Assembly (NCBI GenBank): GCA_038258425.1
Contig: JBBSPV010000020.1
Coordinates: forward strand, 663 to 64,662
DNA from: Solirubrobacterales bacterium
GTDB taxonomy: Bacteria; Actinomycetota; Thermoleophilia; Solirubrobacterales; Solirubrobacteraceae
DNA length: 64,000 nt
Reading direction: 5' to 3'
In this document: positions 1 through 64,000 of the stretch, piece after piece
How positions within the stretch are numbered: position 1 is the stretch's first letter
How the letters are laid out: each line of letters begins with the position of its first letter
The notes under the pieces: model-generated
The model's database searches: none
What the model was told of the DNA's origin: nothing
The model's input: only the letters and a program-made list of their open reading frames with translations
Translations under genes and position numbers: made by a program

Positions 1-1366
1 TGGCGTCGTAGCGGCCGGTGGCCGGGTCGTGCTCGAACATCGGGAAGTCGACGACCCACAGCAGCTCGTGGCGGTCCTCGAAGAGCTCGAAGCGGCGCGC
101 GATCTCGAGCCGCAGCTCGCCGGCGACCGTGGCCGCGACGGGCTCGGCGTCGGCGACGAGCAGCAGCAGATCCCCCGGGCCGGCCATGAGCGCCCGCGAG
201 ATGGCGGCGCGCTCCGGTTCGCCGAGCGGCCCGGCCGAGGTCCGCTCCCAGCTCCCCTCGGTGCCGGCGACCGCCCACACGAGCCCCTTGGCCCCGAAGC
301 GCTTCGCATGCTCGGTGAGCTCGTCGAGCTCGCGGCGGACCACTTCCCGGGCTCCCGCGTTGAACCCGCGCACGACGCCGCCCGCCGCCAGCGCGCCGGC
401 GAAGACGCGGAACTCCGTGGCCGCCACGGCGTCGCCGAGGTCGGCGATCTCCAGGCCGAAGCGCAGGTCCGGCTTGTCCGAGCCGTAGCGCAGCATCGCC
501 TCGGCGTGGGACAGCCGCGGCCACGGCGCGGGCGGACAGGCGAAGCCGGCATCCTCGAAGACCCGCGCGAGCAGCCCCTCGGTGACCGCGACGACGTCCT
601 CCTCATCGACGAAGGACATCTCGAGGTCGAGCTGCGTGAACTCGGGCTGGCGGTCGGCGCGCAGGTCCTCGTCGCGGAAGCAGCGCGCGATCTGGTAATA
701 GCGCTCGACCCCGGCGACCATCAGCAGCTGCTTGAACAGCTGGGGCGACTGCGGCAGCGCGTAGAACGAGCCGGGCGCCAGCCGGGAGGGCACGAGGAAG
801 TCGCGCGCGCCCTCCGGCGTCGAGCGCGTGAGGTCCGGCGTCTCGACGTCGAGGAAGTCGTGGGCGTTGAGGTAGTCGCGCATCGCGCGCGTGACCACGT
901 GGCGCAGCTGGAGGTTGCGCGCCATCTGCGGGCGGCGGAGGTCGACCACGCGGTGGCGCAGGCGCAGCAGCTCGTCGACCGGGCCCTCGTCGTCGACCGG
1001 GAACGGCGGCGTGTCGGCCTCCGCCAGGCGCTCGGCCGTGGCCACCGAGAGCTCGATCTCGCCCGTGGCGAGGTTCGGGTTCACGTTGCCCGGCTCGCGT
1101 GCGACCACGGCTCCCCGTGCGCTGAGCACGTGCTCGGCGCGCAGCGTCTCGGCCAGCGCGTGCGCCTCGTCCGCAGAGGCCGTCCCGCCCGCCCCGAAGA
1201 CGAGCTGGACGAGGCCCGTGCGGTCGCGCAGGTCGATGAAGATCAGCCCGCCGTGGTCGCGGCGGCGGTGCACCCAGCCGGCGACACGGACCTCGGCGCC
1301 CACGTCGGCGGCGCGCAGGTCTCCCGCCCAGCGGTCGCGGTAGCCGTTGGCGCGCGGCGGTCGCAC
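1..1366 (-). CDS. aspS: aspartate--tRNA ligase, N-terminal ~455 codons (C-terminus runs off the window start)
   Basis: My own minus-strand translation from GTG at 1366 gives GWVHRRRDHGGLIFIDLRD, FYALPQSPQLFKQLLM and RYYQIARCFRDEDLRADRQPEFTQLD. These are class II AspRS signatures. The gene is absent from the ORF track because no stop lies in the window. Its start overlaps the hisS stop (TAGTG). Confidence 0.9.
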   Translation of the reverse strand, partial: MRPPRANGYRDRWAGDLRAADVGAEVRVAGWVHRRRDHGGLIFIDLRDRTGLVQLVFGAGGTASADEAHALAETLRAEHVLSARGAVVAREPGNVNPNLATGEIELSVATAERLAEADTPPFPVDDEGPVDELLRLRHRVVDLRRPQMARNLQLRHVVTRAMRDYLNAHDFLDVETPDLTRSTPEGARDFLVPSRLAPGSFYALPQSPQLFKQLLMVAGVERYYQIARCFRDEDLRADRQPEFTQLDLEMSFVDEEDVVAVTEGLLARVFEDAGFACPPAPWPRLSHAEAMLRYGSDKPDLRFGLEIADLGDAVAATEFRVFAGALAAGGVVRGFNAGAREVVRRELDELTEHAKRFGAKGLVWAVAGTEGSWERTSAGPLGEPERAAISRALMAGPGDLLLLVADAEPVAATVAGELRLEIARRFELFEDRHELLWVVDFPMFEHDPATGRYDA

Positions 1367-2607
1367 TACAGCCAGTTCCGCATGTGGTGGATCACGGAGT
1401 CGACCCCGACGGTCTGCTGGTCGCCGGACTCCATGTCCCGCAGCACCGCGCCCTCGTCGGAGATCACGGCAACGTAGCGGGCGCCGATCCGGTCGGCCTG
1501 CTTGAGCACGCCCTTGGCCGACCGGCCCGCGAGCTCGAGCTGGGCGGCGTGCCCGACGCGGCGCGCGTCGCCCGCGAGGCGGAAGGCCGCGACCCGGTGC
1601 TCCGGCGCGGCGGCGGCGACGTAGAGGTCCACGGGGACCGGCGCGACAGGAGCGCGCTCGGAGGCCAGCAGCATCCGCTCGACGCCTGCGGCCCAGCCGC
1701 AGCCGGGCGTCGGCTTCCCGCCGAGCTGCTCCACCAGGCCGTCGTAGCGCCCGCCGCCGCCCACGGCGCTCTGCGCGCCGAGAGCATCGGAGGTGAACTC
1801 GAACAGGGTGTGGGTGTAGTAGTCGAGGCCGCGCACGAGCGTCGGATCGAGCTCGTAGGCCACCCCGACGGCGTCGAGGCGCTCGCACACGGCGGCGAAG
1901 TGCTCGATGTCGTCGCCGCTCAGGCGGTGCAGCAGCCGGGGGGCATCGGCCATCACCGCCCGCGTGCCGGGATGGTCGGCGTCGAAGGCGCGCAGCGGGT
2001 TGAGCTCGATGCGGTCGCGAACCTCGGCGGACAGCTCGCCGGCCCGCCCCCGCAGGTAGGACTGCAGCTCCTCGCGGTACGCGGCGCGCGACGCGGGCGT
2101 CCCGAGGCTCGTGAGCCGCAGCCGGACCCCCTGGACCCCGAGTGCCTCGTAGAGCTCGGAGAGTAGGACGATGAGCTCCGCGTCGACACCCGGGTCGTCC
2201 GACCCGATCGCCTCGGCCCCGACCTGCCAGAACTGGCGAAAGCGCCCCGCCTGCGGCTGCTCGGCCCGAAAGAACGACTCGAGGTACCAGAGCTTCACGG
2301 GCTGGGGGCGCTTGTGCATCCCGTGCTCCATGTAGGCCCGGCAGACCGGCGCGGTGCCCTCGGGACGCAGGGTCAGCGACCGGCCGCCGGCGTCCTGGAA
2401 CGAGTACATCTCCTTGGAGACGATGTCCGTGGAGCGCCCGACGCCGCGGGCGAAGAGCTCCGTCGCCTCGAACGTCGGCGTCTCGATGCGCGCGTAGCCC
2501 GCGCGCTCGAGGATCGCCTGGGCGGTGGCGGTGAGCGCGTCGCGGGCGAGCGCGTCGTCGCCGAGCACGTCGAACGTGCCCTTCGGGACCTGCAGCCGCT
2601 CGCTCAA
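1366..2607 (-). CDS. hisS: histidine--tRNA ligase
   Basis: The C-terminal ~414 aa of ORF 1366..3009 read as HisRS (LRPEGTAPVCRAY, FFRAEQPQAGRFRQFWQVG, GGGRYDGLV). The first 134 ORF codons are Arg/Pro-rich and overlap the upstream gene. TTG at 2607 overlaps the upstream TGA (TTGA). Confidence 0.9.
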   Translation of the reverse strand: MSERLQVPKGTFDVLGDDALARDALTATAQAILERAGYARIETPTFEATELFARGVGRSTDIVSKEMYSFQDAGGRSLTLRPEGTAPVCRAYMEHGMHKRPQPVKLWYLESFFRAEQPQAGRFRQFWQVGAEAIGSDDPGVDAELIVLLSELYEALGVQGVRLRLTSLGTPASRAAYREELQSYLRGRAGELSAEVRDRIELNPLRAFDADHPGTRAVMADAPRLLHRLSGDDIEHFAAVCERLDAVGVAYELDPTLVRGLDYYTHTLFEFTSDALGAQSAVGGGGRYDGLVEQLGGKPTPGCGWAAGVERMLLASERAPVAPVPVDLYVAAAAPEHRVAAFRLAGDARRVGHAAQLELAGRSAKGVLKQADRIGARYVAVISDEGAVLRDMESGDQQTVGVDSVIHHMRNWL

Positions 2608-3236
2608 ACGAGCTCTTGGAGGAAGGGGTTGGTGGCGCGCTCGGCGCCGAGCGTCGTCGGGCCCATGTGCCCCGGCAGCACGCGCGTCTCGTCGGGCAGG
2701 CGCTCGAGGAGCATGGCGATGGACTCCAGCAGGCGGCCGTGGTCGCCGCCCGGCAGGTCCGTCCGGCCCACGGAGCCCTGGAAGAGCACGTCGCCACCGA
2801 ACAGCGCGGCGTCCTCGGCCACGTGGTAGGCGACGTGGCCCGGTGAGTGGCCGGGGACGAAGAGGACCTCGAGCTCGAGGCCGGCGAGCCGCAGCGTCTC
2901 GCCGCCGGCGACGGTGTGGTCGGCCTCGTAGGCCTCCAGCGGGCCGAAGCCGGGGAACAGGTAGTCGTTGATGTTGGCGAGCACCTCGACCTCGGCTTCC
3001 GGGCACCACACGGGCGCGCCCGTCGCGCGCGCGAGGGCGGCGACCGCGCCGACGTGATCGAAGTGCGTGTGGGTCAGCAGGATCGCCTCGACGCGCAGGC
3101 CCTCGGCCTCGATCGCCTCGAGCAGGCGCTCCGCCTCGTCGCCGGGGTCCACCACGAGGGCGGCGTCGGACCCGTCGGCGTTGAAGATGAAGCAGTTCTC
3201 CTGCAGCGGCCCCACCGTGGCCATGCGGATCTTCAT
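2604..3236 (-). CDS. MBL-fold metallo-hydrolase (hydroxyacylglutathione hydrolase-like)
   Basis: HTHFDH (HxHxDH) and GHSPGH motifs. I place the start at MKIRM (ATG 3236), which overlaps the upstream stop as ATGA. Confidence 0.8.
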   Translation of the reverse strand: MKIRMATVGPLQENCFIFNADGSDAALVVDPGDEAERLLEAIEAEGLRVEAILLTHTHFDHVGAVAALARATGAPVWCPEAEVEVLANINDYLFPGFGPLEAYEADHTVAGGETLRLAGLELEVLFVPGHSPGHVAYHVAEDAALFGGDVLFQGSVGRTDLPGGDHGRLLESIAMLLERLPDETRVLPGHMGPTTLGAERATNPFLQELV

Positions 3237-3598
3237 CGCCGGCGCGCGCCGCCCGTCTGCTGCCGGAGCTTGCGGGTGTAGATCCATTTGTCCGTGAGGT
3301 ACATGATCGGCGTGTAGAGCAGCAGCGCCACCGCGGACATCAGCAGCGCCTGGCCCGTCGTCGTGCCCTTGGAGAGGAAGCGGAAGAAGGCGAAGAGGAT
3401 CGCCGCCCCGATCAGCGCCTTGACGGCCGAGGACTGCAGCGTCGGCGGGCGCAGCTCGCGCGCCCCGCCCCGGCCGCCCTTCGTCCCGGCCGGTCGCGGC
3501 GCCCCGTCGCGCGGCTTGCTCGTGCGCCCGCGGACCTCGACCGCGCCCGCGGCGTTTCCCCGGTGCTTCGTCCGGCGCTTGCGCTTGGTCTGGGCCAT
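3233..3598 (-). CDS. small membrane protein with basic N-terminus, unknown function
   Basis: 121-aa ORF with a Lys/Arg-rich N-terminal 45 aa followed by two hydrophobic helices (ALIGAAILFAFF, LLMSAVALLLYTPIMY). It is translationally coupled to the MBL gene. Confidence 0.55.
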   Translation of the reverse strand: MAQTKRKRRTKHRGNAAGAVEVRGRTSKPRDGAPRPAGTKGGRGGARELRPPTLQSSAVKALIGAAILFAFFRFLSKGTTTGQALLMSAVALLLYTPIMYLTDKWIYTRKLRQQTGGARRR

Positions 3599-3607
3599 TG
3601 GGGGAGT

Positions 3608-4441
3608 CTACGTGGCGAGGGCCCGTTCGAGGAGCTGCCGGGCGGGCTCGAATCCGGGCATCGGCACGTCGGCCGGGAAGTCCGCGAACGCCCGCTCGGG
3701 CGCGAGGCCAACGAGCTCCGCGCGCGCCACGGCCGCGTGGCGGCGGACGGCCGCGACGACCTGGCCGGGCGTCGCCCGCTCGAGCGCCTCGACGTTCGTG
3801 CTCACCTGCGCCGCGCCGCTGAGCTGGACGCCGAGGGCGCGGACGCCGGGCAGCCCCTCGGCCCCGCCCTCGCGGATGCGGGCGGCGATGGCGCGGGCGT
3901 CGGCGACGTCGTGGGCCGGGCCGAGCTGCACGTTGAAGGCGATCAGCGGTGGACGGGCGGTCACGAGCGTCGCGCCGGCGCTCGCGTGCGCGGGCGGCCC
4001 GAAGTCCGGGGGCCGCCCATCGAGGCCGCCGGGGCGGCGCAGCTCGGCGCGGGTGCGGCCGCCGCCGAGCTCGCCGTAGAGGTGGACCGGCAGCCCGAGC
4101 TCGTGCCCGAGCCGGTCGGCGAGCACGAGCGCCTCGGCGATCGCCGCACCGCGCTCGGCCGGGTCCGCGAAGACGATCGGCGCGACGTCGAGCGCCCCGA
4201 CGCGCGGGTGCACGCCCGCGTGCCGGCGCAGGTCGATCCGCGCGACCGCCTCCCGGGCGCCGGCGAGCACGGCGCCGGCGAGCAGGCCGGGGCCGGCGGC
4301 GAGGGAGAACACTGCGCGGTGGTGGTCGGCGTCGGCGTGGAGGTCGAGCACGCGCGCGCCGCCGGCCGCGAAGGCCGCGCCGATGGCGTCCAGCGCCGCC
4401 GCGTCCCGGCCCTCGGAGACGTTGGGAACCGCGAGCAGCAC
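3608..4441 (-). CDS. glutamate formimidoyltransferase (formiminotransferase domain protein)
   Basis: The N-terminal hallmark VPNVSEGRD is followed by a two-subdomain FT-like sequence. The ORF extends to 4525, but GTG at 4441 (VLLAVPNVSEGRD) gives the canonical N-terminus. The start is uncertain. Confidence 0.75.
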   Translation of the reverse strand: MLLAVPNVSEGRDAAALDAIGAAFAAGGARVLDLHADADHHRAVFSLAAGPGLLAGAVLAGAREAVARIDLRRHAGVHPRVGALDVAPIVFADPAERGAAIAEALVLADRLGHELGLPVHLYGELGGGRTRAELRRPGGLDGRPPDFGPPAHASAGATLVTARPPLIAFNVQLGPAHDVADARAIAARIREGGAEGLPGVRALGVQLSGAAQVSTNVEALERATPGQVVAAVRRHAAVARAELVGLAPERAFADFPADVPMPGFEPARQLLERALAT

Positions 4442-4499
4442 GGCGGCGAGGCTAGGTGACTGCGTGGCGCTCGGGCGCGGGCGCGCCCTGGGGGTCGGG

Positions 4500-5080
4500 G
4501 TGGGGGTGGTCGAGGTTAGGGACAACCATGGGCCTCAACCTCGACCACCTCGCGCGGGGCTTGACGCCGGCGCCCCGGCAGGCTCGTCGTCACGTTCTAC
4601 CCTGGCGGCCGTTCCCGAGCCGCCGAACAAGCCCGACACGCTCGACCCCGAGGTCGTCGAGCGCCTGATTACCCGCGACCTCGAGGAGCACCGGGGCAAG
4701 CCGCTCTCGCGCCGCACGCTCGAGACCCAGCGCTCCCTGGAGTCCTACCTGCGCGCGGGCATCCGGCCCCGGTGGAGCGAGCGGCTGATGGAGATCGAGC
4801 GCTACACGCGCGAGCACTGGCGCTCGCTCGAGCGGCGGCTGGGACAGCTGCGGGAGTCGATCGCCGACCCCGCCGTCCTCGCCGCCCGCTGGGCCGAGGT
4901 GGCGGCGACGTGGGACTTCGGCCAGGTCAACGACCTCGTCCGCCAGCACAACCAGTGGTACCCGGTCGAGCGCGACCTGCCGATGAACCCGCGCACGGGC
5001 GAGTACCTGCCGGTGATGGGCCGCTCCTACCGGCGGTCGGAGCTCGACGCGGCGTGGGTGCTGCGAGAGTTCCCCGCCTG

Positions 5081-5081
<1 letters not shown>
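4500..5081 (+). CDS. conserved hypothetical protein
   Basis: The C-terminal ~150 aa of ORF 4383..5081 look like real protein (LDPEVVERLITRDLEEH...QHNQWYPVERDLPMNPRTGEY). The start is unresolved (GTG 4500/4506 or later). The stop overlaps the next gene's ATG (TGATG). Confidence 0.5.
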
Positions 5082-6088
<1,007 letters not shown>

Positions 6089-6127
6089 GAATCGACCGCG
6101 GCCCGCTCGCTATCCTGCCGCCTCCCC

Positions 6128-6201
6128 GCCGGAGTAGCTCAGTCGGTTAGAGCAGCGGAATCATAATCCGCGTGTCGGGGGTTCGAGTCCCTCCTCCGGC
6201 A
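6128..6201 (+). tRNA. tRNA with CAT anticodon (elongator Met, or Ile2 if lysidine-modified; not initiator)
   Basis: Manual cloverleaf: acceptor GCCGGAG/CTCCGGC, D-arm TAGCTCAGTCGGTTAGAGCA, anticodon stem GCGGA/TCCGC with loop ATCATAA, T-arm GGGGGTTCGAGTCCCTC. The 1-72 pair is G-C and the anticodon stem lacks a GGG run, so it is not tRNA-fMet. No CCA is encoded. Confidence 0.9.
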
Positions 6202-6284
6202 TCGCAGATTGGCTGCAAGCGGGCGACTTCGCCAGTGAACGGCAAAGGCCATTTGCCGATCGTGTTCCAAAGGACGGGTACCGT

Positions 6285-6515
6285 TTGTGCATGGCGACGG
6301 CCGTTCCGACGGGGCACGTCATCCTCCACTGGGGCGCTCGTCGACCGGTGGGGTGGGCCCTCTACCGGCTCCCCGACGGCAGACGGGTGCAGCGCACCAT
6401 CGGCCCGGCATGGACCGGTCGTGGTCGTCCGCCGGCCGGCCACTTCACGAAGCGACTCGCAGACGACTGGCTCCGCGTTGTGCTCGACCGGGCCCGCGAC
6501 GGCACGCTCCGCTGA
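6285..6515 (+). pseudogene. tyrosine-recombinase (phage-type integrase) N-terminal fragment
   Basis: The 76-aa ORF WALYRLPDGRRVQRTIGPAWTGRGRPPAGHFTKRLADDWLRVVLDRARDGTL matches the N-terminal arm-binding region that I recall from actinobacterial integrases. It then stops, and no catalytic domain follows in any frame. It lies 84 nt after the tRNA. Confidence 0.6.
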
Positions 6516-6690
6516 CGAGCCATGGCTGGAGGCGGCCGGACCGTTGGCACAAACGGCGGCGGTCTTGGCGGTCCAGCCGACTAGAGGGTGGTCGACGATT
6601 ATGCCGACGAACACCAGAAGTGCGCTGCGGCGGAGCCGTCACCCGCCAGCCCATTGCGCCGCGGGCGGGGCGGGACGATGATGGGTCAGC

Positions 6691-7887
6691 GTGTTCGGCG
6701 ACTTGCACTGCCACTACCCCATGCACCTCCTCGGCGAGGATGCGTCGACGACGCACACCTACGACCGGATAGTCCGTGTCCGCCACCGTCACGGCTGGCG
6801 TGACCGGCTGCGTGCTCTGGCGGTCCTCGTGCTCGCACGCCATTTCAACTACCGCGGCCGCGCGGGTCGGCAGTGGCGCGTCGACCTGGCCGGCCTCCAT
6901 ACCGGCGGGGCCCGCCTGGTGCTGTCGGTGCTCTACGTTCCGTGGGCTGAGATCGACCTCGACAAGCCTGCCCTCGCCAACCCGGAGGCCGGTTACTTCG
7001 GTGAGCTCATCGACCACCTCGAGGCCGTGGAGCGTGACCTCGAGGAGGGCCCGCACGCCGGGCTGCAGCAGGTGGTCGGGAGCGCGGTCGAGCTCGACGC
7101 GGCGGTCGCGGCCGACCGGGTCGCCGTCGTGCACTGCGTGGAGGGCGGCTTCCACCTCGGCGCCACCCCGGAAGCGGTCGCTGACAATGTCGCCGAGCTT
7201 GCGCGCCGCGGCGTCGGGTACGTGACGCTCGCGCACCTCTTCTACCGGGGTGTGGCCACCAACGCCCCGGCGCTGCCGATGTTCTCCGACGCCTGGTATG
7301 ACCGCTTGTTCGGCCAGCCCGACCGAGGTCTGACGGCGCTGGGACGGGCGGCGGTGACGGCGATGTATGAGCAGCGGATCCTCATCGACGTCAGCCACAT
7401 GCGCGCCGGCGCCCTGACGGAAACCTTTGCGCTGCTCGACGAGCTCGACGCCCGCAACGGAACGAATCCGCGCGAGTACCCGGTCATCGCCTCCCATGCG
7501 GGTTATCGCTTCGGCGACCAGTCCTACATGCTCGACGAGCCAACGATCCGCGCCATCGCCGCCCGCGACGGGGTCATCGGCCTGATCCTTGCCCGCCATC
7601 AGCTGCAGGGCGGTCTGTCCGACGGCGAGGGCATCGACCACACGGTCGCGATCATGCGCCGCCACGTCGACCGGATCGCCGAGATCACCGGCTCGCATGC
7701 GCACACCGGCCTCGGTTCCGATCTCGACGGGTTCATCAAGCCGACGATGGGCGGCATCGAGACTGCGGTCGATCTCGCCCGTCTCGAGGACGGCATCCGT
7801 GAGGCCTATCCGACCGACGCCGACGCGATCCTCTTCGACAACGCCCGCCGGGTGGTGACGCGGGTGCTCGCCCAACGCGTCGCCTGA
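6691..7887 (+). CDS. membrane-dipeptidase-like (peptidase M19 family) metallohydrolase
   Basis: GDLHCH at the N-terminus, HCVEGG, IDVSH, and a C-terminal HTGLGSDLDG...ILFDNARRV typical of the renal-dipeptidase fold. GTG start. Confidence 0.6.
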   Translation: MFGDLHCHYPMHLLGEDASTTHTYDRIVRVRHRHGWRDRLRALAVLVLARHFNYRGRAGRQWRVDLAGLHTGGARLVLSVLYVPWAEIDLDKPALANPEAGYFGELIDHLEAVERDLEEGPHAGLQQVVGSAVELDAAVAADRVAVVHCVEGGFHLGATPEAVADNVAELARRGVGYVTLAHLFYRGVATNAPALPMFSDAWYDRLFGQPDRGLTALGRAAVTAMYEQRILIDVSHMRAGALTETFALLDELDARNGTNPREYPVIASHAGYRFGDQSYMLDEPTIRAIAARDGVIGLILARHQLQGGLSDGEGIDHTVAIMRRHVDRIAEITGSHAHTGLGSDLDGFIKPTMGGIETAVDLARLEDGIREAYPTDADAILFDNARRVVTRVLAQRVA

Positions 7888-8073
7888 CCAGCGGTGAGCG
7901 GCCGCGGCCCGGGCGGAGTCGGGGGTCAGAGTCAAGGCCGGCGAGGCGCGTCGCCCGGCCTCGGTCGACGGAGAAGGGCATCCGGTCCAGCGCCCTCCCC
8001 GGCGCGCCGCCCCGATGGGGCGATTGGCGCATAGGGCTTGCGGTGGCTCGCGGTTCGCGGGATAACGTGCCGC

Positions 8074-9129
8074 ATGGGCGTCATCAATTCCTGGTGGAGC
8101 TGGTGGCAGGCGCAGAAGCGCAAGCGCACCGGCCGTGAGATCGCTGCGGCGCTCGATCGCGCCTACGCGGCGGCCCCGACCCGCACCTTGGACGCCCGTG
8201 CGGATCGACTGGTCGTCTTCTCCGACCATCACAAGGGGGCGCGGGACGGCGCCGATGATTTCCAGCGCTCCGAGCGCACCTACAACGCCGCCTTGACCTA
8301 CTACGACGCATTGGGCTTTTACCTCCTCGAGCTTGGCGACGTGGAGGAGCTGTGGGAGAACACCTTCGAGGAGGTCGCTGCGAGCTACCCGGCCACGTTG
8401 CAGCTGGCAGCCGCTTTCCACGCCCGCGGCGGGTACACGCGCATGTGGGGCAACCATGACCTGGCCTGGAAGGACACCCAGTTGTTCAAGGCGCGCATGG
8501 GGACGTTCGGCTACGACGGCGTCGCCCCGATCGAGGCGCTGCGGCTCGTCGTGGACGGCTCCGGCGGCGGCGAGCTGTTTCTCGTGCATGGACACCAGGG
8601 CACCGCCGACAGCGACCGCCACGCCACGCTGAGCCGCCTGTTCGTCCACTACGGCTGGCGCAGCCTGCAGCGGCTGCTTGACCGGCCGTGGAACAGCCCG
8701 TCCATGGACTGGGAGCTGCGCGGCGAGCACGCGCAGCACATGGCGTACTGGGCGACGGAACGCCATCGCGTCGTGGTCGCCGGCCATACCCACCTGCCCG
8801 TCTTCTTCGGGCACGAAAAACCGCTCCCGGCCCCGCCGGAGCAGGACGACGGCCCGACGGACACAGCGGAGGCCGAGGCCCTCAGCGCCGCGCGCGCGGA
8901 ATGGGCCAAGGCGGAGCTCGAACGGCTCAAGCGCCAGCGTCCGATCCCGCTGACGACCCCGTGCTATTTCAACACCGGCTGCTGCTCGTTCGGGGACGGC
9001 GACATCACCGGGATCGAGCTCGCCGACGGTCAGATCCGGCTCGTGCGGTGGCCGTGTGACCCGCAGACCGAGCGCGTCGAGCTTGCGGCGATGGAGCTCG
9101 ACGAGGTATTCGCCGCCACGCGCGACTAA
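8074..9129 (+). CDS. calcineurin-like metallophosphoesterase
   Basis: The motif series VVFSDHHKG, GDVEELW, GNHD, VHGHQG, AGHTH is present. I place the start at ATG 8074 (MGVINSWW) rather than the TTG at 8038. Confidence 0.75.
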   Translation: MGVINSWWSWWQAQKRKRTGREIAAALDRAYAAAPTRTLDARADRLVVFSDHHKGARDGADDFQRSERTYNAALTYYDALGFYLLELGDVEELWENTFEEVAASYPATLQLAAAFHARGGYTRMWGNHDLAWKDTQLFKARMGTFGYDGVAPIEALRLVVDGSGGGELFLVHGHQGTADSDRHATLSRLFVHYGWRSLQRLLDRPWNSPSMDWELRGEHAQHMAYWATERHRVVVAGHTHLPVFFGHEKPLPAPPEQDDGPTDTAEAEALSAARAEWAKAELERLKRQRPIPLTTPCYFNTGCCSFGDGDITGIELADGQIRLVRWPCDPQTERVELAAMELDEVFAATRD

Positions 9130-10232
9130 GACGGGGCGGGACGGTCCTCGACCTGGGTCACCGGCCCTTGGGCACGCGCGTACGCGTCGAGGTTCGCGGG
9201 CGCATAGTCGGATCGTTCGGACCGCCGGCGCACGGCACTGGAGGCCAGCGACAAGGCCGAACCGTCCGAATCGTCAAGCCGTCTGACGTGTCGGGGCATA
9301 AGGTCGTACAGGCCCTTGCGGGAGCTGTGGATCACGCCCAGGGCGTCCGGGGCGGTGTCGGCGCCCTGCCGGCGTCGCGCGGGGACGGGCGCCGCCGGCC
9401 GGGTGAAGTGATCGGCGTCGAAGGCCAGGCCGCACTCGCGCGCCCGTTGCACCATCCACAACAGAGCGATCTCGGCCAGCGCGGGATTCGGGTAGCCGCC
9501 GCCCACGTCGCTGTGGACGCCCGCGAACCAGACCTGCTCCAGCGTCTGGTCGTCGGCATCGGCCTGGCGCTGCCACAGCGTCGGCCGAAACGGGCCCCGC
9601 TGCTCGTCGATGGCCAGCGCCTGGTAGGCGAAGCGCACATGACGGCTCAGCGTCGTGTCGTGAAAGCCCCAGAGCCGCTGGGCGAACGGCAGGCGCAGCC
9701 CGTCGATCGGGATGCCGAGCGCCCCTACCGTGTCCCACACGCCGACGAAGTGCACGTCGCACGCCTCGTGGCAGTGCATGCGGCGAAAGATCTGCGCCTC
9801 GAGTCCCTCCGGGTGCGTCGTCGGCGCCCGCGACCGATACAGCCGGTAGGCGTCGTCAATGCGGGCCGCATGCTCGCGACGCAGAATTCCAGAATTCCGC
9901 ACCAAGCCCACGGTGCTTCGTGCCGTGAAGGCACCGCGACTGAATCCGAAGAAGTACAGCTCGTCGCCTGGCCGGTAGGTCTCCACGAGGAAGCGGTAGC
10001 AGTCGCGGACGTTGCGTCCGAGGCCCAGCCCGAACGCCCCGCCACGAAGCCGCTCGAAGCGGCGGGTCCCGACGCCCGGTTCGTAGAACAGCGGCTGGGC
10101 GACTCCGTCGTCATCCACCCGCGCAACGCCAAGGGCGAGTTTCGAGACGTTGGTCGGTGCCGGCACGCCGTCGACGACTTCGTCCGGTCGGTTCCACGTT
10201 CCGTCACAGCAGACAACGAGCCGACGGGTCAT
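9126..10232 (-). CDS. DUF2235 alpha/beta hydrolase (Tle1-type phospholipase-like)
   Basis: N-terminal VVCCDGTWN, nucleophile elbow FGFSRGA (GxSxG), GVWDTVGALG, FAGVHSDVGGGY. This pattern is characteristic of the DUF2235 family, which includes T6SS Tle1 lipases. Confidence 0.75.
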   Translation of the reverse strand: MTRRLVVCCDGTWNRPDEVVDGVPAPTNVSKLALGVARVDDDGVAQPLFYEPGVGTRRFERLRGGAFGLGLGRNVRDCYRFLVETYRPGDELYFFGFSRGAFTARSTVGLVRNSGILRREHAARIDDAYRLYRSRAPTTHPEGLEAQIFRRMHCHEACDVHFVGVWDTVGALGIPIDGLRLPFAQRLWGFHDTTLSRHVRFAYQALAIDEQRGPFRPTLWQRQADADDQTLEQVWFAGVHSDVGGGYPNPALAEIALLWMVQRARECGLAFDADHFTRPAAPVPARRRQGADTAPDALGVIHSSRKGLYDLMPRHVRRLDDSDGSALSLASSAVRRRSERSDYAPANLDAYARAQGPVTQVEDRPAPS

Positions 10233-10301
10233 GGCGACCGGGTCCGTGCCCGTCGACCGGTGGTGTCGTGGCTGGTCGGATACTTCACGGACAGGCGGGC
10301 G

Positions 10302-12746
10302 TCATAGATGCCAGGGTGGCCGCGCGTAGCCTTTGAATCTGAGGGCGGGGCTGGACGGATCGCGCCGGTGCTCGGCGACGCAGCCGCCGTTCGACTGGCT
10401 CCCGCTGCCCGGGTTGGCGCTGGTGTTGCCGCCGATCACGTCGAACGGTCGGGCGGTTACCAACAGTTCGACATGAGCGGCGACCGCGCTGCCCGGCTCG
10501 GTGTAGAGGACGAGGTCGCCCGGCCGTCCGTGCGCGAGGTTCGGATGCCACGACCAGCCGTGGACTTCGCCGCGGGCGTAGTGCTCGATGGTGGGACAGG
10601 CCCGCAGCCATGGCTGGTTCGGAAGTCCGGCGGCGTGCAGGCACGCGTTGACGAACGAGCCGCACCAGTAGGCGTGCGGTCCGGGTGGGACACCGGCGGC
10701 CCGGTTCCACGCGTTGACCTGGGGGCCGGTGTTCGATCCGGCCGGGATCTCGTGGACGCCGAGATGGTGCCGGCCGTAGGCGATCGCTCGAGCCGGTCCG
10801 GCGTGCTGCGACGCCAGCCGCTTGCGCAGTGCCGCGCGCCATGGCTTGCGTCGGCGGCCGCGCTCGTGTTCGCTCGGGCTGCGTCTCGAGGGATGGCGGA
10901 TCTTGATTCTGGCCTCGGGTGTCAGGCCATCCCGGTAGCTGCTCGGGTTGAGCCCGAGGCCGTGGCAGATCTGGTGAGCCGCTCGATGAGTCTCTTCGCC
11001 GTATTCACGGTCGACATCGATGCGCTTGCGCATGCGCCAACGCTCGAAGCGATGGTTGAGCAGCTTCTGTAGCGACGCGATCGAGTCGCTCTTCATGTAT
11101 GGCGTGACCACGTTGTAGGTCTCGGCGTCGTTCGCGGTCGACCGGTGGTTGGGCTGTGCGCCCTTAGGCCCGCTCGACGCGGGTGGATGTGGACGTGACT
11201 CGACTGGCGGGCTGCCAGATTGCCCGTGGCGGTGCACGTGCGGCATCAGACGCCTTTCCACACGCGCGAGCCGCGCGATGCGTTCTTTGCGCGCCCTCCC
11301 GAGGCGGACGTCGAGTCGGTCGATGACGCCGTCGAGATCCCCGTCGGAGAGATCGACGAAGCGAGAGCGTCGCGCCTCCGCCGGCGCCGCCGCCTCGTTG
11401 GCAGCTGGTGCCTGGGAGCCGTTCGGGCCGAGCGGCGGGCTGATGGCCGTCGAACCGGCTTCAACGACAGCCGCGCCGACGGGTTCGCGCCCGCGTGCGA
11501 GTTCAGCCTCCTCGACGGCCAGCTCACGCCGCTCGAGCTCCACGAGGATCTCGAGTTGATGCTCGATGCGCTGAAGACTGCCTGCCGGGCCGGGTGGGTC
11601 TGTCGTGCCGCCGGCACCCAGATGGGTCAATAGGCGCTCGCGCCGGTGCCCGTAGGCCTCGATCCGCTGCCAGGCCTTGTCCGCTTCGGCGTCCAAGCGC
11701 TGGAAGGCGTGCACAAGCTGGACGAGCCGCGCGGGCCGAACCCCCGCCCTGACCCCGGCGGCCGGCGCCGCAGAGCCCGGCTTCGCAGCTTCGCGCCGAG
11801 CTTTGATGCGCCGGACGGCTCGCCGTAGCTCATGGGCGCTCTCGTGGCCGTACGTGCCGTTGGCGGGGAGTTCGTGCTCGGCCTGGAACGCCTTGAGGGC
11901 GGCGAGGGTGTCCGCGTCGAAGTGCCGGCGGGCACCGTCGAGATAGGGCGCGCCGGTCTTGCGCGACGGAACCACCGAGAGCCGTCGCGTGAGCCGCACG
12001 ACTTCGCTTCCGCGGTCTCCCCGACGCAGCGGCCGGGTCGGACGCGCCGGTCGCCTCGCGGCGTGGATGCCCGGAGGCGGGGCGAGGCACCGGGGATCCG
12101 CGACGCTGAGGTCGACGTTCTGTCCGAGTACGTCGCAGCTGTGCCCGCCGTAGGCCCCGGCGTACTGCCACGCGCGTTGGCCGGGCTTGTGCCACAGCCT
12201 CGCCGGCAGGCCTTGGGCGGCGTACGCGTCATGGGCGACGACGCCGTGCGTCACCCAACTGGCGACCCACACGAAGTCGGCATGGACCTTGCCCCGGGCG
12301 AAGGCCTTGAGTGGCTCCGGGTTCGCGTAGACGCCGGGCCGCGCTCCGGCTTTGCGGACCGCGGCGCACCAAGCGCGGACGTACGTGACGACAGCTCCCG
12401 GAGCGTGGTTGTACGTGGGAAGTTCCACGTCGAGACACAGCGGGAAGTTGCCGCCGTAGCCGAAGCGCTGCGCTCGCTCCAGCGCGTCGTGGGCGTCCCG
12501 CTCACCTTGGGCGGACGTCAGCGCCCCTCGAGCCCCCTGGCCCGCGTAGGTGATCATGAAGCGCTCGATCCCGAGGCCCGCGTACTCGTGGACCAGCTCA
12601 GGTGTCCAGCCGCTCGCGCGCGTGCTCGGGCCGCCGATGTAGACGTTCCACCACTTGCCTCCGATGTGGTCGAGCATCCGCTTCGCCAGCACCGCCGGGG
12701 GTGCATCGCCGCGGTCGAGCCCCTGTAGCGAGGCCCCCACCGTCAA
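10302..12746 (-). CDS. multidomain cell-wall hydrolase: DUF1906/GH25-like barrel + two peptidoglycan-binding repeats + coiled coil + C-terminal CHAP amidase/peptidase
   Basis: 814 aa. N-terminus: GWTPELVHEYAGLGIERFMITY...CLDVE. PG_binding-like: LKAFQAEHELPANGTYG. C-terminus: CHAP with YWCGSFVNACL (Cys) and AAHVELLV (His). The TTG start overlaps the upstream stop (TTGA). Confidence 0.7.
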   Translation of the reverse strand: MTVGASLQGLDRGDAPPAVLAKRMLDHIGGKWWNVYIGGPSTRASGWTPELVHEYAGLGIERFMITYAGQGARGALTSAQGERDAHDALERAQRFGYGGNFPLCLDVELPTYNHAPGAVVTYVRAWCAAVRKAGARPGVYANPEPLKAFARGKVHADFVWVASWVTHGVVAHDAYAAQGLPARLWHKPGQRAWQYAGAYGGHSCDVLGQNVDLSVADPRCLAPPPGIHAARRPARPTRPLRRGDRGSEVVRLTRRLSVVPSRKTGAPYLDGARRHFDADTLAALKAFQAEHELPANGTYGHESAHELRRAVRRIKARREAAKPGSAAPAAGVRAGVRPARLVQLVHAFQRLDAEADKAWQRIEAYGHRRERLLTHLGAGGTTDPPGPAGSLQRIEHQLEILVELERRELAVEEAELARGREPVGAAVVEAGSTAISPPLGPNGSQAPAANEAAAPAEARRSRFVDLSDGDLDGVIDRLDVRLGRARKERIARLARVERRLMPHVHRHGQSGSPPVESRPHPPASSGPKGAQPNHRSTANDAETYNVVTPYMKSDSIASLQKLLNHRFERWRMRKRIDVDREYGEETHRAAHQICHGLGLNPSSYRDGLTPEARIKIRHPSRRSPSEHERGRRRKPWRAALRKRLASQHAGPARAIAYGRHHLGVHEIPAGSNTGPQVNAWNRAAGVPPGPHAYWCGSFVNACLHAAGLPNQPWLRACPTIEHYARGEVHGWSWHPNLAHGRPGDLVLYTEPGSAVAAHVELLVTARPFDVIGGNTSANPGSGSQSNGGCVAEHRRDPSSPALRFKGYARPPWHL

Positions 12747-13237
12747 CTCCTCGGCGCGGCCGTCTCGCCGTCGAGCGCGTCGAGCCGGTCGAGCTCGTCG
12801 AGCTCGTCAAGCTCGTCGTACTCCGTGACGAGGCCTGCCCCGTCGGACTCTTCGAGGTCATCGAGGTCATCGAGGTCGTCGACGTCGTCGTCGACCTCGT
12901 CGGGCGCCGACCCGAGCTGGTCGACGCCCGAGGCCGCCTCGGCGGTGCCGGCGGCTGCGATCGTCAGACCACCCTCGGCCCCGGCCTCAGCAAGGGCCAG
13001 CTCGTGCGCGAAGCCGGCCTGCCGGGCCTCGTACTTCTGCCACCCGTGCAGCCACTGCAGGGCGGGGGCGAGGCCAATCAGGGCCCCACCGATGAAGACT
13101 TGCTCAATCGAGCCCTTGTCGACTGAGATGCCGGGAAAGTGCTCAGCCAGGAGGGCGGCGATGGCACCCGCGAGCGGGGCGAAGACGATCGGCGTCAGTA
13201 CCGCAACGACCCGATTCGGGGTAAGCATGGCTCCCAT
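12743..13237 (-). CDS. holin-like small membrane protein with acidic repeat tail
   Basis: Two hydrophobic helices (VVAVLTPIVFAPLAGAIAALLA, VFIGGALIGLAPAL) are followed by a strongly acidic C-terminus with DDLDDLDDLEE and DELDELDELDRLDALD repeats. It sits immediately upstream of, and overlaps, the hydrolase gene. The start (13237, 13228 or 13255) is uncertain. Confidence 0.5.
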   Translation of the reverse strand: MGAMLTPNRVVAVLTPIVFAPLAGAIAALLAEHFPGISVDKGSIEQVFIGGALIGLAPALQWLHGWQKYEARQAGFAHELALAEAGAEGGLTIAAAGTAEAASGVDQLGSAPDEVDDDVDDLDDLDDLEESDGAGLVTEYDELDELDELDRLDALDGETAAPRS

Positions 13238-13320
13238 CGCTTGGCAGTCGGTCAACGGACGTATTTCGAGGCGAACCGACAGTAAGCCAGCGCCAGCCGG
13301 TAAGTCAAGCAGCGCGTACG

Positions 13321-13348
13321 TGACAAGTGACAGATCGCACTTTACGCT
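13321..13348 (+). promoter_or_regulatory. sigma70-like promoter candidate for the SLATT-TIR-SLOG operon
   Basis: TGACAA (13321-13326), a 16-nt spacer, then TACGCT (13343-13348), in a locally lower-GC divergent intergenic region. A GAGGG ribosome-binding site lies ~8 nt before ATG 13376. Confidence 0.35.
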
Positions 13349-13375
13349 GTGCAGGCACTTGCGAGGGTTTGCGAG

Positions 13376-13867
13376 ATGGCAGACCAGACGATCGAGATCC
13401 CTGCGGCCGCACCGCCGCCCGCGTCGGCGGCGGATCCCTCCTCAGCGTCGCCCGCCTGGGAGCGACTCGAGGATCAACTGCGCTGGTACGAGCGCAACAG
13501 TGCGCACTGCCGACGTGCGTTCCATTGGCTGAAGGTCATTCAGATCGTGGTCGCCGCCGCGATACCCGTCATCGCCGCGCTCGAGGCGCCGGTGGCGGTC
13601 GCCGGGGTCCTGGGCGCCTCAGTCGTAGTCCTCGAGGGATTGCAACAGCTGTTCCAGTACCAGCAGAACTGGACCGCCTACCGCGCCACCGCCGAGGCGT
13701 TGAAGCACGAGCGCCTCCTTTACCTCTCTCGTGTGGGGCCGTACTGCCCCGGCGCCGACCGCGACGCCGCGCTCGCCGAACACGTCGAGGCACGCGTCTC
13801 GACCGAGCACGCTGCGTGGGTCAAGGACCGGCGTGAGAACCCGCAACGCCCCATGGTCGAGGCGTGA
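13376..13867 (+). CDS. SLATT / DUF4231-family 2-TM protein
   Basis: LEDQLRWYERNSAHCRRAFHWLKVIQIVVAAAIPVIAAL, a second helix VAVAGVLGASVVVLEGL, then QYQQNWTAYRATAEALKHERLLYL. This is the DUF4231 pattern. The ORF track starts at GTG 13349, but that abuts the -10 element, so ATG 13376 is preferred. Confidence 0.75.
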   Translation: MADQTIEIPAAAPPPASAADPSSASPAWERLEDQLRWYERNSAHCRRAFHWLKVIQIVVAAAIPVIAALEAPVAVAGVLGASVVVLEGLQQLFQYQQNWTAYRATAEALKHERLLYLSRVGPYCPGADRDAALAEHVEARVSTEHAAWVKDRRENPQRPMVEA

Positions 13868-15021
13868 GCGCCCTCATCTTTCTCAACTACCGGCGCTCGG
13901 ACTCAGCCGGATGGACACGCCAGCTGCATCGCGATCTCGGCGAGCGCTTCGGCGGCGAGCGAGTGTTCCGCGACGTCGCGATCGCCCCCGGCGTCGACTT
14001 CGTCGACCACATCGAGCGCGTGATGGACGCCTGCAAGGTGTGCATCGCCGTGATCGGCCCGCAGTGGACTCACGTCACCAACGCCGCGGGTCTACGCCGC
14101 CTCGACGATCCTGAGGATCTCGTGCGCTTGGAGATCGAGCGCGCCCTTGAACGTACCGACGTGCAGGTCATCCCGGTGCTCGTGGACGGCGCGCGCATGC
14201 CCGCCGAGCACGACCTGCCGAGCGGGCTCCGCCGCCTGGCCCGCCGCAACGCCTGCGAGCTCACCGATGTGCGCTGGGACTACGACGTCGAGGTCCTCAG
14301 CCGCTGCATCCGACAGGCGGTTGAACCGGCGTCCATCGAGTCCGAGCCATACGAGGCTGCACCCTCAATCCCGCCTCCCGCGTTGCCGCCCGAGCCGGTC
14401 GCCACTCCGGTGGCCGTCCTGCCCGCCGTCCTGGCGACGCTCACGGCCGCGGCCATCGCGCGAGTCTTGGCAGCGCTGGTAACCCTTCCCCTCAACCAGG
14501 CCAACGACGACTTGTACGGCACCCAGCACCTGGCGCCCTCCGCGCTCGAACGGGGCATCCTCTGGGCGATCGTCGGGGCGGCCGTCGCCGCGGTCGCGGC
14601 GGCGACCTTTGCCCACGTCCGGGTCCCCGTCGGCCAAGCCCTCGTCGGCGCCAGCGCGGCTGGAATCGGCGGTGCACTGAGCGGAAGCATCCTGGTCGCC
14701 CTGACGGAACTGGGACCCAAGGTCGACCTCTCCCCCGAGCTGGCGACGGCCATGCGAATCTGGCTTCCCGCCGTGGCGCTTGCCGTGGTGCTCGCGCGCG
14801 GCACCCAGGCCAGCGCGGTCGAGTGCACGCTGGCCGCCCTCGCCGGCGTCGCGATCGCGTCGTTGGTGCCGGATTTCGGGGGCTCGGTCGCCAAGCTGTT
14901 CGTGCAGGTCGTCCGGACCCTGCTCATCGTCGGAGCGCCGCTGGCGGTCATCGCCGCCCGGCCGCAACGCGCGACGCTTACGAGCCGTGAAACCACGAGG
15001 CGCGGCCCCGCCGCCGCGTGA
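13864..15021 (+). CDS. TIR-domain protein fused to a ~6-helix transmembrane region
   Basis: aa 1-150: IFLNYRRSDS, VFRDVAIAPGVDF, CIAVIGPQW, DLVRLEIERAL (conserved Glu at codon 90, nt 14131-14133), VIPVLVDGARMP. This is the TIR_2-type pattern. aa ~175-370 hold six Ala/Val/Gly/Leu-rich hydrophobic stretches. The GTG start overlaps the upstream TGA (GTGA). Confidence 0.8.
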   Translation: MSALIFLNYRRSDSAGWTRQLHRDLGERFGGERVFRDVAIAPGVDFVDHIERVMDACKVCIAVIGPQWTHVTNAAGLRRLDDPEDLVRLEIERALERTDVQVIPVLVDGARMPAEHDLPSGLRRLARRNACELTDVRWDYDVEVLSRCIRQAVEPASIESEPYEAAPSIPPPALPPEPVATPVAVLPAVLATLTAAAIARVLAALVTLPLNQANDDLYGTQHLAPSALERGILWAIVGAAVAAVAAATFAHVRVPVGQALVGASAAGIGGALSGSILVALTELGPKVDLSPELATAMRIWLPAVALAVVLARGTQASAVECTLAALAGVAIASLVPDFGGSVAKLFVQVVRTLLIVGAPLAVIAARPQRATLTSRETTRRGPAAA

Positions 15022-15683
15022 TCTCCGCCACCGTCCGCGTCAACAACCAAGACGACCTCGAGCACGCGGTCGCCGCGTTGGCACTCGGCGGCCCAAGGCC
15101 AACGCTGGCGCTCGTCGGAGGCGCCGCCGGCATGAGCCCAGCGACTCGACGACAGGTCGAAGCCCTGTTCGCCACGACCGTCGTGCCGACCCTCGAGGTC
15201 CTCGGCGCAGCCGTGGTCGACGGTGGCACAGACGCCGGCATCATGGCCGCCATGGGCTCCGGACACCGATCATGTGCTGCGACCTTCCCGCTCATCGGCG
15301 TCGTGACGAAACGAGGGACCAACCGACTCGAGCCGAACCACAGCCACATCCTCGTGGTACCCGGGCAATCCTGGGGCGACGAGGTCCCGTGGCTCGCCGC
15401 CGTCGCCACGCTCATCGCCAGTGGAGCGCCATCCGTCACGCTGCTGATCAACGGCGGAGACATCGCCTGGCGAGACGTCGGCGAAAGCCTCGCCCGCAGC
15501 CGTCCGGTCATTGCACTCGTCGGGACCGGTCGCACCGCCGACGCGCTCGGAACCGCCATCGACCGGGCCGGCCACGAGACGAGCGACCACTTCGCGGCGT
15601 CGGGCTTGCTCACCACCGTGTCTCTCGCTGACCGAGCCGGGCTCTCCCGCGCTCTCCGAGCCGCCCTCTCAAACGGATCCTGA
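15018..15683 (+). CDS. stand-alone SLOG domain protein, TRPM/LSDAT type
   Basis: The blocks LALVGGAAGMS, AVVDGGTDAGIMAAMG, LIGVV, LEPNHSHILVV..WGDE, LLINGGDIAWRDV and VIALVGTGRTADAL align by eye with the MHR1/2 N-terminal region of TRPM channels (GGAKNF, LTGGTHYGLM, LDNNHTHLLLV, QGGGKETL, VVVEGSGQIAD). The GTG start overlaps the upstream TGA. Confidence 0.75.
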   Translation: MISATVRVNNQDDLEHAVAALALGGPRPTLALVGGAAGMSPATRRQVEALFATTVVPTLEVLGAAVVDGGTDAGIMAAMGSGHRSCAATFPLIGVVTKRGTNRLEPNHSHILVVPGQSWGDEVPWLAAVATLIASGAPSVTLLINGGDIAWRDVGESLARSRPVIALVGTGRTADALGTAIDRAGHETSDHFAASGLLTTVSLADRAGLSRALRAALSNGS

Positions 15684-16072
15684 ACCGAGCCGCGGTCGCG
15701 CGGCAACCGACACCAAGGCGCCAGCGCAGCACGAGCCTCAACTCTCCAGCGGGCGAGCGGGTCGGCCTTGGCGGCGGCGAGGTCAGCCTGAACCTCGGCC
15801 CAGCTCATGTCGGCGTCGGGGACGTCGGGGTAGATGAGCACGATCGAGCGGCGCAGGCGGCCAAGGCGGATCGGTTCGGCGTGCGCGGCGCCGGCGGCGC
15901 GCACCAACGGGGTTGTGCCGTAGAAACGGCTGGCCGTTGATGGCGACCAGGAGGACGTCGCGAGGTAGGAGTCAAACCCTGACCGTGGATAGGAGCAGCG
16001 CGAGCGTCGCTGTCGATCGGCTCGCAGCGGTGCTCCCTTCGCGCGGGGCGGCAGCGTGGGTCGCGGGTCAGT

Positions 16073-16588
16073 TCAGTCGCGGGTGGTCAGCGAGTCGATG
16101 GCGACGGTGATCGCGAGGATGAGCGAGGCGTCCTCGCCGGCTGCGATGTCGACGCCGTAGGACTCCCGCACGCGAAACCACTTCTTGGAGATCGTGGCGA
16201 CCGTGTCGCCGTCGCGCTCGATCTCGTACTCATGGTCGACGACATTCCCGTGCGCCTTCATGTCGGCGCCCTGCTCGACGTCGATGGCGAAGCGATCCCG
16301 GATCCCTACCAACGCCTTGTGAACGGTCGCCGCGGTGTCGCCTCCGCGCTCGATCGCGATCTTGTCGCGGATGCTCAACTTGCGCTCCTGGATCCGCGCG
16401 ACCTCGTCGCCCGAGGCGTCCTCGAGGACGAAGGTCTGGCGCAGACGAACCGCCTTGCCGTCGACCTTGTAGGCCCGCTCGCCGCGGTCGTTCTCGATCC
16501 AGAAGTCATCGCCGATCGCCAGCAGCTTCTCGCGCATGAGAAACCGCTCGCCTCCGGGCTGATCGCCACTATGCCGCAGAAAACCCAT
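16073..16588 (-). CDS. LURP-one-related / DUF567 (tubby-C-like) protein
   Basis: FLMREKLLAIGDDFWIENDRGERAYKVDGK...FVLEDASGDEVARIQERKLSIRDK is the repeating beta-strand pattern of the LOR family. Start taken at ATG 16588. Confidence 0.7.
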   Translation of the reverse strand: MGFLRHSGDQPGGERFLMREKLLAIGDDFWIENDRGERAYKVDGKAVRLRQTFVLEDASGDEVARIQERKLSIRDKIAIERGGDTAATVHKALVGIRDRFAIDVEQGADMKAHGNVVDHEYEIERDGDTVATISKKWFRVRESYGVDIAAGEDASLILAITVAIDSLTTRD

Positions 16589-16634
16589 ATCCCAACAGTA
16601 TGAAGACTTCCCAGCTGGCGCATGGCCCCAACCG

Positions 16635-16823
16635 GTGCAGCCGAGCATTGCGCGCCGAAGAGCTTCCTCGCATGGGAACGCGCCCGTGCAGGCGCGCCGC
16701 TGCGTGTCACGGGAGCAACGAGGTCAGCGATTCACAGTGCACGTCCGCGACGAAGTCGACCTCAGGATCGAGCTCGAGGTGGAGAGCGACGCGCGCGAAC
16801 TGGAGATCGAGCTGACCTGGTGA
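16635..16823 (+). CDS. small ORF with an amphi-Trp-domain-like C-terminus (possibly a remnant)
   Basis: It ends FTVHVRDEVDLRIELEVESDARELEIELTW, which resembles the ELEIELKW terminus of amphi-Trp proteins. The N-terminal half looks non-native and overlaps the start region of the LOR gene. Confidence 0.3.
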   Translation: MQPSIARRRASSHGNAPVQARRCVSREQRGQRFTVHVRDEVDLRIELEVESDARELEIELTW

Positions 16824-16998
16824 TCCGCCACCGCCCAGTGGGGTGCACCATTGCACTCGAACTCGTCATTGAGGAGCGGCACTCCCGCGGGCGCCCGGCT
16901 GGCCGAGCGCTGGCAGACCCTCAGGGGGAGCCGGCCGGCGCGCATCACGAAGCAGCAGATCTGGCGGGGCGAACGCGTTCCAGGTAGCGGACGTCCGG

Positions 16999-17017
16999 AG
17001 CGGCCCCAAGGGCCGCT
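16999..17017. terminator. GC hairpin between convergent genes (downstream of the NhaP stop)
   Basis: AGCGGCCC-CAA-GGGCCGCT: an 8-bp stem with a 3-nt loop, 10 nt beyond the NhaP stop codon. There is no U-tract. Confidence 0.35.
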
Positions 17018-17026
17018 GGCCCGTGA

Positions 17027-18346
17027 TCAGCGGCTCGCCGATCCCGGCTCCTCCGCGTCGGGAGTGCCGTCGAGCCGAACGGCGGGCGAGGGGACGCGCA
17101 GGCGATGATCTGCTACGGGCACGCTCTCCATCGTGGGCAGCGCGTCACGCGGATGTGAGTTCCACCAGCGCGCGTAGCGTTCGGTCAGTGGCCTAGCCGT
17201 GAGGCCGTGCGCATAGACGGAAACCGCGATCGTGACGGTGATCGCGAGCAGCAGCGTATGAAGGTGCGGGAACTCTGTGTCGTCGATCAGGATGACCGCG
17301 AACACGATCGAGGCGAGGCCGCGCGGCCCGAACCAGCCCAGGAACGCCACGGTCGGACGGCGAGCGCCGGTTCCCAGTAGCGCGAGCGCGACGGGCAGCA
17401 TACGCACGACCGTCAGGCTGAGGACGGCGTAAAGCACGATCTGCCAGGTCACCTCGTCCAGCAGCGGGCCGAGGACGACCGCCCCGAAGACGATGAAGGT
17501 CACCGCGTTGAACAGCTCACCACCCTCGTCGACGAGGTAGCTCACCTCACCGCCCGTGTCGCGTCGCAGCGCGCCGAACAGGAACCCCCCGGTGAACGCG
17601 GCGATGAAGATACTTCCGCCCAGCGCGCTCGCGACGCCGGCGGCCAGCAACGCCGCGGAGACGGTCAGGATCTGCAGCCAGTGTGGCTCGATCAATCGCC
17701 GGCGCGCGGCAATCTGCAGAGCGAGGGCGCCGAGCGCTCCGGCGGCGACGCCCCCGACGAGCCCGTAGCCGATCTGCTCGAGCACGAGCTGGGAAGCGGA
17801 GTGCCCTGAAGCCGTGCCCCCCTCGGTCTCGGCGATCGCGATCGCGATGAAGAACAGCGGCACGCAGAGCCCGTCGTTGAGTCCGCTCTCGACGTTGAGC
17901 CCTTGGCGGATCCGGGACGGGACGCGCTCGTCTGAGACGACCGCCTGGCCGAGCGCGGCGTCGGTGCACGCGAGCACGATCGCGAGCACCAGTGCCTCCG
18001 CGAAGCTCACTCCCGGGATGACCGCCGCGCCGACCAGCGCTCCGGCGACGATCGTGAGCGGCAGGCCGATCCCGAGCAGGCGCAGCGGCACCGAGTACTC
18101 ACGGTGGAGCGCCCGCACGGAGATCCTCGACGCGTCCGCGAACAGGACCAGCGTCAGCGTGATCTCGGCGAGCAGCTTTACCTGCTCGCCGCGCACCTGC
18201 AGCTCGAGCAGCCCGAGCACCGGTCCGACGAGCAGCCCGGCGGTGGTGAAGAACATCGCACCCGAGACGTTCAGCCGCTCTAGCCGCCGCGAGACCGTGG
18301 CGTAGCCGATCAGCAGCGCCGCAATCGTCGCCAGAGCCCAGGTCAT
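17027..18346 (-). CDS. cation:proton antiporter, CPA1/NhaP type
   Basis: 439 aa and polytopic. LFADASRISV, ACTDAALGQAVV and NVESGLNDGLCVPLF are Na+/H+ exchanger family signatures. Confidence 0.85.
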   Translation of the reverse strand: MTWALATIAALLIGYATVSRRLERLNVSGAMFFTTAGLLVGPVLGLLELQVRGEQVKLLAEITLTLVLFADASRISVRALHREYSVPLRLLGIGLPLTIVAGALVGAAVIPGVSFAEALVLAIVLACTDAALGQAVVSDERVPSRIRQGLNVESGLNDGLCVPLFFIAIAIAETEGGTASGHSASQLVLEQIGYGLVGGVAAGALGALALQIAARRRLIEPHWLQILTVSAALLAAGVASALGGSIFIAAFTGGFLFGALRRDTGGEVSYLVDEGGELFNAVTFIVFGAVVLGPLLDEVTWQIVLYAVLSLTVVRMLPVALALLGTGARRPTVAFLGWFGPRGLASIVFAVILIDDTEFPHLHTLLLAITVTIAVSVYAHGLTARPLTERYARWWNSHPRDALPTMESVPVADHRLRVPSPAVRLDGTPDAEEPGSASR

Positions 18347-18347
18347 T

Positions 18348-18983
18348 TCAGCTCGCTACCTCGGAACTACTGCCGGCAGGGTCGTCCGGGTGAGCCAGCA
18401 ACCGGCGCCGCATCAGGACTGCGTCGGATACGAGCACGGCTCCTCCGAGGACCGCCCATGCGCTCGCGAGCCACGTCGAGAGGGAATCATGGCGGTCCGC
18501 CGTCAGAAGCAGTGTCGTCCCGAGCCCAATCTCGAGGATTCCCAGCGGCACTCCGGGACGCCAGCGCCGGCCCGATCTCTCGGCGAGTTCGAAGCCACCG
18601 AGCAGATGGGCGATCCCCGTCAGCGCGATCACGACACCCAGGATCGCGAGCAGGAACGTCGTTCCGACGTTCGCCACGAGCACGACCGCGCCGGTCATGG
18701 TCCCGATCGCACCGGATGCGAGCGGCAGTCGGCGGCGTGGGCCCTCCGCCGCCAGGCCCCACCGGAACGTGATGATCCCGTTGAGGATCCAGTACACGCC
18801 CATAAAGTTCGCCAGCGCCGCGGGCGCGCGGTCATGGTGCAAGGCGAGCGCCAGGCCGAGGACGATCGCCATCACACCGCGCGCGGCGGTGATCCAGACA
18901 AGCGCCATCGGCCCAGGCGTGTGCACCCTGCGGTGCCGCCTGGTGTTGCCTGATGGTCCGGCAGAGCCCGCGCGTCGGCTCAT
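18348..18983 (-). CDS. HdeD/DUF308-like membrane protein
   Basis: The C-terminal ~185 aa contain six short helices with a repeated G-rich pattern (GVMAIVLGLALAL, GVYWILNGIITF, AILGVVIALTGIAHLLGG). The stop is 1 nt from the NhaP start. The start is ATG 18983 or 18908. The ORF part upstream is Arg/Pro/Trp-rich and covers a DNA tandem repeat. Confidence 0.6.
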   Translation of the reverse strand: MSRRAGSAGPSGNTRRHRRVHTPGPMALVWITAARGVMAIVLGLALALHHDRAPAALANFMGVYWILNGIITFRWGLAAEGPRRRLPLASGAIGTMTGAVVLVANVGTTFLLAILGVVIALTGIAHLLGGFELAERSGRRWRPGVPLGILEIGLGTTLLLTADRHDSLSTWLASAWAVLGGAVLVSDAVLMRRRLLAHPDDPAGSSSEVAS

Positions 18984-19123
18984 GGCATGCCCCAGGGCTG
19001 TTGGCGTCCACGCACGGGCGACCTCGGGGCTAGCGGCGGATTGCCGGCACGCTGGCCGGCGTCGGGTACCGCGTCTCCGCTCCTCCAGTCCGGGACTAGA
19101 TTCGGCGGCGGCGACCCGACCGT

Positions 19124-19219
19124 CCCGGTGTGACGGCCGCGGCCACGACCGCGGTTTTCGCGACCGGCGCGCGACCGGGTGTGACGGCCCTGGCCACCAC
19201 CGCGGTTTTCGCCACCGGG
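19124..19219. repeat. two imperfect tandem copies of a ~41-45-nt unit (period 51 nt)
   Basis: GGTGTGACGGCCGCGGCCACGACCGCGGTTTTCGCGACCGG at 19127 and GGTGTGACGGCCCTGGCCACCACCGCGGTTTTCGCCACCGG at 19178, with about 5 mismatches. They lie between the 19269 stop and the hdeD-like start. Confidence 0.7.
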
Positions 19220-19268
19220 GCACCGATGACTCCGACTCGTCCGACACGCGCGCGTCTCAGGGGCATTT

Positions 19269-19727
19269 TCAGTCTCCTTCGGTCTCGGATGCTTCATCGG
19301 CTTCGATCGACGCGATGATCGCTTGAAGAGGAATCCGTCCATTGGCGATCAGTTGGCCACCCGCACGGCGCGCCGCCGACGCAAATGGCGCGGCCCACAG
19401 GTTCTCCCAGATGAGCACCCCGGCGGTGCTCCCCGGATCCATGGCGGCGGCGAGGTGCTCGACGTCGTCCTCGGCCAACAGCTCGGCCAGCTGTGCCTCG
19501 ATCGCTTGCAACTCTCCGAGCTCACCGACGTCGGCGAGCTCCATCGCATCGACAGCACCGTCCTCGTCCTTGGTGAGGATCAGCACGTCGATCACGCGGA
19601 TCGTTCCGGAGTCGACCAGCGCGCGCAGCTCTGCGGCCATCTCGCCGGTGAAGCTGCTCGCTCCCGCTGGGAACTCCACGACGAGGTAGTCGACGGGGCC
19701 GAGGTCATCGAGAGCTGTATCTGTCAT
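19269..19727 (-). CDS. conserved acidic hypothetical protein (resembles the DUF6325 type as far as I recall)
   Basis: 152 aa: LGPVDYLVVEFPAGASSFTGEMAAELRALVDSGTIRVIDVLILTKDEDG. Composition is native-looking. Confidence 0.55.
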   Translation of the reverse strand: MTDTALDDLGPVDYLVVEFPAGASSFTGEMAAELRALVDSGTIRVIDVLILTKDEDGAVDAMELADVGELGELQAIEAQLAELLAEDDVEHLAAAMDPGSTAGVLIWENLWAAPFASAARRAGGQLIANGRIPLQAIIASIEADEASETEGD

Positions 19728-19762
19728 CGCGCTTCCTTTCGTGGCCGGCCCGGGCTGTGTCG

Positions 19763-22129
19763 CTACTGGCGCGCCATCGCGACGCGCAGACGCTCCTCGG
19801 GCGAGATCAGGTGGTCGGCGTCTTCAGCATTGTCGCCGAGATCGATCTGCACCCAGTTGACCGTGCCGGTAAAGACGCTGCTCTCGCCGTCGTAGTCGTC
19901 GCTGACTGGGGATGCGGTGTCGCGTCCGACGTCGGCGGTCTCGTCCGCGGAGAAGAGCAGCGGCACGGTTGCCTCGACGCGGCCCTCACCGGTCTTGTGA
20001 CCGTCGAGGAAAAGCGTGGCGGTGCCGCCCTTGGCGGGGCCGCCGCCGTCGTAGGCGAACTCCATGCGCACCTGGTGCGTTCCGGGCGGGATCGCGGCGT
20101 CGGCCTCGATCTTGAAGCGCTGCAGGCCGAGCAGGTTGTAGCAGTAGATCGGGCGCCCAGCTTTCGCGTACAGGCTCCAACCGGCGAACGCGCCGCCCTG
20201 GGCGACGAGTACGCCCTCGGCGCCCGCCTCGGGCACAACGACCTCCGCCGTCACCGCGTGGGACTTGTTCTTGATGTTCAGCACGCTGTTCTCGCTGAGG
20301 CGTCCCATGCCGCCGAAGAGCAGCTGTGAGTTTCCCTTCACAAGCTCCGGGCGGCCGACGAGCTCGGCGTTGAAGCGCTCGATGCGCCGGTCGTCAAGCG
20401 GGAGCACGTTGTACTTGCGGGCCTCCTCGAGCCAGAGCTGTTGCAGCTCGGCCAGCTTCTCGGGCATCTCGTCGGCGAGGTCGTGCGCCTGGCTCCAGTC
20501 CGTATTCGTGTCGTAAAGCTCCCAAACGTCGTCCTCGAACGGAGGCAGAGCTCCCGCCACCACCCACGGCACGCTGTGGTTGGTGACCGCGGTCCAGCCC
20601 TGGTGGTAGATGCCGCGGTTGCAGAACATCTCGAAGTACTGCGTCTCGTGGCGATCATCCTCGGTCGCCTCGTCGAACGAGTACGCCATGCTCACGCCCT
20701 CGATCGGCCGTTGAGCGACCCCATCGACGGCTGTCGGCTGGGGGAGCCCGGCGGCTTCGAGCACCGTGGGCGCGACGTCGATCACGTGGTGAAACTGCGA
20801 GCGCACCTCGCCGCGCGCGGCGATCCCGCGCGGCCAGTGCACAATCGTGCCGTTGCGAGTTCCGCCCCAGTGCGAGGCGACCTGCTTCGTCCACTGATAC
20901 GGCGTGTCCATCGCATGCGCCCAGCCGACTGCGAAGTGGTTGTACGCCCTCGGCGTGCCGAAGTCCTCGATGCGCGCGGCCATGAACTCGGGCGTCTCAA
21001 GCGCCGCAGCGCCGTTGAAGATGAAGGTCTCGTTGAAGCTGCCGTTGATCCCGCCCTCGGCGCTCGCCCCGTTGTCGCCGATGATGTAGTACACAAGCGT
21101 GTCCTCAAGCACGCCGAGCTCGTCGAGCGCGTCGACGAGCCGTCCGACGTGGTGATCGGTGTGCTCCAGGAAGCCGGCGTAGACCTCCATCTGGCGGGCG
21201 AGAATCGGCTTCAAGTCATCGGGCATGTCCTCCCAAGGGGGAATCTCGTCATGCCGCGCCGTCAGCTCCGTCTCCGCAGGCACGACCCCGAGCTCCCGCT
21301 GGCGAGTCAGGATCTCCTCGCGCAGCGCATCCCAGCCCTGGTCAAAGCGCCCCTTGTACTTGTCCGACCACTCCGTCGGAACGTGATGCGGAGCGTGCGT
21401 CGCGCCCGGCGCGAAGTACATGAAAAACGGCTTGTCGGGCATCAGCGACTTCTGCTGGCGCGTCCACTTGATCGCCTTGTCGGTCATGTCCTCGGTGAAG
21501 TGGTAGCCCTCCTCCGGCGTCGCGTCGGGCTCGACAGGCGTCGTGCCCTCATAGACCGCCGGGTAGTACTGGTTCGTCTCCCCGCCGATGAAGCCGTAGA
21601 AGTACTCAAAGCCCCCGCCGCCGGTCGGCCACGCATCGAACGGGCCCATCGGGCTCGACTGCCATACCGGCACCTCGTGGCACTTACCGAACTGGGCCGT
21701 CGAATAGCCGTTCAGCAACAGCGTTCGGGCCAGCGGCGCGCAGGTATTCGGGCGAATCGAGTTGTACCCGGGCGCCGCGGTAGCAAGCTCCGTGATGACC
21801 CCCATGCCCACCGAGTGATGGTTGCGCCCCGACAGCAAGGCAGCCCGCGTCGGGGCGCACAACGCCGTCGTGTGGAAACGGTTGTACGTCAGGCCGCTCC
21901 CTGCCAGCCGCTCAGCCGTCGGCGTCGCACACGGCCCGCCGAACGCGCTCGACGCGCCGAAGCCGACATCGTCGAGCAAGATGACGAGCACGTTGGGCGC
22001 GCCCGCCGGTGGCTGCAGCGGCTCGACCGCAGGGAACGACGCGTCCGGGTCCTTGGCGTCGAACGGGAGCGTTCCGTCGAACGGCCTGTCCGGGATCGGC
22101 AGCGCGTCGCGTGAAATCTGATCGGTCAC
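19763..22129 (-). CDS. arylsulfatase (formylglycine-dependent sulfatase family)
   Basis: LVILLDDVGFG, then the CAPTRAALLSGRNHH sulfatase signature (CxPxR). 788 aa, GTG start. Confidence 0.9.
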   Translation of the reverse strand: MTDQISRDALPIPDRPFDGTLPFDAKDPDASFPAVEPLQPPAGAPNVLVILLDDVGFGASSAFGGPCATPTAERLAGSGLTYNRFHTTALCAPTRAALLSGRNHHSVGMGVITELATAAPGYNSIRPNTCAPLARTLLLNGYSTAQFGKCHEVPVWQSSPMGPFDAWPTGGGGFEYFYGFIGGETNQYYPAVYEGTTPVEPDATPEEGYHFTEDMTDKAIKWTRQQKSLMPDKPFFMYFAPGATHAPHHVPTEWSDKYKGRFDQGWDALREEILTRQRELGVVPAETELTARHDEIPPWEDMPDDLKPILARQMEVYAGFLEHTDHHVGRLVDALDELGVLEDTLVYYIIGDNGASAEGGINGSFNETFIFNGAAALETPEFMAARIEDFGTPRAYNHFAVGWAHAMDTPYQWTKQVASHWGGTRNGTIVHWPRGIAARGEVRSQFHHVIDVAPTVLEAAGLPQPTAVDGVAQRPIEGVSMAYSFDEATEDDRHETQYFEMFCNRGIYHQGWTAVTNHSVPWVVAGALPPFEDDVWELYDTNTDWSQAHDLADEMPEKLAELQQLWLEEARKYNVLPLDDRRIERFNAELVGRPELVKGNSQLLFGGMGRLSENSVLNIKNKSHAVTAEVVVPEAGAEGVLVAQGGAFAGWSLYAKAGRPIYCYNLLGLQRFKIEADAAIPPGTHQVRMEFAYDGGGPAKGGTATLFLDGHKTGEGRVEATVPLLFSADETADVGRDTASPVSDDYDGESSVFTGTVNWVQIDLGDNAEDADHLISPEERLRVAMARQ

Positions 22130-22147
22130 TCACAGCTCCTCTGCGCG

Positions 22148-22275
22148 CTACACGAGCGCCTTGGCCTTGATTGCGTCAAACTCGGTCTGCGCGATCGCGC
22201 CGCTCTCGGCCGGCTGCTTCGCTTTGTCGATATCCGCCGCTGCGCCGCCACCTCGTCGGTGTGGGTAAGTCGCAT
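22148..22275 (-). pseudogene. SHOCT-domain mini-protein, apparently frameshifted
   Basis: One frame ends DIDKAKQPAESGAIAQTEFDAIKAKALV* (SHOCT-like) but has no start codon. The only ATG (22275, MRLTHTDEVAAQ) is in another frame. Confidence 0.3.
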
Positions 22276-22781
22276 GGGCACATCGGTGGCCCCACGTCCG
22301 GGTGCTGTTGGTCGCAGGCCTGGCGAAGTGAGGGCTGGTCCGCCCACCGCCGCGCCGATCTCGACCTCCGGCGCGACAGCGTGCGGCTGCGGCACGCCTT
22401 CGCGCACGATCGAGGTGTCCTCTCGGAGCGCGATACGGGTCGGCACGCGCGCAGCCTAACCGACGGTCGCTGGAAGTAGCGTCCCAGCGGAATGAGGCGC
22501 GCACCTCCCCCATCCCTGGCACTGCGGCGGTCATCCCGCGCACCAGCGGCGCACCCCTCCTTTCCCGCGTTGGAGCGAACATCGCGAGTTCAGGCCGTCG
22601 GACGCTCGCTCGGGACGAGCTCCAGAAGCCGGTGGCGTGAGGGGCCTCTCTCCCCTTCGCACTTGCCGGCTTCGAGTACGGCACCGCGTACGCCGCGTCG
22701 AAGTTCGGAGCGCCGGCCCGCGACCTTCCCGGCCGCTGACCCGCCCGCCGGCTCGCCCCAGCGGCGGACGGGCCCATCGGC

Positions 22782-24245
22782 TCACGCGACCGCCGGCGCC
22801 TCGCCGGCCCGCGCCACCATCGCGTGCCCGCGCGCGTCGCGCGAGGAGATGATCGTCGCCGCGAGGAGCGCTCCGACGAGCGCGAAGCCCGCGCCGACCA
22901 GGAAGGCGGTCTGGAAGCCCTCCGTGACGAAGACCGGGTTCTGCTCGGCGCCCGCGCCGAAGCTCGCCGTGCGCGAGGTCGCGACGGACGACAGCACCGC
23001 CACGCCGAGCGCGCCACCGAGCTGCTGGGCGGTGTTGATCAGGCCGGAGGCGAGGCCGGCCTCGTTGGGCTTGGTGCCGGTGACCGCGGCGATCGTGACC
23101 GGGACGAACGACAGCCCGAGGCCGACCGCGGCCAGCATGGACGGGCCGAGGACGTCCCTGCCGAAGTTGCCGTCTGCGCTGACCTGCGAGAACCAGAGCA
23201 GCCCGGCGGCGACGAAGAGCATCCCGACGACGAGCGTGACCTTGAAGCCGATCCGGGTGACGAGCTGCGAGGCGACCCCCGAGGACACGATGATGAGCAG
23301 CGCCAGCGGCAGGTAGCACAGGCCCGTGGTGAGCGCGCTGTAGCCGAGCACCCGCTGGAGGTACAGCGAGATGAAGAAGAACATGCTGAACAGCGACATG
23401 CCGATGAGCACGCCGACGACGTTGGCGCCGCGCAGCGTCCGCAGGCGGAAGATCGAGAAGGGCATGAGCGGGTGCGCCGCGCGCGCCTCGACGGCGACGA
23501 ACGCGACGAGCAGGAGCACGGCGCCGAGCAGGCGCAGCAGGGTCGCGGCCGAGGTCCAGCCCGCGCTCTCGGCGTCCACGAGCGTGTAGACGAGCAGCGC
23601 CAGCCCGGCCGTCACGGTGAAGGCGCCCGGCAGGTCGAAGGAGCGGTGCGCCCCGTCCGCGCGGCTCTCCTCGAGCAGGCGCGGGGCCATGAACGCGGCG
23701 GCGGCGGCGATCGGGACGTTGACGAACAGGACCCACTCCCAGCCGGCCCATTCGGTCAGCACGCCGCCGAGCAGGACGCCGGCGGCGCCGCCGGCGCCCG
23801 CCACGGCGCCCCAGACGCCGAGGGCGCGGTTGCGCTCGGCGCCCTCGGCGAAGATCGTCGTGACGATGGACAGCGCGGCGGGTGCGATGAGCGCGGCGCC
23901 GAGGCCCTGCAGCGCGCGGGCGGCGTTGAGCCAGGCTTCGGACTGGGCCAGGCCGCCGAGCAGCGACGCGAGGGAGAAGACGCCGAGGCCGACGATGAAC
24001 ATGCGGCGTCGCCCCAGGAGGTCGGCGAGGCGACCGCCGAGCAGCAGGAAGCCGCCGAAGGTCAGCGTGTAGGCGTTGACGATCCACGAGAGCGACTCGG
24101 GGTCGATGTCGAGCGCCGAGCCGATCGACGGCAGGGCGACGTTCACGATCGAGGCGTCGATGACGATCATGAACTGCGTCGTGGCGAGGAGGATCAGGGC
24201 GAGGGTCTTGGCGCGAGCAGTCATGCCGGCATCGTCTCCGGCCAT
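22782..24245 (-). CDS. MFS transporter, DHA2 (EmrB/QacA, 14-TM) type
   Basis: LATTQFMIVIDASIVNVALPSI, LGGRLADLLGRRR, and 14 hydrophobic segments. Start at ATG 24245 or 24224. The rest of ORF 22782..25604 is antisense noise. Confidence 0.85.
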   Translation of the reverse strand: MAGDDAGMTARAKTLALILLATTQFMIVIDASIVNVALPSIGSALDIDPESLSWIVNAYTLTFGGFLLLGGRLADLLGRRRMFIVGLGVFSLASLLGGLAQSEAWLNAARALQGLGAALIAPAALSIVTTIFAEGAERNRALGVWGAVAGAGGAAGVLLGGVLTEWAGWEWVLFVNVPIAAAAAFMAPRLLEESRADGAHRSFDLPGAFTVTAGLALLVYTLVDAESAGWTSAATLLRLLGAVLLLVAFVAVEARAAHPLMPFSIFRLRTLRGANVVGVLIGMSLFSMFFFISLYLQRVLGYSALTTGLCYLPLALLIIVSSGVASQLVTRIGFKVTLVVGMLFVAAGLLWFSQVSADGNFGRDVLGPSMLAAVGLGLSFVPVTIAAVTGTKPNEAGLASGLINTAQQLGGALGVAVLSSVATSRTASFGAGAEQNPVFVTEGFQTAFLVGAGFALVGALLAATIISSRDARGHAMVARAGEAPAVA

Positions 24246-24317
24246 GCGGTCAGCTACGGTCCGCATGCGCGCCCATGCGGTCAACTGCAGTCCGCATGGT
24301 GTGCGACCCTGCCGGTC

Positions 24318-25280
24318 ATGGTCCAGACCTCGGCGCGGCTCCTCGCCCTGCTCTCGCTGCTGCAGCAGCGCCGGGAGTGGTCGGGCCCCGAGCTCGCCGG
24401 CCGGCTCGAGGTCGGGCCGCGCACCATCCGCCGTGACGTCGAGAAGCTGCGCGAGCTCGGCTACCCGATCGAGGCCGCGCCGGGTGTCGCGGGCGGCTAC
24501 CGGCTCGCCGCGGGCGCGCAGATGCCACCCCTGCTGCTCGACGACGCCGAGGCCATCGCCGTCGCCGTCGGGCTGCGCAGCGCCGCGTCCGGGTCGATCG
24601 CCGGCATCGAGGAGTACTCCGTCCGGGCGCTGGCCAAGCTCGAGCAGATCCTCCCGGACCGTCTGCGCGACCGCGTGCGCGCGCTGGGCGACGCCACCTC
24701 GACCTTCCGCGTCGACGGCCCGCAGATCGACGCCGACGAGCTCGCGCTCATCGCCGGTGCCTGCCGCGACGGCGTCCGGCTGCACTTCGCCTACACGGCC
24801 AAGGGTGGCGAGGCCAGCTCCCGCGAGGTGGAGCCCGCCGCCGTCGTCCACACGGGTTGGCGCTGGTACCTCGCTGCCTACGACCTCGGCCGCGACGACT
24901 GGCGCACGTTCCGCGTCGACCGCATCGCCGGCCGGCCGCGGACCGGCGAGCGCGGCACGCGCCGCGAGGTGCCGGGCGGCGACGCGGCGGCGTTCGTCAA
25001 GCGGTCCATCCGCGGCGGCGAGGGCGACGTCGTCCACGGCCGCGTCCGGCTGCGCGCACCCGCCGACGGCATCGGCACCCGCGTGCCCGCGCGCTACGCG
25101 ACCGTCGCCCCCGACGGCCCCGACGCCTGCGTGGTCACCACGACGGGCCGCTGGAGCCGCGAGTTCCTCGTCTGGATGGCGATGATGGACGCCGAGCTCA
25201 CGGTGCTCGAGCCGCCGGAGCTGGCCGAGGAGGCCGCCCGGATCGTCACGCGTCTCGGGGACGTGGCGAGGCCGGGCTGA
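24318..25280 (+). CDS. YafY-family transcriptional regulator (HTH + WYL domain)
   Basis: RLLALLSLLQQRREWSGPELAGRLEVGPRTIRRDVEKLRELGYPIE, followed by a WYL-type region (GWRWYLAAYDLGRDDWRTFRVDRI). It is divergent from the MFS gene. Confidence 0.8.
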   Translation: MVQTSARLLALLSLLQQRREWSGPELAGRLEVGPRTIRRDVEKLRELGYPIEAAPGVAGGYRLAAGAQMPPLLLDDAEAIAVAVGLRSAASGSIAGIEEYSVRALAKLEQILPDRLRDRVRALGDATSTFRVDGPQIDADELALIAGACRDGVRLHFAYTAKGGEASSREVEPAAVVHTGWRWYLAAYDLGRDDWRTFRVDRIAGRPRTGERGTRREVPGGDAAAFVKRSIRGGEGDVVHGRVRLRAPADGIGTRVPARYATVAPDGPDACVVTTTGRWSREFLVWMAMMDAELTVLEPPELAEEAARIVTRLGDVARPG

Positions 25281-25842
25281 GCCGCGCCAGGTGATCCTGG
25301 ACGGCGGCGGTGACGCGCTCGGTCTCGCCCGTCGCGAGCAGGTCGAGCAGGCCACCGCGCAGCACGGCGAGCACGAGCGTCCGCTCGGCCGCCGCGGCGC
25401 TCGTCCCGCGCAGGTGCGCCGGCTGCGCCTGCCCGAACAGCTCGAGCCAGTCGTCGACGGTGGCGCCCGCGAAGCCGGCCCAGGGCCCGGCGGGATCGAC
25501 GAGGCAGCGGGCGTAGCCCTCGACCCACAGCCGCAACACCGCACGGTGCTCCGCTGCGGCCAGCCACCGCCACACCTCACCGGCGACGAGGGCGAGGTCC
25601 TCACCCGCGTTCGTCCGGCGCAGGCGGTCGAGCAGCTCCAGCTCGTCGCTCCGGGCCCGCGCGAGCAGCGCCCGGACGAGGCCGTCCTTGCTGCCGAACA
25701 GGAACAGCAGCACGCGCGGACTCGACCCGACCGCCACGGCCAGCGGTCGCAGCGACACCGTCGTGAGGCCGTGCTCGAGGACGTAGCGGTAGGCCCGCTC
25801 GAGCAGCTCGTCGCGGCGCACGGACGGGACGGCGGAGGTCAC
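25246..25842 (-). CDS. TetR-family transcriptional regulator
   Basis: N-terminal HTH LLERAYRYVLEHGLTTVSLRPLAVAVGSSPRVLLFLFGSKDGL. 198 aa. Confidence 0.8.
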   Translation of the reverse strand: MTSAVPSVRRDELLERAYRYVLEHGLTTVSLRPLAVAVGSSPRVLLFLFGSKDGLVRALLARARSDELELLDRLRRTNAGEDLALVAGEVWRWLAAAEHRAVLRLWVEGYARCLVDPAGPWAGFAGATVDDWLELFGQAQPAHLRGTSAAAAERTLVLAVLRGGLLDLLATGETERVTAAVQDHLARLSPASPRPRDA

Positions 25843-25903
25843 GACCCGCGGTAGGCTACTGAAACACTCGTTTCACTGACCCGCTCGGAAGGGGACGCAG
25901 GCG

Positions 25904-26410
25904 ATGGCCGGAGGACAGGTGCAGGCGACGATCCGGCCGCTGGGCCGGCCCGGTGACCTCGGCTGGGTCGTGATGGCGCACGGTGAGGTCTACGCCTCGG
26001 AGTTCGGCTGGAACACCGACTTCGAGACCCTGGTGGCGCGCATCGTCGCCGACTACGCCGCCGACCACGATCCCTCCCGCGAAGCGGCCTGGATCGCCGA
26101 GGTCGACGGCCGCCGGGCGGGCTGTGTGTTCTGCGTCGCCGAGAACGGCGAGACGGCGAAGCTGCGCATCCTGCTCGTCCATCCCGACGGACGCGGTCGC
26201 GGACTCGGCGGGCGCCTCGTCGACACGAGCCTGGACTTCGCCCGCACCGCGGGCTACGCGCGGGTGCGCCTGTGGACGAACGACCCGCTCGTCGCCGCCC
26301 GCCGCCTCTACCTGGCGCGCGGGTTCGCGCTTGTCGCTGAGGACCCGCACCGCAGCTTCGGCGTCGACCTCGTCGGCCAGAGCTACGAACTGGACCTCGC
26401 GACGGCGTAG
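25904..26410 (+). CDS. GNAT-family N-acetyltransferase
   Basis: LRILLVHPDGRGRGLGGRLV (motif A Q/RxxGxG/A) and a YLARGF tail. Confidence 0.8.
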   Translation: MAGGQVQATIRPLGRPGDLGWVVMAHGEVYASEFGWNTDFETLVARIVADYAADHDPSREAAWIAEVDGRRAGCVFCVAENGETAKLRILLVHPDGRGRGLGGRLVDTSLDFARTAGYARVRLWTNDPLVAARRLYLARGFALVAEDPHRSFGVDLVGQSYELDLATA

Positions 26411-26519
26411 AACCGCGGCTGCCGCCCGGAGGTCTCCGGGCGCCGACGCACTGACGCGACGCTGCGCCCCGGAGCCCGAGCGCGTGTCGGGGGTGGCGGA
26501 GCGGGGCAGCACCGCCATC

Positions 26520-27482
26520 ATGCCCTCGAAGACCTGGTTCATGACCGGCACGTCCCGCGGCTTCGGGCGCGAGTGGGCGCTCGCCGCCCTCGAGCGCGGG
26601 GACCGGGTGGCGGCGACCGCCCGTGACGCCGGCAGCCTCGACGACCTCGTCGAGGCTCACGGCGACGCGGTGCTCGCCCTGCCCCTGGACGTGACCGACC
26701 GCGAGGCGGCCTTCGAGGCCGTCCGGCGGGCGCACGACCACTTCGGACGCCTCGACGTCATCGTCAACAACGCCGGCTACGGCCAGTTCGGGATGGTCGA
26801 GGAGATCAGCGAGGAGGAGGCCCGGGCGCAGATCGAGACCAACCTGTTCGGCGCCCTGTGGGTGACCCAGGCGGCGCTGCCGTACCTGCGCGAGCAGGGC
26901 GGCGGGCACCTGCTCCAGGTCTCGTCGATCGGCGGCATCTCCGCCTTCATGGGCGTCGGGATGTACCACGCGTCGAAGTGGGCGCTCGAGGGCATCAGCC
27001 AGTCGCTCGCCCAGGAGGTGGCGGGCTTCGGGATCGCTGTCACGCTGATCGAGCCCGGCGGCTTCTCGACCGACTGGGGCGGGTCGTCCGCGCGGCGCGC
27101 CACCGAGCTGCCCGCCTACGCCGAGGTGCGCGAGGAGTCCGCGCGCCGCCGGGCCGAGCGACAGGCCACTCCCGGCGACCCGGTCGCGTCCCGCGAGGCG
27201 GTGCTGGCGATCGTGGACGCCGAGGAACCGCCGCTGCGCGTGTTCCTCGGCGATGGCCCCTCGCCATCGCGACCGCCGACTACGAGTCCCGGCTCGCGAC
27301 CTGGCGCGAGTGGGAACCGGTCTCGGTCGCCGCCCAGGGCGGGTCCGGCTGAGGCGATCGGCTCGACGCACGCGGTGCACGCCGACCGCCGGACGGCGAC
27401 GGGTCGGACGGCTGACGCCCGCCGTCCCGGTGCGCGACCTACGCTCGCCTCCATGACCGTGACCGCACTGGCGGCCCCGTGA
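26520..27482 (+). CDS. short-chain dehydrogenase/reductase with a 3' frameshift
   Basis: TGTSRGFG, NNAG, and YHASKWA (YxxxK). After VFLGDGP the frame turns Pro/Arg/Ser-rich. The native-looking C-terminus PLAIATADYESRLATWREWEPVSVAAQ lies in another frame and ends at 27352. Confidence 0.7.
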   Translation: MPSKTWFMTGTSRGFGREWALAALERGDRVAATARDAGSLDDLVEAHGDAVLALPLDVTDREAAFEAVRRAHDHFGRLDVIVNNAGYGQFGMVEEISEEEARAQIETNLFGALWVTQAALPYLREQGGGHLLQVSSIGGISAFMGVGMYHASKWALEGISQSLAQEVAGFGIAVTLIEPGGFSTDWGGSSARRATELPAYAEVREESARRRAERQATPGDPVASREAVLAIVDAEEPPLRVFLGDGPSPSRPPTTSPGSRPGASGNRSRSPPRAGPAEAIGSTHAVHADRRTATGRTADARRPGARPTLASMTVTALAAP

Positions 27483-28702
27483 CCGAGACTGCGCTCGGGT
27501 GGGACCACGCGCTGTCGCTGCGCGCGCAGGGCGCGGGCGACGACGAGCTCGCCACGATCCTGGGCGGGGCGCCTCCCGGCGTGCTCGCCGTCACCGGCGG
27601 CTTCCCGAATCCCGGCACGTTCCCCGAGGGGGTCCTCGACGAGATCGCCGGCCGCCTCGTGCGCGACGACCGCGGCGTCGCGCTGCAGTACTCGCCCAGC
27701 GCGGGCGTGCCGAGCGTGCGCGACTACCTCGTCGAGCGCCAGGCGCAGCTGCAGGGCCGCCGGCCGCAGCTCGCCGAGCTGATGGTCACCAGCGGCGGGA
27801 TGGAGTGCCTCGAGCTCGTGAGCCGCAGCCTGCTGGATCCGGGCGACGACGTCGCCGTCGAGGGACCCACCTACCTCGGGGCGATCATGGTCTTCCTGGG
27901 CCACCGGGCGCAGCTGACGGCGGTCGGGACGGATGCGGGCGGCATGCTCGTCGACGACCTCCGCGCGCGCCTGGAGGCCGGCTACCGGCCGAAGTTCGTC
28001 TACACGATCCCCGACTACCAGAACCCCTCGGGCCGCACGCTGGGCCTCGACCGCCGGCGCGCGCTCGTGGAGACCTGCCGCCGCCACGGCGTCGTGATCC
28101 TCGAGGACGTCGCCTACCGCGAGACGGCCTACGACGGCGCGCCCCTGCCCTCGCTGTGGTCGCTGGCCCCCGACGTGGTGATCCAGGCGGGGACCTTCTC
28201 CAAGGTCTTCTTCCCGGGCGTCCGGCTCGGCTGGGCGACGGGCCCCGCCGAGCTCATCCGGGCGCTCGTGGCCGCCAAGCAGACGACGGACCAGTGCGCG
28301 GGGGCGCTCGGGCAGCGCATGGTCGAGGAGTACGGGCGCGCCGGCCACTTCGAGCGCCAGCTCCCGGCGGCGCGCGCCTTCTACGCGTCCCAGTGGACCG
28401 CGACGCGCGCCGCGCTCGACGCCCACCTCGCCGCGCACTGCAGCTGGAGCGAGCCGACGGGCGGCTTCTTCACGTGGCTGACGCTGCCGGAGGGCCTCGA
28501 CACCACGCGGCTGCGCCCGGCGGCCGTCGAAGCCGGCGTGACCTACGTGCCGGGGCGCCCGTTCCACGTCGACGGGGGCGGCGCCCGCGAGCTGCGCTTC
28601 TCCTTCAGCCTCCTGAGCGAGCCGGACCTCGACCTCGCGGTCCGCCGCCTCGCCGGGGTGGTCGAGCGGGCGTTGCAGCCGGCGGCGGGCGGCGTCCCAT
28701 GA
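27479..28702 (+). CDS. PLP-dependent aminotransferase, class I/II (2-aminoadipate/LysN-like)
   Basis: YSPSAGVPSVRDYL, PDYQNPSG, and GTFSKVFFPGVRLGW (Schiff-base Lys). GTG start. Confidence 0.8.
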   Translation: MTETALGWDHALSLRAQGAGDDELATILGGAPPGVLAVTGGFPNPGTFPEGVLDEIAGRLVRDDRGVALQYSPSAGVPSVRDYLVERQAQLQGRRPQLAELMVTSGGMECLELVSRSLLDPGDDVAVEGPTYLGAIMVFLGHRAQLTAVGTDAGGMLVDDLRARLEAGYRPKFVYTIPDYQNPSGRTLGLDRRRALVETCRRHGVVILEDVAYRETAYDGAPLPSLWSLAPDVVIQAGTFSKVFFPGVRLGWATGPAELIRALVAAKQTTDQCAGALGQRMVEEYGRAGHFERQLPAARAFYASQWTATRAALDAHLAAHCSWSEPTGGFFTWLTLPEGLDTTRLRPAAVEAGVTYVPGRPFHVDGGGARELRFSFSLLSEPDLDLAVRRLAGVVERALQPAAGGVP

Positions 28703-29358
28703 CGCCGCTCGAGGCCCGCCTGGCGGCGCTGCAGGTGTCGACGCTCTGCGACGCGGACAAGACGCTGACGCCGCTGGCCCCGCGGATTCGCCGGCTCGCC
28801 GGGCCGGCGCGCATGAGCGGCCGCGCCCGGACGGTCGTCGCCGCCGGCGATCACCTCGCGGTCATGCAGGCGATCGCCGAGGCCGCCGCGGGCGACGTGC
28901 TCGTCGTCGAGACCGACGGCGGCGACCGCGCCGTCGCGGGAGAGCTGTTCGCCACCGAGGCCCGGCGACGCGGGATGGCCGGCCTCGTCGTCGACGGCCT
29001 CTGCCGCGATCTCGCCGGGCTGCGCGCGGTCGGCCTGCCGGTGTGGGCGCGCGGGACCTCCCCCGCGTCCGGCACGGCGGTGCTCGCCCCGCCCGCGCCC
29101 GGCTCCGTGCTCTGTGGCGGCATCCGCGTCACGGACGGCGACCTCGTGCTCGCCGACGACGACGGCGTGCTGATCGCCGGCGAGGCCCGGCTCGCCGCCG
29201 CGGCCGACGCCGCCGAGGCGATCGAGCGCGCGGAAGCCGCCGTGCTCGAGGGGTTGGCGGCGGGCCGCGACCTCGCGTCCTTGACGAACCTCGCCGAGCA
29301 CGTGACGGCCCTGCGGGAGGGCCGCCCGAGCCAGTTGGCGTTCCGGCCGGAGGCCTGA
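28699..29358 (+). CDS. RraA-family protein (RraA / HMG-aldolase-like)
   Basis: GDVLVVETDGGDRAVAGELFATEARRRGMAGLVVDGLCRD. ATGA overlap with the aminotransferase gene. Confidence 0.7.
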   Translation: MTPLEARLAALQVSTLCDADKTLTPLAPRIRRLAGPARMSGRARTVVAAGDHLAVMQAIAEAAAGDVLVVETDGGDRAVAGELFATEARRRGMAGLVVDGLCRDLAGLRAVGLPVWARGTSPASGTAVLAPPAPGSVLCGGIRVTDGDLVLADDDGVLIAGEARLAAAADAAEAIERAEAAVLEGLAAGRDLASLTNLAEHVTALREGRPSQLAFRPEA

Positions 29359-29367
29359 GGCCCGGCC

Positions 29368-29398
29368 GCTGCGGCCCGCCGGATCGGCGGGCCGCAGC
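29368..29398. terminator. strong bidirectional hairpin between convergent genes
   Basis: GCTGCGGCCCGCC-GGATC-GGCGGGCCGCAGC: a perfect 13-bp stem, placed 10 nt after the RraA stop and 13 nt after the protease stop. Confidence 0.6.
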
Positions 29399-29410
29399 GT
29401 GGGCTCGCGC

Positions 29411-31099
29411 CTAACGGCGGCCCGTCACGGCGCGCAGCGCGTTGACGATGCCGTCGCCGTAGAACCCGTTGACGTCCGTGCCGCCGTCGCACGTGGCCGT
29501 GTACTCGTCCGGAAGCCCGGGATAGACCTGCACACGCGGGGTGGGGCAGGCGTGGTCGACCGCCGAGGCCCTGAGCTTGCGCTCGACCCGGGTGGGCGAC
29601 AGCTTCAGGCCGCCGTGGCGACGGTCCCAGTGCCCGTACTCCGCGACGATCAGCGCCGCGACGCCGACCGCGTGGGGCGAGGCCATCGACGTGCCCTGGA
29701 TCCACTGGTAGTAGGCGTTGCCCTGCTTGACCACGCTCGGGGTCGTCGGGTTGCCGTTCTCGTCGATGTCGGGCGTGCCGTCGCCATCACGGTCCTCGAT
29801 GCGGCCCACGGACTCGGGGTACGCGGCCAGCACCTCGTTCTCCGGACGGACGAGGCCCGTGGCCGTGTCGTAGGCGTCGCCGCCCGGCGCGGCCACGTCG
29901 GCCTGCTCGAGCCCGTAGTCGGAGTAGTAGGCCTTGCGTCCGCTGGGCCCGACCGAGGTGACGCCGATCACGCCGTCGGCCTCCGTCGGCTCGCTCAGGC
30001 ACGAGTTGTCGATCTGGCGATCGCGCAGGTTCGCCGGGTCGCCGTTCTCGTCGACCGGGTAGTCCGGCGAGTCGACGTCGACCGTCGGGTTGCCGAGGTC
30101 GGTGTGGCCATTGCCTTCGGCGGCGATGGTCGTCACGCCGCGTTGGCGGGCGTAGTCGATCGCGCGCTGGGTGGCCTCGATGACGAGCGTCTGCTCCCGC
30201 TGCTCGGCCGGCGAGTCCGCCGGATTGGCCCGGCAGTTGTAGAGCCACGGATCGATGTAGTACGACATGTTGACGACGTCGATGCCGTGGTCGCCCGCGT
30301 AGGTCAGGGCGTCGAGGGTCGGGCCGAGGAAGAAGTAGCCCGAGTCCTGGCCGGCGCGGAGGTTGACGAGGTCGACCCTCGGCGCGACGCCGCCGATGCC
30401 CAGCCCGTTCAGCGGCGAGCCGATGGTGGAAGCCACATGGGTGCCGTGCCCGTCCTCGTCGACGTTCGCCGCGTCCTGGCAGGACTGGTCGGGCTCGTCC
30501 GCGCACGGGCCGTCGATCGTCGGGTCGTCGACGGTGAAGTTGCGCGACAGCCGGGCGTCGAAGTTCGGCGCGATGTCCGGGTGGGTCCCGTCGATGCCGG
30601 TGTCGATGACGCCGACCCGCACCCGGTGCGACCCCTGCTGGCGGCGGTAGGAGCCCGTCGGCGTGGCGCCGATGAGCTGCATGTCCCACTGCTTCGGGCT
30701 CAGCGGATCCCCGCCGGCGACCGCGCCCTGGCGACTGCGGCCCTGGCCGCGGGTGTCGGAGACGGCCGGCTTCTCCACCGCGTCCCGGCGAGCCTTGGCC
30801 ACGTCGTTCGGGGCCTTGCCGATGGCGCTGTCGGTCGCGGCGCCGACGATGGCACTCGACCGGGCCACGTCCGACGGGAAGGACGCGTCGTCCGTGCGCA
30901 CCGTGGCGACGCCGATCGCGGTGTTCTCGTCGACGACCTGGCCGCCGGCGTCCCGGATGGCCGCCTCGGCCGCCGCGTGGCTGGCGCCGCGCTCGTAGAG
31001 CACGACGAACTGTCGCGTGCCGCTCGGGGCACCGTCGGCCGCCGTGGCGGCGCCGAACATGCCGCACGCCAGAAGGGCGGCGGCGAGGACCTTGCGCAT
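29411..31099 (-). CDS. secreted S8 (subtilisin-like) serine peptidase with N-terminal propeptide
   Basis: Signal peptide MRKVLAAALLACGMFGAATA. Catalytic triad contexts: VGVIDTGID, HGTHVAST, GTSMASPH. Confidence 0.9.
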   Translation of the reverse strand: MRKVLAAALLACGMFGAATAADGAPSGTRQFVVLYERGASHAAAEAAIRDAGGQVVDENTAIGVATVRTDDASFPSDVARSSAIVGAATDSAIGKAPNDVAKARRDAVEKPAVSDTRGQGRSRQGAVAGGDPLSPKQWDMQLIGATPTGSYRRQQGSHRVRVGVIDTGIDGTHPDIAPNFDARLSRNFTVDDPTIDGPCADEPDQSCQDAANVDEDGHGTHVASTIGSPLNGLGIGGVAPRVDLVNLRAGQDSGYFFLGPTLDALTYAGDHGIDVVNMSYYIDPWLYNCRANPADSPAEQREQTLVIEATQRAIDYARQRGVTTIAAEGNGHTDLGNPTVDVDSPDYPVDENGDPANLRDRQIDNSCLSEPTEADGVIGVTSVGPSGRKAYYSDYGLEQADVAAPGGDAYDTATGLVRPENEVLAAYPESVGRIEDRDGDGTPDIDENGNPTTPSVVKQGNAYYQWIQGTSMASPHAVGVAALIVAEYGHWDRRHGGLKLSPTRVERKLRASAVDHACPTPRVQVYPGLPDEYTATCDGGTDVNGFYGDGIVNALRAVTGRR

Positions 31100-31254
31100 G
31101 GGTGCGTCTCCTTCTCGAGGTCAGGCTGCGGCGACTGCCGGTCGCCGCCGATCCGCACCGCCTGCCCGTCGATAAGGGTGACGTAAACCCGCCCGTCCCG
31201 CACGCCCCCGGCGCCAAGCCCTCCAGGGACTTGGCGCCGACGGCGCCGGAGCCG

Positions 31255-31557
31255 CTAGGAGGCCTCGGCCTCCGCCGGGTCGGGGCGGATGATCACCGTG
31301 TCGACGATCGGCTTGATCTCGTCGGCGGGCATCCCGACGGCCTCGGCGTGCCGGCGCACGGCGTCCTCGTCGCTGCCCTCGTAGATGCACACGGTGCCGA
31401 TGGTGTCGCTGTCGCCCTCGTCGATGACGTAGCTGCGGATCCAGCGGATCTCCTGCGGGAAGTCGCGGTCGGCGGTCTCGATGGAGCGCGCGCCGGCCGC
31501 TTCGAGCTCCGCGACGGACCCCCATCCTCTCCGGCGGCGAATCATGTAGAGCTGCAT
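31255..31557 (-). CDS. DUF4242-like small protein
   Basis: MQLYMIRRR...EIRWIRSYV...TVCIYEGSDEDAVRRHAE is the pattern of the SCO4226/DUF4242 family. Start taken at ATG 31557. Confidence 0.6.
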   Translation of the reverse strand: MQLYMIRRRRGWGSVAELEAAGARSIETADRDFPQEIRWIRSYVIDEGDSDTIGTVCIYEGSDEDAVRRHAEAVGMPADEIKPIVDTVIIRPDPAEAEAS

Positions 31558-31666
31558 GGTCGGACTCCTCTGGCTGACGATGGAAGCGCCGGTCGGGTCC
31601 GGCGCCTGCAAGCCCAGGACGCCGGGCGGCCGGAAACCTTCCCGCGGTCACCGCGCATCGTGGGCC

Positions 31667-32221
31667 TCAGTGGCTCAGGCGCCCGAGGGCCGTCCGGGTG
31701 GTGAGCACCTCGGCGAACTCCCCGTGCAGGCTCGCGAGCGCCGTGCGATGCATCGTGTCGGCGTCGATGACCTCCCCGTCCGGCCCGCGACGGTCGAAGG
31801 TCGCCATCGCGTCGCCCAGCACCCAGGTCTCGAACCCCAGGTTGCCGGCCATGCGGGCCGTGGTCGAGCAGCAGTGGTCTGTGGTGAGCCCGACGAGCGC
31901 CACGGCGTCGACGCAGCGCGCGCGCAGCCGGGCCTGGAGGTCCGTGCCGATGAACGCGCTGTTGACGTGCTTGGTGATCAGCGGCTCGCGCGCCAGCGGG
32001 ACCGCCTCGGGCTTGAACTCGAACCCGGGCGTCCCGGGCACGAACCGCCCGGCCGCTCCGTCGCTGGCGTGGCGCACGTGGAGGACCGGCGCTCCGCGGT
32101 CCCGCCATCCGCCGATCGCGGCGGCGATCGTGGCCTCGGCGCCCGGGTTGTTCCGCGGCCCCCAGGCGGGGTCGTCGAAGGCCCGCTGGACGTCGATGAC
32201 GATGAGCGTCGGGAGGGTCAT
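31667..32221 (-). CDS. isochorismatase-family cysteine hydrolase
   Basis: LIVIDVQRAF, ITKHVNSAF, and LVGLTTDHCCSTTAR (catalytic Cys). Confidence 0.8.
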   Translation of the reverse strand: MTLPTLIVIDVQRAFDDPAWGPRNNPGAEATIAAAIGGWRDRGAPVLHVRHASDGAAGRFVPGTPGFEFKPEAVPLAREPLITKHVNSAFIGTDLQARLRARCVDAVALVGLTTDHCCSTTARMAGNLGFETWVLGDAMATFDRRGPDGEVIDADTMHRTALASLHGEFAEVLTTRTALGRLSH

Positions 32222-32292
32222 GCGCGCCTCATCCTCCCCGAGTCGTGCACCGTGCGTCCCCGGGCGGCTTGCGGACCCCACGGCCGTGGGTG

Positions 32293-33981
32293 ATGATGGC
32301 CGCGACCGGAGACGAGGAGCAGCCGATGACCGTGACGCAGCCCGGCCAGGGCCCGAAAGCCGAGACCGAGCTCCCCGAGCCGCCGGGCGAGCCGCGCCCC
32401 GGCCACGGGTCCGAATCGGTGTTCGTGCTCGGCGAGGGCCTGCTCACGGAGAGCCGCGGCGGCCGCGAGAGCCTGGCGACCGCCGACGGGGAGCCACCCG
32501 AGGCCCGCGCCGCCGCGCTCGGCTCCGCCGCCGGGGCGCCGCCGTTCCGCTTCTCCCGCATGGGCCCGAAGGGCCGGGCGCTGCCGCGCGCGACGCGGGC
32601 GCGGGTGGCCACCGCGATGACCGCCGGCGGCGGCGGGTTCTCGGCGATCCCGGCGGGCTACACGTACCTCGGCCAGTTCGCCGACCACGACATGACCTTC
32701 GACAAGACGACGGTGACGCTCGGCGCCGACGTCTCCCCCGCAGACCTCCTGCAGGGCCGGTCGCCGAGCCTCGACCTGGACTCGCTCTACGGCGCCGGGC
32801 CCGGCGATCCGGGGTCCGAGCGCTTCTACGCGGCCGACGGGCGCAAGCTCAAGCTCGGCACGACCGAGGCCGCCGGCCCGGGCCGGCTGGGCGCCAGGCC
32901 GGGCTTCGACCTCCCGCGCAGCCGCTCGGCCAAGCACGCGACGGTTCCCGATCGCCGCAACGACGAGAACCTCGCCGTCGCCCAGACCCACCTCGCCTTC
33001 GCCCGCTTCCACAACCGCGTGGTCGACGAGCTCGCCACCGTCTCCGCCGCGAAGCGCTTCGCCCGTGCCCGGCGGCTGGTCGTCAAGCACTACCAGTGGA
33101 TGCTGCGCCACGACTACCTGCCGCGGATCTGCGACCCGTCCGTCGTCGACGACGTCTTCACCCACGGACGCAAGGCCTTCGAGGTCGGCGCCTCGCCCAC
33201 GGCGATGCCGACGATGCCGATCGAGTTCTCCGTGGCTGCCTTCCGGCTCGGGCACAGCATGGTCCGGCGCAGCTACAACTGGAACGTCGAGTTCGACGAC
33301 GGCGCCGGCTCGCTCGACCTGCTCTTCGCGTTCTCGGGCACGAGCGGCGACCTCGGCAGCGGCGCCCGGCTGCCGACGACCTGGATCGCCGACTGGCGCC
33401 GGCTCTACGCGTTCAAGCAGCCGGCGCTGAAGGTCCCCGACGCGAAGTTCAACCTGGCCCGGCGGATCGACACGCTGCTCGTCGACCCCCTCGCGGCGCT
33501 GCCCCCCGGCTCCTTCGGCGCGACCCGGCCGCCGTCGCAGCCGCTCGTGGCGAACCTCGCGTTCCGCAACCTCGCGCGCGCCCGGATGGTCCGGCTCGCC
33601 TCGGGCCAGGACATGGTGCGCTTCCTCAAGGGCCGGGGCGTCCGGGTCACGGCTCTCACGAAGCGCCAGCTGCGCGCGGGCGACGGCGCGACGCTGGAGA
33701 AGCTGACCACCGCCCAGCGCGGCGTCTTCCTCGAGCACACGCCGCTGTGGTTCTACGTCCTGCGCGAGGCCGAGCTCAACCACGGCAAGCTCACCGGCGT
33801 CGGCGCCCGGATCGTGGCCGAGACCTTCCACCGCGCCATGGAGGGCAGCCGCGCCTCGATCGTGCGCGAGCCGACGTTCCGGCCCCGCTTCGGGCCCGAC
33901 GACCAGACCTTCGACATGCGCGACCTGCTCTTCTTCGCCTTCGAGGGCAAGCCGGCCCTGCTGAACCCGCTCGGGGACTAG
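32293..33981 (+). CDS. animal-haem-peroxidase-family protein (peroxidase-cyclooxygenase superfamily)
   Basis: YLGQFADHDMTFD, RRNDENLAVAQTHLAFARFHN, and EFSVAAFRLGHSMV. The start is uncertain (GTG 32245, ATG 32293 or 32326). The N-terminal ~100 aa are low complexity. Confidence 0.8.
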   Translation: MMAATGDEEQPMTVTQPGQGPKAETELPEPPGEPRPGHGSESVFVLGEGLLTESRGGRESLATADGEPPEARAAALGSAAGAPPFRFSRMGPKGRALPRATRARVATAMTAGGGGFSAIPAGYTYLGQFADHDMTFDKTTVTLGADVSPADLLQGRSPSLDLDSLYGAGPGDPGSERFYAADGRKLKLGTTEAAGPGRLGARPGFDLPRSRSAKHATVPDRRNDENLAVAQTHLAFARFHNRVVDELATVSAAKRFARARRLVVKHYQWMLRHDYLPRICDPSVVDDVFTHGRKAFEVGASPTAMPTMPIEFSVAAFRLGHSMVRRSYNWNVEFDDGAGSLDLLFAFSGTSGDLGSGARLPTTWIADWRRLYAFKQPALKVPDAKFNLARRIDTLLVDPLAALPPGSFGATRPPSQPLVANLAFRNLARARMVRLASGQDMVRFLKGRGVRVTALTKRQLRAGDGATLEKLTTAQRGVFLEHTPLWFYVLREAELNHGKLTGVGARIVAETFHRAMEGSRASIVREPTFRPRFGPDDQTFDMRDLLFFAFEGKPALLNPLGD

Positions 33982-33985
33982 CGGG

Positions 33986-34594
33986 TCAGGGCTGCGCGGC
34001 CTCGACGATGGGCGGCTGGGGCGCGAACGCGATCGCGGTCACGGTCAGCCGCCGGATGCCCGCCTCCAGGGTCAGCAGCCCCTCCGAGGGCCGGCCGCCG
34101 AGCGGCACGAAGCTCACGTCCACGGTGTGCGCCGACGGCGTGTCGAAGATCGGGAAGCTCACCGACGCGGGGCCCGAGAAGGCCTGGACGCGGAGGTGCC
34201 CGACCCGGCCGGGCCAGGCGGAGCCCGACATCGCGACGCTCAGGACCGAGCGCCGGTCCGGCGACACGGCGAAGGACGCGCGCAGGCCCCGCAGGCCGGC
34301 GGTCGTGCCCAGGTCGGCGGGCGGGTCCCAGGTGATCTCGTCCGCGTCGGCCAGGTAGCCGTCGACGTGGGAGGCGATCAGGTAGGCCTCGGGCGACGCC
34401 TGGTACGGCCGGCGGGGCGTGAGCCGGTAGGACGGGCCGCCGAACACCGTGTTGCCGTCGAAGACGTGGCCGAGGCGGGCCAGCCTCGAGGCGCGCGTGC
34501 TCGCCGTGAGGGGACCGTCGTCGGTGAAGGTGAGGACCTCGCCGCTGTCGAGGTCGGCCACGTGGTGCACCAGGTGCCGGGCCTGCGCCATCAC
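33986..34594 (-). CDS. hypothetical protein
   Basis: 202-aa ORF with native-looking composition and no motif that I recognise. It lies immediately downstream of the NhaA-DsbA gene on the same strand. Confidence 0.45.
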   Translation of the reverse strand: MMAQARHLVHHVADLDSGEVLTFTDDGPLTASTRASRLARLGHVFDGNTVFGGPSYRLTPRRPYQASPEAYLIASHVDGYLADADEITWDPPADLGTTAGLRGLRASFAVSPDRRSVLSVAMSGSAWPGRVGHLRVQAFSGPASVSFPIFDTPSAHTVDVSFVPLGGRPSEGLLTLEAGIRRLTVTAIAFAPQPPIVEAAQP

Positions 34595-34604
34595 CCGCAG
34601 CCTC

Positions 34605-36515
34605 TCACGAAGCTGCGACGGACGCGGCCCGGGCGGCCGCCTTGACGCTGCGGGCCAGGGTCTGGACGTCGTAGACGCCCTGGTGTCGCCGGCCGTTGAC
34701 GAAGAACGTCGGCGTGCCAGAGACGCCGCTGGCGTCGGCGCTCTGCACGTCCTGCGCGACCCGGGGCGCGAAGCGGCGGCGGCGCAGATCCTCCGAGAAG
34801 CGCTCGAGGTCGAGCCCGAGATCGGCGGCGTGGCGGTACAGGTCCGCGGGCGTCAGCCGGTCCTGGTGCTCGAGCAGCCGGTCGTGCATCGGCCAGAAGG
34901 CGCCCTGGGCGCCGGCGGACTCGGCCGCCTCCGACGCGGTCTGCGCGTCGGGGTGCACGTCGGTCAGCGGCAGGTGGCGGAAGACGTAGCGCAGCTCCGC
35001 GGCGAGGTCGTCGAGCAGCTCGGCGATGACCGGCGCGGCGTCGCCGCAGTAGGGGCACTCGAAGTCGCCGTACTCGATGAGCGTGACCGGCGCGTCCTCG
35101 CTCCCGCGCACGTGGTCGCGCTCGAGGTCGACGTCCTCGGCGAGGTCGACGAGCACGTCGGCCGTCGCGTTGAGCTGGCGCGCCCGCATGTCCGCCGGGA
35201 GGCGCAGCATGACCCGGAAGGCGAGCCACGCCAGCAGCGGTGACAGCACGGCGGTGGCGAGCACGCCGACCTTGGCCTCCTCCAGCAGGCGGCCCTCGAA
35301 GGCGATCGAGGCGACGAGCAGCGAGACGGTGAAGCCCACCCCGGCCGACGCGGCCGCCCCCGCCAGCGCGGGCCAGGTGACGGTGAGGCGGGCGCCACCG
35401 AGCGCGCGACGGGTCCCCAGCCAGGCGGCGCCCATGATGCCCAGCGGCTTGCCGAGGACGTATGCGGCGAGGATGCCGAGCGTCACCGGCGACGTGACCG
35501 CGGCCGACAGCAGGTCGCCGTCGAGCCGGATGCCGGCGTTGGCCAGCGCGAAGAGCGGGACGATCACCCGGCTCGTCCAGGGCAGCAGCCGGTACTGGAG
35601 CCGCTCGTTGGGCGAGATCGCCGAGGCGAGGCTCGCACGCGCCGAGTAGGCGAGCTCGGGCGTCGGCTGCTCGCGGAAGGAGCGGGTCAGCTCCGTGCTG
35701 CGCTCGAGGTCGCCGCGCGCCGCGGGATAGGCGCTGGTGATGAGCCCGATGGCCAGGCCGGCGATCACCGCGTCGACGCCGGACTCGAACATCGCCAGCC
35801 AGATCCCGACCCCGACGAGGACCGCGGCCGGCCCGCGCCACGACCCCGCCCAGCGCAGGGCGACGAGCACCGCGAAGAGCCCCGCCGCCACCACGAGCGC
35901 GACGACCGAGACGCGGTCGGAGTAGCCCAGCGCGATCACCAGCAGTGCCGCGAGATCGTCGATGACGACCAGCGTGAGCACGAAGACCCGCAGCCGGATC
36001 GCGCGCCCGCGCGTGACGAGCGCCAGCGTGCCGAGGGCCAGGGCGGTGTCGGTGGACACCGCGACGCCCCAGCCGCCGGCGCCGCGGCCGCCCGCGGTGA
36101 TCGCCAGGTACGTCGCGGCGGCCACCGCCATGCCACCCAGGGAGGCGAGGACGGGGATCGCGAGCCGGGTGCGCTCGCGCAGCTCTCCCAGGTCGAGCTC
36201 CCGCTTGGCCTCGAGGCCGACGACGAGGAAGAACAGCGTCATCAGCCCCTCGTTGACCCAGCCGCGCAGATCGGTGGCCAGCTCGCCACCGCCGAGCACG
36301 ACCGCGAGCCGCGTCTCCCACACCGAGGCGTAAGACGACGGCGACAGGTTGGCCCACAGCAGGGCGCAGACGGCCGCGACCGCCAGCACGACCGCCCCGC
36401 CCGTCTCGGCGTACAGGAACGCCCGGATGGGCGCCGCGAGGTTGCGCGCCCAGGCGGTGCGACCGCCGTCCGGGGTGCTGTCCGAGGCGGTGGCGATGCA
36501 CAGAGCCTGAACCAT
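34605..36515 (-). CDS. nhaA: NhaA Na+/H+ antiporter fused to a C-terminal DsbA-like thioredoxin domain
   Basis: NhaA part: WVNEGLMTLFFLVVGLEAKRE, VAVSTDTALALG. C-terminal part: IEYGDFECPYCG (CPYC), GVSGTPTFFVNG. Start at ATG 36515. Confidence 0.85.
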   Translation of the reverse strand: MVQALCIATASDSTPDGGRTAWARNLAAPIRAFLYAETGGAVVLAVAAVCALLWANLSPSSYASVWETRLAVVLGGGELATDLRGWVNEGLMTLFFLVVGLEAKRELDLGELRERTRLAIPVLASLGGMAVAAATYLAITAGGRGAGGWGVAVSTDTALALGTLALVTRGRAIRLRVFVLTLVVIDDLAALLVIALGYSDRVSVVALVVAAGLFAVLVALRWAGSWRGPAAVLVGVGIWLAMFESGVDAVIAGLAIGLITSAYPAARGDLERSTELTRSFREQPTPELAYSARASLASAISPNERLQYRLLPWTSRVIVPLFALANAGIRLDGDLLSAAVTSPVTLGILAAYVLGKPLGIMGAAWLGTRRALGGARLTVTWPALAGAAASAGVGFTVSLLVASIAFEGRLLEEAKVGVLATAVLSPLLAWLAFRVMLRLPADMRARQLNATADVLVDLAEDVDLERDHVRGSEDAPVTLIEYGDFECPYCGDAAPVIAELLDDLAAELRYVFRHLPLTDVHPDAQTASEAAESAGAQGAFWPMHDRLLEHQDRLTPADLYRHAADLGLDLERFSEDLRRRRFAPRVAQDVQSADASGVSGTPTFFVNGRRHQGVYDVQTLARSVKAAARAASVAAS

Positions 36516-36696
36516 CGGCGCGCGCGGGTGCGGCCATCCCGCAGCCGCCACGGGCCGGACCGCGCGCGGCTCGTCGACCGCTACGCCGACGCCCTGGTCG
36601 GGTCGAGCGCCGGCGGGGGCCACCGGTCGAGCGCTCGCGCGAACGCGGCTGACCGAGTCGGTAGGGTCGGCCTCCCAACTGCCAAGGAGCCGCCCC

Positions 36697-37728
36697 ATGC
36701 CGACCGGTGCCCATCTCGTGGGCAGCCTCCCCCTCGCCGACGCCGACGCGGTCTTCCGCGCCGCCGCCGAGACGCTGGGCGACCGGCTGCGGACGATCCC
36801 CGACGGCGAGACGGGTGAGCGGACGATCTGGATCCAGTGGCAGGCCGGCGTCTTCGCCGAGCACCCCGACCTCGAGGTCAACCCGGTGCCCGAGGGTCAG
36901 TACGCACCGTTCGACCAGTACCGCCTGCGCGCCGGCGCCGATCCGGCCCACCTGCGCTTCGAGCGGCTCGGCTACGCCGAGCAGGCCGAGCGCTCCTTCG
37001 CGCGGTTCGCCGAGCTGCAGCAGGAGGGCGCGATCGCGGACCACGTGCGCCTCCAGGTCAGCCTGCCGACGCCCGCGGCCCCGGTGACGCAGGTCGTGGC
37101 GCCCGACTGGCGCGCCGCCGTCGAGCCCGCCTACGAGGAGGCGCTGCTGCGCGAGGTCGATCAGCTCGCCCGCGCCCTCCCCCACGACCGGCTCGCCGTC
37201 CAGTGGGACGTGGCCATCGAGGTCGGCATGTGGGAGGGCCTCGGCGGGCTGTTCACCCCGTGGTTCGACGACGTCCACGACGCGATCATCGAGCGCCTCG
37301 CCCGCATCTCGGCCCGCGTCCCCGACGACGTCGCGCTCGGCTATCACCTCTGCTACGGCGACTACGGGCACGAGCACTTCGTCCAGCCCGCCGACACGGC
37401 CAACCTCGTGGCCCTCGCCAACCGGCTCTCCGAAGCGGTGGGGCGCCCGATCGCCTGGGTGCACCTCCCGGTCCCGCGCGAGCGCGACGACGCCGCCTAC
37501 TTCGCACCGCTGCGCGACCTGCGCCTGCACCCCGAGACCCAGCTGCACCTCGGCCTCGTGCACCACACCGACGGCGCCGAGGGCGCCCGCCGGCGCATCG
37601 CGGCCGCTCAGGACACCATCGAGGACTTCGGCGTCGCCACGGAATGCGGTTTCGGCCGCCGCCCCGCCGAGCAGGTCCGCCCGCTGCTGGAGCTGCACCG
37701 CGAGCTCACGGGGCCCGTGGCGTCCTGA
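36697..37728 (+). CDS. hypothetical protein, possibly MetE/UROD-like fold
   Basis: 343 aa with native composition. LCYGDYGHEHF and a TECGFGRR tail are reminiscent of cobalamin-independent methionine-synthase-like proteins. The family call is weak. Confidence 0.5.
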   Translation: MPTGAHLVGSLPLADADAVFRAAAETLGDRLRTIPDGETGERTIWIQWQAGVFAEHPDLEVNPVPEGQYAPFDQYRLRAGADPAHLRFERLGYAEQAERSFARFAELQQEGAIADHVRLQVSLPTPAAPVTQVVAPDWRAAVEPAYEEALLREVDQLARALPHDRLAVQWDVAIEVGMWEGLGGLFTPWFDDVHDAIIERLARISARVPDDVALGYHLCYGDYGHEHFVQPADTANLVALANRLSEAVGRPIAWVHLPVPRERDDAAYFAPLRDLRLHPETQLHLGLVHHTDGAEGARRRIAAAQDTIEDFGVATECGFGRRPAEQVRPLLELHRELTGPVAS

Positions 37729-37840
37729 GGGACGGCGGTCAGCCCGGCTGCCGCGTGGCGAGGTGCGCCCGCCCGACGAGGCTCGCGCCGCGCGGGCTCG
37801 CCTTCGGCCTCCCCGCTTGGTATGACACCGGGCGCGCGCC

Positions 37841-39241
37841 ATGGACCTCGACCTCCTCGTCATCGGCTCGGGTCCCGGCGGCCAGCGGGCGGCCATCCAG
37901 GCGGCCAAGCTCGGCAAGCGCGTAGGCGTGGTGGAGCGGCGCGAGCGCGTCGGCGGGGTGTCGATCCACACCGGCACCGTCCCCTCCAAGACGCTGCGCC
38001 AGGCCATCCTCGAGGACATCGCCGGCCGCGGCGCCGACGTGCCCGATCCGTTGCACCCTGACCGTCACGAGGTCGCGGCGGCCGAGTTCCTGCGCGACCG
38101 CACGGCGCGGGTCGTCGCCGACGAGACCGCGGTGGTGCGCGAGCAGTTCCGCCGCAACGGGGTCGGGCTGCTCGTGGGCGCCGCGGCGTTCGAGGACGAG
38201 CACACGCTCCGCATTCACGACGAGAGCGGCGAGGTCCAGGACACGACCGTGAGCGCCGAGCACGTCGTCATCGCCGTCGGCACCCGCCCCGCCCGGCCCG
38301 AGGGCGTGGCCTTCGACGACCGACGGGTGATCGACTCCGACGGCATCCTGCGGCTCGAGCACCACGTGCCGCCCACGATGACGGTGGTCGGCGCGGGCGT
38401 CATCGGCGTCGAGTTCACCTCGATGTTCGCGGCCATGGGCACCCGCGTGACGCTCGTGGACGCGCGCGAGCGCCTGCTTCCCGCGATCGACCGCGAGATC
38501 GCGACGGCACTGCAGTACCTACTGCGCAAGCGCAACGTCACCTACCGCTTCCAGGAGGAGGTCACGTCGGTCGAGCGCGACGGCGATCGCGTCCTCACTC
38601 ACCTGCGCTCGGGCAAGCACATCGCCTCGCACACGCTGCTCTATGCGACGGGCCGCCAGGGCGCCACCGCGGGCCTCGCTCTGCAGCGGGCCGGGCTCAA
38701 GGCCGACAAGCGGGGACGCATCGCGGTCGACGAGGACTTCCGGACGTCCGTCGGGCACATCTTCGCCGTCGGCGACGTCGCCGGCCCCCCGGGGCTGGCG
38801 GCCACGAGCATGGAGCAGGGCCGGATCGCCGCCCTACACGCCTTCGGCGAGCCCGTCGCCCAGCTTCCCGACCTCGTGCCGATCGGGATCTACGCGATCC
38901 CCGAGATTTCCTACGTGGGCCGCACGGAGGAGGAGCTCACCGAGGCCGCCGTGCCCTACGTGGTCGGCGTCGCCTGGTGGCGGGAGCTCGCCAAGGCGCT
39001 GATGATGCGCGAGGAGGACGGCCTGCTCAAGATCCTCGTCTCCCCGGAGGATCGCCGGCTGCTCGGGGTGCACGTGATCGGCTCGCAGGCCACCGACCTC
39101 GTCCACATCGGCCAGGCGCTGATGGACCGCGACGGCGCGCTGGACTTCCTCGTCTCGGCGGTCTTCAACTACCCGACGCTGGCCGAGGCCTACAAGGTCG
39201 CCGGCCTCGACGCGCTCAACCGCCTGCGCGACATGCAGTAG
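37841..39241 (+). CDS. sthA: soluble pyridine nucleotide transhydrogenase
   Basis: Aligns by eye along its length with E. coli SthA: VIGSGPGG, GTVPSKTLRQAI (no CxxxxC disulfide), IPEISYVGRTE, FNYPTLAEAYKVAGLDALNRL. Confidence 0.85.
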   Translation: MDLDLLVIGSGPGGQRAAIQAAKLGKRVGVVERRERVGGVSIHTGTVPSKTLRQAILEDIAGRGADVPDPLHPDRHEVAAAEFLRDRTARVVADETAVVREQFRRNGVGLLVGAAAFEDEHTLRIHDESGEVQDTTVSAEHVVIAVGTRPARPEGVAFDDRRVIDSDGILRLEHHVPPTMTVVGAGVIGVEFTSMFAAMGTRVTLVDARERLLPAIDREIATALQYLLRKRNVTYRFQEEVTSVERDGDRVLTHLRSGKHIASHTLLYATGRQGATAGLALQRAGLKADKRGRIAVDEDFRTSVGHIFAVGDVAGPPGLAATSMEQGRIAALHAFGEPVAQLPDLVPIGIYAIPEISYVGRTEEELTEAAVPYVVGVAWWRELAKALMMREEDGLLKILVSPEDRRLLGVHVIGSQATDLVHIGQALMDRDGALDFLVSAVFNYPTLAEAYKVAGLDALNRLRDMQ

Positions 39242-39338
39242 CGGCGACGCGCGGGCGCCGGCGCCTTGCGCCCCGGCCCCCGCGGCGCGATGCTGCCGTG
39301 TCGAGAACGACCGCCGAGCTCGAGGAGGCGACGCAGCG

Positions 39339-39701
39339 ATGGCCGACAAGGTGCTGGTCAACCTGGCGACGGGTCTGGAGGACGCCGAGCGCGTCACCGT
39401 CGCCTTCCTCGTGGCGGGCGCCGCGACCGAGCGCGGCCAGGCCGTCGCCATGTGGCTGACCAAGGAGGCGGTGCGACTCGCCACGCCGGGCCACGCGCAG
39501 GGCGTCGCCTGCGACGGGTGCCCGCCGCTCGCGCGGCTCTTCGAGCAGTTCGCCGACGGGGGCGGCGAGCTGCTGGTGTGCCCGATCTGCGTGAAGGCGC
39601 GCGGGCTGGACGCCGACACGTTCGTGCCCAACGCCCGCGTGGCGGGCGCCAGCCCGATGCTCGAGTGGCTCGGCGACGGCGCCGCCGTCTTCAGCTACTG
39701 A
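39339..39701 (+). CDS. DsrE/DsrF-like family protein
   Basis: 120 aa: KVLVNLATGLEDAERVTVAFLVAGAA...LLVCPICVKARGL. This is the typical DsrE-fold pattern. Confidence 0.65.
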   Translation: MADKVLVNLATGLEDAERVTVAFLVAGAATERGQAVAMWLTKEAVRLATPGHAQGVACDGCPPLARLFEQFADGGGELLVCPICVKARGLDADTFVPNARVAGASPMLEWLGDGAAVFSY

Positions 39702-39757
39702 CCCGGCGCCCCCGCGGCGTAGGCGAACCGTCGGGCCCGCCGCGGGGTCTGAGGCGC

Positions 39758-41155
39758 ATGTGGCCACGCGAACTGCTGCGCGCGGCCGGGGGCCGGGCCC
39801 GTGCCCTGCGCCTGGCGAGTCGCCCCGTGCACCCCGACACCGAGGCGGCCCTGCGGCGCCGGTGGCTCGACCTGCCGGTCGCGGTGCGCACCCGTGCCCA
39901 GCTGCTCGGGCGGCGCAGCACCGGCTGCGAGGGCACGCACGGCGTGTTTCCCCGCTGTGACCTGGCCTGCACGCCGTGCTACCACGCGAAGGCCGCACAG
40001 CAGGTCCGCACGGACGGGCCCCACACGCTGCGCGAGGTCGCGCGGCAGATGGCGCATCTGCGCCGGGTTCGCGGAACCGGGCAGCACGCGCAGCTCATCG
40101 GCGGCGAGGTGACGCTGCTCGGGCCGGAGGCGCACGCCCGGGCGCTGGAGGCGATGGAGCGCCACGGACGCAAGCCGATGAGCATGACCCACGGCGACTT
40201 CGACGCGGCCTACCTGCGCGCTCTCGCGCTGCGTCCCGACGGACGGCCGCGGTTTCGCAGGCTGCGGGTCGCCGGACACTTCGACGCGCTGATGCTCGGC
40301 CGCCGCGGGATGCCGCGGCCGCGCCGCGAGGCCGACCTGCACGCGGCGCGGGCGAGCTTCGTGGCGATGTTCGAGGCGCTGCGCAGCAGCCACGGCGTCG
40401 CCTTCGACCTCGCGCACAACATGACCGTCACGCCGCGCAACCTCGCCGAGGTCGCCGAGGTCGTGCAGATCGGCCTGCGGCTCGGCTTCGGCATGCTCTC
40501 CTTCCAGCCCGCCGCGCACGTCGGCAACCCCAGCCGGTGGAAGGAGGACTACCGGGCGGTGACGCTCGACGCCGTGTGGGGGGAGCTCGAGCGCGGCGCC
40601 GGCACGCGGCTGCCGTGGGCGCACCTGCAGATGGGCGACGCCCGCTGCAACCGCGCCGCCTACGGCGTGCTCGCCGGCGGACGCTGGACCCCGCTGCTCG
40701 ACGACCGCGACGCGCGCGACCTGCGCGTGCGCGACGCGTTCCTCGCCGGCTTCGGCGGCATGGACTTCGAGCGCCCGGCGCTGCCGCTGGCCATCGCGAT
40801 CGGCCGCGTGGTCGCACGGCGGCCGTCCGCCGTGCCGCTGGCCGCCGCCTGGGCGTGGCGCTTCGGGCGTCGCGCCGGCCTCCGGCGCCTGCTGACCGGC
40901 CGTTGGCGGCCGCTGACCTTCGTCGTGCACGCCTTCATGGACGCCGACGTCGTCGGCCCCGCGTGGGCGGCCCTGCAGCGCGGCGAGCGCGCCGCCGAGC
41001 CCGAGGTCCGGGCCGCGCAGGAGCGGCTGCAGGCCTGCTCCTACACCATGGCCCACCCCGACGCGGGGCGCCTCGTCCCCGCGTGCGTGCAGCATGCGGT
41101 CCTCGACCCCGAGGAGAACCTCGCCCTGCGGCGCCTGCTGCCCGTGCGCCCGTGA
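39758..41155 (+). CDS. radical SAM domain protein
   Basis: FPRCDLACTPCYH gives the CxxxCxxC cluster motif, followed by LIGGEVTLLGPE (GGE-like SAM motif). 465 aa from ATG 39758. Confidence 0.65.
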   Translation: MWPRELLRAAGGRARALRLASRPVHPDTEAALRRRWLDLPVAVRTRAQLLGRRSTGCEGTHGVFPRCDLACTPCYHAKAAQQVRTDGPHTLREVARQMAHLRRVRGTGQHAQLIGGEVTLLGPEAHARALEAMERHGRKPMSMTHGDFDAAYLRALALRPDGRPRFRRLRVAGHFDALMLGRRGMPRPRREADLHAARASFVAMFEALRSSHGVAFDLAHNMTVTPRNLAEVAEVVQIGLRLGFGMLSFQPAAHVGNPSRWKEDYRAVTLDAVWGELERGAGTRLPWAHLQMGDARCNRAAYGVLAGGRWTPLLDDRDARDLRVRDAFLAGFGGMDFERPALPLAIAIGRVVARRPSAVPLAAAWAWRFGRRAGLRRLLTGRWRPLTFVVHAFMDADVVGPAWAALQRGERAAEPEVRAAQERLQACSYTMAHPDAGRLVPACVQHAVLDPEENLALRRLLPVRP

Positions 41156-42594
41156 GCCGGCGCTACGACCTCGTCGTGGTCGGGGGCGGCACCGCCGGGC
41201 TCGTCGCCTCGACCCTCGCCGCCGGCCTCGGGGCGCGCGTGGTGCTGATCGAGCGCGAGCGCACGGGTGGAGACTGCCTGTGGACCGGCTGTGTGCCGAG
41301 CAAGAGCCTGATCGCGTCCGCTCGCCTCGTGCACGCCATGCGCCACGCCGCCGACCTCGGGCTGTCCCCGGTCGAGCCGGAGGTCGACTACGCGCGCGTC
41401 ATGGACCGCGTGCACGCGGCGATCGCGACCCTCGAGCCCCACGACGCCCCGGCCCGGCTGCGCGCCGCGGGTGTGGAGGTGCTCGGCGGCTCCGGGCGAT
41501 TCGTGGACGGGGCGACCGTCGAGGTCGACGGGCACCGGCTCGACTTCGCCGCCGCCCTCGTCGCCACCGGCGCGGCGCCCGTCGTGCCTTCGCTGGCCGG
41601 CCTGGACGCCCCCGACGTGCTGACCAGCGAGACGCTCTGGGGCGAGCGCGAGCTGCCGGCCCGGCTCGCGGTCCTGGGGGGCGGCCCGATCGGCTGCGAG
41701 CTCGCCCAGGCCTTCGCGCGCCTCGGCTCGGCGGTCGTGCTCGTCGAGGCCGAGGACCGCCTGCTGCCCGCCGAGGAGCCCGCGGCGAGCGCGCTCGTCG
41801 CCCGGGCCCTCGGCGCCGACGGCGTGGACGTCCGCCTCGGGGCCACCGCGCTCCACGCCCGCCGCGACGGCGCGGCGCGGACCCTCGCGCTCGAGGACGC
41901 GAGCGACGGCGCGGCGGTGCCGTTCGACCGGCTGCTCGTGGCCGTCGGCCGGCGACCGCGGACCGCCGGGCTCGGGCTCGAGGAGGCGGGCGTGACGGTC
42001 GACGCGCGCGGCGCGGTGGTGGTCGACGAGCGCCTGCGCACCGCCGCGCCGCGGATCTATGCCGCGGGGGACGTGACGGCGCGGCTGCCGTTCACCCACG
42101 TCGCGGCCCACCACGCGCGGGTGGCCGCGGTCAACGCCCTGCTCGGCACGCGCCGGAGGGTCGACGACGTCCTTCCCTGGGTGACGTTCACCCACCCCGA
42201 GGTCGCGCGCGTCGGCCTCACCGAGGCGCAGGCACGGGCGCGCTGGGGCGCCCGCGCGACGGTCGCCCAGAGCGACTACGCCACCCTGGACCGCGCGGGC
42301 ACCGAGGCCGACACGCGCGGCTTCGCGCTGCTCGTCGGCGACCCGCGCGGGCGCCTCGTGGGCGCGACCGTCGCGGCGCCGGCCGGTGGCGAGGCGATCG
42401 CGGAGCTCACCGCCCGCGTCAAGGCCGGCGACAAGCTCGACGCGCTCTCGACCACCGTGCACGCCTACCCCACCTTCGCCGAGGGACCCTCGCGGGCCGC
42501 CGACGAGTACCTGCGGCGGCGCTACGGCCGGCCGGCCTACCGGCGCCTGGTGCGGCCGCTGCTGTGGGCCCGCCGCACGCTCAAGCCGCGATGA
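41152..42594 (+). CDS. FAD-dependent pyridine nucleotide-disulfide oxidoreductase (dihydrolipoyl dehydrogenase / mercuric reductase-like)
   Basis: YDLVVVGGGTAGL, GGDCLWTGCVPSK (CxxxxC redox disulfide), and a second Rossmann motif VLGGGPIGCE. GTGA overlap with the radical SAM gene. Confidence 0.85.
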   Translation: MSRRYDLVVVGGGTAGLVASTLAAGLGARVVLIERERTGGDCLWTGCVPSKSLIASARLVHAMRHAADLGLSPVEPEVDYARVMDRVHAAIATLEPHDAPARLRAAGVEVLGGSGRFVDGATVEVDGHRLDFAAALVATGAAPVVPSLAGLDAPDVLTSETLWGERELPARLAVLGGGPIGCELAQAFARLGSAVVLVEAEDRLLPAEEPAASALVARALGADGVDVRLGATALHARRDGAARTLALEDASDGAAVPFDRLLVAVGRRPRTAGLGLEEAGVTVDARGAVVVDERLRTAAPRIYAAGDVTARLPFTHVAAHHARVAAVNALLGTRRRVDDVLPWVTFTHPEVARVGLTEAQARARWGARATVAQSDYATLDRAGTEADTRGFALLVGDPRGRLVGATVAAPAGGEAIAELTARVKAGDKLDALSTTVHAYPTFAEGPSRAADEYLRRRYGRPAYRRLVRPLLWARRTLKPR

Positions 42595-43466
42595 CCGCCA
42601 CGGCCGCGGCCCCGCCGGGCACCGAGGGCGAGCGCTGGGCGCGCCACGAGCTCGAGCGGCTGCGGGCGGCGAGCTTTGCGCCGCGCGCGCTGGCGGAGTT
42701 TCTCGGCGCCTCGGCGGCGCGGGCCGGCACGGTCCGCCACGACCGGCCGGCGCTCGCGCGGCAGGCGCGCCGCTGGTCGGCGACGGGCGGCCTCGGCTGG
42801 TGCGCGCTCGCCGCGGCCGGGCGTGAGCCCTTCCGGCGCCGGCTCGCACCCGGGCTGGTCTGGTGGGGCGCCGTCGCCGTGATGCTCGAGTGGCATCTCG
42901 GCATGCTCGAGACGGCGGACGGCCGGCCGCGGCCGCTCGGGCCGGCCGACGCCCTCACCCTCGCCCGGGCCTGGCTCGTGCCCGTCGTCGCCGACGACCT
43001 GCATCCCGCCGCGCTGCTCGGCGCGGCGACGACCGACCTGCTCGACGGCGTCCTCGCGCGAGCGACCGCGCCGACGCGCGCCGGCCGCGACCTCGAGGGC
43101 CTCGTCGACAGCGCCGTGTTCCTCGCCGCGCTGTCGGCGGCTGCCCGCACGGGCCGCCTGGCCCCGGCCACCGTCGCCCTCGAGCGGCTGCGCCTGGCCA
43201 TGGGCGTCGGGTACTCCACCCTCGCCTACCTCGTGTGGCTCGAGCGTCCCGACCCGGGCGTGACCCGCGCCGCGCGGCTCGCGACGCCGCTGCGCGTGGC
43301 CGGGCTGCTCGCCGCCGGCACGAACCGGCGCGCCCGGGCCGACACGCTGGTCGCCGCCGGATCGCTGATCAGCCTCGCCTCCCACGTCCGGGGCGGGCGA
43401 CGCCGCCGCCGCTCGCCGCGGCCCGGGCCGAACCCTCTCGGGCCCCCGGGGGTCCAAGAGCGGTGA
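42591..43466 (+). CDS. CDP-alcohol phosphatidyltransferase family membrane protein
   Basis: TDLLDGVLARATAPTRAGRDLEGLVDSA fits D-x2-DG-x2-AR-x8-G-x3-D-x3-D. ATGA overlap with the upstream gene. Confidence 0.7.
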   Translation: MTATAAAPPGTEGERWARHELERLRAASFAPRALAEFLGASAARAGTVRHDRPALARQARRWSATGGLGWCALAAAGREPFRRRLAPGLVWWGAVAVMLEWHLGMLETADGRPRPLGPADALTLARAWLVPVVADDLHPAALLGAATTDLLDGVLARATAPTRAGRDLEGLVDSAVFLAALSAAARTGRLAPATVALERLRLAMGVGYSTLAYLVWLERPDPGVTRAARLATPLRVAGLLAAGTNRRARADTLVAAGSLISLASHVRGGRRRRRSPRPGPNPLGPPGVQER

Positions 43467-44638
43467 CGTCCCCTCCGCGCCCCGGTGTCGCGCTGCTCGT
43501 CGCGCCGGCTCTCGCGCTCATGCTCGCGGCGTGCGGGTCGGGGTCCGGCTCCGGCGCGGGTCCGAGCCGCCAGACGTGGACCGACGTGCGCGCGCGGGCC
43601 AAGGGCCAGACCGTGCGCTGGTGGCTGTACGGCGGCGACGCCCGCGTCAACGCCTACGTCCGCCGCTCGGTGAAGCCGGCCCTCGCGCGCGCGGGTGTGA
43701 CGCTCGAGACCGTCCGGGTGACCGATACCGCGGACGCCGTCTCGCGCGTCGTCGCCCAGCGACGCGCGGGCAAGACGTCCGGCGGCGCCGTCGACCTCAT
43801 CTGGATCAACGGCGAGAACTTCGCCGCGGGCAAGCGCGCCGGGCTGTGGCTGCGCGACTGGGCCCGGACGCTGCCCAACGCCCGCTACGTCGACCGCGGC
43901 GACCCGACGATCGCCCGTGACTTCCAGGTTCCGGTCGACGGGCAGGAGTCGCCCTGGAGCCGCGCCGGGTTCGTCTTCGCGGCCGACGAGCGGCGCGTGC
44001 CCGATCCGCCCGAGGACCTCGACGCGCTGCTGGCCTACGCCAGGGCGCACCCGGGCCGGGTCACCTATCCCGCGCCGCCGGACTTCACCGGATCGGCCTT
44101 CGTGCGCCAGGTCGTCCGGGCCAAGGGCGAGGACCGGGCGTTCGCCTACCTGCGAGCGCTGAAGCCGTACATGTACCGCCGCGGCCGGGTCCTGCCGAAG
44201 TCCGAGGCCGAGCTCAACGGCCTCTTCGCCAACGGGCAGGTCGACCTGGCGATGTCCTACGACGCGAGCTTCGTGCTCACCGCGGTGCGCAAGGGGCAGT
44301 TCCCCGGCACGGCGCGCCCCTTCGTGCTCGCCGGGGGCACGCTGACCAACACGTCCTTCGTCGCCATCCCGGCCGACGCCGCGCACCCCGCCGCGGCCAA
44401 GGTCCTCGCCAATCTGCTGCTCGACCCGCGCCAGCAGGCGATCAAGGCCGACCCGGACGTGCTCGGCAACCCGACGGTGCTCGACCCCTCCCGGCTGCCG
44501 GCCGACGCACGCGCGCGCGCCGTGCGGGCGAGCCGCTCGCCCTACCTCCTGGCCGACCTCGGGCGACCGGTGCAGGAGCTGGCGGCCGCTGACGTGCCAC
44601 GGCTGGAGGCCAGGTTCAAGCGCGAGGTCCTGCGATGA
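43463..44638 (+). CDS. ABC transporter substrate-binding lipoprotein (YnjB-like)
   Basis: Lipobox LMLAACGSG. DLIWINGENF and SYDASF resemble E. coli YnjB-type binding proteins. GTGA overlap upstream. Confidence 0.7.
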   Translation: MTSPPRPGVALLVAPALALMLAACGSGSGSGAGPSRQTWTDVRARAKGQTVRWWLYGGDARVNAYVRRSVKPALARAGVTLETVRVTDTADAVSRVVAQRRAGKTSGGAVDLIWINGENFAAGKRAGLWLRDWARTLPNARYVDRGDPTIARDFQVPVDGQESPWSRAGFVFAADERRVPDPPEDLDALLAYARAHPGRVTYPAPPDFTGSAFVRQVVRAKGEDRAFAYLRALKPYMYRRGRVLPKSEAELNGLFANGQVDLAMSYDASFVLTAVRKGQFPGTARPFVLAGGTLTNTSFVAIPADAAHPAAAKVLANLLLDPRQQAIKADPDVLGNPTVLDPSRLPADARARAVRASRSPYLLADLGRPVQELAAADVPRLEARFKREVLR

Positions 44639-45459
44639 CGAGCCGCCCCGGCGGTCGCCGGGGCGACCTGGCCCGCCTGGCCCCGGCGAGCCTGACGGTC
44701 CTCGTCCTCTTCGGCGGGGCGCTGGCGGGGGCGGTGCGCACGTCGCTGGTCCCGCTGGGTGGTCCCCCGGGCCTTGAGGCGTGGCGCGCGCTCGTGCACA
44801 GCCCGGGCTTCGGCGAAGCCGTGCGCTTCACCGCACAGGTCACCGTGCTCTCCACCCTGCTGGCGGCTGGCGCCGGGCTCGCGCTCGCCGCGGCGCTGCG
44901 GCGCCGGGGCGTCGTCGCGCGCTCGCTGCTGGCCCTGCCGGTGACGGTGCCGCACCTGCTGGCCGCGACGCTCGCCGTGCTCTGGCTCGCGCCCGGCGGC
45001 GTGGCGGACCGGCTGCTGGGCGGGCTACCGGTCGACATCGTGCGCGACCGCGCCGGTCTCGGGATCGTGCTCGTCTACGTGTACAAGGAGGCTCCGTTCC
45101 TGGCGCTGCTCGTGCTCGCGGGCTGCGGGCCGGCGCTCGCCGAGCGGGAGGAGGCGGCCGCCGTGCTCGGCGCGACGCCCTGGCAGCGGCTGCGCTGGGT
45201 CACGTGGCCGGCCGTCCGCGCCCCGCTGCTGCTGGGCTCGGTGATCGTCGCCGCCTACGCGGCGGGCGCGTTCGAGGTTCCGCTGCTCGTGGGGCCGAAC
45301 TTCCCTGCGACGCTCTCGACCTTCGCCTACGAGGCGACCCAGGGCGACGTCGTCACCGGTCAGGGCCAGGCCGCCGCCGCCCTCCTGCTCGTCTCGGGCT
45401 TCTCCGTCGCGCTCGCCGCGATCGCGGTCCGCTTCGCGCGCGACGTCGAGGGCGCCTGA
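44635..45459 (+). CDS. ABC transporter permease
   Basis: Six hydrophobic segments and an EAA-like loop (EREEAAAVLGATPWQRLRWVTWP). ATGA overlap upstream. Confidence 0.8.
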   Translation: MTSRPGGRRGDLARLAPASLTVLVLFGGALAGAVRTSLVPLGGPPGLEAWRALVHSPGFGEAVRFTAQVTVLSTLLAAGAGLALAAALRRRGVVARSLLALPVTVPHLLAATLAVLWLAPGGVADRLLGGLPVDIVRDRAGLGIVLVYVYKEAPFLALLVLAGCGPALAEREEAAAVLGATPWQRLRWVTWPAVRAPLLLGSVIVAAYAAGAFEVPLLVGPNFPATLSTFAYEATQGDVVTGQGQAAAALLLVSGFSVALAAIAVRFARDVEGA

Positions 45460-45460
45460 G

Positions 45461-46255
45461 GTGCCGCTCGCGACGGCGCGCGGCCGCACGGCGGGCCTGC
45501 TCCTCGCCCTCGCCGGCGCGCTGCTCGTGGCCGTCGTCGTCCTCCCCCCCGCCTCGCTGGTCGTGCAGGCCTTCGCCGACGTCTGGCGGGCGCCCGCACT
45601 CGTGCCGCAGCGCTTCGGCACCCGCGGCGTGCAGCTGGCCTTCGGCTCCGGCGGGGCCGGCGCTGCCCTGCTGACCTCCCTCGCGGTCGCCACGGTCACC
45701 ACCGGCCTCGCCCTCGTGCTCGCGTGGCCGGCCGCCCGCGTGCTCGGTGAGCGCCGGCTGCGCCATCCCGGCCCGGTGGCGCTGCTGCTCGCCATGCCAC
45801 TGCTCATCCCCCCCTACGCCGTCGGAACCGGCCTCACCGAGTGGTGGCTGCGCCTCGGCCTCGCCGGGACCGCGGCCGGCCTGGTGCTCGCCCATCTCAC
45901 CCTCGTGCTGCCCTACGCGGTGCTGCTGCTGCTGCCCGGCTTCGGCCCCGGGCTGCGGCGCCTGGAGGAGATGGGCCGGGCGGCGGGGCTCTCGGGCGTC
46001 CAGCGGCTGCGCTGGGTGACGCTGCCGGTCGTCCGCCCGACGCTCGCCGCGGCGGCGCTGCTGTGCGCGCTCGTCTCCTGGAGCCAGTACGGGACGAGCC
46101 TCGCCGTCGCGCCGACCCGGCCGACCCTGCCGGTGCTCCTGCTGCCGTTCGTCGGGACGGACCCCCAGGTCGCCGCCACGCTGTCGGTGCTCTTCCTCGC
46201 ACCGGCCCTCGCGGCCCTCGTCGTGACGGTGCGAGCCCTGCGGGTGACGACGTGA
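45461..46255 (+). CDS. ABC transporter permease
   Basis: EAA-like loop LEEMGRAAGLSGVQRLRWVTLP, with six hydrophobic segments. Confidence 0.8.
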   Translation: MPLATARGRTAGLLLALAGALLVAVVVLPPASLVVQAFADVWRAPALVPQRFGTRGVQLAFGSGGAGAALLTSLAVATVTTGLALVLAWPAARVLGERRLRHPGPVALLLAMPLLIPPYAVGTGLTEWWLRLGLAGTAAGLVLAHLTLVLPYAVLLLLPGFGPGLRRLEEMGRAAGLSGVQRLRWVTLPVVRPTLAAAALLCALVSWSQYGTSLAVAPTRPTLPVLLLPFVGTDPQVAATLSVLFLAPALAALVVTVRALRVTT

Positions 46256-47451
46256 GCGCGGCGCTGGACGTCCGGGGGCTCGTCGTCGCACCGGGCCACG
46301 AGCCGGTCCTGCGTGGGGTGGACCTGTCGGTCGCCGCCGGCGAGCGCGCCGTGCTCGTCGGGCCGAGCGGCGCCGGCAAGACGACGCTGTTGCGGGCCAT
46401 CGCCGGCCTGCAGCCGGTCGCCGCGGGCACGGTGGCGCTCGGCGGCCGGCGCCTGGACGACTCCGTCGCGCCGCACCGGCGCCGCGTGTCCGTGGTCTTC
46501 CAGGAGCCCCGGCTGCTCCCCCACGCGCGGGTGGACGACAACGTCGCCCTCCCGCTGCGGGCCGCCGGCGTCGGCCGAGGCCCACGGCGGGCCGCGGCCG
46601 CCGCCCGGCTCGAGGAGGTCGGCCTCGCCGGTCTGGCCACCCGCCCGGCGCGCGGGCTCTCCGGCGGGGAGCAGCAGCGCGTGGCCGTGGCCCGGGCGCT
46701 GTGCGGGGACCCGCAGCTGCTGCTGCTCGACGAGCCGTTCGCGGCCGTCGACCCGAACCGGCGGGAGGCGCTGCGGCGGCTGATCGTCGACGTGGGCCGC
46801 GAGCGGGCGCTGACGACGCTCGTGGTCACCCACGATCGCACCGAGGCGGCCGAGCTCGCCGAGTCGCTCGCCGTCATGCTCGCCGGGCGCATCGCCCAGC
46901 AGGCGCCGCCGTGGCGGCTGTTCGAGCAGCCGGCGAGCGCCGCCGTGGCGCGCTTCTTCGGCGCCGTCAACGTCCTGCGCGGCCAGGTGACCGGCGGCCG
47001 GCTGCGGCTGGACGACGGGACCTGCCTGGCGGTCGACGGCGCCGACGGCGACGCGACCTACGTCATCCGGCCCGAGCGGGTGCGGATCGGGGCGGGGCAC
47101 CTGCGCGCGGAGATCCTCGCCGCGGTCTACGCCGGCACCCACGTGCGGGTCACCCTGCGCCTCGGCGCGCAGCTGCTGACCGCCCACGTGCCGCCCGGGA
47201 CCGCGGTTGCGCCGGGCGCCGTGGTGGCCGTCGAGGCGCCGCGGGACGCGCTCTGGCGGCTGCCCGTCGTCGGGGCATCGGGCTCAGCCGAGGACGAGGA
47301 CGGCCATGCGGATCCGCTGGAGCACGGTGACCCCGACCAGGCCGGCGAAGATCCACGCGATGGTCGCCGCCGCCCCGGGGAACAGACACACGGCGACGTA
47401 GGCCACGATCGTCTCGGTGCCCTCCGCGAGGCCGGGGGTCAGGCGCAGTGA
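46252..47451 (+). CDS. ABC transporter ATP-binding protein
   Basis: Walker A GPSGAGKTT, signature LSGGEQQR, Walker B LLLLDEPF. After about 47270 the frame looks non-native and overlaps the convergent gene by 168 nt. Confidence 0.8.
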   Translation: MSAALDVRGLVVAPGHEPVLRGVDLSVAAGERAVLVGPSGAGKTTLLRAIAGLQPVAAGTVALGGRRLDDSVAPHRRRVSVVFQEPRLLPHARVDDNVALPLRAAGVGRGPRRAAAAARLEEVGLAGLATRPARGLSGGEQQRVAVARALCGDPQLLLLDEPFAAVDPNRREALRRLIVDVGRERALTTLVVTHDRTEAAELAESLAVMLAGRIAQQAPPWRLFEQPASAAVARFFGAVNVLRGQVTGGRLRLDDGTCLAVDGADGDATYVIRPERVRIGAGHLRAEILAAVYAGTHVRVTLRLGAQLLTAHVPPGTAVAPGAVVAVEAPRDALWRLPVVGASGSAEDEDGHADPLEHGDPDQAGEDPRDGRRRPGEQTHGDVGHDRLGALREAGGQAQ

Positions 47452-47883
47452 TCGCTCGTCCCGGAAGGCCGGCTCGCGCTTCTCGACGAGCGAGGCGAAC
47501 GAGAGCAGCGCCACGTTGTTGAGCAGGTAGGCGGCGAGCAGCACGGTGCAGGCGACCCGCGCGCCCGGCAGCGCGACGGCCACGCCGACGACGAAGCCGC
47601 CGTAGACGACGAAGTCGGCGAGGAAGTCGAGGAAGCCGCCGAGGTCCGAGTCCCCGCCGCCGGCGCGCGCGACCGCCCCGTCGAGCCCGTCGAGCCCGCG
47701 GTTGACGAGCCACAGAGCGAGCGCCGCCCACCACGCGCCGAGCGCGGCGGCGACGCAGGCGCCGAGGCCGACCCCGAGGCCGGCCGCGGTGACCGCGAGC
47801 GGCCGGACACCGCGCGCCGCGAGTCGGTCCGCGAGAAGCTGCAGCGTCGGCGCGTAGCGAGCGCGCAGCGGGCCGTCCAGCAC
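47284..47883 (-). CDS. CDP-alcohol phosphatidyltransferase family protein (second copy)
   Basis: NRGLDGLDGAVARAGGGDSDLGGFLDFLADF fits the DG-x2-AR-x8-G-x3-D-x3-D motif. 199 aa, GTG start. Confidence 0.75.
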   Translation of the reverse strand: MLDGPLRARYAPTLQLLADRLAARGVRPLAVTAAGLGVGLGACVAAALGAWWAALALWLVNRGLDGLDGAVARAGGGDSDLGGFLDFLADFVVYGGFVVGVAVALPGARVACTVLLAAYLLNNVALLSFASLVEKREPAFRDERSLRLTPGLAEGTETIVAYVAVCLFPGAAATIAWIFAGLVGVTVLQRIRMAVLVLG

Positions 47884-47942
47884 GGGCGAGAGCCTACGCG
47901 GCGGCCCTGAACCGATCGTCGCGGCCCGGGGTCCAACCGCCG

Positions 47943-48446
47943 ATGCACGCCAAGCGCCCGAGCCTGCGCGCCGCCCAGGCCGTCGCCCTGCTCACCGGCG
48001 CGCTGTTCCTCACGGCCGTCGTGGCCCCGGAGGCCGGGCGCTTCTACTGGACGCCGCTGACGCTCGGCGTGACCTACCTCGCCGCCGCCCTCCTCGGCCG
48101 GCGCGACGGTGGTCACTGGGCCACCGCCTGCGGGCTGTGCGGCTGGGGCGCCGCCGTGGTCTACGCGGGCGCCGCCCGCCCCGACCTCGACACGTCCGGG
48201 CTCTACCTCGCGGGGGCCGGCCTGGGCATGGCGGCGGGCGTCCTGCTCGACCGCGCGGGGGTGCCGGTCAGCACGCTCGGGCTCGCGGTCACGATTCTCG
48301 CTGGCGGCGCCGTGCTCGCGCTGACCGCGAGGTTCCCCGACGTGCTCGAGGACGCACACACCTACGCCGCCGCGCTGGCCCTCGTCGCCGTCGTGAATCT
48401 CGGCCTGGCGGCCCGCGAGCTGCGCGCCGGGCGGGCAGAGCCGTGA
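47943..48446 (+). CDS. hypothetical membrane protein
   Basis: 167 aa with 4-5 hydrophobic segments. No motif recognised. Confidence 0.5.
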   Translation: MHAKRPSLRAAQAVALLTGALFLTAVVAPEAGRFYWTPLTLGVTYLAAALLGRRDGGHWATACGLCGWGAAVVYAGAARPDLDTSGLYLAGAGLGMAAGVLLDRAGVPVSTLGLAVTILAGGAVLALTARFPDVLEDAHTYAAALALVAVVNLGLAARELRAGRAEP

Positions 48447-48512
48447 CCGCCGGCCCACCCTCCACCCGCATCGGCCGTCCCGACGCGCCCATCGCGCACG
48501 CGCTGCCGAGCG

Positions 48513-49136
48513 GTGCGGGTACGGTGGCCGGCGGTGACTGCCGATCGCATCCGCGCGGGAAGCGCCGCTCGGACACCGCCCGACGAGGACCTCGTGCGCC
48601 GGGCCCAGGAGGGCCGGCAGGACGCCTTCGAGGTCCTCGTGCGCCGGCACGCCGATCAGCTCCACGCGATCGTGCTGCGCTTCTGTGGCGACGCCGGCGA
48701 CGCCGAGGAGATCGTCCAGGAGACGTTCCTGCGCGCCTGGCGTGGCCTGGGCGGCTTCGAGGGGCGCTCGCAGTTCTTCACCTGGCTGTGCCGGATCGGC
48801 CTCAACGAGGCCAAGCGCCGGGGCAGCCGCCGGGCCCGGGGCGACGGCGCGGGCGCTGTCGACGCGGCGGCCGCCGAACTGCCCGACAGCCGGCGCTCTC
48901 CGGAGACCGAGGCCGAGCGCCACGCCCTCCGCGCCGCGTTGGAGGACGCCGTCCGCGACCTCCCGGCGCGCTACCGCGCGCCGCTGATCCTGCGCGACAT
49001 CGAGGGCCTGAGCACGGAACAGGCCGCCGCGGTGATGGAGCTCGGCGAGGCCGCCTTCAAGAGCCGCCTGCACCGCGCGCGCCTCGCCGTCCGTCGGGCA
49101 CTGCGCGCGACCCTCGACAGCCAGCACCCCGACTGA
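48513..49136 (+). CDS. ECF-type RNA polymerase sigma factor
   Basis: Region 2: FEVLVRRHADQLHAIVLRF...DAEEIVQETFLRAW. Region 4: LPARYRAPLILRDIEGLSTEQAAAVMELGEAAFKSRLHRAR. Confidence 0.85.
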   Translation: MRVRWPAVTADRIRAGSAARTPPDEDLVRRAQEGRQDAFEVLVRRHADQLHAIVLRFCGDAGDAEEIVQETFLRAWRGLGGFEGRSQFFTWLCRIGLNEAKRRGSRRARGDGAGAVDAAAAELPDSRRSPETEAERHALRAALEDAVRDLPARYRAPLILRDIEGLSTEQAAAVMELGEAAFKSRLHRARLAVRRALRATLDSQHPD

Positions 49137-49137
49137 C

Positions 49138-49377
49138 GTGAACCCCCGGCACCTGATCGACCATCTCTGGACGCGACCGCGCCTGTCGGCCTACCTCGAC
49201 GGCGAGCTCGACCCGTCCCAGCGGGCACGGGTCGAGCGACACACCGGGCGCTGCCCGCGCTGCCAGGCGCTGCTGGCGTCGCTGCGGCGGATCCGGGACG
49301 GCCTCGCCGCGCTGCCCCTGCGGCCGGCCGCCCCCGGGCGGGCGGACGCGGTCATGGCTCGGCTGGGGCGGACGTGA
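49138..49377 (+). CDS. zinc-finger (zf-HC2 / ZAS-type) anti-sigma factor, short cytoplasmic form
   Basis: 79 aa with LSAYLDGELD and HTGRCPRCQ (H-x3-C-x2-C). No TM segment. It starts 2 nt after the sigma gene stop. Confidence 0.75.
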   Translation: MNPRHLIDHLWTRPRLSAYLDGELDPSQRARVERHTGRCPRCQALLASLRRIRDGLAALPLRPAAPGRADAVMARLGRT

Positions 49378-49988
49378 AGGGTCGCCTCGGCCGCCGGGGC
49401 GCGCGCGCCATGGTCCCGGCGCCGCTGGGCCCGGGCGATCCGGTCCCGGAGCTGACGCTCACCGACACGCGCGGCACGCAGGTGCAGCTCGCCGCGCTCG
49501 GCGGGGTCGAGACCCTGCTGATCTTCCTCCGCCATCTCGCCTGACTGCCGTGTCGCGAGCACCTGGTCGAGGTGCTGAACGAGCGGCCGGCCCTCGACGT
49601 GCGCGTCGTCGTCGTGGGCTTCGCCGCCGCCGGGGCGCTGGGCGAGTACCAGCACCGCCTCGGCCTCGACGACGTCCCGGTGCTCAGCGATGCCGAGCGC
49701 CGCAGCTACGCGGCGTTCGGCCTCGGCCGCGGATCGACGGCCCGCGTCTGGCTGCACCCGCGCGTGTGGCGGCGCTACTGGCAGCTGCTGCGCGCCGGCC
49801 ACCGGCTGCAGGCCGCGCACGAGGACACGCGCCAGCTCGGCGGCGACGCGCTGCTCGGCCCGGACGGGCGGGTCCAGTGGATCCACCGCAGCCGCGGTCC
49901 CGAGGACCGGCCGAGCCTCGAGACCGTGCGCCGGGAGATCGAGCGTGGGCGTGCGCATCGGCGGCCGCCGGCGGCACCCGGCCCTTGA
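49374..49988 (+). CDS. AhpC/TSA-type peroxiredoxin-like thiol oxidoreductase interrupted by one in-frame TGA (candidate selenocysteine, or nonsense pseudogene)
   Basis: GTG 49374 (GTGA overlap with the anti-sigma stop) reads ...PELTLTDTRGTQVQLAALGGVETLLIFLRHLA-TGA-LPCREHLVEVLNERPALDVRVVVVGF..., in the same frame as track ORF 49572..49988. The TGA (49542-49544) occupies the first position of the expected CxxC. Confidence 0.6.
49558..49576 (+). other. hairpin 13 nt downstream of the in-frame TGA (SECIS-like candidate)
   Basis: AGCACCU-GGUCG-AGGUGCU: a 7-bp stem with a 5-nt G-rich apical loop that starts 21 nt after the UGA. Confidence 0.3.
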
Positions 49989-50044
49989 TCCGCCGGTTCG
50001 CGGGTGATTGGCTGTGCGCGCCGAGTCGCCTGCAGCCCGATCCG

Positions 50045-51097
50045 ATGGGAGACGCCGTGAATCCCGCCCTCGCCCCGAACGTTCCCCGCGCCCCCGCCGC
50101 GCCCCGCCGGCCGCGGTCGCGCACCGCCCTCGGTGCCGCCGCCGTGCTCGGCGGCGCGCTGCTCACCCCCGGGGTCGCCGGCGCACAGGGCGGCCCGCCG
50201 CCGGCACCGACGGCGACGGGCGGGCACCGTGTCCAGCTCGTGGCGCGCGGCATCACCTCGCCGACGCAGATCGCCTTCGGCCACGGGCGGATCTTCGTCG
50301 CCTCACCCGGTGACGAGCAGACCGGCAAGGGCGCCGGGGTGTACCGGATTCGCCGTCACCGCGTCCACCGGATCGCCAAGGCGCCGGTCATCGGCCTCGT
50401 CTTCACGCATGGCAAGCTCTTCGCCACGAGCCGGAACAAGGTCCTCGCCTGGAGTCGCTGGCGCCACGGGCGGTTCACCCGGCGCGCGGTCGTCTTCCGG
50501 CGCCCGCCCGCGCAGCTGCCCTTCCTCGAGACCATGGCCGTCGGCCACGACGGCCGGCTCTACATGGGCTCGAGCGACGCCGGCGACGCCGGCCCCTTCG
50601 GCACGCCCTTCAGCGGCCGGGTCTTCGCGATGCGCCGCGACGGCTCGGGGCTCGAGGTGCTCGCCAAGGGCCTGCGCCAGCCGTTCGGCATCGCCTTCGT
50701 CCGGGGCAGCCAGAGCCCGTACGTCGGCAACGAGAGCGACGAGAGCGAGCCGACGCCGCCCGACTTCATCGTCCACGCCGTGCGCGGGAGCGACTTCGGC
50801 TTCCCCGCCTGCCAGTGGGTCCAGGCCGGCGCTCCGGCGTGCGCCGGCAAGACCGCGCCGTCCCTGCTGTTCCCGCCGCACGCGTCGCCGACCGGCATGG
50901 TCGGCCGCGGGAGGACGCTCTACACCGCGTTCTTCGGCGGGACCACGAAGGCGGGGGCCGAGCTCCGCGCGCTGCGACCCAACGGGCACTCGCGGCGGAT
51001 CGTCCAGAGTCCCGCGCCGCTGATCGGCGTCGGCCTGCGCTATGGCCGCCTGTACTTCGGCGACGTCACCGGCGCCGTCTGGCGCGTGAAGCGCTGA
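50045..51097 (+). CDS. secreted beta-propeller protein (PQQ-dependent sugar dehydrogenase / NHL-like)
   Basis: Signal-like RRPRSRTALGAAAVLGGALLTPGVAGA. LRQPFGIAF and repeated strand patterns are also present. The family call is moderate. Confidence 0.55.
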   Translation: MGDAVNPALAPNVPRAPAAPRRPRSRTALGAAAVLGGALLTPGVAGAQGGPPPAPTATGGHRVQLVARGITSPTQIAFGHGRIFVASPGDEQTGKGAGVYRIRRHRVHRIAKAPVIGLVFTHGKLFATSRNKVLAWSRWRHGRFTRRAVVFRRPPAQLPFLETMAVGHDGRLYMGSSDAGDAGPFGTPFSGRVFAMRRDGSGLEVLAKGLRQPFGIAFVRGSQSPYVGNESDESEPTPPDFIVHAVRGSDFGFPACQWVQAGAPACAGKTAPSLLFPPHASPTGMVGRGRTLYTAFFGGTTKAGAELRALRPNGHSRRIVQSPAPLIGVGLRYGRLYFGDVTGAVWRVKR

Positions 51098-51105
51098 CCG
51101 CGGAG

Positions 51106-51786
51106 TCAGTTCCGACCGGCGTCGCGGGCGAGGATGAGCTCGGCGACGTCGGTCAGGTCCTTCCCGCTCACGTCGGGCGCCGGACCCAGCGGGCTGGCGA
51201 CCATGCCGGGCCGGGCCACGAACGCCGCCTGGCAGCCGGCCGCGAGGGCGCCCGAGACGTCCCAGGCGTGCGCCGCGACGAGCCGAACCTCGCCGACCGC
51301 CACGCCGAAGCGCTCGGCGACCATCCGGTAGGGCTCGGGAGCGGGCTTCAGGCGCCCGACCTCGTCGGCGGAGAGCACCCGGTCGAAGCAGTCGCGCAGC
51401 CCCGCATGGACCAGCTGGGCCTCCGCCACCTCAAGGACGGAGTTGGTCAGCGCCGCCATCGCCAGCCCGGCTTCGCGCAGGCGCAGGAGAGCGCCCGCCA
51501 CCTCCGGATGGGGTGGCAGGCGCCGCATCGCGCCGACGATCTCGTCCGCCGTCGACGTCTCGAGCTCCCGGCCGGTCCGCGCGGCGAGCATCGACAGGGC
51601 GCCGTACTGCGCGGAGGTGAAGTCCACGTACCGGCCGGTGGCGATGCCGACGAACGACAGCTGGAGCATCTGGGCGAACCACGCCTGCCGTAGCCCGGCG
51701 TCCCCGAAGGCCCGTTCGAAGAGCGGGTCCAGCGCGCGCAGGTCCAGCAGGGTCTCGTTGACGTCGAAGGCGAGCACGCGGGGCAT
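51106..51786 (-). CDS. haloacid dehalogenase type II / HAD-superfamily hydrolase
   Basis: AFDVNETLLD (motif I), ALTNS (motif II), and K...AHAWDVSGA (motifs III/IV). Confidence 0.75.
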   Translation of the reverse strand: MPRVLAFDVNETLLDLRALDPLFERAFGDAGLRQAWFAQMLQLSFVGIATGRYVDFTSAQYGALSMLAARTGRELETSTADEIVGAMRRLPPHPEVAGALLRLREAGLAMAALTNSVLEVAEAQLVHAGLRDCFDRVLSADEVGRLKPAPEPYRMVAERFGVAVGEVRLVAAHAWDVSGALAAGCQAAFVARPGMVASPLGPAPDVSGKDLTDVAELILARDAGRN

Positions 51787-51944
51787 GCCCCGATCCTGTC
51801 AGCTTCCGTCCCACGGCCGGCGCCGTGGCCACCAGGCCGGCACCGCCCGGCGGTAGGCGTCGTACTCCGCTGCCGACGACGAACCGCGCGAAGGCTGCAG
51901 GAGCACGAGCGCGCCGGCCGCGACGGCGTGAGAGGATCCGGGCC

Positions 51945-52535
51945 ATGACCTTCATCGAGACGGTGCGCCCGGAGGACGCCGCCGGGCCGCTCGCCGACCT
52001 CTACGCAGCCGACGCCGAAGCGTCGGGCCATCTCCCGAACTACACACGGGCGTTCTCCCTGCGGCCCGAGGTCTACGCCGCCTGGCGCCGGCTCAACGGG
52101 GCGATCAAGGCCGACATGGACCTGCGCCGCTACGAGCTGGCGTCGGTGGCGGCCGCGCGCCGCCTGCGGTCGAGCTACTGCGCGCTCGCCCACGGCGGCA
52201 TCCTCGCCGACCGCTACCTCGGGCCGGACACCGTGCGCGCGGTCGTGACCGACCACCGGGCGGCCGGCCTCGACGCCGTCGACGTCGCCGTGATGGACCT
52301 CGCCGAGCAGGTCGTCGACGACGCCGCGGCGGTCACGCAGGCCGACGTCGACCGGCTGCGGTCCCTCGGGCTCTCGGACGCCGAGATCCTCGAGGTCGTC
52401 CTGGCGGCCGCGGCGCGCTGCTTCTTCGCCAAGGTGCTCGACGGGATCGGAGCGCGGGCGGACCCGGCGTTCCGGGGCCTCGAGCCCGGGCTGCGCGACG
52501 CCCTGACCGTCGGCCACCCGATCGCCGCCGACTGA
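51945..52535 (+). CDS. carboxymuconolactone decarboxylase / AhpD-like peroxidase-related protein
   Basis: HLPNYTRAFSLRPEVYAAW and SSYCALAHG fit the AhpD-like family. ATG 51945 follows a GAGAGGA ribosome-binding site. Confidence 0.7.
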   Translation: MTFIETVRPEDAAGPLADLYAADAEASGHLPNYTRAFSLRPEVYAAWRRLNGAIKADMDLRRYELASVAAARRLRSSYCALAHGGILADRYLGPDTVRAVVTDHRAAGLDAVDVAVMDLAEQVVDDAAAVTQADVDRLRSLGLSDAEILEVVLAAAARCFFAKVLDGIGARADPAFRGLEPGLRDALTVGHPIAAD

Positions 52536-52568
52536 CCCGCCGTCCGTTTCACGACTTCAGGAGCCACC

Positions 52569-52964
52569 ATGAGCACCGCCACTCCCCTGATCACCGGCGT
52601 GGACTTCGTCTGCGTGCCGACGCGCGACCACGACCGTGCCGTGGCGTTCTACGGCGAGACGCTCGACCTCGAGCGCGGCAAGCGCTGGGGCGACAGGCCC
52701 GCGACGGAGTTCCAGGCCGGCAACCTCACCCTCGCGGTCATGGACCCGAGCGCCTTCGGCCAGGAGCCGGCGCGCCCCAACCCCGCGCCGATCGCCCTGC
52801 AGGTCGACGACGTCGAGGCTGCGCGCACCGCTCTCGAGGCGCGGGGCGTGGCCTTCGTCGTCGACTGGATGGACTCCGGGGTCTGCCACCAGGCCGTCTT
52901 CCTCGACCCGGACGGCAACCCGCTCATCCTCCACCACCGCTACGCCCCCGAGCCGGGGGCCTAG
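52569..52964 (+). CDS. VOC-family (glyoxalase/bleomycin-resistance) protein
   Basis: ITGVDFVCVPTRDHDRAVAFYGETLDLE and FLDPDGNPLIL. Confidence 0.8.
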   Translation: MSTATPLITGVDFVCVPTRDHDRAVAFYGETLDLERGKRWGDRPATEFQAGNLTLAVMDPSAFGQEPARPNPAPIALQVDDVEAARTALEARGVAFVVDWMDSGVCHQAVFLDPDGNPLILHHRYAPEPGA

Positions 52965-52965
52965 C

Positions 52966-53350
52966 TCACGCGACCGACGGGGCCACGGCCTCGTCGAGCG
53001 CGGAGAGCACCGCGGCGATCTCGGCCTCCAGGTCCTCGTCGCCGAGGCTGCCGTCCGGGCGGAACTGCTCGGCCGCGTCGGGCACCGGCAGCTCGCGGTC
53101 GAGCACCCGGGCGCCGATCGCCGAGAGCACCTTGCGGGTCTCGGCCTGCGCCCAGACCGCGCCGAACATCCCGGTCGCGGCGCCGATGACCGCGGCGGGC
53201 TGGTGCGCAGCGGGCTCTCGAGCAGCGGCCGCGAGAGCCAGTCGAGGGCGTTCTTGAGCTGCCCCGGGGTGGAGTGGTTGTACTCCGGCGTCGAGATCAG
53301 CACGGCGTCGGCGGCGGCCACCTCGGCACGGAGGCGCCGAACGGGCGCGG
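52966..53350 (-). pseudogene. NADPH-dependent FMN reductase remnant (N-terminus missing, internal frameshift)
   Basis: One frame reads PVRRLRAEVAAADAVLISTPEYNHSTPGQLKNALDWLSRPLLESPLR. Another reads PAAVIGAATGMFGAVWAQAETRKVLSAIGARVL...* to the stop at 52966. The switch lies near 53200-53212, and no N-terminal Rossmann segment is present. Confidence 0.65.
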
Positions 53351-53760
53351 GGTCCCTCGCCCTGGCCGTGCTCGACGCCCGCGAGCGGCAGTTGCAGGAC
53401 GCGATGATCGGCGGGCCCCCGCCACTGGGCCCGGGCGCGCCGGCGCCGGCGCGCCTCGTCGCCTTCGGCGCCGCGGCCCTGGACTTCCTGGCCGAGCAGG
53501 CCGACCTCATGCTCGAGGCCGAGCTGCACAGCGGCGGCACGTGGATGCGCTCGGGCCCCTACGCCGTGCGCCGGCTGCACGTCCGGATCCTCGTCGAGCA
53601 GGCGCGGCCCGGCTGCGACGTCGACTACGTCACCGACGTGCTGGGCGGCGCCCTCTCCGCGCAGGCCTTCGTCGACCAGCACCGCGTCCGCGGCCTGGAC
53701 CTGGACCGGCTGAAGGCCGGGTACGCCGACCTCGTCGAGCGCCTCGTGGCCGCCGGCTGA
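53350..53760 (+). pseudogene. TetR-family regulator remnant (C-terminal ligand-binding domain only, HTH missing)
   Basis: The reading begins mid-helix at SLALAVLDARERQLQDAM...RLVAFGAAALDFLAEQ...DVLGGALSAQAF...LVERLVAAG*. It abuts the 5' end of the oppositely oriented FMN reductase remnant. Confidence 0.55.
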
Positions 53761-53846
53761 GGCCAGACGGCGCCTAAGGCATCCGCGTCGCGGATCCCCA
53801 CCGAACGCCCGATGTGCGGCCCGCGCCTCAGCTGCAGACTGGACGC

Positions 53847-54179
53847 ATGACCACTCTCGGACCCACCAGGCACCTGCCGGCGCAACCGTCGCTGACCATC
53901 CGCCGGGCCACGGTCGACGACGACCACGCCCTCGAGCGTCTGGCCCAGCTCGACTCCGCCCGCGTCCCGGCCGCCCCGGTCCTCGTCGGCGAGGTCACCG
54001 GCGAGCTGTGGACCGCCGTGTCGCTGCAGGACTTCCAGACCATCAGCAACCCCTTCCGCCCCAGCGGCGAGCTCGCGTTCGTCGTGATCCAGCGGGCGCG
54101 GCAGTTGCGGCGCGCGCAGCGACGCGACCGTGGGCGCCGGCTGCGGCTGCGGCCGCGGCGCCGCGCCTCCGTCGCCTGA
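53847..54179 (+). CDS. conserved hypothetical protein
   Basis: LTIRRATVDDDHALERLAQLDSARVPAAPVLVGEVTGELWTAVSLQD...NPFRPSGELAFVV, followed by a basic tail. It resembles small actinobacterial proteins I recall but cannot name. Confidence 0.5.
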   Translation: MTTLGPTRHLPAQPSLTIRRATVDDDHALERLAQLDSARVPAAPVLVGEVTGELWTAVSLQDFQTISNPFRPSGELAFVVIQRARQLRRAQRRDRGRRLRLRPRRRASVA

Positions 54180-54249
54180 GCCCCGGCCGCCTCCGGGGCG
54201 CCCGCGGATTGGGTGACTGGCGGCGACGCGCCACGGGAAGCCTCTGGTC

Positions 54250-54573
54250 ATGAGCGAGGACGGCACGCCGCAGGAGGAGATCCGCCGGCTCTACGACGAC
54301 GCCGAGAGCCAGCTGGCGAAGGCCTTCGAGGGCGTCGTCGCGCGCGATTCGTTCGGGGTCGTGCTGGCGCGCATGACCGAGAACGTCGTCGCCCTCTCGA
54401 GGATCGGCTCGGACGTCGCCGACCTCGCCCTGCGCAACCTGCGGCTCGCGGGGCGACAGGACGTCGTGCGCCTGAGCCGCCAGCTCGGCCGCACCGAGGA
54501 CAAGCTCGAGCGCGTGCTGCAGGAAGTGGAGCGCCTGCGCGAGGAGCTGGCCGCCCAGCGGTCGCAGCCATGA
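54250..54573 (+). CDS. small PhaE-like subunit of class III PHA synthase
   Basis: 107 aa. LRLAGRQDVVRLSRQLGRTEDKLERVLQEVERL resembles the conserved C-terminal helix of PhaE. ATGA overlap with phaC. Confidence 0.55.
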   Translation: MSEDGTPQEEIRRLYDDAESQLAKAFEGVVARDSFGVVLARMTENVVALSRIGSDVADLALRNLRLAGRQDVVRLSRQLGRTEDKLERVLQEVERLREELAAQRSQP

Positions 54574-55622
54574 CCACGCTCGAGCGGGTCACGCGGCTGC
54601 CCACCGCGCTCGTCGAGGCGGCGAACGTCGTGCTCACGACGGACGACGCGGTCATCGGCGCGACGCCGCGCGACGTCGTCTGGACGCATCGCAAGACGAC
54701 GCTGTACCGCTACCGCTCGACGGAGCGCCGGCACCCGGTGCCCGTCCTGCTCGTCTTCGCCCTGATCAACCGTCCGGACGTCTTCGACCTGCGGCCCGGC
54801 CACTCGTTCGTGGAGTTCCTGCTCGACGAGGGCTTCGACGTGTTTCTCCTCGACTGGGGCGTTCCGGACGACGAGGACGCCGACACGGGGCTCGAGTACT
54901 ACGCCTGCGACGCGCTCCCGTGGGGCATGCGCGAGACGCTGCGTGCGAGCGGCGCGGACGATCTCAGCCTGCTCGGCTGGTGCATTGGCGGCACCCTGTG
55001 CACCCTGCACGCCGCCACCGTGGGCGCGGAGTCGCCGGCGCGCAACCTGATGCTGCTCACGACCCCGATCGACACGACCGATTCGCTCTACGGCAAGTGG
55101 GTCGGTCGCGACGCCTTCGACGTCGACCTCGTCGCGGACCGCTGGGACAGCGTGCCCGGCCGCGCCGTGGACTTCGCCAACAAGCTCATGAAGCCGGTGA
55201 CGAATTTCTGGTCGACCAACCGCCGGGTGCTGCTCAACGCGATCGACGGCGTCGACCAGCGCGAGAGTCACCAGGCGATGGCCAAGTGGGTCGGCGACAA
55301 CCCGCCGTTCCCCGCTCGCGCCTACCGCGAGTGGGTCACGTGGATGTACAAGGAGCACCGCCTCATCCGCGGGACGCTGCGCCTGCGCGGCCGGCGCGCC
55401 GACCTGGCGCGCATCGAGCAGAACCTGCTCGTGGTGACCGCTGCTGCCGACCACATCGCCCCCCGCTCGAACACCGTCCCGCTGCTCGACCGCGTCGGCA
55501 GTGCCGACATCACCCACCTCGACCGCCCCGGCGGTCACATCGGCCTGATGGCCGGTTCGAAGGCCAAGCGCGAGATCTGGCCGGATCTCGCCGACTGGCT
55601 CGCAGCACGCTCCGGCCGTTGA
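54570..55622 (+). CDS. phaC: class III poly(R)-hydroxyalkanoate synthase, PhaC subunit
   Basis: About 350 aa with an alpha/beta fold. Lipase-box variant LLGWCIGG (GxCxG), VLLVFALINRPDVFDL, DHIAP. Confidence 0.85.
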   Translation: MTTLERVTRLPTALVEAANVVLTTDDAVIGATPRDVVWTHRKTTLYRYRSTERRHPVPVLLVFALINRPDVFDLRPGHSFVEFLLDEGFDVFLLDWGVPDDEDADTGLEYYACDALPWGMRETLRASGADDLSLLGWCIGGTLCTLHAATVGAESPARNLMLLTTPIDTTDSLYGKWVGRDAFDVDLVADRWDSVPGRAVDFANKLMKPVTNFWSTNRRVLLNAIDGVDQRESHQAMAKWVGDNPPFPARAYREWVTWMYKEHRLIRGTLRLRGRRADLARIEQNLLVVTAAADHIAPRSNTVPLLDRVGSADITHLDRPGGHIGLMAGSKAKREIWPDLADWLAARSGR

Positions 55623-55642
55623 CCGCAAACGAGGAGAGAGCC

Positions 55643-56455
55643 GTGTCCACGCAGGAGAGCCCTTCAGCAGACCAGGTCGGCGACAAGCTCTCCGGCCGCG
55701 TCGCCTTCGTCACCGGTGGGACGCGCGGCATCGGCGCCGCCATCTGCCGCAGTCTGGCGACGCAGGGCGCGACCGTCGCCGCCGGCTACCACTCCGGTGA
55801 GGAGCAGGCCGAGGCGCTGTGCGCCGAGCTCGCCGAGGCCGGGACCGAGGCGTCGACCCACCAGGGCAACGTCGGCTCAGCCGACGACTGCCGGCGTACC
55901 GTGCAGGAGGTCATCGACCGCCACGGCCGGCTCGACATCCTCGTCAACAACGCCGGCATCACGTCGGACAAGCGGGTGCTCAAGATGTCCGACGAGGACT
56001 GGTACAAGGTCATCGCGGTCAACCTGTCGGGCGCGTTCTTCATGTCCCAGGCCGTGCTCCCGCACATGCTCGAGCGCGGGTCGGGGCGCATCGTGAACAT
56101 CTCCTCGATCATCGGCGAGATCGGCAACATCGGGCAGGTCAACTACGCGGCGTCGAAGTCCGGGCTCTTCGGGCTCACGAAGTCGCTCGCACGCGAGGCG
56201 GCATCGGCGCTCACGCGCGACGGCAAGGCAGGCGGGCTCGGGGTCACGGTGAACACCGTCACCCCGGGGTTCGTGGCCACGGACATGGTGGAGGCCATGC
56301 CGCAGAAGGCCAAGGAGGCCCTCAAGGAGCAGATCCCGCTCGGCCGGCTCGGCGAGCCCCATGAGGTGGCGCGGATCGTGCACTTCCTCGCCGCGGACGC
56401 GTCGGGCTACATCACCGGCCAGGTCTGGGGCGTCAACGGCGGCATGGACATGTAG
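55643..56455 (+). CDS. acetoacetyl-CoA reductase / 3-oxoacyl reductase (SDR, PhaB/FabG-like)
   Basis: VTGGTRGIG, NNAG, and YAASKSG (YxxxK). GTG 55643 follows a GAGGAGAGAG ribosome-binding site. It contains a ~15-aa insertion (ASALTRDGKAGGLG). Confidence 0.8.
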   Translation: MSTQESPSADQVGDKLSGRVAFVTGGTRGIGAAICRSLATQGATVAAGYHSGEEQAEALCAELAEAGTEASTHQGNVGSADDCRRTVQEVIDRHGRLDILVNNAGITSDKRVLKMSDEDWYKVIAVNLSGAFFMSQAVLPHMLERGSGRIVNISSIIGEIGNIGQVNYAASKSGLFGLTKSLAREAASALTRDGKAGGLGVTVNTVTPGFVATDMVEAMPQKAKEALKEQIPLGRLGEPHEVARIVHFLAADASGYITGQVWGVNGGMDM

Positions 56456-56830
56456 GTGGCGGACGGGCGGACACCGCTGGGCGAGTACCTGCGCCGGCAG
56501 CGTGAGCTGCAGGAGGTCTCCATGCGGCGCATGGCCGAGCTGGCGGGCATCTCGAACCCGTACCTGTCCCAGATCGAGCGCGGGCTCCGCGAGCCGTCCG
56601 AGAAGGTCCTCGACGCGCTCGCGGGAGCGCTGGAGCTCTCGGCCGAGGCCGTCTACGAGCAGACCGGCCGAGCCCGCCCGGCGGCGGAGTCCGAGCCCGG
56701 CGAGGACGGCCCGTCGGTCGCCGACGCCGTCAGGGCCGACCCGCGGCTCACGGCCCGCCAGCGCCAGGCGCTGCTGGAGGTCTACGACGCCTTCACGGGC
56801 CGCCGGGCCCGACCGCGAGGGCGGCCCTAG
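56456..56830 (+). CDS. XRE-family helix-turn-helix transcriptional regulator
   Basis: LGEYLRRQRELQEVSMRRMAELAGISNPYLSQIERGLREPS. Confidence 0.8.
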   Translation: MADGRTPLGEYLRRQRELQEVSMRRMAELAGISNPYLSQIERGLREPSEKVLDALAGALELSAEAVYEQTGRARPAAESEPGEDGPSVADAVRADPRLTARQRQALLEVYDAFTGRRARPRGRP

Positions 56831-57108
56831 CCGACGAGCTCGCGCGCCGAGGCGACGTAGGCCTTCGTGACCTCGCGCGTCAGGCCGGTCTGGGCGGCGG
56901 CGACGGTCGAGACCCAGTCGACGTTCGTGGCGGCGGCGGACCGCTCGTAGGTGTCGAGGGTCGACAGGACGACCTTCTCGTACGTGTCGAGGTAGGCGGC
57001 CCCGGCCTTCTTGCCGCTCTCGGCGGCCTGGTCGGTGAACTCGGTGATGCGCTCGGCCGCCTTGCCGAACGGCTCGTTGACACGGGTGGACTTGCTCTGC
57101 GTGGCCAT
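56827..57108 (-). CDS. small helical protein, possible phasin-like granule protein
   Basis: 93 aa and Ala/Thr/Glu-rich (AAERITEFTDQAAESGKKAGAAYLDTYEKVVLSTLDTYE). Its position in the PHA locus suggests a phasin. That call is inference only. Confidence 0.45.
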   Translation of the reverse strand: MATQSKSTRVNEPFGKAAERITEFTDQAAESGKKAGAAYLDTYEKVVLSTLDTYERSAAATNVDWVSTVAAAQTGLTREVTKAYVASARELVG

Positions 57109-57134
57109 GGGACTCCTGTGGTTGGTGGAGCTTG

Positions 57135-57172
57135 CGCTAGCTAGGTTAGCATCTAGTGGCTAAGAGCTAGCG
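57135..57172. promoter_or_regulatory. 38-bp nested imperfect palindrome in an AT-richer divergent promoter region
   Basis: CGCTAGCT-AGG-TTAGC-ATCTAGTG-GCTAA-G-AGCTAGCG. The outer 8-bp and inner 5-bp arms are exact reverse complements. It lies 27 nt upstream of the phasin-like start. Confidence 0.4.
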
Positions 57173-57253
57173 GCTGCGCCGTCCACCTGGGCGTGGTGGC
57201 CCGGCTCAGGCTCCCCGACGACGAGCGCCGACGGCTCGTAGGCTTCCCACACC

Positions 57254-57991
57254 GTGAGCGTTCCCGCCGCCCGTCCCGCGGAGCCCGTCACCGCGGTCGC
57301 CGAGCACGACGTCGTCCGGCCGGTCCTCGAGCAGGCCTGGACCCGGGTCACCTACCTGCACTGGCCGTAAGACCCGGAGGCGGTGCGGGCGCTCCTGCCC
57401 CGCGGGGTCGGGCCCGACGTCGTCGACGGCGTCACCTGGGTCGGCCTGATCGCCTTCGCGATGCGGCGGGTCGGCGTCCTCGGCCTGCCGCCCCTCCCCT
57501 ATCTGTCGGCGTTCCTCGAGACCAACGTGCGCCTCTACAGCGTCGACGCCCGCGGCCGCCGCAGCGTCGTGTTCCTGAGCCTGGACGCCGACCGCCTGCT
57601 TCCGGTGCTGGCGGCCCGGGCCGGCTACCGCCTGCCCTACGTGTGGTCCTCCATGCGCCTGCACGAGCGCGCGGACGTGCTCACCTACACCACCCGCCGC
57701 CGGGGCGGCGGTGTCCGGTCGACCCTTCGTGTGCGCCTCGGCGGCGACGTGGAAGCCGACCCGCTCGACGACTTCCTGACGGCGCGCTGGGGTCTGCACA
57801 ACCGGTGGTACGGCGCGACCGCCTACGCCCCCGTCGCCCACCAGCGGTGGCCGCTGCGCGCCGCCGAGCTGCTCGAGCTCGACGACGGGCTGGTCACGGC
57901 GACCGGCCTCCCCGCCCCCGTCGGCCCGCCGCGCGTGCTGTACTCGCCCGGCGTGGACGTCCGCATCGGCAGGCCGTCGCGACTCCGTTGA
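57254..57991 (+). pseudogene. DUF2071 (YqjF-like) protein with an in-frame TAA
   Basis: GTG 57254 reads ...VLEQAWTRVTYLHWP-TAA-DPEAVRALLPRGVGPDVVDGVTWVGLIAFAM..., in one continuous frame with track ORF 57383..57991. The family N-terminus (Q.W..L.FLHW) lies upstream of the stop at 57368-57370. Confidence 0.65.
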
Positions 57992-58067
57992 CGGGACGCG
58001 AGAACGCAGTCAAGTCCGGAGTCGTCACCCATCCCGGTCAGTGGTGGCGGCGACGTCGCGGGCCGGT

Positions 58068-58655
58068 CTACCCCGTGGCGGTGCCGTCCGGCTGATGCGC
58101 GAAGCGGGCGTGCGCGGCCCGGCTGACCGGGCATTCGCGGCTGCGAACCCCGCACACGCCGGTGTCGCAGAGCCGGCACATCCAGCGCGTCGCCCCGGGC
58201 TCGCGGATCAGCGTGACCACCATCTGGGAGATCAGGCCCTCGAAGACCGCCCGGTCCGCCGGCGACAGGACGCCGAGCGCGTCCTGGAGCACGTCGGCCC
58301 GCGCCCGGGTCGCACGCTCGGCGGCGCGGCGGCCGGCGGCCGTCAGGCGTACGGTGGTCGACCGCCCGTCCGCCCCGGCCTCCCGCTGCACGAGGCCGCT
58401 CGCCTCGAGCCGGTCGACGAGCCGGACGGCGCCCGAGGAGGTGACGCCGAGCACCTGACGCAGCCGGTCGATGGTCGGACGGTCGAGGAAGTGCTGCAGC
58501 GCCGACAGGGCGACGCCGGCCGTCTCGGAGCCCGGTCGCCCCGCCGGCCCCGCCGCCTGGCCGACGCCGTCGCGCATCCGGTCCGAGACGGCGAGGGTGA
58601 GGGCGCCAAGGACGTTGGCGGTACGGTCGAGGGCCGCCGGCTCGGGACGGCTCAT
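58068..58655 (-). CDS. MarR-family transcriptional regulator with a C-terminal Cys4 tail
   Basis: Winged HTH: IDRLRQVLGVTSSGAVRLVDRLEASGLVQRE...DGRSTTVRLT. Tail: WMCRLCDTGVCGVRSRECP. Confidence 0.8.
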   Translation of the reverse strand: MSRPEPAALDRTANVLGALTLAVSDRMRDGVGQAAGPAGRPGSETAGVALSALQHFLDRPTIDRLRQVLGVTSSGAVRLVDRLEASGLVQREAGADGRSTTVRLTAAGRRAAERATRARADVLQDALGVLSPADRAVFEGLISQMVVTLIREPGATRWMCRLCDTGVCGVRSRECPVSRAAHARFAHQPDGTATG

Positions 58656-58665
58656 GCGACCGCGC

Positions 58666-59064
58666 TCACGCGCTCCACGCGCCGGGCAGCTGCTCGACGT
58701 CGTCCGGCAGCGACTCCACCGCGGGCGCGCCGAAGGCGATGAACTCGAGCCCGTCCGGCCCGGCGGCGAAGGCCCGGCTGACCTCGGGGGCGACGCGGAT
58801 CGCGTCCAAAGCCCGCAACTCGACGATCTCGTCGTCGAGCTTGACCCGGCCGCTGCCCTCGAGCACGACGTAGAGCTCCTCCTGGACGTGATGGCGGTGG
58901 CCGAACGGGGCCGCGTAGTCCGGCGCGAGGCGCTGCAGGCTCATGCCGCTCTCCTGCAGGCCGAGGTCGCCGGACGCGAACCGGGCCTCCATGTCGGGGG
59001 CGAACCCGAACTTCACGGCGGAGTCCTCGACGTCGCGCAGGTGCTTGACGGTGAACGTGCTCAT
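58666..59064 (-). CDS. cupin-domain protein
   Basis: GHRHHVQEELYVVLEGSG...IRVAPE is a cupin motif pair. Start at ATG 59064. Confidence 0.7.
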   Translation of the reverse strand: MSTFTVKHLRDVEDSAVKFGFAPDMEARFASGDLGLQESGMSLQRLAPDYAAPFGHRHHVQEELYVVLEGSGRVKLDDEIVELRALDAIRVAPEVSRAFAAGPDGLEFIAFGAPAVESLPDDVEQLPGAWSA

Positions 59065-59166
59065 GTCGCTCCTCTCGGTGTTAGGTGCGTGACTCACGCA
59101 TTACCCACGCCCCGGCGGTTTCGAACCCGGCGGATGACCCTGCCGCTGTCGGGGAAGAAGGGGCGG

Positions 59167-59373
59167 ATGAGACTCAGCGCGCGCAACCAGCTCGAGGGCA
59201 CCGTCCAGTCCGTGACCGAGGGTGCGGCGATCGCCAACGTCGAGATCGACGTCGGCGGCCAGCGGCTCGTCGCCTCGATCACCGTCGAGGCGGCCCGCGA
59301 GCTCGGCCTCGAGGCGGGCAAGCCGGCGACGGCGATCGTCAAGGCCTCCGACGTGCTGCTCGGCGTGGACTGA
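59167..59373 (+). CDS. molybdenum-pterin-binding (Mop/TOBE) small protein
   Basis: 68 aa: MRLSARNQLEGTVQSVTEGAAIANVEIDVGGQRLVASIT...VKASDVLLGV. This is the canonical TOBE pattern. Confidence 0.8.
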   Translation: MRLSARNQLEGTVQSVTEGAAIANVEIDVGGQRLVASITVEAARELGLEAGKPATAIVKASDVLLGVD

Positions 59374-59379
59374 CCGCGC

Positions 59380-60630
59380 GTGCCCGCTCGATCGCGACGG
59401 ACCGCCCTCGCCGGGCGCATCGCCCGGCGCACGGCGCTCGGTGTCCTGGGCGCGCAGGCGGCGATCGTCGCCGGACTGACGGCCACCGACGCGTGGCGCA
59501 AGCGGGTGCGGCCGCAGTCGGCGAGCTTCCCGCGCACCGAGGCGGCCGACGTGCCGGTCGGCGACTCGGTGACCACGACCTACACGTACGGCACGGCGCT
59601 CTACGAGGACATGCTCGCGGCGATCCGCGGCGCGCGTTCGCGGGTGCTGTTCGAGTCCTTCATCGTCAAGGGCGACGTCGTCGGCCAGGAGTTCAAGCGG
59701 GCGCTGATCGAGGCGGCCGAGCGGGGCGTCGAGGTGTTCGTCGTCTACGACGGCTTCGCCAACCTCGTCGTACCGCGCGCGTTCTTCGACTTCCCGGCCG
59801 GCGTCCACGTCATCCGCTATCCGGTCTTCCGCGCCGGGATGCTCCTTCTCGACCTCCGCAAGTCGGGCCGCGATCACCGCAAGCTGCTTGTGGTGGACGG
59901 GGAGGTCGGCTTCGTCGGCGGCTACAACGTCGGCAGCGCCTACGCCGAGAAGTGGCGCGACACGCACCTGCGGATCAGCGGCCCCTCCGCATGGGAGCTC
60001 GAGAACGCCTTCGTCGACTTCTGGAACCTCCACCGGGCCGACAGCCAGCCCCGGCTGGCCAGCCACGGGGAGTCCGTGTGGGAGTCGCGCCTGCGCGTGT
60101 ACCGCAACGTGCCGGCCCAGCTCATCTATCCCATCCGGGGGATCTACCTCGAGGCGATCGACCGGGCCCACGAGCGGATCTCGATCACCCAGCCCTACTT
60201 CATCCCCGACCGCGAGGTCGTCCGCGCACTGCTGGACGCCGCCCGGCGCGGGGTCGACGTCCGGGTCCTCATGCCGGAGGCCTCCAACCACGTCGTCGCC
60301 GACTGGCTCTCGCGCGGCTTCTACACGACGCTGCTGCGCGGCGGGGTGACGCTGTGGCTCTACCAGGACGCGATGGTCCACGCGAAGACCGCGACCATCG
60401 ACGGACGCTGGAGCACCGTCGGGTCCGCGAACATCGACCGCCTCAGCCTGACGGGCAACTACGAGATCAACGTCGAGATCTTCGACGAGGCCTTCGCCGA
60501 GCACCTCGAGACGATCTTCGCGGCCGATGTCTCCAACGCCCGCCGGCTGAGCGCGGAGGAGTGGCGCGGCCGGCCGGTCGCGGCGAAGTTCTCCGAGCTC
60601 GTGCTCCGCCCGCTGCGTCGGCTGCTCTGA
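59380..60630 (+). CDS. cardiolipin synthase / phospholipase D family protein
   Basis: Two HKD motifs: HRKLLVVDGEVGFVGGYNVG and HAKTATIDGRWSTVGSANID. Confidence 0.85.
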   Translation: MPARSRRTALAGRIARRTALGVLGAQAAIVAGLTATDAWRKRVRPQSASFPRTEAADVPVGDSVTTTYTYGTALYEDMLAAIRGARSRVLFESFIVKGDVVGQEFKRALIEAAERGVEVFVVYDGFANLVVPRAFFDFPAGVHVIRYPVFRAGMLLLDLRKSGRDHRKLLVVDGEVGFVGGYNVGSAYAEKWRDTHLRISGPSAWELENAFVDFWNLHRADSQPRLASHGESVWESRLRVYRNVPAQLIYPIRGIYLEAIDRAHERISITQPYFIPDREVVRALLDAARRGVDVRVLMPEASNHVVADWLSRGFYTTLLRGGVTLWLYQDAMVHAKTATIDGRWSTVGSANIDRLSLTGNYEINVEIFDEAFAEHLETIFAADVSNARRLSAEEWRGRPVAAKFSELVLRPLRRLL

Positions 60631-60868
60631 CCGCTCGTCCCGGTCGGCGGAGCCGACCGCCACCGCGACGACCGCGTCACGGTGCGTGCACGATGATTGG
60701 CACGTAGCCACTCGTCGCTTGATAGGTTCGGCGGGTTCATCTGCTCCCGGTCACCGTTGTCGCCCCGTCGACGTGCGCGGCCCTTGTGGCGGCGGTCGCC
60801 GCCGTGCCCGACGTCGCGGGCGCTGCAGCGAGGCTGCAGGTCCCGGACTCCTCCTCGGGGAAGGCCGG

Positions 60869-63364
60869 GTGACCCCCCTGCTGTACCGGCTCGGCCGGGC
60901 CTGCGTCGCGCACCGCTGGGTCGTGGTCGGGATCTGGCTCGTCGTCTTCATCGTGCTCGCCGCGTGGGCACGTGCGGAGGGCCCCAACGTCAACGACAAC
61001 CTCACGCTGCCCGGCAGCGACAGCCAGCGTGCCACGGACGTGCTCGCCAAGCGCTTCGCGTCCAAGGCCAACGGCACCAACCCGGTGGTTCTCATCGCCC
61101 CCCAGGGCCAGAAGCTCACGGACTCCAGGTACGCGACACCCGTGGCCGACACCACCAAGGCCCTGAAGGGCGACTCGGCCGTGCGCGCGGCGGTGAGCCC
61201 GCTGACCCAGAAGGGCAAGGCCAACCTGTCCAAGGACAAGGGCACGGGCTTCATCTCGCTCGAGCTGCGCCTGAGCCCGTCGCAGCTCGACCTGGACACC
61301 GCCGACCGGCTGGTCGGCGAGGCCGATCCGGCGCGCAAGGCCGGGCTCTCGGTCGGCTACGGAGGCTACCTCGGCCAGAAGGTCTCCAAGCCCGAGACGC
61401 ACGTCAGCGAGGTCGTCGGCCTCGGCATGGCGGTCATCGTGCTGTTGCTGACCTTCGGCACCGTCGTGGCCATGGGCCTGCCGATCATCACCGCGCTGAT
61501 CGGCCTCGTCAGCGGCCTGTCGATCGTCACGCTGCTCAGCCAGGTGGCCGAGGTGCCGACCGTCGCCCCGACGCTCGCGACGATGATCGGGCTGGGCGTG
61601 GGCATCGACTACGCGCTGTTCGTGGTCACCCGCCACCAGGCGCAGCGGCGCGAGGGGATGGACACGCGAGAATCGATCGCCCGGGCCACCGCCACGTCGG
61701 GCGGGGCGATCGTGTTCGCGGGCACCACGGTGATCGTCGCGCTGCTCTCGCTGATCGTCGTCGACATCCCGCTCGTGACGACGCTCGGCTACACCTCCGC
61801 GCTCGTCGTCCTCGTCGCCGTGCTCACCGCCATCACACTGCTGCCGGCGCTGCTGGCCGTCGTGGGCGACCGGATCGACCGGTTGAGGCTCCCGCATCGC
61901 CACCCGTCGGCGGACGACCACCCGCACGGCTGGGCCCGCTGGGGCGAGGCGGTCGCCCGCCGGCCGCTGCCCGCGCTCCTGGGGGCGGTCGTCGTGCTCG
62001 CGCTGCTCGCGGTGCCGACGCTCGACCTCTACCTCGGCCAGCAGGACAACGGCGCCCTGCCCAAGAGCACCGACGCCCGCCGCGCCTACGACGGCATCAC
62101 CGCCGGGTTCGGGCCGGGCACCAACGGCCCACTGCTCATCAGCGTGGACCTCTCGGCCAAGCCGGCGAAGGCCGACCAGGACCAGCTGAGCAAGCTCGAC
62201 AGCTCGGAGAAGTCCGACAAGTCGAAGGCGAAGAAGTCGGCCGACGAGCAGGCGAACCAGATCGCCGCGCAGCTCGAGGCGCAGGGCGTGCCACCCCAGC
62301 AGGCCCAGTCGCAGGCGCAGTCCCAGGTCAAGCCCGGCCTCGACAAGCAGGACTCGAAGATCTCGAAGTCCTACGGCGACAAGCGCAGGCAGGCGCAGCA
62401 GAGCGCGACGGACCCGCGCCTGCAGACGCTGCGCGACGACCTGGGCAAGACCAGCGGCGTCAAGTCGGTAACCCAGCCCCTGGTCAACCCCAAGGGCACC
62501 GCCGCCGTGATGACCGTGACGCCGACGACCGCGCCCTCGGACCGCAGGACGGAGCAGCTCGTGCGCCGCCTGCGTGACACGACGATCCCCAAGGCCACCA
62601 AGGGCCAGGGGCTGACCGCCGACGTCGGGGGCACGACCGCCGGCTACGTCGACCTTGCTGACGAGATCTCCAGCCGCCTGGTCCTGACCATCCTCGTCGT
62701 CGTCGCGCTGAGCTTCCTGCTGCTCGTCATGGCCTTCCGCTCCATCGTCATCCCGCTCACCGCGGGCCTGATGAACCTCATCTCGATCGGGGCGGCCTTC
62801 GGCGTCGTGTCGGCCGTGTTCGAGAAGGGCTGGGGGATCGGCCTCGTCGGCCTGGACTCGGAGGTGCCGATCGTCTCCTTCGTGCCGCTGATGATGTTCG
62901 CCATCCTCTTCGGGCTCTCGATGGACTACGAGGTCTTCCTCATGACCCACATCCGCGAGGCGTGGCTGCGCACGGGCGACAACCGGGCCTCCGTCGTGCA
63001 CGGCATCGCGACCACGGGCCGGGTCATCACCTCGGCGGCCCTGATCATGGTCAGCGTCTTCTTCGCGTTCATCATCAACGGCGACCCGACGGTCAAGCAG
63101 TTCGGCGTCGGCATGGGTGTCGCCGTCGCCGTCGACGCGACCCTCGTGCGCTGCCTGCTCGTGCCGGCGGTCATGCTCATGCTCGGCCGGGCCAACTGGT
63201 GGTTCCCGCGCTGGCTGGACCGCGTCGTGCCGAACGTCTCCATCGAGGGCGAGGAGTGGTTCGCCGAGCACGACGCCGCCCTCAGGCGGGAGGCGGAGGC
63301 TCGGGAGGCGCCGCTGGACGGCCCCGGCCCGGGCGGACCCCGGGCAGGCGCGGCAGCGAGCTGA
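60869..63364 (+). CDS. MMPL-family (RND superfamily) membrane transporter
   Basis: Two 6-TM bundles (GVGIDYALFVVTRH, FGLSMDYEVFLMTHIRE) each follow a soluble loop. GTG 60869 (VTPLLYRLGR) is the preferred start. Confidence 0.85.
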   Translation: MTPLLYRLGRACVAHRWVVVGIWLVVFIVLAAWARAEGPNVNDNLTLPGSDSQRATDVLAKRFASKANGTNPVVLIAPQGQKLTDSRYATPVADTTKALKGDSAVRAAVSPLTQKGKANLSKDKGTGFISLELRLSPSQLDLDTADRLVGEADPARKAGLSVGYGGYLGQKVSKPETHVSEVVGLGMAVIVLLLTFGTVVAMGLPIITALIGLVSGLSIVTLLSQVAEVPTVAPTLATMIGLGVGIDYALFVVTRHQAQRREGMDTRESIARATATSGGAIVFAGTTVIVALLSLIVVDIPLVTTLGYTSALVVLVAVLTAITLLPALLAVVGDRIDRLRLPHRHPSADDHPHGWARWGEAVARRPLPALLGAVVVLALLAVPTLDLYLGQQDNGALPKSTDARRAYDGITAGFGPGTNGPLLISVDLSAKPAKADQDQLSKLDSSEKSDKSKAKKSADEQANQIAAQLEAQGVPPQQAQSQAQSQVKPGLDKQDSKISKSYGDKRRQAQQSATDPRLQTLRDDLGKTSGVKSVTQPLVNPKGTAAVMTVTPTTAPSDRRTEQLVRRLRDTTIPKATKGQGLTADVGGTTAGYVDLADEISSRLVLTILVVVALSFLLLVMAFRSIVIPLTAGLMNLISIGAAFGVVSAVFEKGWGIGLVGLDSEVPIVSFVPLMMFAILFGLSMDYEVFLMTHIREAWLRTGDNRASVVHGIATTGRVITSAALIMVSVFFAFIINGDPTVKQFGVGMGVAVAVDATLVRCLLVPAVMLMLGRANWWFPRWLDRVVPNVSIEGEEWFAEHDAALRREAEAREAPLDGPGPGGPRAGAAAS

Positions 63365-64000
63365 CGGCGACGGCGAGCACGGCGAGGGCGACGCCGAGCA
63401 CCGTCCCGACCCCGATCACCTCGCCCCGGGCCGGGGCGAGCAGGTCGATGGCGAGCGCGCCGGCGCTCTGGCCGGCGGTCAGCGCGAGCGCGAGCCGCAG
63501 GACGCCGAGCCGGCGGACGACGATCGCGCCCGTCGTCGCGACGAAGGCCCCGAGCAGGCCGCCGAGGTACAGCGGCGGCGGCGCCGCGTAGCCGTGCGGC
63601 GGCACGGGACCCGACACGACCAGGGCGACGACGACGAGCAGCGTCAGGCCGACGACGAAGTTGATCACGCCGGCCGCGAGCGGCTCACCCGTGGCCTGCA
63701 CGAGCCGCCCGTTGGCCGCCTGCTGCAGGGCGGAGCCCGCGCCGGCCGCGACGGCGAGCAGCAGCAGCAGCGGCCGCACCGAGACGCTGGCCCCGAGGGC
63801 GCTGACGGCGACCGCGGCCACCGCCAGGGCGATGCCGGCCAGGCGCGGCGCGGTCACGGGCCGCCTGCCGGCCGGACTGATGCCGGCCACGTCGGCACCC
63901 AGGCTCCCGGTCGCCTGGCCGAAGACGAGCGCGACGGTGAGCAGCGCGACGCCGAGCTCGGGGGCCGCGGTGGTGTTGACCGCGACGAGCAGCGCCCCGC
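63282..64000 (-). CDS. DMT-superfamily membrane protein, tandem DUF606/YdcZ-like (5' end beyond the window)
   Basis: ALQQAANGRLVQATGEPLAAGVINFVVG is the DUF606 pattern. The same frame stays open and hydrophobic to nt 64000 (VALVFGQATGSLGADV), so the gene starts outside the window. Its 3' end overlaps the MMPL 3' end. Confidence 0.6.
   Translation of the reverse strand, partial: GALLVAVNTTAAPELGVALLTVALVFGQATGSLGADVAGISPAGRRPVTAPRLAGIALAVAAVAVSALGASVSVRPLLLLLAVAAGAGSALQQAANGRLVQATGEPLAAGVINFVVGLTLLVVVALVVSGPVPPHGYAAPPPLYLGGLLGAFVATTGAIVVRRLGVLRLALALTAGQSAGALAIDLLAPARGEVIGVGTVLGVALAVLAVAVSSLPRLPGVRPGRGRPAAPPEPPPPA

Follow-up and report, generated by a model that had tools for sequence, protein, structure and literature searches.

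Type VII Thoeris pairs a ThsB TIR protein with a ThsH SLATT effector by way of the canonical signal cADPR (Yirmiya et al., bioRxiv 10.64898/2025.12.03.692087). On infection the type VII TIR produces cADPR, cells that carry the system are poisoned when cADPR is supplied, and protection against phage has been demonstrated for TIR and SLATT systems, which have been reported in Actinomycetota too (bioRxiv 10.64898/2025.12.03.692087). The same work lists TIR with "SLOG and 4TM" as a putative Thoeris configuration in its Table S2, and candidates of this kind gave no defence in E. coli (bioRxiv 10.64898/2025.12.03.692087). SLATT proteins have been predicted to be membrane effectors regulated by ADPr derivatives (PMC9503650). 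In the TRPM2 channel, the contacts of the N-terminal ADPR site are Y295, R302, R358, and the beta5-alpha3 loop (PMC6759353). Type I Thoeris combines the TIR generator ThsB with a SLOG-family sensor in the SIR2-SLOG protein ThsA. The SLATT, SLOG, and LSDAT families were reportedly defined by Burroughs et al. in 2015, who are also said to have predicted that LSDAT-SLATT pairs and fusions are nucleotide-sensing pore systems. Signalling by TIR and SLATT (type VII Thoeris) was demonstrated only very recently, and for the abundant LSDAT-SLATT systems we found no experimental work in the literature.

Here, we describe an operon from a Solirubrobacterales bacterium, an actinobacterium of soil, located in a stretch of 64,000 nucleotides that was analysed as a whole (the window). 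It is most likely a modified relative of the TIR-signalling Thoeris anti-phage systems. The predicted generator, TRPM2-like receptor, and pore are three small separate proteins, which makes the operon a compact test bed that bears on the ligands of LSDAT proteins, on LSDAT gating of SLATT pores, and on the control of TIR from within the membrane. Should ADPR or cADPR prove to be the ligand, the operon would connect bacterial immunity with the SARM1/TRPM2 chemistry of animals.

Three overlapping genes encode SLATT, membrane TIR, and SLOG proteins

The features of the operon are as follows, with the basis of each call in parentheses.

13321-13348, + strand: putative promoter-like element, (G)TGACA-N17-TACGCT (sequence)
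13349, + strand: alternative GTG start of gene 1 (sequence)
13363-13367, + strand: GAGGG ribosome-binding site, 8 nt 5' of the gene 1 ATG at 13376 (sequence)
13376-13867, + strand: gene 1, SLATT/DUF4231 protein, 163 aa from the ATG (ORF list, Pfam, NCBIfam, hydropathy)
13864-13867, + strand: GTGA start/stop overlap of genes 1 and 2 (sequence)
13864-15021, + strand: gene 2, TIR-6TM protein, 385 aa (ORF list, Pfam, AF2)
13876-14265, + strand: TIR_2 domain of gene 2, residues 5-134 (Pfam, 6.7e-11)
14131-14133, + strand: GAG codon of gene 2 Glu90, catalytic position (sequence and SARM1 alignment)
14407-15000, + strand: six-helix transmembrane module of gene 2, residues 182-379 (AF2 helices, hydropathy, conservation)
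15018-15021, + strand: GTGA start/stop overlap of genes 2 and 3 (sequence)
15018-15683, + strand: gene 3, stand-alone LSDAT_prok (TRPM-type SLOG) protein, 221 aa (ORF list, Pfam, AF2, Foldseek)
15372-15374, + strand: gene 3 W119, equivalent of TRPM2 Y295 (alignment to TRPM2)
15531-15533, + strand: gene 3 R172, equivalent of TRPM2 R358 (alignment to TRPM2)

The three genes are translationally coupled, and both the ORF coordinates and the two GTGA junctions agree with the single + strand operon proposed in an earlier note on this DNA. Gene callers likewise give a 163-aa gene 1 product on the same organism's contig. The promoter-like element that the note had placed upstream is present and is the one match to TGACA-N17-TANNNT in the 64-kb window (0.03 expected, for a pattern derived post hoc). 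It fits the actinobacterial TANNNT form of the -10 element, but a standard sigma-70 scan made no call at 13321-13348.

Gene 1 matched DUF4231 (1.4e-25) and SLATT_1 (2.5e-8) in Pfam and SLATT_1 in NCBIfam (4e-36), and hydropathy placed a 2-TM hairpin at residues 48-90 (nt 13517-13645), in agreement with its first description as a DUF4231/SLATT-type protein with two TM segments. It is predicted to be a pore-type membrane effector. Orthologues with 58-75% identity lie upstream of TIR-6TM genes and phage homologues are paired with TIR; the protein is orthologous to TIR-linked SLATTs, not to LSDAT-linked SLATTs.

The first part of gene 2 had been read as a TIR_2-type domain with a conserved Glu at codon 90, and the domain match and the alignments bear this out. 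E90 is invariant across 20 family members and is aligned in the family profile with the Glu of "DWVHKEI" in SARM1. A phmmer search of the PDB with only the TIR domain as query gave no match; the SARM1 TIR was found instead with the family profile (6e-6), and by Foldseek at TM 0.85. The domain is thus a SARM1-like TIR with its catalytic Glu present and is predicted to cleave NAD. Its closest relatives in sequence and structure, SARM1, TIR-1, and SPARTA, are NAD-depleting TIRs, and the TIR NADases of SARM1 and TIR-1 are the closest solved ones. Gene 2 differs from SARM1 and TIR-1 in having no ARM/SAM regulatory domains and in anchoring its TIR by six TM helices. The TIR clade to which gene 2 belongs serves as the N-terminal module of many sensor-type proteins, and includes relatives fused to the envelope or extracytoplasmic modules SPOR, CHASE2, and FGE-sulfatase.

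Both hydropathy (six hydrophobic segments at residues 178-367) and an AF2 model (pLDDT 84.9; a TIR fold, then six long helices spanning 182-379) give the roughly six hydrophobic helices noted earlier, and the module tethers the TIR at the inner face of the membrane. Residues A196, R230, G262, and G270 of the module are invariant. Among 1.84 billion proteins, only 13 representatives matched it at E<=1e-3; the three of these that recur among the gene 2 relatives belong to the TIR-TM family, and the others are mostly short. No PDB analogue was present among the top Foldseek matches. The module is an orphan, family-specific domain, and the TIR-6TM family is a membrane-anchored TIR architecture without previous description. 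Those of its members that are full-length or carry a name are from soil bacteria of the Solirubrobacteraceae type, the nearest named being Solirubrobacteraceae MAGs. Members were collected with phmmer and hydropathy tables, as tblastn with composition correction lost most matches to the low-complexity TM domain.

Gene 3 matched LSDAT_prok at 1e-55 and LSDAT_euk at 2.5e-6 (Pfam), has no TM segment, and keeps all family-invariant LSDAT residues. TRPM2 was the best PDB match of the LSDAT profile (7.8e-17), and for the AF2 model (pLDDT 91.2) all 50 of the top 50 Foldseek matches were TRPM channels, again with TRPM2 as the best (TMq up to 0.81). These results uphold the earlier description of a stand-alone SLOG that aligns with the MHR1/2 region of TRPM. 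In the alignment to the N-terminal ADPR site of TRPM2, W119 and R172, which are equivalent to Y295 and R358, are invariant, and the beta5-alpha3 loop is conserved; the equivalent of R302 is L126 and is not conserved. The protein is a soluble TRPM2-type SLOG, with W119 as the putative aromatic clamp, R172 as the putative phosphate-binding Arg, and a Gly-rich loop. In contrast to TRPM2, it is a free protein and does not belong to a 6-TM cation channel. Bacterial LSDAT proteins also share an invariant Asp, D153 in "NGGxxxxxD", where TRPM2 has Thr. This is, we assume, the position of the catalytic Glu in the LOG motif PGGxGTxxE.

The conserved unit among relatives is SLATT followed by TIR

Gene order was compared across TIR-6TM and LSDAT loci, and the domains of flanking genes were assigned by a Pfam scan of cluster representatives drawn from 139 flanking ORFs. 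The unit retained among TIR-6TM orthologues is SLATT followed by TIR. In four of six orthologue loci the gene directly upstream of TIR is SLATT; the same holds for some two dozen of 80 metagenomic loci, these two dozen being mostly of the multi-TM form. The same order and overlap are found in Staphylococcus phage SN8, and the overlapping pair extends from Firmicute (Staphylococcus) prophages to Actinomycetota. In some orthologues (four loci) SLATT is lost or truncated and TIR-6TM is kept.

The orthologue loci have a two-gene core and none carries a SLOG gene. A SLOG next to TIR-6TM was seen in this organism only, the other copy of the triad being from another assembly of that organism, which indicates that the SLOG is dispensable for the core. 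The three-gene synteny in other genomes that the earlier note had named as a check was therefore not found.

The functional link which that note drew between TIR, SLOG, and SLATT does have support from other arrangements. A SLATT gene is present within 62 of 80 LSDAT loci, mostly directly downstream of LSDAT. Full-length LSDAT-2xSLATT fusions number at least 120, and genomic matches to LSDAT-SLATT systems at least 563. TIR genes of the gene 2 clade adjoin LSDAT-2xSLATT fusions at three loci, and a further locus has a TIR beside LSDAT/SLATT. A TIR-WD40 gene adjoins LSDAT in eight of the 80 LSDAT loci, for example in the order LSDAT, SLATT, TIR. Some TIR-WD40 and LSDAT pairs (two loci) are without any SLATT, and LSDAT thus need not act through SLATT. 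Altogether, linkage of TIR, LSDAT, and SLATT recurs independently in at least five architectures.

The core resembles type VII Thoeris in composition

Like type VII Thoeris, the operon combines a TIR gene and a small SLATT membrane protein, and it shares the order and overlap of SLATT and TIR with the phage and prophage versions. By its domains, the core can be taken as type VII in composition. The earlier claim that the arrangement matches no characterised Thoeris type therefore holds only for the tripartite, membrane-TIR form. The operon departs from type VII in that its SARM1-like TIR_2 domain is fused to the orphan six-TM module, whereas validated type VII TIRs belong to other TIR clades; within the accessible part of type VII Table S1, none of the gene 2 TIR motif strings was found. 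It also carries a third, translationally coupled LSDAT gene, whereas orthologous loci keep the two-gene core.

HMM searches of the three proteins, which had been suggested as a check, were significant throughout (TIR_2, DUF4231/SLATT, LSDAT_prok). The PADLOC run suggested alongside them returned no significant match for genes 1 to 3, and ThsB appeared only at E 0.044. Across the PADLOC and NCBIfam models for Thoeris, matches were sub-threshold only (ThsB 0.044; ThcB4 0.002, against a 220-bit cut-off), and the PADLOC 2023 models predate type VII Thoeris. With type I Thoeris the operon shares a TIR generator and a SLOG-family sensor, but its SLOG is of the LSDAT family and stands alone, and Pfam and NCBIfam found neither the SIR2 domain of ThsA nor any other enzymatic domain in genes 1 to 3.

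The LSDAT_prok SLOG and the DUF4231/SLATT_1-type SLATT are the components of LSDAT-SLATT systems. Here, however, they are separate proteins with a TIR gene between them, the order is SLATT, TIR, LSDAT and not LSDAT, SLATT, and the only SLATT lies two genes upstream of LSDAT. This SLATT is single (2 TM), where LSDAT-2xSLATT proteins have two (4 TM). Nor is there a single polypeptide with SLOG and four TM segments as in the "TIR + SLOG-and-4TM" configuration, since gene 3 is without TM and SLATT is separate.

Proposed mechanism and alternatives

Our preferred reading, which we hold tentatively, is a membrane-centred TIR nucleotide-signalling conflict system, probably anti-phage and of the abortive-infection kind, built on a type VII-like SLATT and TIR pair, in which the TIR signal goes to SLATT and the SLOG is an added receptor or adaptor. 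The six-TM module, or an envelope event sensed by it, would switch the TIR on, and the SPOR, CHASE2, and FGE-sulfatase fusions in the TIR clade fit such a TM sensor with TIR output. The TIR would then cleave NAD+ and release an ADPR-derived signal beside the membrane, with cADPR or ADPR as the best guess. For cADPR made on infection, as in type VII, the one indirect hint is the likeness of the TIR to SARM1. SLOG and/or SLATT would read this ADPR-type signal and open the pore, with SLATT oligomerising into a membrane-breaching assembly that leaves the infected cell arrested or killed. At the two-gene orthologous loci SLATT would have to read the signal itself. The SLOG added here would most likely be an extra high-affinity receptor or adaptor coupling the signal to the single SLATT; the usual partner of LSDAT, as a separate protein or in fusion, is SLATT.

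Several observations were counted against the preferred reading. The nearest TIR relatives, SARM1 and SPARTA, are NAD-depleting effectors and not ThsB-type signal makers, SLATT has been lost or truncated in some orthologues, and the SLOG stands beside TIR-6TM in this one organism. The replacement of R302 by L126, the lack of defence-gene neighbours, the "SLOG and 4TM" candidates without defence in E. coli, the lack of a significant PADLOC match for genes 1 to 3, and the TIR-WD40 and LSDAT pairs without SLATT were counted likewise.

A possible, if doubtful, view is that the operon represents a prokaryotic prototype, in split form, of the animal axis from NADase through ADPR to TRPM2. In that case a membrane SARM1-type TIR would make ADPR/cADPR locally, and a free TRPM2-type SLOG would bind it via the aromatic and Arg clamp and gate the SLATT pore. 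The logic would be that of TRPM2, where a membrane pore is under the control of a SLOG that senses an ADPR-type ligand, but the pore partner differs, as SLATT is unrelated to TRP channels. Were this so, the control of a membrane pore by a ligand-binding TRPM-type SLOG, together with its link to a TIR generator, would be older than eukaryotes, and the six-TM module would be a new kind of membrane/envelope sensor that switches a TIR on.

The SLOG is unlikely to be an enzyme or buffer, such as a LOG-like hydrolase or a sponge, that breaks down, processes, or sequesters the TIR product and sets an activation threshold against autoimmunity or makes the active ligand, with SLATT reading the signal directly as in type VII. 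The SLATT-TIR core without SLOG in all orthologues would suit that role, as would the pairs of TIR-WD40 and LSDAT without SLATT, which tie LSDAT to TIR chemistry independently of the pore. D153 is invariant in bacterial LSDAT at what we take to be the catalytic position of LOG, and SLOG belongs to the LOG/DprA superfamily. However, the dominant partner of LSDAT is SLATT, covalent fusions included, and this is more in keeping with a receptor and its pore than with a scavenger. The SLOGs characterised in TIR/ADPR signalling, those of ThsA and of TRPM2 (PMC6759353), are moreover ligand sensors.

We consider it quite improbable that there is no second messenger and that the SARM1-like TIR itself kills by NAD+ depletion at the membrane, leaving SLATT and/or SLOG as regulators or sensors, or SLATT as an independent holin-like toxin. 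This would agree with the NAD-depleting activity of the closest relatives, with the several orthologues that keep TIR-6TM without SLATT, and with the use of the clade as an N-terminal module on sensor-type proteins. Yet SARM1 itself also makes ADPR and cADPR, and the tight overlapping pairing of SLATT and TIR is conserved from Firmicute prophages to Actinomycetota. TIR and SLATT systems have also been shown to signal via cADPR to SLATT (bioRxiv 10.64898/2025.12.03.692087).

Very unlikely is a chance juxtaposition of a SLATT-TIR6TM pair with an orphaned LSDAT gene that is missing its own SLATT and is unrelated in function or decaying: the arrangement is confined to a single organism, the closest LSDAT relatives of gene 3 share no more than about 50% identity and come from LSDAT-SLATT pairs, and its GC3 is slightly below that of genes 1 and 2 (with no clear mark of foreign origin), but the GTGA overlap implies co-translation with gene 2, gene 3 keeps every family-invariant residue and folds confidently in AF2, a degraded second SLATT was looked for downstream of it and none was found, and the linkage of the three families is recurrent.

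Genomic surroundings

The locus had been described as a typical defence-island context, tRNA-linked and beside a prophage-like cassette. This description found little support: a tRNA-Met lies 7 kb away, no integrase was found in the window, and the flanking proteins gave no match to PADLOC. The divergent 814-aa protein had weak endolysin-type matches only and no other phage genes accompanied it, and a prophage origin of the divergent cassette was not adopted.

It is very unlikely that the same parts serve soil Actinomycetota as a cell-death switch in envelope stress, development, or kin conflict and not as an anti-phage system. Most loci do have housekeeping neighbours, with no PADLOC matches near the operon, sensor domains of the cell-wall (SPOR) or extracytoplasmic kind are found on related TIRs, and conflict systems of the Aravind type are overrepresented in multicellular bacteria (PMC7159879). 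However, no two of the genomes examined hold the SLATT-TIR6TM pair at the same place, as is usual for mobile defence modules, homologous pairs occur on prophages, and TIR and SLATT systems defend against phage (bioRxiv 10.64898/2025.12.03.692087).

The context signals at this locus are two, the weakly endolysin-like 814-aa gene and a dip in GC to about 0.67-0.72 at 6-22 kb, compared with 0.73-0.77 in the flanks.

A SLATT-TIR core joined by a SLOG gene

The locus is best described as a SLATT-TIR core similar to type VII Thoeris, with its TIR domain fused to an orphan six-transmembrane (TM) module; in this genome alone, a TRPM2-type SLOG is added to the core. The three plus-strand open reading frames reported in the earlier note are present, and both gene junctions are GTGA start/stop overlaps in the sequence. 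Independent gene calls in another assembly of this organism also yield these three products.

13321-13348, +, promoter-like element (GTGACA, 17 nt, TACGCT), read from the sequence
8 nt upstream of the g1 ATG, +, GAGGG ribosome-binding site
13376-13867, +, g1, SLATT gene, 163 aa from ATG (GTG alternative start at 13349)
13864-15021, +, g2, TIR-6TM gene, 385 aa
15018-15683, +, g3, stand-alone SLOG gene of the TRPM (LSDAT) type, 221 aa

The promoter-like element proposed in the earlier note exists and is the sole match to TGACA-N17-TANNNT in the 64-kb window (0.03 expected, for a pattern picked after seeing the site), but a standard sigma-70 and terminator scan called nothing across 12.7-16.2 kb. 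Its role as a promoter is plausible but not established.

Profile HMM searches matched the g1 product to DUF4231 (1.4e-25), SLATT_1 (2.5e-8) and NCBIfam SLATT_1 (4e-36), and hydropathy placed a single 2-TM hairpin at residues 48-90, bearing out the original SLATT/DUF4231 assignment. Residues 5-134 of the g2 product match TIR_2 (6.7e-11), and, among solved proteins, a profile built from 20 family members came closest to SARM1 TIR domains (6e-6). E90, which had been picked out as the conserved glutamate, is unchanged throughout these 20 members and pairs with the Glu of SARM1 "DWVHKEI" in the family-profile alignment. The AF2 model (pLDDT 84.9) contains a TIR fold followed by six long helices (residues 182-379) that tally with six hydropathy peaks, as expected from the earlier count of about six, and Foldseek returned SARM1 TIR (TM 0.85), C. 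elegans TIR-1 and SPARTA TIR as top matches to the TIR fold. An even number of TM segments and no signal peptide place both termini in the cytoplasm. These analyses show a SARM1-like TIR with the catalytic Glu, anchored on the cytoplasmic side of the membrane by six predicted TM helices.

The TM half, in which A196, R230, G262 and G270 are invariant, is by its search results an orphan module. Searched exhaustively, 1.84 billion representatives gave only 13 proteins at E<=1e-3, of which three recur among the g2 relatives as a TIR-TM family and most others are short.

The g3 protein carries a putative TRPM2-type ligand site

The g3 product matches LSDAT_prok (1e-55) and LSDAT_euk (2.5e-6). In a search of the PDB with an LSDAT profile, TRPM2 ranked first (7.8e-17), followed by TRPM8, TRPM3, TRPM7, TRPM4 and TRPM5. 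The top 50 Foldseek matches to its AF2 model (pLDDT 91.2, pTM 0.90) were all TRPM N-terminal domains, including human TRPM2 with ADPR (TMq 0.81), in agreement with its description as a stand-alone SLOG akin to the TRPM N-terminus; g3 is a soluble SLOG of the TRPM2 type. Taken together, the domain matches for the three genes and the fold data for g2 and g3 confirm the sequence-level observations of the earlier note.

In the N-terminal site of TRPM2, U-shaped ADPR is sandwiched by Y295 and the beta5-alpha3 loop, with R358 contacting the phosphates and R302 the ribose, and the cyclic analogue 8-Br-cADPR is also taken (PMC6759353). In an HMM alignment to human TRPM2, Y295 corresponds to W119 of g3, R358 to R172, and the loop GGSHTGVM to DGGTDAGIM, all of which are invariant among 25 aligned bacterial LSDAT proteins; R302 corresponds to L126 and is not conserved.

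The SLATT-TIR pair is conserved and the triad is a singleton

About 23 full-length relatives of g2 were found (40-62% identity), some of them named as Solirubrobacteraceae MAGs. Of six distinct orthologue loci, four carry a g1-like SLATT gene (58-75% identical) upstream that overlaps the TIR gene, one retains just its C-terminal remnant and one lacks it; an LSDAT gene was found at none of the six. When metagenomes were scanned with the family alignment, 80 loci of the g2 TIR clade came back, and in about two dozen of them the TIR is immediately preceded by a g1-like SLATT. Most of these SLATT-preceded TIRs are multi-TM, and a few scored with one hydrophobic segment in a crude hydropathy count. 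The triad was not repeated among the 80 loci. Upstream of intact TIR-6TM genes, SLATT is reduced to a C-terminal remnant or missing in L005 (4915-5001), L090 (1785-1949), L007 and L093, and its loss appears to be tolerated. Two loci, L113 (141-3189) and L126 (3998-5749), carry two or three tandem TIR paralogues of the g2 clade, with one predicted TM each.

The nearest LSDAT relatives of g3 share at most about 50% identity. A SLATT gene is present in 62 of the 80 best genomic LSDAT loci, which are mostly cyanobacterial, and usually lies directly downstream of LSDAT. LSDAT-DUF4231-SLATT_1 fusions at full length (about 600 aa, "SLOG + 4 TM") number at least 120, some from Solirubrobacteraceae. 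The window therefore holds a conserved SLATT->TIR-6TM pair and an LSDAT gene of a kind usually partnered with a SLATT of its own. The three-gene synteny sought among relatives was not recovered, and the full combination is seen in this organism only. The overall interpretation in the earlier note is supported in part.

Relation to type VII Thoeris

Type VII Thoeris is a validated system comprising a TIR and the SLATT effector ThsH, in which canonical cADPR is made by the TIR upon infection, added cADPR is toxic to cells carrying the system, and ThsH is predicted by AF3 to form membrane-spanning oligomers (Yirmiya et al., bioRxiv 10.64898/2025.12.03.692087). The same study describes rare operons in which one TIR is common to two effectors, and reports that "TIR + SLOG and 4TM" operons from Streptomyces and Nitrospira gave no defence in E. 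coli. The earlier claim that the locus matches no characterised Thoeris type is thus outdated for the g1-g2 core, because type VII is TIR plus SLATT, but it holds for the membrane-embedded TIR and the stand-alone LSDAT. Among the sequences compared from Table S1 of that preprint, the type VII TIRs belong to clades other than that of g2, and no g2-type motif was found. PADLOC-DB 2023 and NCBIfam Thoeris models gave only sub-threshold matches to g1-g3.

TIR, LSDAT and SLATT are repeatedly linked

Comparative evidence supports a functional link among TIR, LSDAT and SLATT domains. Fusions of LSDAT to two SLATT domains are flanked by g2-clade TIR genes in L146 and L167, lie next to a divergent TIR_2 gene in a Solirubrobacteraceae MAG (L170), and have a TIR fragment, patatin and TPR-S genes nearby in L169. 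In L171 the fusion is followed by a DUF4062-NACHT gene, DUF4062 being presumably TIR-like, and one of four fusion loci examined (L172) is without a TIR. The TIR adjoining the L167 fusion (3545-5080) carries a single TM helix and, at its C-terminus, a SPOR (septal peptidoglycan-binding) domain, an architecture which hints that the g2 clade couples envelope sensing to TIR output.

With a sensitive local TIR HMM, 8 of 80 stand-alone LSDAT loci had an adjacent TIR gene, usually TIR(x1-3)-WD40. The order is LSDAT->SLATT->TIR-WD40 in an actinomycete MAG (L035) and TIR-TIR->SLATT with LSDAT divergent in L071. Giant TIR(x1-3)-WD40 genes lie directly upstream of LSDAT in L050 (50-5690), L067 (568-5702), L032 (2003-5723) and L015 (34-4857). 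The SLATT scan covered L050 and L032 and detected no g1-like SLATT downstream of LSDAT, the next gene being Uma2 or radical-SAM; L067 and L015 have little sequence 3' of LSDAT. The pairing is without an obvious effector. Staphylococcus phage SN8 likewise has an overlapping SLATT->TIR pair in its lysogeny module, and this neighbourhood was described earlier by Iyer, Burroughs and Aravind (PMC9503650). The theme has been anticipated computationally and validated experimentally in part. Judging from gene neighbourhoods, the association of the SLOG with TIR and SLATT recurs independently, its mechanism being a matter of proposal, and the locus is a compact system in which to test LSDAT ligand binding and a possible gating of SLATT pores by LSDAT.

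Two further neighbours of LSDAT were observed. Nine mostly cyanobacterial, Coleofasciculus-type loci (L012, L013, L036, L045-L048, L054, L056; ~1.4-4.8 kb) encode a SLATT_1 + TPR-S protein of about 1060 aa directly upstream of LSDAT, and most have a SLATT gene after it; in L056, the one scanned, that SLATT carries a fused Glyco_hydro_19 (lysozyme/chitinase-like) domain. TPR-S is a "sensor" TPR tied to TIR signalling. In L011, L014, L042, L052 and L074, four of them named cyanobacteria, a same-strand NAD(P)HX epimerase/dehydratase gene (YjeF_N + Carb_kinase; ~3.1-4.9 kb) lies immediately upstream of LSDAT->SLATT, which may reflect a tie to NAD metabolites or no more than synteny.

Proposed mechanism and alternatives

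In the proposed mechanism, the TIR would be switched on by its TM module or by an event at the envelope, and would then produce an ADPR-type signal. SLATT would read this signal directly, as two-gene orthologues require; here the SLOG would also read it, coupling it to the single SLATT, whose oligomers would breach the membrane. A role for the TM part as input is supported by sister TIRs of the g2 clade, which are fused to one TM and SPOR (L167), CHASE2, FGE-sulfatase or beta-propellers.

It is unlikely, but worth weighing, that the LSDAT protein is instead a LOG-like component that processes, degrades or buffers. The TIR-WD40 and LSDAT pairs without any SLATT in L050 and L032 show that a tie of LSDAT to TIR chemistry need not involve a pore, and D153, an Asp invariant across bacterial LSDAT, occupies what is presumably, judging from the LOG motif PGGxGTxxE, the position of the catalytic Glu. 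Somewhat less likely again is a SARM1-like TIR acting as an NAD-depleting effector with no messenger. We give little credence to the LSDAT gene as an unrelated or decaying passenger; every invariant residue of the 25 aligned LSDAT proteins is kept in g3, and no SLATT remnant was found downstream of it. Codon statistics do not clearly mark g3 as foreign. A role for the system other than anti-phage defence is similarly improbable.

Genomic context

6128-6201, tRNA-Met
9126-10232, -, DUF2235/T6SS Tle1-like phospholipase gene (1.9e-83), 3 kb from the operon
10302-13255, -, divergent cassette, a 170-aa TM protein gene overlapping the start of an 814-aa protein gene
~24330-25280, +, HTH-WYL-WCX transcription regulator, the C-terminal part of ORF 22824-25280, about 9 kb downstream of the operon

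The operon lies in a region (about 6 to 22 kb) with a GC of 0.66-0.72, versus about 0.73-0.77 in the flanks, which makes a foreign island possible. The earlier note spoke of a "tRNA-linked island"; the low-GC region starts at tRNA-Met, and Pfam scans of the operon's surroundings found no integrase or mobile-element genes. None of eight neighbouring proteins matched PADLOC, and the typical defence-island context once claimed is not borne out. The SLATT-TIR6TM pair has different, mostly housekeeping surroundings in each genome examined; this shifting location fits a small mobile module, with no evidence of a defence island.

In the divergent cassette, the 170-aa protein has a TM, an acidic D/E-rich tail and no family match, and the 814-aa protein combines an Rv2525c/GH25-like domain and PG_binding_1 with a C-terminal region weakly matching phage endolysin and tail-lysozyme families (PHROG endolysin matches 1e-11 to 1e-5). 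The cassette looks like a holin-endolysin pair, and its description as a prophage-like lysis cassette is apt for the lysis-like part, but no further phage genes lie nearby and a prophage nature is not demonstrable. A Tle1-like gene also occurs in a Solirubrobacteraceae orthologue locus (L006, 10180-11131), about 4 kb from the SLATT-TIR pair. The HTH-WYL-WCX regulator is presumably of the PafBC/BrxR/CapW type, and such regulators often control genes for defence or DNA damage.

What the first reader, a model, noticed from the sequence alone, without database searches (positions are those of the whole stretch)
49374..49988. In-frame TGA exactly at the first Cys of the CxxC motif of a peroxiredoxin-like gene, followed by a hairpin: selenoprotein candidate
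Seen in the sequence:
- GTG 49374 overlaps the anti-sigma stop as GTGA. It opens a frame that reads PELTLTDTRGTQVQLAALGGVETLLIFLRHLA, then TGA (49542-49544), then LPCREHLVEVLNERPALDVRVVVVGF....
- The downstream part is track ORF 49572..49988 and is in the same frame (49572-49374=198). The locus is therefore one 204-codon gene with a single interruption.
- A 7-bp hairpin (49558-49576) starts 13 nt after the TGA. Its G-rich 5-nt loop begins 21 nt after the TGA.

Established knowledge: in AhpC/TSA-fold proteins the segment after the beta-strand (here LLIFLRH) carries the redox C-x-x-C or C-P-x-C. The TGA sits where that first Cys belongs, giving U-L-P-C. Thioredoxin-fold proteins with UxxC are a recurrent class of bacterial selenoproteins. 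Bacterial SECIS elements are hairpins immediately 3' of the UGA.

Inference: the gene is translationally coupled to an ECF sigma plus a ZAS-type (H-x3-C-x2-C) anti-sigma pair, which suggests a thiol-stress regulon.

Caveat: TGC/TGT to TGA is a single-base change, and this window holds several clear pseudogenes. A nonsense mutation is a real alternative.
Basis: partly seen in the sequence, partly recalled or inferred. Interest (0 to 1): 0.75.

Follow-up and report, generated by a model that had tools for sequence, protein, structure and literature searches.

The report
SelL-related selenoprotein gene, mis-annotated as truncated
The in-frame TGA in this thioredoxin-fold redox gene is a conserved selenocysteine codon, not a mutation: over a hundred related soil-actinobacterial genes carry TGA at the same active-site position, and public annotation cuts them short there.

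Summary
One reading frame (49374/49410..49988, +) is interrupted only by TGA at 49542-49544, and a 7-bp hairpin (49558-49576) follows it.

The TGA is not a lesion. At this codon, 119 related loci from Thermoleophilia-type genomes and metagenomes have 109 TGA, 10 TGC/TGT and no TAA or TAG. Full-length Cys homologues read RHLA-C-LPC at the same place.

Both sides of the TGA are coding:
- GC3 is 0.95 on each side.
- The upstream segment has pN/pS 0.35 in frame, against more than 1 out of frame.
- Leu+1, Cys+3 and His+6 are invariant, although they lie before any possible restart codon.

TGA is otherwise the normal stop codon in this window (30 of 39 strong coding tracks).

The hairpin's apical loop is GGUCG at nt 24-28 after the U of UGA. 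The proven E. coli fdhF SECIS has GGUC at nt 22-25. The loop G-U is present in 85 of 91 Sec forms but only 2 of 9 Cys forms. Stem stability does not separate the two forms.

Read through, the protein passes NCBIfam NF040769 (SelL-related redox protein). The annotated 138-aa fragment fails that cutoff, and NCBI names two truncated relatives "AhpC/TSA family protein".

Two things were not confirmed. Sec machinery in the same genome could not be tested. The link to the ECF sigma/anti-sigma pair is not conserved in other genomes.

Verdict: a real selenoprotein gene, and a new member of a known kind.

The parts
49410..49988 (+). Full selenoprotein gene: 192 codons plus stop, with Sec at codon 45. 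It is a SelL-related thioredoxin-fold redox protein. The start at ATG 49410 is the best fit to homologue N-termini.
   Evidence: NF040769 scores 143.1 bits against a cutoff of 120 when Sec is written as Cys. Pfam AhpC-TSA_2, Redoxin and AhpC-TSA also match. GC3 is 0.95 both upstream and downstream of the TGA.
49374..49409 (+). Possible N-terminal extension. The alternative GTG start overlaps the anti-sigma stop (GTGA).
   Evidence: The Logan gene caller used this start. No homologue has a matching extension.
49542..49544 (+). UGA selenocysteine codon, the first position of the U-L-P-C redox motif.
   Evidence: 109 TGA, 10 TGC/TGT and 0 TAA/TAG at this codon in 119 loci. Full-length homologues carry Cys here. 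The equivalent Cys42 caps helix alpha-1 in a model with pLDDT 94.9.
49551..49553 (+). TGT, the resolving Cys of the UxxC motif.
   Evidence: Cys is invariant at +3 in 89 of 89 unique Sec-form sequences.
49558..49576 (+). SECIS-type hairpin. The 7-bp stem is 49558-49564 paired with 49570-49576. The apical loop GGUCG is 49565-49569, and the G-U at 49566-49567 is the presumed SelB contact.
   Evidence: Present in the MFE fold. Core pairs are kept in 88-89 of 89 sequences, with one C-G to U-A switch and no breaks. Loop G-U is in 85 of 91 Sec forms against 2 of 9 Cys forms. The fdhF loop GGUC lies at nt 22-25, against 24-28 here.
49986..49988 (+). The genuine TGA stop of the gene.
   Evidence: TGA ends 30 of 39 strong coding tracks in the window.
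49138..49377 (+). zf-HC2 (ZAS-type) anti-sigma factor. This is context only.
   Evidence: PF13490, E = 2.2e-12. The adjacency is not conserved in other loci.
48513..49136 (+). ECF sigma factor. This is context only. An alternative start at 48594 was used by the Logan gene call.
   Evidence: Sigma70_r2, r4_2 and ECF domains. The adjacency is not conserved.

Best explanation
This is an intact gene for a selenocysteine-containing thiol/selenol oxidoreductase of the SelL-related (PRXL2 / AhpC-TSA_2) branch of the thioredoxin fold.

Decoding. When the ribosome reaches UGA 49542, the hairpin 13 nt downstream presents a G-U in its 5-nt apical loop. That loop recruits SelB.GTP.Sec-tRNA(Sec), and selenocysteine is inserted instead of terminating. 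The product is a 192-aa protein with a U45-L-P-C48 motif at the N-terminus of helix alpha-1.

Chemistry. The selenolate of U45 is the attacking nucleophile. C48 resolves the intermediate as a selenenylsulfide, which a cellular thiol reductant then recycles.

Shown here:
- The UGA is conserved and alternates only with Cys codons.
- Both flanks are translated under purifying selection.
- The hairpin is present, with fdhF-like geometry and loop sequence.
- The protein belongs to the family and the fold.

Inferred:
- SelB binding and actual selenium incorporation.
- The substrate and the reductant.
- Co-transcription with the upstream sigma/anti-sigma pair, which at most applies to this genome.
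For: - TGA at the exact Cys codon in 109 of 119 loci from Solirubrobacterales, Thermoleophilaceae, Gaiellales and one Acidimicrobiales MAG at 41-66% identity, never TAA or TAG.
- Full-length homologues read RHLA-C-LPCREHL.
- Truncated database products all begin at the first start codon after the motif. 69 of the top 150 representatives in an unbiased 1.84-billion-protein library show the same truncation, and 60 of 71 full-length ones have CxxC.
- GC3 is 0.95 on both sides. The upstream 33 codons have pN/pS 0.35 in frame, against 1.2 and 2.4 out of frame.
- Leu+1, Cys+3 and His+6 are invariant although 88 of 89 sequences have no start codon for at least 8 codons after the UGA.
- TGA is the ordinary stop here, 30 of 39.
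- Hairpin core pairs are kept in 88-89 of 89 sequences. Pair 21-31 switches C-G to U-A in 8 sequences and is never broken. Outer pairs are kept through A-U, C-G and G-C changes that require amino-acid changes.
- Loop G-U is in 85 of 91 Sec forms and 2 of 9 Cys forms, Fisher p = 3e-6.
- The E. coli fdhF SECIS loop GGUC lies at nt 22-25, against GGUCG at 24-28 here.
- NF040769 scores 143 bits against a cutoff of 120, and distant Sec forms score 122-152.
- In the model (pLDDT 94.9) the Cys sits at the helix alpha-1 N-cap. Foldseek hits are Prx/BCP/AhpE folds and human PGFS, whose CxxC is at residues 44/47.
- An independent assembly has the same TGA.
Against: - No selA, selB, selD or tRNA-Sec was found in the window or in about 790 kb of related DNA. 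That DNA is a tiny fraction of those genomes, so this is uninformative rather than negative, but the machinery remains unverified.
- Hairpin stability does not discriminate. Cys forms fold at least as stably (-12.9 against -10.6 kcal/mol) and show the same excess over synonymous-codon nulls. Much of the stem is therefore inherent to the conserved EHLVEV peptide and the GC-rich codon usage.
- The covariation rests on few independent events, and the G-U test is not corrected for phylogeny.
- The 2026 review states that aerobic bacteria rarely retain selenoproteins (PMC13188914), and cultured Solirubrobacterales are aerobes (own knowledge).
- No experimental selenium data exist for this lineage in the searchable literature.
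Confidence: 0.88

Rival explanations
1. Nonsense mutation: TGC/TGT mutated to TGA in a decaying gene (a pseudogene).
For: It is a single-base change. A few relatives are genuinely degraded: L038 and L040 are frameshifted and L034 has lost its N-terminus.
Against: TGA is the majority state (109 of 119) across lineages as distant as 41% identity. The rough tree infers Sec at the root. There is purifying selection on both sides. No TAA or TAG occurs at the site.
Confidence: 0.01
2. Sequencing or assembly error at 49544.
For: The window comes from a metagenome-assembled contig, and no read pile-up was available.
Against: The Logan assembly of SRR24807092 has an identical sequence. It may derive from the same reads, but it used a different assembler. 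More than 100 independent assemblies from different projects carry the same TGA.
Confidence: 0.005
3. The UGA is read through, but not as selenocysteine. This could be near-cognate or suppressor decoding (Trp, Cys or Gly) or a lineage-wide reassignment of UGA.
For: Sec machinery was not demonstrated. The stem-loop could stimulate generic read-through.
Against: TGA terminates 30 of 39 strong coding tracks in the window, including this gene and the anti-sigma gene. The site alternates only with Cys codons at a catalytic CxxC position. The loop matches the SelB-binding GGUC loop of fdhF in sequence and spacing. The loop G-U is lost preferentially in Cys lineages. The family is related by a curated model to a known selenoprotein.
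Confidence: 0.05
4. There are two separate products: a short N-terminal peptide ending at the TGA, and a 138-aa protein re-initiated at GTG 49572, as public annotation implies.
For: Gene callers predict exactly this.
Against: The segment L-P-C-R-E-H-L-V-E between the TGA and the first start codon is nearly invariant at the protein level, including residues outside the hairpin. The 138-aa product lacks the whole redox motif and beta1-alpha1, and it fails the family cutoff (91 against 120 bits). Cys forms are single 178-183-aa proteins.
Confidence: 0.02

Closest known systems
SelL, a selenoprotein of fish, invertebrates and marine bacteria, described in PMC2398784 as 'a Prx-like protein'. Its UxxU diselenide motif is from my own knowledge of Shchedrina et al. 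2007, PNAS.
   Same: Both are thioredoxin/Prx-like folds with Sec in the position of the first Cys of the CxxC motif. In bacterial members a SECIS lies inside the coding region just downstream. The curated NCBIfam model named 'SelL-related redox protein' is passed.
   Different: The motif here is U-x-x-C, not U-x-x-U: the second position is Cys in 89 of 89 sequences. The hosts are high-GC soil-type Actinomycetota (Thermoleophilia), not aquatic organisms. It is 'related to' SelL, not SelL itself.
Prx-like thiol:disulfide oxidoreductase and Redoxin-family UxxC selenoproteins (Prx-like 1/2/3 of the Sargasso Sea and GOS surveys; Table 1 of PMC13188914).
   Same: All are Trx-fold proteins with UxxC, abundant Cys homologues and an unknown substrate, and all were predicted by the same comparative logic.
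   Different: Those entries are keyed to PF00578, PF08534 or cd02970 (UxxS), with representatives from Deltaproteobacteria or marine reads. NF040769 and PF13911 are not listed among the 119 families. Here the Sec form is the majority state (about 90% of close relatives), whereas most GOS families had far more Cys homologues than selenoproteins.
E. coli fdhF SECIS, the experimentally defined bacterial Sec insertion element.
   Same: It is a hairpin starting a few nucleotides after the UGA, with apical loop GGUC at nt 22-25. The loop here is GGUCG at nt 24-28, and G-U occupies loop positions 2-3 in both.
   Different: The loop lies 2 nt further from the UGA. No bulged U is evident in the window's stem, although some relatives have a 1-nt bulge at position 33. 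SelB binding is untested.
Human prostamide/prostaglandin F synthase (PRXL2B), PDB 9usa/9us9.
   Same: It is the same PF13911-type fold. Its CxxC is at residues 44/47, against 45/48 here. It appears among both the sequence-profile and the Foldseek hits.
   Different: It is only about 20% identical, it is a Cys enzyme, and it is eukaryotic. Nothing suggests a shared substrate.

Membership tests
Bacterial selenoprotein gene (UGA decoded as Sec) | In-frame UGA aligned with a catalytic Cys in homologues | tested here: met
   Full-length homologues read RHLA-C-LPC. 10 loci have TGC or TGT where 109 have TGA.
Bacterial selenoprotein gene (UGA decoded as Sec) | UGA conserved among orthologues, with protein-level conservation on both sides | tested here: met
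   109 of 119 loci have TGA. GC3 is 0.95 on both sides. Upstream pN/pS is 0.35 in frame only. Residues between the UGA and the first restart codon are invariant.
Bacterial selenoprotein gene (UGA decoded as Sec) | SECIS hairpin immediately 3' of the UGA, with G-U in the apical loop at about the fdhF distance | tested here: met
   There is a 7-bp stem and the loop GGUCG at nt 24-28, against fdhF GGUC at 22-25. Core pairs are kept in 88-89 of 89 sequences. Loop G-U is in 85 of 91 Sec forms.
Bacterial selenoprotein gene (UGA decoded as Sec) | RNA structure constrained beyond what the peptide dictates, and specific to Sec forms | tested here: inconclusive
   Real hairpins are more stable than synonymous-codon nulls (-10.6 against -8.7, p = 1e-12). 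Cys forms show the same shift and are more stable (-12.9). Only the loop G-U discriminates (Fisher p = 3e-6), and that test is not corrected for phylogeny.
Bacterial selenoprotein gene (UGA decoded as Sec) | selA, selB, selC (tRNA-Sec) and selD present in the same genome | not testable with these tools
The SelA database search listed only enterobacterial hits.
Bacterial selenoprotein gene (UGA decoded as Sec) | Selenium physically incorporated (75Se labelling or MS) | not testable with these tools
   This requires an experiment.
NCBIfam NF040769, SelL-related redox protein | Whole-protein HMM score above the curated cutoff of 120 bits | tested here: met
   The read-through protein scores 143.1 bits. 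Sec-form relatives score 122-152 and Cys forms 148-167. The Gaiella copy scores 103, below the cutoff. The annotated 138-aa fragment scores 91.4 and fails.
NCBIfam NF040769, SelL-related redox protein | Thioredoxin-like fold with the redox motif at the N-terminus of helix alpha-1 | tested here: met
   This was tested on a model of the 65-70%-identical Cys homologue P0002 (pLDDT 94.9). It shows strand 32-36, Cys42, then helix 43-54, and Prx/Trx-fold Foldseek hits at probability 1.00.
SelL proper (UxxU diselenide selenoprotein) | Two Sec residues in a UxxU motif | tested here: not met
   The second position is TGT or TGC (Cys) in the window and in 89 of 89 unique Sec-form sequences.
Canonical peroxiredoxin (AhpC/BCP/Tpx) | Peroxidatic Cys in a PxxxT/SxxC motif | tested here: not met
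   The sequence is F-L-R-H-L-A-U-L-P-C, with no Pro at -7 and no Thr or Ser at -3. The Pfam AhpC-TSA match is only 29.8 bits, weaker than AhpC-TSA_2. NCBIfam peroxiredoxin equivalogs score 20-27 bits against cutoffs of 140-270.
   Only the window has sigma, anti-sigma and this gene in tandem on one strand. Elsewhere there are sporadic, differently oriented hits in fewer than 10 of 119 loci.

The most novel reading that the evidence does not exclude
Sec is the ancestral and still dominant state of a PRXL2/SelL-related oxidoreductase across the class Thermoleophilia and neighbouring deep Actinomycetota, which are largely aerobic soil and desert bacteria. This would imply a widespread Sec-decoding trait in that class that has not been reported. 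It would also imply a selenoprotein family missing from the current inventory of 119 prokaryotic families and systematically truncated in public annotation. The family would have undergone repeated independent Sec-to-Cys reversions (about 9 switches on a rough tree), each followed by decay of the SECIS loop G-U.
Probability: 0.5. Interest if true: 0.55.

Novelty: new member of a known kind. Interest (0 to 1): 0.45.

Why it matters
- **Annotation.** About 90% of the close relatives recovered here have the TGA form, and the gene-called ones appear as 113-148-aa products. NCBI names the two I checked "AhpC/TSA family protein". These products lack their active site and fall below the family cutoff. 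Reading through the UGA restores them and is an easy, general fix.
- **Biology.** The result points to selenium use by Thermoleophilia/Solirubrobacterales, for which I found no report. The current view is that aerobic bacteria rarely keep selenoproteins.
- **Evolution.** The family offers many natural Sec/Cys switches within one orthologous group. The loop G-U seems to decay after Sec is lost, which makes it a compact system for studying how bacterial SECIS elements are gained and lost inside coding sequence.

None of this changes the known mechanism of Sec decoding.

Tried and rejected
- **Sec machinery.**
  - ARAGORN found no tRNA-Sec in the window or in 40 loci.
  - tblastn with E. coli SelA, SelB and SelD against all held DNA found nothing.
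  - A database search with E. coli SelA was meant to match hits to my loci through unique contig lengths. It listed only 120 enterobacterial hits and was useless.
- **Rfam.** There was nothing at gathering thresholds, and only chance miRNA matches in a permissive scan of the element.
- **Literature on Sec in Thermoleophilia, Conexibacter or Solirubrobacter.** Nothing relevant was found.
- **Hairpin stability as a Sec-specific signal.** Rejected, because Cys forms are at least as stable.
- **A thiol-stress regulon via the sigma/anti-sigma pair.** Rejected as a family feature.
- **The CGLC membrane protein (47943-48446) as a redox partner.** Rejected, because its second Cys is not conserved in homologues and it has no Pfam match.
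- **A second selenoprotein gene in the flanking DNA of the same genomes.** Only 3 TGA junctions turned up, none of them recurrent.
- **Neighbour clustering for a conserved partner.** It was dominated by spurious antisense ORFs, and no universal neighbour emerged.
- **Promoter and terminator scan.** It found nothing, and it is not suited to 73% GC DNA.
Full report
**1. The observation**

The stretch 49374-49988 (+) is one reading frame with a single internal stop, TGA at 49542-49544. GTG 49374 overlaps the stop of the upstream zf-HC2 anti-sigma gene as GTGA. The tracked ORF 49572-49988 is in the same frame.

A 7-bp hairpin, AGCACCU-GGUCG-AGGUGCU, lies at 49558-49576 and is part of the minimum-free-energy fold. 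Its folding energy alone is not exceptional, with z = -1.5.

An independent Logan assembly of run SRR24807092 is identical over the 401 aligned bases, TGA included. Homologue N-termini align with ATG 49410 (MVPAPLGPGD...), so the likely product has 192 residues, with the TGA at codon 45.

**2. What the gene is**

With Cys written in place of the stop, the protein matches three Pfam families: AhpC-TSA_2 (PF13911), Redoxin and AhpC-TSA. It also passes the curated cutoff of NCBIfam NF040769, "SelL-related redox protein", at 143.1 bits against 120.

AlphaFold would not accept the Cys-substituted sequence, so I modelled the 65-70%-identical Cys homologue P0002. The model has pLDDT 94.9. It shows strand 32-36 (LVIFL), a short loop, and Cys42 capping helix 43-54, which is the canonical thioredoxin-fold CxxC position.

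Foldseek finds BCP, Tpx and AhpE peroxiredoxin folds. It also finds human prostamide/prostaglandin F synthase (PRXL2B), whose CxxC is at residues 44/47 (sequence-profile hit).

The motif F-L-R-H-L-A-U-L-P-C lacks the PxxxT/SxxC signature of true peroxiredoxins. Peroxiredoxin equivalog models score far below their cutoffs. I therefore treat the protein as a CxxC-type (here UxxC-type) oxidoreductase, not a peroxidase.

**3. Is the TGA a lesion or a codon?**

A protein search gave a bimodal family. About 20 products are full length (178-183 aa) and read RHLA-C-LPCREHL. About 50 products are 113-148 aa and all start at the first start codon after that motif.

I fetched DNA for 40 loci from species-representative genomes. 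Nearly all are MAGs of Solirubrobacterales, Thermoleophilaceae, Gaiellales or unclassified Actinomycetota, plus one Acidimicrobiales MAG, at 41-66% identity. I also fetched 80 metagenome loci. Both scans were seeded on C-terminal peptides, so they could not favour either codon.

At the first-Cys codon the counts are 109 TGA, 10 TGC/TGT and no TAA or TAG. A nonsense mutation or an assembly error cannot produce that pattern.

In the window, GC at third codon positions is 0.95 both upstream and downstream of the TGA in the same frame. Across Sec-form loci, the 33 codons upstream have pN/pS 0.35 in frame, against 1.2 and 2.4 in the shifted frames.

In 88 of 89 unique sequences there is no ATG, GTG or TTG for at least 8 codons after the UGA. 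Even so, Leu+1, Cys+3 and His+6 are invariant and Leu+7 is kept in 88 of 89. Residues +1 to +3 lie outside the hairpin, so RNA constraint cannot explain their conservation. The UGA must be decoded.

TGA is not reassigned, because it ends 30 of 39 strong coding tracks in the window, including this gene. This site is the only TGA-interrupted coding track in the window.

In an unbiased search of 1.84 billion cluster representatives, 69 of the best 150 are truncated just after the motif, and 60 of 71 full-length ones have CxxC at the aligned position.

**4. The hairpin**

Positions are numbered from the U of UGA as 1.
- Core pairs 20-32, 21-31, 22-30 and 23-29 are formed in 88-89 of 89 unique Sec-form sequences.
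- Pair 21-31 is C-G in 79 sequences, U-A in 8 and U-G in 2, and it is never broken. The U-A switch combines a synonymous His change with a Val-to-Met change.
- The outer pairs persist through A-U, C-G and G-C alternatives that require amino-acid changes on both sides. In one group they persist through a register with a 1-nt bulge.
- The apical loop is N-G-U-N-N. G-U is present in 85 of 91 Sec forms but only 2 of 9 Cys forms, Fisher p = 3e-6.

I extracted the experimentally defined E. coli fdhF element and measured it the same way. Its loop is GGUC at nt 22-25, against GGUCG at nt 24-28 here. That G-U is the SelB contact in E. coli and Moorella; this point is from my own knowledge.

Important caveat. 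I redrew synonymous codons while keeping each peptide. The real Sec-form hairpins are more stable than that null (-10.6 against -8.7 kcal/mol, p = 1e-12). However, the Cys forms show the same excess and are more stable still, at -12.9.

So the stem is largely a property of the conserved EHLVEV peptide in a GC-rich genome, and only the loop G-U separates Sec forms from Cys forms. The covariation reflects few independent events, and the Fisher test ignores phylogeny.

Rfam has no applicable model.

**5. Evolution**

A neighbour-joining tree with Fitch parsimony infers Sec at the midpoint root and at least 9 Sec/Cys switches. This analysis is rough.

Cys forms that are nearest neighbours of Sec forms (L110; P0013 and P0019 judged from the Val residue) keep the loop G-U or Val. 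So does L004, whose nearest neighbours are other Cys forms. The larger Cys clades have Leu, Ile or Met there instead. That is what relaxed constraint on a SECIS would give after loss of Sec.

**6. Context**

The ECF sigma (48513-49136) and zf-HC2 anti-sigma (49138-49377) are real. Their tandem, same-strand position directly upstream is unique to this window among 119 loci. With ATG 49410 as the start there is a 32-nt gap rather than an overlap. A thiol-stress regulon is therefore at most a local arrangement.

- A 167-aa membrane protein (47943-48446) recurs beside the gene in 13 loci. Its CGLC motif is not conserved.
- The other neighbours are a CDP-alcohol phosphatidyltransferase, a HAD hydrolase and a weakly strictosidine-synthase-like protein.

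**7. What could not be shown**

No tRNA-Sec, SelA, SelB or SelD is present in the window or in the roughly 790 kb of related DNA held. That sample is far too small to count as evidence of absence. The SelA database search returned only enterobacterial hits.

I found no paper reporting selenoproteins or Sec machinery in Thermoleophilia. Rubrobacter xylanophilus, another deep-branching actinobacterium, is listed with 5 selenoproteins (PMC1794560).

**8. Comparison with what is known**

Trx-fold UxxC "Prx-like" selenoproteins are a long-established class (PMC1088965, PMC2398784, PMC1794560). SelL is described as a Prx-like selenoprotein shared by eukaryotes and marine bacteria.

This gene passes the SelL-related model, but it has UxxC rather than UxxU, so it is not SelL proper.

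The 2026 inventory of 119 prokaryotic selenoprotein families lists neither NF040769 nor PF13911. Its nearest entries are keyed to PF00578, PF08534 or cd02970 with UxxS (PMC13188914).

NCBI names the truncated products "AhpC/TSA family protein" (MGI9185142.1 and MFN8129997.1). The reason is measurable: the 138-aa fragment scores 91 bits against the 120-bit cutoff, while read-through proteins score 122-152.

**9. Verdict**

This is a genuine selenoprotein gene with an intragenic SECIS-type hairpin (confidence about 0.88). It is a new member of a known kind.

The interest is moderate. The mechanism is textbook. Three things are worth recording:
- The Sec form predominates across a mostly aerobic soil actinobacterial class.
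- The family is systematically mis-annotated in public records.
- Sec has been lost to Cys repeatedly within it.

Noticed in passing
L038:6112, L040:613, L034:6001-6357: Three relatives look genuinely degraded. L038 and L040 keep the TGA but are frameshifted shortly after it. L034 has lost the N-terminal third, including the motif. They may be real pseudogenes or assembly errors.
   Followed up: partly
Family-wide (loci L002-L121): A rough NJ/Fitch analysis puts Sec at the root, with at least 9 Sec/Cys switches. Cys forms that are nearest neighbours of Sec forms keep the loop G-U, while the larger Cys clades have lost it. The 2026 review says Sec-to-Cys changes are rare in bacteria.
   Followed up: partly
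window 49554-49580 and the equivalent region in L004, L007, L026, L045, L057, L110, L113, L114, L119: The hairpins of Cys-form genes are on average more stable than those of Sec-form genes (-12.9 against -10.6 kcal/mol). I have no explanation beyond peptide and codon-usage effects.
   Followed up: partly
window 56453-56455 (+), 57368-57370 (+), 62926-62928 (-): Three other places where two strong coding tracks (GC3 at least 0.9) in the same frame are separated by a single stop (TAG, TAA, TAG). The first looks like an ordinary gene end followed by an in-frame neighbour. The others could be gene junctions or pseudogenes.
   Followed up: no
window 46776-46855 (+): ARAGORN calls an 80-nt tRNA-Val(gac) inside a long coding-like region. 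Rfam's tRNA model at its gathering score does not confirm it, and it reports only tRNA-Met at 6128-6201. This is probably a false positive.
   Followed up: no
window 47943-48446 (+): A 167-aa predicted membrane protein with no Pfam match lies next to the selenoprotein gene in 13 of 119 loci, in varying orientation. Its CGLC motif is not conserved in the homologues.
   Followed up: yes
L024:7006-7079, L032:6921-6995, L033:6941-7011, L035:6893-6964, L037:7000-7071: In one subclade (the U-L-A/S-C forms) a tRNA-Gln(ttg) gene sits about 0.4-0.5 kb downstream of the gene's end, on the opposite strand. This is conserved synteny in that subclade.
   Followed up: no
L035:4418-6010 and about 24 other loci, ending roughly 0.1 kb upstream of the gene on the same strand: A roughly 500-aa ORF recurs directly upstream of the selenoprotein gene in about 25 loci, but not in the window. 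I did not annotate it. High-GC antisense ORFs make this clustering noisy.
   Followed up: no
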